Assembly: GCA_964016885.1 (NCBI GenBank)
Contig: OZ024754.1
Span: 5,332,001-5,396,000, forward strand
Origin: Eledone cirrhosa
Lineage: Eukaryota
DNA length: 64,000 bases
Direction of reading: 5' to 3'
The notes under the pieces: generated by a model
The model's input: only the letters and a program-made list of their open reading frames with translations
Databases searched by the model: none
Told to the model about the DNA's origin: nothing
Position numbers and translations under genes: made by a program
Shown: piece after piece, positions 1-64,000 of the stretch
Layout of the letters: each line of letters starts with the position of its first letter
Numbering within the stretch: the first letter of the stretch is position 1

Positions 1-32
1 TATATCTATATATCTATCTATCTATCTATATA

Positions 33-410
33 TATTCTTTTTTTCAAATACCACTTTGGAAGAAGAATCAGGATGGAGAGAGAGGTGCTGTACCCCAGCA
101 AGTTTTATGAAAGGTGGGTGAAAGTGGCGAGAATGGCCCGAGTGAATGGGCCTTCTCTCTATATCAGCCTGTAGATTGAGGAAAAGGAGGAGGAGAGGAA
201 AGGAGTACAAGCTCTTCGTACTCCTGGAGATGAGGGTTGCACATTTTTTTCGGGGGTATGTGTTACCCATATAAACTGTCTCCCTCTATTGGGGAAAATC
301 GACTAACTTTTAAATTCCATCTGTGATAACATTTTACACGTTTTTATTGTATGTAAACTTCCCCCTTTGTATTTGTCCCCTTCTTTTGTGCCCCTGTGGC
401 TAATAAAGAA
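33..410 (+). mobile_element. 3' end of Tx1/L1-clade non-LTR retrotransposon (ORF2 C-terminus plus 3' UTR)
   Basis: Manual translation FFKYHFGRRIRMEREVLYPSKFYERWVKVARMARVNGPSLYISL* (stop ~172-174) resembles Tx1-type ORF2 C-termini. UTR ends ccccTGTGGCTAATAAAGAA into (TA)/(TATC)n; related UTR ends at 5.3, 36.9 and 59.9 kb. Confidence 0.6.
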
Positions 411-419
411 ATATATCTA

Positions 420-467
<48 letters not shown>

Positions 468-468
<1 letters not shown>

Positions 469-686
469 GTTATTCCGGGTTGAATCGGAGGTAACCACAG
501 TAAGTAAGGTACTCAATACATTGCAGTGTATAAAAGTTTTAATATAGATGAGATTCTACAGGACTAGAACTGTTTCATTCTTTAGAAATCATCCTTCTTT
601 TTTTTATACATAAAACTCTTTTCGTTTGTTTAGAGATTCCTGATGATTTCTAAAGAATGAAACAGTTCTAGTCCTGTAGAATCTCA

Positions 687-691
<5 letters not shown>
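468..691. mobile_element. Family A HHR-bearing fold-back element in (TA)n (PLE-end-like)
   Basis: Inverted arms ~544-593 / 641-691. Same family at 13203, 44605 and 55597. (TA)n on both sides. Confidence 0.75.
633..685 (+). ncRNA. Type I hammerhead ribozyme, intact core
   Basis: GAGAUUC (stem I) - CUGAUGA - U UUC UAAA GAA U (stem II) - GAAA - CAG UUCUAGUC CUG (stem III) - UA - GAAUCUC (stem I'). GUA cleavage triplet at 676-678; 7-bp perfect stem I. Confidence 0.85.
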
Positions 692-747
<56 letters not shown>

Positions 748-1150
748 GCATATCCAATCATCTATCAACATGCACCACATGAATATGGTTTTTAATATAT
801 ATGTTTTGGTAGCGATTCGAGTAGATATAGATACACAAATAAAAAATACGTTTGCGTGTATTTGTTTTTCTGATTAAATTTTCCTTCTTTTTTTTATACA
901 TAAAACTCTTTTCGTTTGTTTAGTTTCTGCTTTCGTGCAGACACTTCTATATTTGTATGTATTACGTCTAGATTAACATGGACATGTATCTCCACAACTC
1001 TACCTAGAGATCTCTGTCATATATATATGTGGCCGGACACCTTCAATTGAACAGACACGCACATACTCATACATACAGGTACATACCTGTACATACCTGT
1101 ACATACTCATACATACAGGTACATACCTGTACATCGATATATATATATAT

Positions 1151-1187
<37 letters not shown>

Positions 1188-1240
1188 TATACATTTATCC
1201 ATACAAACAAACACACATATACATTCATACATATAAATAT

Positions 1241-1274
<34 letters not shown>

Positions 1275-1298
1275 TAAGTTATGCATGTACATACTACT

Positions 1299-1375
<77 letters not shown>

Positions 1376-1434
1376 TTATATATATACATAAAATATATAT
1401 TTATATATATATATATTTATATATACATATATAT

Positions 1435-1483
<49 letters not shown>

Positions 1484-1555
1484 CATATATGTATATACAT
1501 ACATATATGCACGTCCATATACGCATTTATACATATATCTATACATATATCTATA

Positions 1556-1649
<94 letters not shown>

Positions 1650-1670
1650 TATGTCTGTGTAGGTGTGTAT

Positions 1671-1736
<66 letters not shown>

Positions 1737-2059
1737 TATGCAGACACATAGATTCCTACAGAATTGTCTCGAGCAGAATTATATTTTCCCAACATGATTG
1801 ATTAAGAAATTATTTGATTTCATATATGCTTTGAAAAAAATAAAGAATATATATACATAGATGAAAAAAACCAATGCCATCTCTCGCTGCCAGAACGGTC
1901 AAACATTGAAGCAATCCTCACAGAGTTACATTGTTTGACATCGGTCAGTATGTGGGATAAGAAAATGCAATTAATGGCACCTCCCTCACCATTCCTAATG
2001 TCCATGAATGTAAATATATATGTTTGAGTAGGAAGTTTATAAATACATATATGGAAGGA

Positions 2060-2680
<621 letters not shown>

Positions 2681-3086
2681 GATTTACATATATGTATATA
2701 TATATATAATATATATATATATATAATATATATGTATATTTATATATATAAATGTGTGTGTGTATACATATATATCTATATATGTGTGTGTGTGTGTGTG
2801 TATATGTGTATATATGTGTATATATACATATATATATATATGTATATATAAGAAATGATATGGAACTTGACGGAGAGATACGTTGATTTTTCTGATTACA
2901 GACGTAGGACATGTTGCTTTCGTTGTTCTTGTAAATTGTACCTACACCTTAATAATATATATATATATATATATATAATTATATTATATCATACATATAT
3001 ACACACATATACACACGTATATGTATATATGTGTGTGTGTCTACGTCTGTGCATGCATTCATACATACATAGATATATACATATAT

Positions 3087-3144
<58 letters not shown>

Positions 3145-3163
3145 ATATATATGTATATATATA

Positions 3164-3213
<50 letters not shown>

Positions 3214-3569
3214 AGAGAGAGAGAGAGATAGTTAGTTACATTGCAAAAATAAGTGTTGTCTCTGCATTTCTAATTTTGACATTTCCCCATTTTTCTGTTG
3301 ATATATATGGAAATTAGACACTTTGTGTGTTTGTTTCTGTATGTATCTGTTTGTGAGTGTGTGTGTGTGTATGTGTGAGTGTATGTGCTTGTGCCTGTCT
3401 ATGAATGCGAGTGTGAGTGTGCGTGTGAGTCTGCCTGTTTAGCTTTGTAGATATACACTTGAAAATTGCAGTGACTCACTTTATATCGTCTCACATTTAA
3501 GGTCAGATCCTCTCATGTACTCCAGGCCCCCTTGGACTGTATATTTATATAAATGAATATATATACATA

Positions 3570-3612
<43 letters not shown>

Positions 3613-3688
3613 CATGATCACACACTCGCATATATATACACACATATATATACATATATATATATATACATATATATTTATATAAATA

Positions 3689-3751
<63 letters not shown>

Positions 3752-4849
3752 GTATATATATATATATATTCATATGTATATACATACTTACATTCATACA
3801 TACATACATACATGAATACAAGTATGCTTACATATAAACACACATATATACATATATACATATATACCTATATTTTATGAGCGTTGTGCAATAGGTCACT
3901 TTTTAGGATCAGATTTAGAGGTGATAGTTTAGACAACGAAGGAATACTCTGATGAGAAAATGTCTAAACCTGGATTATATAAATATATAACGTGGATTCT
4001 CGTGAGTGAGAAAAAATTGCCGTTGTTTTGCCCGAGGTCAACCCTGATATTGCAGAGCTATGTATCAAATGCATGCCAGCTTTCAACATCTCTTATTTTT
4101 TCTATATCAATTACTTCAGGATTGAACATAACTCCGTCGATAGTCACAACGATTATTCCGTTTTTCAGACAACGAAACGCCCTGTACGTGACATTAACGT
4201 GTAAAAAAGTGATTAGTTATTCAATAGATATGGGATGTGGTAACGTAATTCTCAGGAAGATTCGATGTGCAGCATCGTCTACAAATTCTGTTCCTCTGAG
4301 AGACAGCCATAGAGTTTCCGTTACCCAAATTTGTCTCATGTGACTTGCTGAACTCAGGACAATGGTCTCTGGCACAAGAAGCTAACCAGTAGGTTAGAAT
4401 CTAAGTCCTTATGAATACGAAACTAACGTGCTGCTCTTTTGGAAACGCTGAGTACATAGCTATGATTATATTGTCAAACGTGTCCTTCCTATTTTCTGAT
4501 GGTATATTGTGATTTGAAGAAGTCATTCTGTTATTTCTAGCAGAACAAGTGACAGGGTAACGATTCTTTAGTTAGTCTAATTGGACACAGCCTTTATTTG
4601 AAAGCATGGATATTTATGAATCTTGTCTTCGCGTAAGAAATTGTGGTAAATTATTAAACACTTTATGATAACAGGAGTGTGATAACAGATGATGTAGGCA
4701 TGATAGCGAAAAATGTTAGGATGTGAGGGCTGTTTATCATGGGTAACTGAATGATTTATTTCATGTGTACTACGGAATAAGAAGTGATGATTCCTGAATG
4801 ACAACCTCATAGAAATGTAGTCAGGAAATTCGCTTCGAAGCCACAGGTG

Positions 4850-5112
4850 TTCTGATCTAGTTCCACGGCATGTGGTTTGAATGTCTCAGGAAAAATCGCT
4901 GGACAGATTTTACAGACAAAACCAACAAGCAGGAGACCCGTGGGTAGATCCCAAAGAAAGATAGTTGGGTAACAACCATGAGCTCGTTTGGTCCAACTAG
5001 GTGATCTAGCTGGATCAATTGGAGATGGTTGTGACAGGACCCTTTCGAAGGAGTGTTTAGAGGACTCTGCCCCCACGACCCTCTCAGGAATAAGTGAGCG
5101 AAGAAAAAAAAA
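4850..5112 (+). mobile_element. Decayed RTE-clade (Expander/Rex3-like) LINE 3' end
   Basis: Frameshifted reading GHVV*MSQEKIAGQILQTKPTSRRPVGRS matches the RTE C-terminal GHVxRM...RPxGRP motif. 3' terminus ctgcccccacgaccctctcaggaataagtgagcgaagaaaa is Expander-like. Confidence 0.6.
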
Positions 5113-5124
5113 TGTAGTGTCACG

Positions 5125-5358
5125 CTAACCCTAGATTGTGTATGGGAGAAGGGTTTGCAATTCTCTGTTTTGAGAGGGGGCTTACGTTTTCATTACTTTG
5201 TTCCTTTTTACTGTTATTGATATTTATTATCATCTATGTATTAATGTGTCTGTTATTTATTTCATGCTTTACTGATGTAAATCCCCATAGATCTTTTTTT
5301 TCGTAACTGGCCTTTGTACTGTCCCAAGCGACTTTGGCCCTTGCGGCCAATAAAAGTT
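5125..5358 (+). mobile_element. Tx1-like 3' UTR fragment
   Basis: T-rich UTR ending ggcccttgcggccAATAAAag into (TTA)n; shares the terminal motif with 33-410. Confidence 0.4.
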
Positions 5359-5413
5359 ATTATTATTAACAATATGATAATAACAATAATTATTATTATC
5401 ATCATCATCATCA

Positions 5414-5453
<40 letters not shown>

Positions 5454-5473
5454 TATTATTATTATTATTATCT

Positions 5474-5508
<35 letters not shown>

Positions 5509-6079
5509 ATATCATGTCATATGTCTGGAAAATAAATCGCTAAAACTCCATATTGTGCTAACGAGTCAACAAAGAGCAGACGAGACGAACGGACCAAACG
5601 TTGTGATTGTGTCAAGTGAAAAAGAATGTCCGTGATGCGTATTCCAAGTAATCTATTATTCCAGTTCGTATTTTCGCTATTTGTTTGTTTGTTGCTTTTT
5701 TCTTCGTGTGCGTTCATCTTTTGTCACCCGACGCCATATTGTGTATATTTTAAACAGCTTCTTTTTGTATTGTTTTGAGGGTTTTTTTCCTTTTATTTGT
5801 GACATAGATATGAGAGAGGAGGGACGTTTATATTAAATATATCTGTAAACAATCCTAGAGAAAAGTGGGGAGGAGGGGGGGTTATCTAAGCGTTAACATC
5901 ATCACCAACAATAACAAAAACAACAAAAATGTAAATAAATGCAACGTATATAAACAAATACAGAAATAAACATTATAAAATATATATACAATATATATAC
6001 ACATACATACCTATATATAACAAAAATATGTATATCTGTCTGTGGGTGTGTATGTATGTATGTATATATAGATGAATGC

Positions 6080-6115
<36 letters not shown>

Positions 6116-6196
6116 ATGTATTTATGTATGATTGTATGTATATATATATGTGTGTGTGTGAATGTGTGTGTATATGAAGGTATTTATGTATGAATG

Positions 6197-6227
<31 letters not shown>

Positions 6228-6468
6228 ATATATGAAGGTATTTATGCATGAATGTATGTATATATATATATGTGTGTGTGTGTGTGTATGTGTATGAAGG
6301 TATTCATGTATGTATGTATATATGTATGTATGTATGTATGTTTCAATGTATGTATGTACGTTTGAAAACGGTCAAGTTACTAGATAGTAATCTAGAGAGG
6401 AAAAACAAAAAACAAATAAATATAATAGCGATCTACTTCTACTAATACTAATACTACTACTAGTAATA

Positions 6469-6542
<74 letters not shown>

Positions 6543-6558
6543 ATTTATATATAGTATA

Positions 6559-6601
<43 letters not shown>

Positions 6602-6704
6602 TTATGTATATATATGTACGTATATATGTATATATATATACATATATATATACATAATTATATATATGTATGTATATATGTATGTATATATATATATGTA
6701 TATA

Positions 6705-6760
<56 letters not shown>

Positions 6761-6871
6761 TGTATACAAAGATATAGAGATGCATATATATATGTAAATA
6801 TATGCACGTATATGCATATATATATATATATACATATATATATACATATATATACATATATATATATATAC

Positions 6872-6967
<96 letters not shown>

Positions 6968-7039
6968 GTAAGGAAACTACTAACAAAAATAAAAATATTA
7001 ATGTCACCACCAACACCATCAACATCATCAACAACAACC

Positions 7040-7071
<32 letters not shown>

Positions 7072-7319
7072 ACTAATAATAATAATGATAACAATAATAA
7101 CCCGATGGCTATTTGTTTAAAAAAAAAAGATGGTGAGTTATCAGGGACGTGTGTAAAGAGACATCAAACGATACTGGCTAATCTGGTATTGCAATCTGTA
7201 AACAGAAGCGATTTATCTTCACACGGGACATGGCTGACATATCGCAGCCCCGAACTGATGAGACTGTGTAATGACAGAGACGGACGGAGGGAGGAAAGGG
7301 GGAGGTTGGATGCAGTGTC

Positions 7320-7354
7320 ATCATCATCATCATCATCATTTATCAGCAGCAGCA

Positions 7355-7392
<38 letters not shown>

Positions 7393-8260
7393 ATCAACAT
7401 CGTCGCCATCACCGTCGTCATCATTTATCAGCAGCAGCGGTGGTATCGTCGTCGTCGCCGCCATCATCATCATCGTCATCATTTATCAGCAGCAGCGGTG
7501 ACATCGTCGTCGTCGCCATCATCATCATCGTCATCATTTATCAGCAGCAGCGGTGGTATCGTCGTCGTCGCCGCCATCATCATCGTCATCATTTATCAGC
7601 AGCAGCGGTGGTATCGTCGTCGTCGCCGCCATCATCATCATCGTCATCATTTATCAGCAGCAGCGGTGGTATCGTCGTCGTCGCCGCCATCATCATCATC
7701 GTCATCATTTATCAGCAGCAGCGGTGGTATCGTCGTCGTCGTCGCCATCATCATCATCGTCATCATTTATCAGCAGCAGCGGTGGTATCGTCGTCGTCGC
7801 CGCCATCATCATCATCGTCATCATTTATCAGCAGCAGCGGTGACATCGTCGTCGTCGCCATCATCATCATCGTCATCATTTATCAGCAGCAGCGGTGGTA
7901 TCGTCGTCGTCGCCGCCATCATCATCGTCATCATTTATCAGCAGCAGCGGTGGTATCGTCGTCGTCGCCGCCATCATCATCATCGTCATCATTTATCAGC
8001 AGCAGCGGTGGTATCGTCGTCGTCGCCGCCATCATCATCATCGTCATCATTTATCAGCAGCAGCGGTGGTATCGTCGTCGTCGCCGCCATCATCATCATC
8101 GTCATCATTTATCAGCAGCAGCGGTGGTATCGTCGTCGTCGTCGCCATCATCATCATCGTCATCATTTATCAGCAGCAGCGGTGGTATCGTCGTCGTCGC
8201 CGCCATCATCATCGTCGTCATCATTTATCAGCAGCAGCGGTGACATCGTCGTCGTCGTCA
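7320..8260 (+). repeat. 55-58-bp minisatellite built from CAT/CAG/CGT triplets, with a 342-bp higher-order period
   Basis: Unit TCATTTATCAGCAGCAGCGGTGGTATCGTCGTCGTCGCCGCCATCATCATCATCGTCA, ~16 copies. Variant GGTGACATCG at ~7497, ~7839 and ~8240. Confidence 0.9.
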
Positions 8261-8418
8261 TCATCATCATCATCATCATTATTATCATCATCATCATCAT
8301 CATCGCCGTCATCATAGGCATCATCATCATCATCATCATCGTCGTTGTAGCTATCATCATCCTCATCATCATTATTATCATTGTCGTTGTCATCATCATC
8401 ATCATCATCATCGCCATT

Positions 8419-8450
<32 letters not shown>

Positions 8451-8937
8451 TATTATCATCGCCGTTGTCATCGTCATGGTCGTCATCATCATCGTTGTCA
8501 TCATCATCAGCAGTAGCAGCAGCAGCAGTAGCAGAAGCAATATTATATCATCATCATCATCATCATCATCATCATCGTGGCCATTGTCATGATCATCTTC
8601 ATCATCGTTATCACCATCATCATCATCATCATCATCATCAACATCTTCTTCACCTGCATCGTCGTCGTCATCAGCAACATCTTTATTGTCAGCATCACTG
8701 TCATCACACATCATCATCATCGTCATCATCAGCAACATCTTTATTGTCAGCAGCAGCAGCATCATCATCATCATTATCGCCGCCATCATTGTTTTCCTCT
8801 TCGTCGTAGTGATAGACATCGTCATAACCATCATAATCATAATCATCATCATCATCATCATCGTCAACTTTACCATCATCATTTTCAACGTCATCATTTC
8901 CATCGTCCTCGTTGTCTTGGTTATTTTCATCATTCTT

Positions 8938-8968
<31 letters not shown>

Positions 8969-9180
8969 GTGTCTTAATCATCATTGTTATCTTTATCGAC
9001 GTCATCACCATCGTCATCATCATCATCATCACCATCACCATCATCATCATCATCACCATCATCACCATCATCATCATCACCATCACCATCATCACCATCA
9101 CCATCACCACCATCATCACCATCATCACCATCACCATCACAATTATCATTTTGAACATCGTCATCGTCATTTTGTGCCAA

Positions 9181-9234
<54 letters not shown>

Positions 9235-9303
9235 CAGCAGCATCAGTATTAGTAGTAGTAGTAGCAGTAGTAGCAGAGCAGCAGCAGTAGCAGTAGTACT
9301 AGC

Positions 9304-9362
<59 letters not shown>

Positions 9363-9410
9363 CGGAAGTAGTAGTAGTAGTAGTAGTAGTAGCAGTAGTA
9401 GCAGAGCAGC

Positions 9411-9445
<35 letters not shown>

Positions 9446-9596
9446 CAGCAGCAACAGCAGCAGCAGTAGTAGTAGTAGCAGCAGCAGTAGTAGCAGCAGT
9501 AGCACCAGCAGCACTAGTAGTAGTAGCATTAGTAGTAGTAGTAGTAGCAACAGTAGCAGTAGTAGTAGTAGGATCAGTAGTAACAGCAGTAGGAGC

Positions 9597-9641
<45 letters not shown>

Positions 9642-9650
9642 GGCTGTAGT
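8260..9650. repeat. Compound trinucleotide tract (ATC/ACC)n then (TAG/CAG)n
   Basis: Direct reading. Confidence 0.95.
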
Positions 9651-10106
9651 AGATATTACTGTTATTGTTGTTAATATTAGTTATATTATTAAACTTTTTT
9701 TTTCTTGACATCCAGTTATATTCGTCACTTTGTTCATAGTGTCTGAATGGTTTGGGCCTTTCGGTTTTTGTTGTTATCACTTAGCCCCTTTATCTGGGGT
9801 TTTCATCAATCTATGCTTGCTTTTGTTCCCTCTGCATATATTTACTTTCCAAAGCTAGAGCAGCACGTCTATCAACGTGTGTACAACTTTGCATTCGTCG
9901 CATTAACTGGCTTGCTCATTCACCGTTCACACATACATGCATGGAAACTTTCTATGTGTATATAAAAATGTATACATATATATGTATGTATGTATGTATG
10001 TTATTTCTTTCTCTTAATTTCAAGTATATTTTTTTGACCGGCCACCTTCCTGGTGGCAAGGTTGTAAAAGAAAAGAAATTGTCATCCCTTGAATCGCAAG
10101 AATATT

Positions 10107-10840
<734 letters not shown>

Positions 10841-10870
10841 TAACAACAACAATAATAATAATAATAATAA

Positions 10871-12400
10871 TCTTGATCGGGGGAATGTGATAAGAGAACT
10901 TGATCAAGAGGAAACTTACAAATATTTAGGTGTTTGTGAAGGAGACGGAATCAAGCACTCGACAATTAAGGTAAGGATAAGGAAGGAATGTTACAGTAGA
11001 GTAAGAGCATTCTTAAGAACTGAATTGAATACAAGGAATAGGATCGATGCCATAAACACTCTTGCCATACCAGTAGTAACCTACAGTTACAATGTCATCA
11101 ACTGGTCAAGGACAGAGATCCGTAGGCTCGTTACAAAAATTAGAAAATTCTTAACCATGCACTGAATGCATCACCCTAAGGCAGATACAGACAGAATATA
11201 TCTCCCTAGGAAAGAAGGAGGACGTGGGTTAATCCAGTTAGACATTGCGTTGAAAACTGCAACAATTGGATTATCTACATATCTAAGGGAAACACATGAT
11301 TGGATAATCAAACTCGTTTTGAAACACAAAAGCATCAAAAGATCATACTCCATTACAAAAGATGCACAAAGATACAGTAATGGACTACAAATTTCAGAAG
11401 TTCCATTTACTGCTGAAATGAAAAGCACAGAAAAAGCAAAGCAGGTAAAAGTAACTGCCAAGAAAGAACTGCTACAGAAACTGGGTGAGAAATGGAAAGA
11501 AAAGCCTCTGTATGGAAAATACCCAGAAACAGCTAACAATCCTGATGTTGACAAAACTTTAACCCATCAGTGGTTGGAATCCTCTGGACTGAAATAGAAA
11601 ATTGAAGGACTGATTATATCAGCACAAGATCAGTATCTGCCAACAAAAGATTACCAAGCCAACATAATACAAAATGGATGCAACCCATTATGCTGTGTAT
11701 CTAAAAAAACAACCAGAGACCATTGATCATATAATTTCAATGTGCAGTCCTATAGTTCCAACCGAATACCTAAATAGGCACGACAGAGCTGCACAATACA
11801 TACATTGGATAATGTGTAAGCATTTTGACCAGCCCCATCAAAATAATTGGTTGGAGCATCAACCACCTCCCGTACTTGAAAAAGATCACATCTCAATCTT
11901 GTGGAACTTTAGCATCCAAACAGACCGAAAAATAGATGCATATAGACCTGATATAATAATGAAGGACTTTAAAAAGAGGGTATGCCTGCTAATTGATATG
12001 TCCGTTCCAATAGACAAGAATGTATCTATAAAAATATTTGAAAAATTGAGCAAGTATAAGGACCTGGAGATAGAAATTGGAAAAATGTGGAAATTGAGAA
12101 CTAAAACAATACCAGTGGTTGTAGGCGCTCTAGGAATGATACCTAAGTGATCTAATGATTACTTATCACAAAACCTAGCAAACCCGCGTATAGGAGAAAT
12201 ACAAAAGATAGTACTAATGGGAACTGCCCATATACTAAGGAAGATTCTGTCAATATAATTACATCACAAGTCTAAACACCTAAAGATGTGTGTGTATGTA
12301 TGTTCTTTCTTGAATATGGCGGACCTTGTTGTCTCTTGAGGTCACTGGTTGTGACTTGGTGATAACTCGTATGAACATAAAGCAATATAAATGCAACTGT
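10871..12400 (+). mobile_element. Second, different R4/Dong-clade element, pseudogenised (RT C-terminus, CCHC finger, RLE)
   Basis: Motifs YKYLG; HPKADTDRIYLPRKEGGRGL; ETIDHIISMC...RHD; RPDII...DMSVP...EK..KYKDL. In-frame stops at ~11163, ~11595, ~12148 and a frameshift at ~11700. Natural stop 12256-12258; ends in (TAA)n. Confidence 0.92.
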
Positions 12401-12415
12401 AATAATAATAATAAT

Positions 12416-12596
12416 AATTGTTTCTACCTTTGGCACAAGGCCAACAATTACCCAGTGCATTACTGGTACTTTATTTTATCGACCCCGTAAGGATTAAAGG
12501 CAAAGTTAACCTCGGCGGGATTTGAACTCAGAATGGAAAGGGCCGTAGCGCTTTGCTAGAAAGAATAGTGCCCGACCCTCTATCGATACTGCCAAT
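12416..12596 (-). mobile_element. tRNA-derived SINE, young family
   Basis: A-box-like TGGCAGTATCG, B-box GAGTTCAAATCC, conserved core GCCTTT(C)ATCCTTACGGGGTCGATAAAATAAAGTACC, (ATT)n tail. Confidence 0.9.
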
Positions 12597-12650
12597 AATA
12601 ATAATGAAATGATTGTGTACAGTGCTCAGGTGCACTACAACAGTAAGGTA
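12597..12650 (-). mobile_element. CR1-type LINE 3' tip
   Basis: aataatgaaatgattgtgtacagtgctcaggtgcactacaac matches the 3' end of the CR1 fragment at ~48855-48897. Confidence 0.7.
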
Positions 12651-13202
12651 CAAAAGTAACATGTCTCTTGTTTTTTTGTCTATTAACATGAAAGTGATAT
12701 ACATTCGGGACCGGATTAAATGGGGTGGATGGGTAAAGGAGGTTATTACCAAGGGCTGCCCTGCAGTAGGACCCCTACCAGTTACAGCCGTAGCAATTTA
12801 TTTGTGCCCTGAGCTGGGCTCTTTTAGTTTAGGATGGTTAGACCCCTTACGGGGTCGATAAGGGAAAGTACCAGTAAGTATTGTCATTATGGTCATTGTT
12901 ATCATCGTCATCAACATTATCATCAATATAATCCTTCTCATCAACATCATCATCACCGACGTCATTATCATCATCATCACCGACTTCATTATCATCATCA
13001 TCATCAAGATCTTCATCATCACTATTATATGTGAAGGCTTCACTTGCACGAAAAAGTAGCTCTTTAGAAAATGCGTTAGATAAAGTTTCTAAAGTCTACA
13101 TTACGTATTAACCAAATATAAATTAAAAACAGATGCGCCCACACACACACACACACAACACACACATATATACATATATATATATATAAATTTTTTTTTT
13201 AT

Positions 13203-13406
13203 ATAGATGAGATTCTACAGGACTAGAACTGTTTCATTCTTTAGAAATCATCATGAATCCTGATGATTTCCAGGATTCCTGATGATTTCTAAAGAATTAA
13301 ACAGTTCTAGTCCTGTAGAATCTCATCTATATTAAAACTTTTATACATTGCTATGTATTGGGTACCTTACTTACTGTGGTTACCTCCGATTCAACCCGGA
13401 ATAACG
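13203..13406. mobile_element. Family A fold-back element with two mutated HHR copies
   Basis: Minus copy ~13209-13260 has C3>A (AUGAUGA); plus copy ~13273-13324 has G12>U (UAAAC). Tail ends cggaataacg|(TA)n. Confidence 0.8.
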
Positions 13407-13430
13407 TATATATATATATATATATATATA

Positions 13431-13563
13431 GTTTTGCGAGGTTTTTTATATGAAATCGTGTGTCGAAACAAATATTGTTATACTTGGGGAGGGTCATATT
13501 TGTGTAATATTGCCAGAATTAATAACAGAACACACTCACACAAATATGACCCTCCCCAAGTAT

Positions 13564-13571
<8 letters not shown>
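13431..13571. mobile_element. Family C (TA)n island with 34-bp perfect inverted repeat
   Basis: Arms 13472-13505 / 13538-13571. Relatives at 40741-40850 and 62355-62470. Confidence 0.65.
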
Positions 13572-13646
<75 letters not shown>

Positions 13647-13962
13647 CATTTAAAGAGAGATAGAAATAAACATATGTCTATGTGTTTTAGTATGTAGAAA
13701 TATATATATATATGTATGTATATATACGTATATATATAAATCCATGTAGACAAATATACATACATATAGAAATATTCAATGATGATGTAATAGAAACATT
13801 TCAAGAAGTAATTAAATTAAAATAGTTATCGTGACAAGAATCTGGAGTTATCAACTTCTAGAGTGGCTTGTTTCGGGGCTAACGATAAACACATATTATG
13901 TTGATGTATGTATAATTTCTAAAGAGATAACGCCAACAGATGTATGTATATGTATATATATT

Positions 13963-13997
<35 letters not shown>

Positions 13998-13998
13998 G

Positions 13999-14078
<80 letters not shown>

Positions 14079-14227
14079 TTATATTATATATATATATATT
14101 ATATCTGATATGTATATATTATATATATGTATATATCTATATCTATTTATATATATATAAATTATATATATATATATATTTATATTTATACGTATATTAA
14201 TATAATTTACTTACATTTATATGTATA

Positions 14228-14269
<42 letters not shown>

Positions 14270-14289
14270 CATATATATATATATATATT

Positions 14290-14334
<45 letters not shown>

Positions 14335-53934: not shown

Positions 53935-55170
53935 TAGCTGCCGGTGATTTTCTTGGCAATTTGGTACACAGAGCGCATGACATTGCGTGCTGCAGCTGCT
54001 TCCGCCTCCTCCGCCTTACCCTCAAGCCACATTCGTTTGTCCTTTTGGGCGCTGCGTTTCATCTCCTTGTCCTTGTCAACATACTGCTGATATACCTTGA
54101 TGGCCTCTGGGGTAGTGGCATGCCTCTGCTGGTGTAGGGCTTTCCTTTCATTAATCAGCTGCCAGGTGTTGTCGCTGACCCAAGCTTCTCTGAGGGACTT
54201 CCTGTAGCCCAGGATTTCTTCCCCTGCAGCTTACATGGTCTTCTTCATTTCCTCCCACCAATTGACCGAGCCTGGTGCAGACTCCTCAAGGACAGAAAAT
54301 CTGTTCCTCAAAGCAGCCTCGAAGTGTGCTTCTGTGTCACCGTTCTTCAGCTTGGTAGTGTCGAAACGCCTTGTAGTGAGTGCTCTCTTCTTCTGCTTCC
54401 TCAGTCTGATTTTAAGTTTGGTAACAGACAGATAGTGGTCACTGCAGACACCTGTGCCCCGGTAGACTCGGACGTCCTGCAGGCAAGGAGCTCTCCAACT
54501 TGGGCCAATCGCAATGTGGTCTATTTGCGTCTTGGTCCTGTGGTCGTTCGAAGCCCATGTGACCTTGTGGATGTTCTTGTGGTCAAATAGTGACGAGCCG
54601 ATTTTCATATTGTTCATGGCACAGAACTGGACAAACCTATCCCCGTTGTCCGTGCGGTTTCAATAAGCATGGGGGCCAAGGACATGTTCAAAGACAAACC
54701 TGCTTCCCCCGATCTGTGCGTTCATGTCTCCCATGATGATCAGCATGTCATGACGTGGGGTTTTGTTCACAACATCTTGTAGTTGCTGGTAGAAAGCGTC
54801 CTTGTCATAATCGTTATGTTCGTTGGTTGGAGCATAGCACTGAGCTATGGTGACCTTTGCATGTGATGTGGTAAATATTGCTGTCATTAGGCGTTCGTTG
54901 ATAGGAGTCCACTCCTCAAGGGCACCACTGGCAGCCCTGTCCATGATGATTGCAACTCCATCTGGGTGGGTCCCGTTCTGACGGCCTGAGAACAGGATGG
55001 TCTTGTTTTCATGGACACACTTCCCAGAGTCAGTCCAGCGGACCTCGCTGAGGCCCAAGATGTTAATTTTGTAGGCCTCCATTTCTCCGATAACTTGCGC
55101 AAGTTTGGATGGTTGGTACATAGTTCTTATGTTCCAATATCCAATACGTGTGGTTGTTTTTGCAGACAGA
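53935..55170 (-). mobile_element. RTE-clade LINE: AP endonuclease domain plus linker, pseudogenised, RT absent
   Basis: IGYWNIRTMY...LGLSEVRW...CYAPT...GDMNAQIG...NG...TW...QIDHI...SDH. Stops at ~54660 and ~54231; linker [23 protein letters not shown]. Confidence 0.92.
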
Positions 55171-55173
55171 ATT

Positions 55174-55251
55174 CTTACGGGGTCGATAAAATAAAGTACC
55201 AGTAATGTACTGGGTATTTTGCTGGCCTTGTGCCTAAAGTAGAAACAATTA
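55174..55251 (+). mobile_element. SINE 3' fragment abutting the RTE 5' end
   Basis: Core plus tail. Confidence 0.85.
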
Positions 55252-55396
55252 TATACATTATAACACTTTTTTTAAAAAGAATTGTCCCTCTATTTGTTTC
55301 AATAATGTTATCTTTTCAATATTGTCACCTTGACGAATCAAAAAAGAGAAACAGACCTTTAGATATATTTTCCGTGCTATTTCCAACTTCACCTTT

Positions 55397-55457
<61 letters not shown>

Positions 55458-55476
55458 ATATATATATATACACATA

Positions 55477-55526
<50 letters not shown>

Positions 55527-55543
55527 CATACACACACACACAC

Positions 55544-55596
<53 letters not shown>

Positions 55597-55600
<4 letters not shown>

Positions 55601-55756
55601 TATAGAAGAGCTTCTACAGGACTAGAACTGTTTCATTCGTGAGAAATCATCAGATCTCCCTTTTGATTTATCACGAATGAAACAGTTCTAGTCCTGTAGA
55701 AGCTCTTCTACATTAAAACGTTTATACTCTGCTATGTTTAAACGTTTATACTCTGC
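55597..55756. mobile_element. Family A subfamily fold-back element
   Basis: Inverted arms ~55603-55650 / 55664-55710. Minus-strand core CUGAUGA UUUC UCAC GAAU GAAA CAG..CUG UA GAAGCUC; 5' stem I arm lost at the junction. Confidence 0.75.
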
Positions 55757-56296
55757 CCAGTTCTTATAATTTTCAAAAGTAGAATTGAGATGGAGGGTCT
55801 GTGGTTTTTCTCTCTCTCTCTCTCTCTCGCTCTCTATGTGATATATATATATAACGAAGGAATAGATAGATAGGTAAAAATATCAGTAGATAGATAGAGA
55901 CGAGCGGAAAGAAATACTGTGATTTAACAAAGCAAAAGTAATACATAAAGAAAAACTATGAACCACTGAAAGCAATATGAAGTAACTAACCACATCAACA
56001 GATTCAGCAGCACCACAATCAGAACTAAACAACAATAACAACACAACTGGTAACATGTGTGTGTATGTATGTATGTATGGATGGAGTATACGCATATATA
56101 TGTACATACACACTAATGCACACATATATACATATATGTTTGTATATATATATATATAAATGTAAATGAGAGGTATAGAGATTGTTTTAGCGAGAAGCTA
56201 TATATATATATATATACATATATATGCATACATCTGGTGCATCTATATATATGTAGACACACACATACAAACATATACCTGTATATATATGTATAC

Positions 56297-56349
<53 letters not shown>

Positions 56350-56924
56350 TTTATATATATATGTGTGTGTGTGTGTGTGTATATGTATATGTATATATAT
56401 GTATATATATATATTTATATTTATATATATATATATATACATATATATACACATATATATATAAATATATATATTCACACACACCCACACACACACACAC
56501 ATATATATATATATACATACATACATAGTTCATTTATGTCTTTAGCTAGCACTCTAAATACAGGACAGAAACAGTGGAAAAGTCAATTAATATATAAGAT
56601 AGTTTTGTGGCCACGTTCGTATCAGCTACTCTGCCACATAATAGGAAAATTGTATTCTAATTGTTTTATGGGAATCATATAGCCCAAAACCGGAATGATT
56701 CTATTGAATTTTTCTTACTATAATTGTATTTCCTCCTTTCAACTTAGATGCATGCTTGCAAGCTTAATTTAATATTTCTAGGTTAAACAGTTGTAAAGAA
56801 TGGATGAAATATTTAACAAACAAATGAACGAAACTATGAGGGAAAGAAGAATAGGAGAAAAAAAAATGTATAAAATGATCATGAAAAATACTTCGGAAGA
56901 CAAAACAAACCAAAGAGATACAAA

Positions 56925-56987
<63 letters not shown>

Positions 56988-57019
56988 ATATATATATATA
57001 AATATAAATATACCACCCA

Positions 57020-57055
<36 letters not shown>

Positions 57056-57200
57056 CCTGCAAACACACATACAGACACACACACATGTATATATATATAT
57101 ATATATTTGTGTGTAAGTACGTGTGAAAGTTTCTCTGCGTGTGTATGTGTGTGTTGACAAAAATAAACAGCGCTAGAACACTAGAATTAATTTGCATATA

Positions 57201-57292
<92 letters not shown>

Positions 57293-57590
57293 TGTGTGTG
57301 GGTGTGTAGATAGAGAGAGAGAGTGAGAGAGAGAGAAAGCGAGAGAGAGGGAGTGAGAGAGAGGGGGAGAAGTTATGAAACGCATTCTCTACGTTTTGCT
57401 TCTTGGTATGTTGTTGTTGTTGTTGTTGTTGTTATAGTAAATTGGATGAAATTCAGATTCATCTCTCGATTTGGAACATCTATATGTAAAACGAATAATT
57501 TCCTCGCTACCAATTGTAATGATGTTACTTCAGGTACTCTTATCACCCTGTAAACTTAGCGACACTATAAACCCTCTCTATCACATACGC

Positions 57591-57634
<44 letters not shown>

Positions 57635-57679
57635 TGCATGTCCACTATAACAGGATTAATTATGTCTAAACTAGAAGAC

Positions 57680-58354
<675 letters not shown>

Positions 58355-58355
58355 T

Positions 58356-58398
<43 letters not shown>

Positions 58399-58416
58399 CG
58401 AGAGAGAGATGAGAGA

Positions 58417-58488
<72 letters not shown>

Positions 58489-58817
58489 GGTGAGGGAGAG
58501 AAAGAGAGAGATATGGGGACGTTAGAGAGATAGCGAAATATACCCATTCTTTTCCATTACAGAATAATTGAATTCCATAAGACTGGCTTATATTTTATAT
58601 TTCATTATGCCGCCAAAGGCTAAAATTTGAAAAATTTTTCAAATTCGATTACAATATCTCAAGCTGGCTAAATCTTGCCAAAAGAGGAATATACGTATTC
58701 TCATGTATATTGTTATTTTAATGTTAGTTCTTCAGTTCTTTAGTTAGTCATTTATTAATGTGTTTGTTAGTTTATGTATTTATTTACGGCAGTAACACTG
58801 CAGAGACAATAGATGTG

Positions 58818-58903
<86 letters not shown>

Positions 58904-59010
58904 TGATTGATGAGGGAGTGGTTTTGGTTTGGATTGGATAGGTCTTATTTGAAATATTTGATGATAATAGTAGACGTTGACACAGAGAGAGAAAGAGAGA
59001 GAGAAAGAGG

Positions 59011-59084
<74 letters not shown>

Positions 59085-59430
59085 AGAGAGCAAAGACAGG
59101 GGAGGAAAGATATTTGGTGAGGAAGGTGAAATAGAGACAGAGAGAGAGAGGAGGAGATTCTTCGAGGTAGGTGAACCACTGAGAGAGGGTGATAGAGTGA
59201 GAAGAATGTGATAGATAGATAGAGATAGACAGAGATAGAGATAGGAAGGCGGGAGAGAGAGAGAATATTGCATTAGAAAGATTATTAGTGTTAAATCTAT
59301 ACTAAATCAACATGTAACTATATTAAAATTCTGTTTCTTCTCAATATACACACACAATATGTATATATATCGAAGTGATTGGATGATCTAAATATTGAGA
59401 ACGTTGAATTCCAAAAACACAGAGGCTATA

Positions 59431-59475
<45 letters not shown>

Positions 59476-59569
59476 CAAAGAGATATATATAATAAATATA
59501 TATATAATAAATATGGTTTTATAAAGATAATTTCCATTTATTAATATCATTGATATATATATATATGTT

Positions 59570-59774
59570 TCATTTTTTTTTGTTACATCCTCTGTTTTTG
59601 TTTTTCTTTACACGCAGAAATGCCCATTTGTACCGTCCTGTATTGTCCTCTGTTGTCCTTAATGTTATACTTTGTGTCAACCCTTTAACTCTGCCTTTCA
59701 TCCTTACGGGGTCAATACAATAAAGTACCAGTAATGCACTGGTAATTGCTGGCCTTGTGCCAAAAGTAGAAACA

Positions 59775-59822
<48 letters not shown>

Positions 59823-59950
59823 TGTTATTTTTTTTATTACATCCTCTGGTTTTTTATTACACGCAGAAATACCCATTTGTACCGTCCTGTATTGTCCTGT
59901 ACTGTCCTTAATGTCTACTTTATGTAAACCCCTGTGGTTAATAAAGAAAG

Positions 59951-59952
<2 letters not shown>
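59570..59952 (+). mobile_element. Two Tx1-like 3' UTR ends separated by a SINE fragment (59685-59820)
   Basis: ttacatcctctg...tacacgcagaaat.cccatttgtaccgtcctgtattgtcct occurs twice; the second ends cccctgtggttAATAAAgaaag into (ATT)n. Confidence 0.55.
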
Positions 59953-59993
<41 letters not shown>

Positions 59994-60396
59994 TTGTACA
60001 GTTAAGAGTAATATTTGTTGTTTGACTTGCAGGACGAAAATTCGTTGGGGAAAAAGTACTTCTCATTTCATATGTTTGTCCTCGTGTCCGAATGAAGGGT
60101 CAGTTTAAAAGTGCTTCCTCCAATATACAGTGGTTGCCCTAACTGGACCCCGAAACCATTGGTCGCACATGCACGTTAATTGTATGACACTTTGTTTATA
60201 CTATATATATACGTGTGTGTGTGTGTAAGTGTGTGTGTATATATAAATATATATATATGTGTGTGTGTTTGTGTGCGTGTAGAATGTGCCCCTCAGAGTA
60301 AGAGTGAGGGGCTCGTTCTACTTACATGGCTTTAAAAATGAGGCTTCTTGTATAATTGCAAACGAATATTATTATTAACGAATATTATTATTAATA

Positions 60397-60583
60397 TGGT
60401 GGATTGGCAGTATCGGTAGAGGGCCGGACGCCATGCTTTCCAGCATAGTTACGTCCCTTTACGATCTGAGTTCAAATCCCGCCGAGGTTGACTTTGCCTT
60501 TCATCCTTGCGGGGCCGATAAAATAAAGTACCAGTAATGCACTGGGTAATTGCTGGCCTTTTGCCTAAAGTAGAAACAATTAT
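60397..60583 (+). mobile_element. SINE, young family
   Basis: Full consensus. Confidence 0.9.
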
Positions 60584-61432
60584 TAATATTCGAAAAGCTC
60601 AGATTACACGGGGCTGTGGGCGGGCCCCATCGCGTACCAATACATTAGTTAAATACCATTCTTTCATCTGATACAACACAATAAAGACTAAAGTGTTTAA
60701 AAAAAATAAAAATAAATTCATGTTGAAGTCTTTATTGTATTCAGGCAGTAGAGCGATACCTTTTTTTTATTTATTATTATTATATATATATGTGTGTATA
60801 AGTGTGTATATATATATGTGTGTGTGTGTCTATAAGTGTGTGTACGTGTGTATACATATATGTGTGTTTGTGTGTAAAGAAAAACTGTATATATGATATT
60901 GTTTTATATTTTTCCGTGTATGTTTTTCTTTGGTTATTATTTGTTGTTTGTGTTTTTGTGCCTTTTGTCACAAGTAATTAGTCTGTTATTAAAATGTTTT
61001 GTTTACCTGTTTTCATTCTAAAATTAGAAAATGTTAAAACGCACCGTAAATCTCCATAAAAGACAATGATGAAATAAATTAAAATATGAAATGAAATGAT
61101 CTCTTTAATCACAGGTGAGATATTTGAAAAGCCTTCAATTGGCATTTTTAAAACATTGTTACTTAAAAACAATATATGAAGTAGCGACATTTCAGTTGAA
61201 TTAGATTTGATAAATATAAATATAAAATGAAAATAGATGAAGTAATAAAAAATAGATAAAAATCACGAGACATTCTTCAAGATTCATCACAGAGAACAAA
61301 CAAAGAAGACGAAGATTGAGACATATTTATATAAGATGAAATATCAAAATTCCTAAACAAATAAACAAAGTAACAAAACAAACAATTTAATTCTAAGAGA
61401 AACAAACAGGGAAGATTACTATAATAATAATA

Positions 61433-61945
61433 GTGTTTCTACTTTAGGCACAAGGCCAGCAATTACCCCAGTGGATCACTGGTACTTTATTTTATCGACC
61501 CCGTAAGGATGAAAGGCAAAGTTGACCTCGGCGGGATTTGAACTCAGACCAAAAAGGGACGTAACTCTATGCTGCAAAGCATGGGGTCTGACCCTCTACC
61601 GATACTGCCAAATAATTGTTTCTACTTTTGGCACGAGGCCAGCAATTACCCAGTACATTACTGGTACTTTATTTTATCGACCCCGTAAGGATGAAAGGCA
61701 AAGTTGACCTCGGCGGGATTTGAACTCAGACCAAAAAGGGACGTAAGTCTATGCTGCAAAGCATGGGGTATGACCCTCTACCGATACTGCCAAATAATAA
61801 TGGTTTGTTATATAGGCACAAGACCAGCAGTTTGGGGAGAGGGGAAAGTCGATTAAATCGACCCCAGTACGTTTCTGATAGTTTATTTTACCGACCACGC
61901 AATGATGAGAGGTAAAGCTAACCTTGACGGGATTTGAACTCAAAA
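61433..61945 (-). mobile_element. Head-to-tail SINE dimer (61433-61612, 61613-61795) plus an older SINE (61800-61945)
   Basis: Two ~180-bp copies share the private variant ctcagaccaaaaagggacgtaa. Confidence 0.9.
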
Positions 61946-62354
61946 ACAAAACAGAAAATATGAGTGGAATAGCAGCAACACCACAATAGCTAATAACTAA
62001 GAGAACAAGATAAAGGGATATAGAGACACACAATAGACTATCTAATAAAACAAACCAGACACACACAGACAGAACAAGCAACCGACTGGTAATAAGTAAA
62101 TAAACATACAAATAAATAAATAAACACATACGCACCCATTGAAATATCGCATGCGCAACCCAAGTACATAGCACACAGATCATAAAACAAGATGGTGTAG
62201 GACAGAAAAAAGGAGAGACACAAAATAAAAAAAATTAGTCATTTGAGAAGGTGACAGAATGTGTGGCGAAAGAGCTTTGACAATAAACAAATAAACAACC
62301 ATCCGGTTATTAAACTAACCAATTGAACATTTATAATCAATTAAAGTCAAAACC

Positions 62355-62469
62355 AACAGGTGCGTGTATTGGCAGCATGGACCCCTTATGGCAGCATGGC
62401 CCTCCCAAAGTATACCAATACCTGTTTCAACACACGATTTCAGATAAGAAATCTTGTGTGTAAAACGAA

Positions 62470-62470
<1 letters not shown>
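62355..62470 (-). mobile_element. Family C island
   Basis: Reverse complement gaaatcgtgtgttgaaacaggtattggtatactttgggagggccatg matches 13452-13497. Confidence 0.65.
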
Positions 62471-62509
<39 letters not shown>

Positions 62510-62652
62510 GGATACTATTTATGGTTATGTATATTTTCAACTTTCATATATATAAAGAGAGAGAGATAGATATACATATATATATATATATGTATATATA
62601 TATATGTATACATATGTATATATATATGTATACATATATATATATATATGTA

Positions 62653-62685
<33 letters not shown>

Positions 62686-63044
62686 GTATATCTATCTATA
62701 TATATGTATATATATGTGTGTGTGTGTGTAACTATGTTCTTTTGATTGTGTATTATCAGAAAAGGCCACTGCTTCAGTGATTGCCTGATTAGTTTTATGG
62801 TCTTCAAATAAAGCACCGTAATATTTGTGCCTACATGGTTCCGTATAAACTCTTCAAATTCTTCGCAAATGTCATACTTCCTTATTTATCTCTAGAATTT
62901 CCTTATCATTTTCCTTTGAACCTTTTACTTCAGTCTTTGCAAAACAAAAAAAAAACTCTTATAGCTGTTGCTGTTTGGTTTGTTGTTAATACTTCGTAGG
63001 ATTGTTTGAGTGGTTATTTTCGTTTATAGTCTGAATAATGATTT

Positions 63045-63610
63045 CGAATTTATGCTCAAGTCCAACAATTTGTTATGAGGAGGGGGAGGGGGGGTCGACT
63101 ATACACGCCCCTATATTTGACGGTTAATTTATTTTATCGACTTCCAAAGGAGGAAAAGTAACGTTGACCTCGAACGAATTCGAACTCAGCACATATATAT
63201 CCGAAACAAAGTATGCAGAGCATTTTATCCGAAGCTTTGATAATTCTATCTATCCATCACTCTGCGATTCTTAAATATAATAAGAATATTACGGTTACTA
63301 AAATTTGGCTAGAACCCTGTACATGTGTAGGGAGAATATAATTAATTATAACGAGTGCAATACGTCACTGGTATTTTATTTTTCGATGCTGAGAGGTCAA
63401 ATAATAAAGTTGGCATTGATGCATCGAAAGAAATAGGGGCTAAGCATTGTTTCCGACGCTCAGACGAATCTGCCAGCCCACACCCTAATAATACGAATTA
63501 TAATGGCTTCTGATTAAGGCAGAAGGCTGTGGGGGAAAGGGTTTGGGGGAAGGGGGCATGGTGATTAAATCCACACCAATACATTACTGGTGCTTTATAT
63601 TATCGACCTC
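63045..63610 (-). mobile_element. Cluster of three old, diverged SINE copies
   Basis: ttttatcgac, gttgacctcg, gaactcag and ctggtattttatttt motifs. Confidence 0.6.
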
Positions 63611-63754
63611 GTAATTGACTATTAATACAGTTGTTTTCTACGATTGGATTCCCATTTTCCAAATACATACACATGTATATACGCAAACACGCACCCACAC
63701 ACAAAAGCACGCACCACCCCACACAAACACACACACATTCACACATACACATAT

Positions 63755-63802
<48 letters not shown>

Positions 63803-64000
63803 GGAGAGAGGGGTAGAGAGAAAGTGACAAAAAAAGAGAGAGGATGTCCAAAAAAATGTATACATATTTTGATTACCTGTACAGGCAATATTTATTAGAA
63901 TGCTGTTGAAGTGTGTATACATTTTTGGGGACACTATATATATTTATATTTATATGTGTGTGTGTGTATGTGTGTGTGTGTGCGTGTGTGTGTAGATGTG

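Follow-up and report, generated by a model that had tools for sequence, protein, structure and literature searches.

Near the start of a 64,000-nt stretch of Eledone cirrhosa DNA (the window, numbered from its first letter) lies a hammerhead sequence complete in its core and helices, and the question that it raises is whether this copy works as a ribozyme where it stands or has been carried there inside a mobile element. Our answer, which we give with considerable confidence, is that 634-684 is a real hammerhead sequence and likely a passenger in a truncated insertion of a Penelope-like element (PLE). We also regard it as quite probable that the complete hammerhead belongs to a 226-bp insertion in (TA)n that is likely the pLTR end of an EN+ PLE, and that it is inactive in place, as the folding predictions suggest.

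A complete type I hammerhead motif at 634-684

By sequence, descriptor scan and pair table, the forward strand carries a complete type I hammerhead motif at 634-684. Helix I comprises 6 bp (634-639/679-684) and leads into the core CUGAUGA (640-646), a U647·U658 mismatch at the base of helix II (positions 10.1-11.1), the UUC/GAA pairs of helix II (648-650/655-657, closing the loop UAAA at 651-654), GAAA (659-662), helix III (A662-U677 plus CAG/CUG, 662-665/674-677) and GUA (676-678), with the cut predicted after A678. The 8-nt loop of helix III (666-673) reads UUCUAGUC and is centred on CUAG (668-671). Every part of the conserved hammerhead core (CUGANGA, GAAA and NUH) is present, and three helices can form around it as 6 bp, U·U plus 3 bp, and 4 bp, with the open ends in helix I. 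The G10.1-C11.1 pair, which is usual and not obligatory, is absent; U647·U658 stands in its place, as it does in an axolotl retrozyme hammerhead (PMC7229834). The preliminary description of this DNA had named the catalytic core, which both the sequence and the descriptor scan confirmed, as well as helix II with its UAAA loop and the CUAG centred in loop III, which are likewise there.

A strict descriptor, with helices of at least 6, 3 and 3 bp, matched the window once, at 634-684, and matched none of 200 block shuffles. Relaxing it gave two matches, the copy at 44.6 kb being added, with a match in 1 of 200 shuffles, and an exact pattern gave three matches where 0.00 were expected. Rfam returned no match to 634-684 at the gathering threshold and, at E up to 10, 16 matches of which none was to a hammerhead family; the Rfam miRNA matches at 548-686 were set aside as a mere reflection of the inverted repeat described below. 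The free-fold energy of the motif is unremarkable (z -1.17, with 29 of 200 shuffles equally good). The AUGs within and just after it, read from the sequence, run into stops after a few codons.

An inverted pair of arms in a TA repeat

The main point, overlooked in the preliminary description, is that a high-copy retroelement has inserted here as a truncated, inverted copy: the motif is the shorter of two head-to-head arms in a 226-bp insertion lying in (TA)n. Along the forward strand, the locus consists of a (TA)n tract (411-467), the long arm on the minus strand (468-593), a filler (594-633), the short arm on the plus strand (634-693) and (TA)n once more (689-744, the first bases being common to the arm end). 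The short arm holds the hammerhead and about 15 nt beyond it, merging into the repeat through its own TATAT, and the long arm holds a hammerhead clipped at G5 (the equivalent of 642) followed by a tail that ends at a CG/TA boundary 89 nt after the cut site. Positions 542-593 are the perfect reverse complement of 642-693, so the long arm contains an antisense, 5´-clipped second copy of the hammerhead. The 40-bp filler (+) exactly matches flanking host DNA at 884-923 (+), its likely source, with partial microhomology at its start (586-593 compared with 876-883). Because 594-633 exactly copies 884-923, G633 is a base of the filler, and the helix I of the family is therefore 6 bp rather than the 7 bp assigned to stem I earlier; the G633-C685 pair is an accident of the junction. 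In the contigs of other copies (sets X1, X2 and X6, introduced below), the base before A634 is C, with 30 records in X1 (agreement 0.65), 26 in X2 (0.70) and 1 in X6.

The same build recurs at the other loci for which the motif had been claimed. All four were recovered (at 0.5-0.7, 13.2-13.4, 44.6-44.7 and 55.6-55.7 kb), and all are head-to-head inverted insertions in (TA)n, spanning 140-230 bp, with a junction that differs at each. The arms are unequal at all four loci, and the tail, about 67-74 nt long, is found on one arm only. Beyond the cut site, short arms continue for about 15-22 nt, to the point where TATATT belonging to the element blends into the TA run; in three of the four loci the long arm continues for 89 nt and stops at CG/TA. 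Likewise in three of the four, the short arm extends further in the 5´ direction than its partner. Seven of the eight outer ends abut TA repeats, the share of the window within 5 nt of a run of (TA)4 or more being 15%.

At the second locus (13201-13406), comparison of the arms gave a short arm on the minus strand and a long arm on the plus strand, joined by a small fold-back of hammerhead 5´ sequence, and each arm has the single core mutation reported for it before, C3>A (13254) in the former and G12>U (13298) in the latter. At the third (44605-44746), picked up by the relaxed descriptor, the short arm (minus) has an intact core and a 4-bp helix I, and the long arm is tail only, beginning 13 nt past the cut site (the equivalent of 691). 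The fourth (55598-55737) is, by arm comparison, a subfamily variant with loop II UCAC, U682>G and A686>U in both arms and with the tail broken off. Neither of its arms has the 5´ strand of helix I, since they start at C3 (short) and U7 (long); U682>G sits in the 3´ strand of that helix, its partner unseen. The only one of the eight arms that combines a full core with the full 6-bp helix I is 634-693.

Assignment to the PLEs rests on this architecture and is likely. EN+ PLE insertions are described as having an inverted 5´-truncated copy, a one-sided tail, a (TA)n bias and a pLTR hammerhead (PMC8557442, PMC3846280, PMC4209133; the same features appear in PMC2377424 and PMC6765202), and we find here a head-to-head 5´-truncated copy, a one-sided tail, a hammerhead in the terminal repeat and a TA target. 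At about 70 nt the tail is twice the published 30-40 bp, and target-site duplications are unreadable in (TA)n. A Pfam scan of 150 of the 170 complex ORFs, drawn from 718 stop-to-stop frames of at least 45 aa, found no RT or GIY-YIG domain in the window, and the same scan missed evident LINE remnants. About 30 nt upstream of the hammerhead are visible in other copies, and truncated copies would not be expected to carry an RT/GIY-YIG ORF.

Other repeats in the window

A second family (family B, the 634-684 family being family A) has the same build in (TA)n and lies at 35353-35539, 35572-35760, 41418-41616 and 45442-45541. Its arms are palindromic, its one-sided tail ends at CG/TA 97 nt past the cut, and it keeps the 3´ half of a hammerhead (GAAA, a 5-bp helix III with a GAGCUC palindrome, and GUC), the CUGANGA half having been lost at the fold. 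The two families share an 11-mer, at +40 versus +37 from the cut, and its occurrence at a like distance is significant (30 of 5000 shuffles; 20 of 5000 by a BLAST-like score). Homology between them by permissive alignment is not (1329 of 5000 shuffles).

Several further inserts border on TA runs. At 36409-36440 (+), within a 250-bp insert flanked by such runs, there is a minimal-hammerhead-like motif (CUGAUGA, a short helix II, GAAACGUC) in which helix I is not evident. A third small family, seen at 13429-13567 and 62396-62470 and adjoining the second locus, has an inverted arm and a GAAAC...UA half-motif beside TA runs. Adjoining the third locus, at 44316-44566, is a 72-bp inverted repeat around a CUGAUGA...GAAA motif with no clear helix I, a fragment of which recurs at 59515-59548. 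A 105-bp inverted repeat around 190 bp (26877-27272, 98% identical) and a 61-bp palindrome (41284-41344) both start at a TA run.

The window also holds more than 12 copies, 80-95% identical, of a SINE-like repeat about 180 bp long (including 12419-12600, 15619-15830, 17000-17180, 30740-30918, 32496-32684, 53460-53649, 60398-60589 and 61421-61801), a piece of which lies within a 349-bp tandem of four units at 30844-32238 (units 99% identical), and a 58-bp minisatellite of 15 copies with 94% matches (7407-8287). Broken LINE-like coding remnants occur at 10153-12150 (+) and 54138-55271 (-), the first of which looks like a restriction-like endonuclease end and has no Pfam match. The sole Pfam match among the scanned ORFs, Exo_endo_phos at 54663-55271 (E 6e-06), is unrelated to the hammerhead family.

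The copy is predicted to be hidden by its own antisense arm

For 633-685 alone, equilibrium prediction gave pair probabilities of 0.89-1.0 for helix I, 0.005 for helix II and 0.04 for helix III, and the hammerhead fold was predicted to cost 3.4 kcal/mol relative to the best fold. In transcripts modelled from seven upstream starts (468-610), the mean pair probability was 0.0 for helices I and II and below 0.01 for helix III, and in the modelled 468-700 segment the arms formed a 52-bp hairpin with an MFE of -103 kcal/mol. These models suggest that the upstream antisense arm hides the 634-684 copy in a hairpin and that the copy would neither fold nor cut in place, a predicted sequestration that had escaped the earlier reading.

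The idea, raised before, that the CUAG palindrome in loop III could allow dimeric folding is sound and is already in print for PLE hammerheads (PMC4209133, PMC6765202). The CUAG-mediated helix III dimer is predicted at -12.8 kcal/mol, and a pair of monomer hairpins at -2.8 kcal/mol. Permuting the loop gave an equally good dimer energy in 105 of 840 cases (72 of 630 for family B), and we regard these modelled energetics as suggestive. Published PLE hammerheads cleave weakly and as dimers (PMC4209133), and that of an anole PLE requires the element's protein, with cleavage dispensable for insertion in vitro (PMC11167929).

Variation among copies

The preliminary description read the differences between loci as preserving structure and took the source family to have been under selection for the ribozyme. 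At 55.6 kb, the short arm does keep UUC/GAA around the changed loop II, UCAC, but the long arm breaks helix II (C650>A), and with the 5´ strand of helix I missing and U682>G present in both arms, preservation of structure does not hold for the whole motif. Selection on the source family is still likely, although it is not shown by the four local loci, where 0 of 14 pairs among the eight arms have changed on both sides. The changes at the fourth locus that are common to both arms were for that reason counted as inherited, two being in loop II and one in helix I; the chance that at least two of three such changes fall in loops is P 0.13, and that of none falling in the core is P 0.47. Three changes are private (C3>A and G12>U in the core, C650>A in helix II), with none in loops, as in neutral decay after insertion. 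The evidence for selection from the local loci is weak.

Contigs from other copies add to this evidence. Among 13 listed contig variants none falls in the core, helix II or helix III, in a listing that also misses the known loop II variant and is thus insensitive in this region, and in two contig variant rows the unchanged UUUC/GAAU strands enclose a third form of loop II, CUUU. The 3´ strand of helix I varies among subfamilies, with U682>G at 11-12% of depth and partners unphased. Loose ends reading GGCT or GACT before 637, considered as compensation for 3´ strands of the GAAGCC/GAAGUC type, were not counted as covariation because of their agreement of 0.4, their lack of phasing and an offset of one base in register. 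This outside support for selection is modest; the hammerhead has likely been kept by selection in the parent family.

A very abundant dispersed repeat

Four contig sets from three studies were aligned to 468-693, two of which (X1 and X2) come from one sample and the others (X5 and X6) from two other organisms. The numbers of contigs placed were 9438 (X1), 10285 (X2), 2 (X5) and 17 (X6), figures from contigs only, in which depth is not copy number and the ends of molecules are unreadable. Among 178 distinct joints, the 15 shown all connect 576-593 with 634-660, and no contig among those listed covers the whole of 468-693. Depth in the filler is 0-149, compared with up to 1.8 million elsewhere in X1, and as it is contig-based, the thin cover proves nothing. 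Loose ends at the tail in X1 and X2 (470 and 478) are TA-rich and run into TA repeats. The family is a dispersed repeat of very high abundance, and each insertion makes its mirror arm afresh. Its motifs had no match in metagenome, viral and genome contig collections or in the supplements of PMC8557442 and PMC13282606, and the portions of the literature consulted on hammerheads with Penelope elements and on dimeric hammerheads yielded nothing on this family.

Alternative readings of the insertion

The abundance of short copies, together with the lack of any ORF seen, would also suit a non-autonomous, non-coding derivative (a non-LTR retrozyme or solo pLTR) that spreads via small self-cleaved, possibly circular RNAs using PLE enzymes in trans, its arms crossing the cut site by way of a religated template. 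In its canonical 6-bp helix I and in the U·U that opens helix II, the motif is similar to the hammerheads of retrozymes (PMC7229834), and retrozymes have been proposed to be PLE derivatives (bioRxiv 10.64898/2026.07.22.740005). We nevertheless consider this origin unlikely, given that head-to-tail tandems, the defining form of non-LTR retrozymes, occur at none of the four loci and that tail ends (470 and 478 in X1/X2) enter TA repeats, not a next monomer.

Far less probable still is a working ribozyme, retained by the host, that cuts its transcript after A678. The 634-684 copy is identical to the family majority, like a young insertion, and core positions are among those at which its sister copies have decayed. 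Pairing with the antisense arm extends over 52 bp (-103 kcal/mol for 468-700), and in the isolated motif the pair probabilities are already as low as about 0.005 for helix II and 0.04 for helix III. What speaks for function is that this is the sole arm of the eight with a full core and 6-bp helix I, to which the junction adds a seventh pair. We give similarly little credence to MITE-like or fold-back DNA transposons, or assembly artefacts, with an incidental hammerhead match. Palindromic inserts, the lack of any listed contig spanning 468-693 and the filler almost without depth might be read that way, but the arms are unequal and the centres differ at every locus, none of 200 shuffles attained the descriptor match, independent contigs contain head-to-head joints, and family B is built in the same way around a different half of a hammerhead.

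A possible route of insertion

Under the preferred reading, a truncated PLE insertion, the arm ends bear on the template. Of the eight arms, seven begin at 634-644 and continue through the cut site, and the eighth begins at 691; none begins at 679, which is a start that contig alignment is incapable of revealing for a short arm. In contig loose ends of other copies, a pyrimidine-rich tract ending in CAG precedes the AUUC of helix I, and this tract resembles a splice acceptor. In D. virilis, the Penelope intron ends at helix I (PMC4209133). The anole PLE in vitro has two RT starts that bound the tail, cuts and extends both strands at AT-rich targets and uses uncut RNA (PMC11167929). The likely template here was RNA that had not been cut and that had a discrete boundary at the ribozyme edge; we met no description of such 5´-end clustering in the excerpts consulted from work on PLE hammerheads.

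The element's GIY-YIG endonuclease might nick a TA repeat, after which RT would begin copying uncut pLTR RNA from two points, with the interval between these points forming the tail. cDNA would be made on both target strands, or one cDNA would fold back, with synthesis ending at the hammerhead 5´ edge and the two cDNA ends being joined with templated filler or by a fold-back. The ribozyme's task in a full-length parent would be the processing of tandem transcripts, probably with weak activity and as a CUAG dimer or with protein help, and selection would act in that parent rather than at 468-693. Simple fold-back alone does not explain the longer short arms at three of the four loci. Both sides lie just 3´ of loop II in 5 of the 15 listed joints, 11 of the 16 listed X1/X2 pieces stop at 577-580 (the loop II edge), and the palindromes of family B centre between the lost core and GAAA; the joints beside loop II and the family B centres fit a snap-back on helix II. 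A bolder version, which we put forward tentatively and think rather unlikely, is that a pLTR intron ends at helix I and its splicing swaps the helix I partner and gates cleavage, that the many short copies arise from an uncut RNA species or from a halt of cDNA synthesis at the acceptor, and that the mirror arm is often primed by snap-back on helix II. If this were true, the hammerhead fold would be a structural hinge that shapes PLE insertions, rather than a cutter.

Comparison with known hammerhead-bearing elements

Animals carry hammerheads in PLE ends in massive numbers, and 634-684, one of very many copies, adds little to them as a ribozyme. Its small value is mechanistic, in that the arms of a young and abundant family run beyond the cut site and come to a halt where the ribozyme begins on its 5´ side, so that mapping of its ends could bear on the role of PLE hammerheads.

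Neptune- and Hydra-type EN+ PLE insertions (PMC8557442, PMC3846280) share the head-to-head truncation, the single tailed arm, a junction with palindromes or fillers, the (TA)n target and a type I hammerhead near the end. In contrast to those elements, no ORF is seen here, the inserts are only 140-230 bp and the tail is about 70 nt. With the D. virilis Penelope hammerhead and other PLE hammerheads with a small helix III (PMC4209133), it has in common the type I topology, the palindromic loop III, dimer competence, a sequence resembling a splice acceptor where helix I begins on its 5´ side and an occurrence mostly as single dispersed motifs or opposite-strand pairs. It differs from them in its short helix II, in U·U for G10.1-C11.1, in the lack of an extra base after A9 and in a helix III with three extra pairs and an 8-nt loop. 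PLE minimal hammerheads typically have G10.1-C11.1 and a long stem, whereas helix II here resembles that of the axolotl retrozyme (PMC7229834). The Poseidon element PAc of Anolis carolinensis (PMC11167929) likewise has an AT-rich target, two 3´ end points that bound the tail and a template uncut by the hammerhead, but the PAc ORF begins inside the hammerhead, whereas the AUGs here soon meet stops. Metazoan non-LTR retrozymes (PMC7229834) are alike in their type I hammerhead, in the lack of coding capacity seen and, in one axolotl family, in the U·U; in contrast to them, the family described here has no head-to-tail tandem monomers at any of its four loci.
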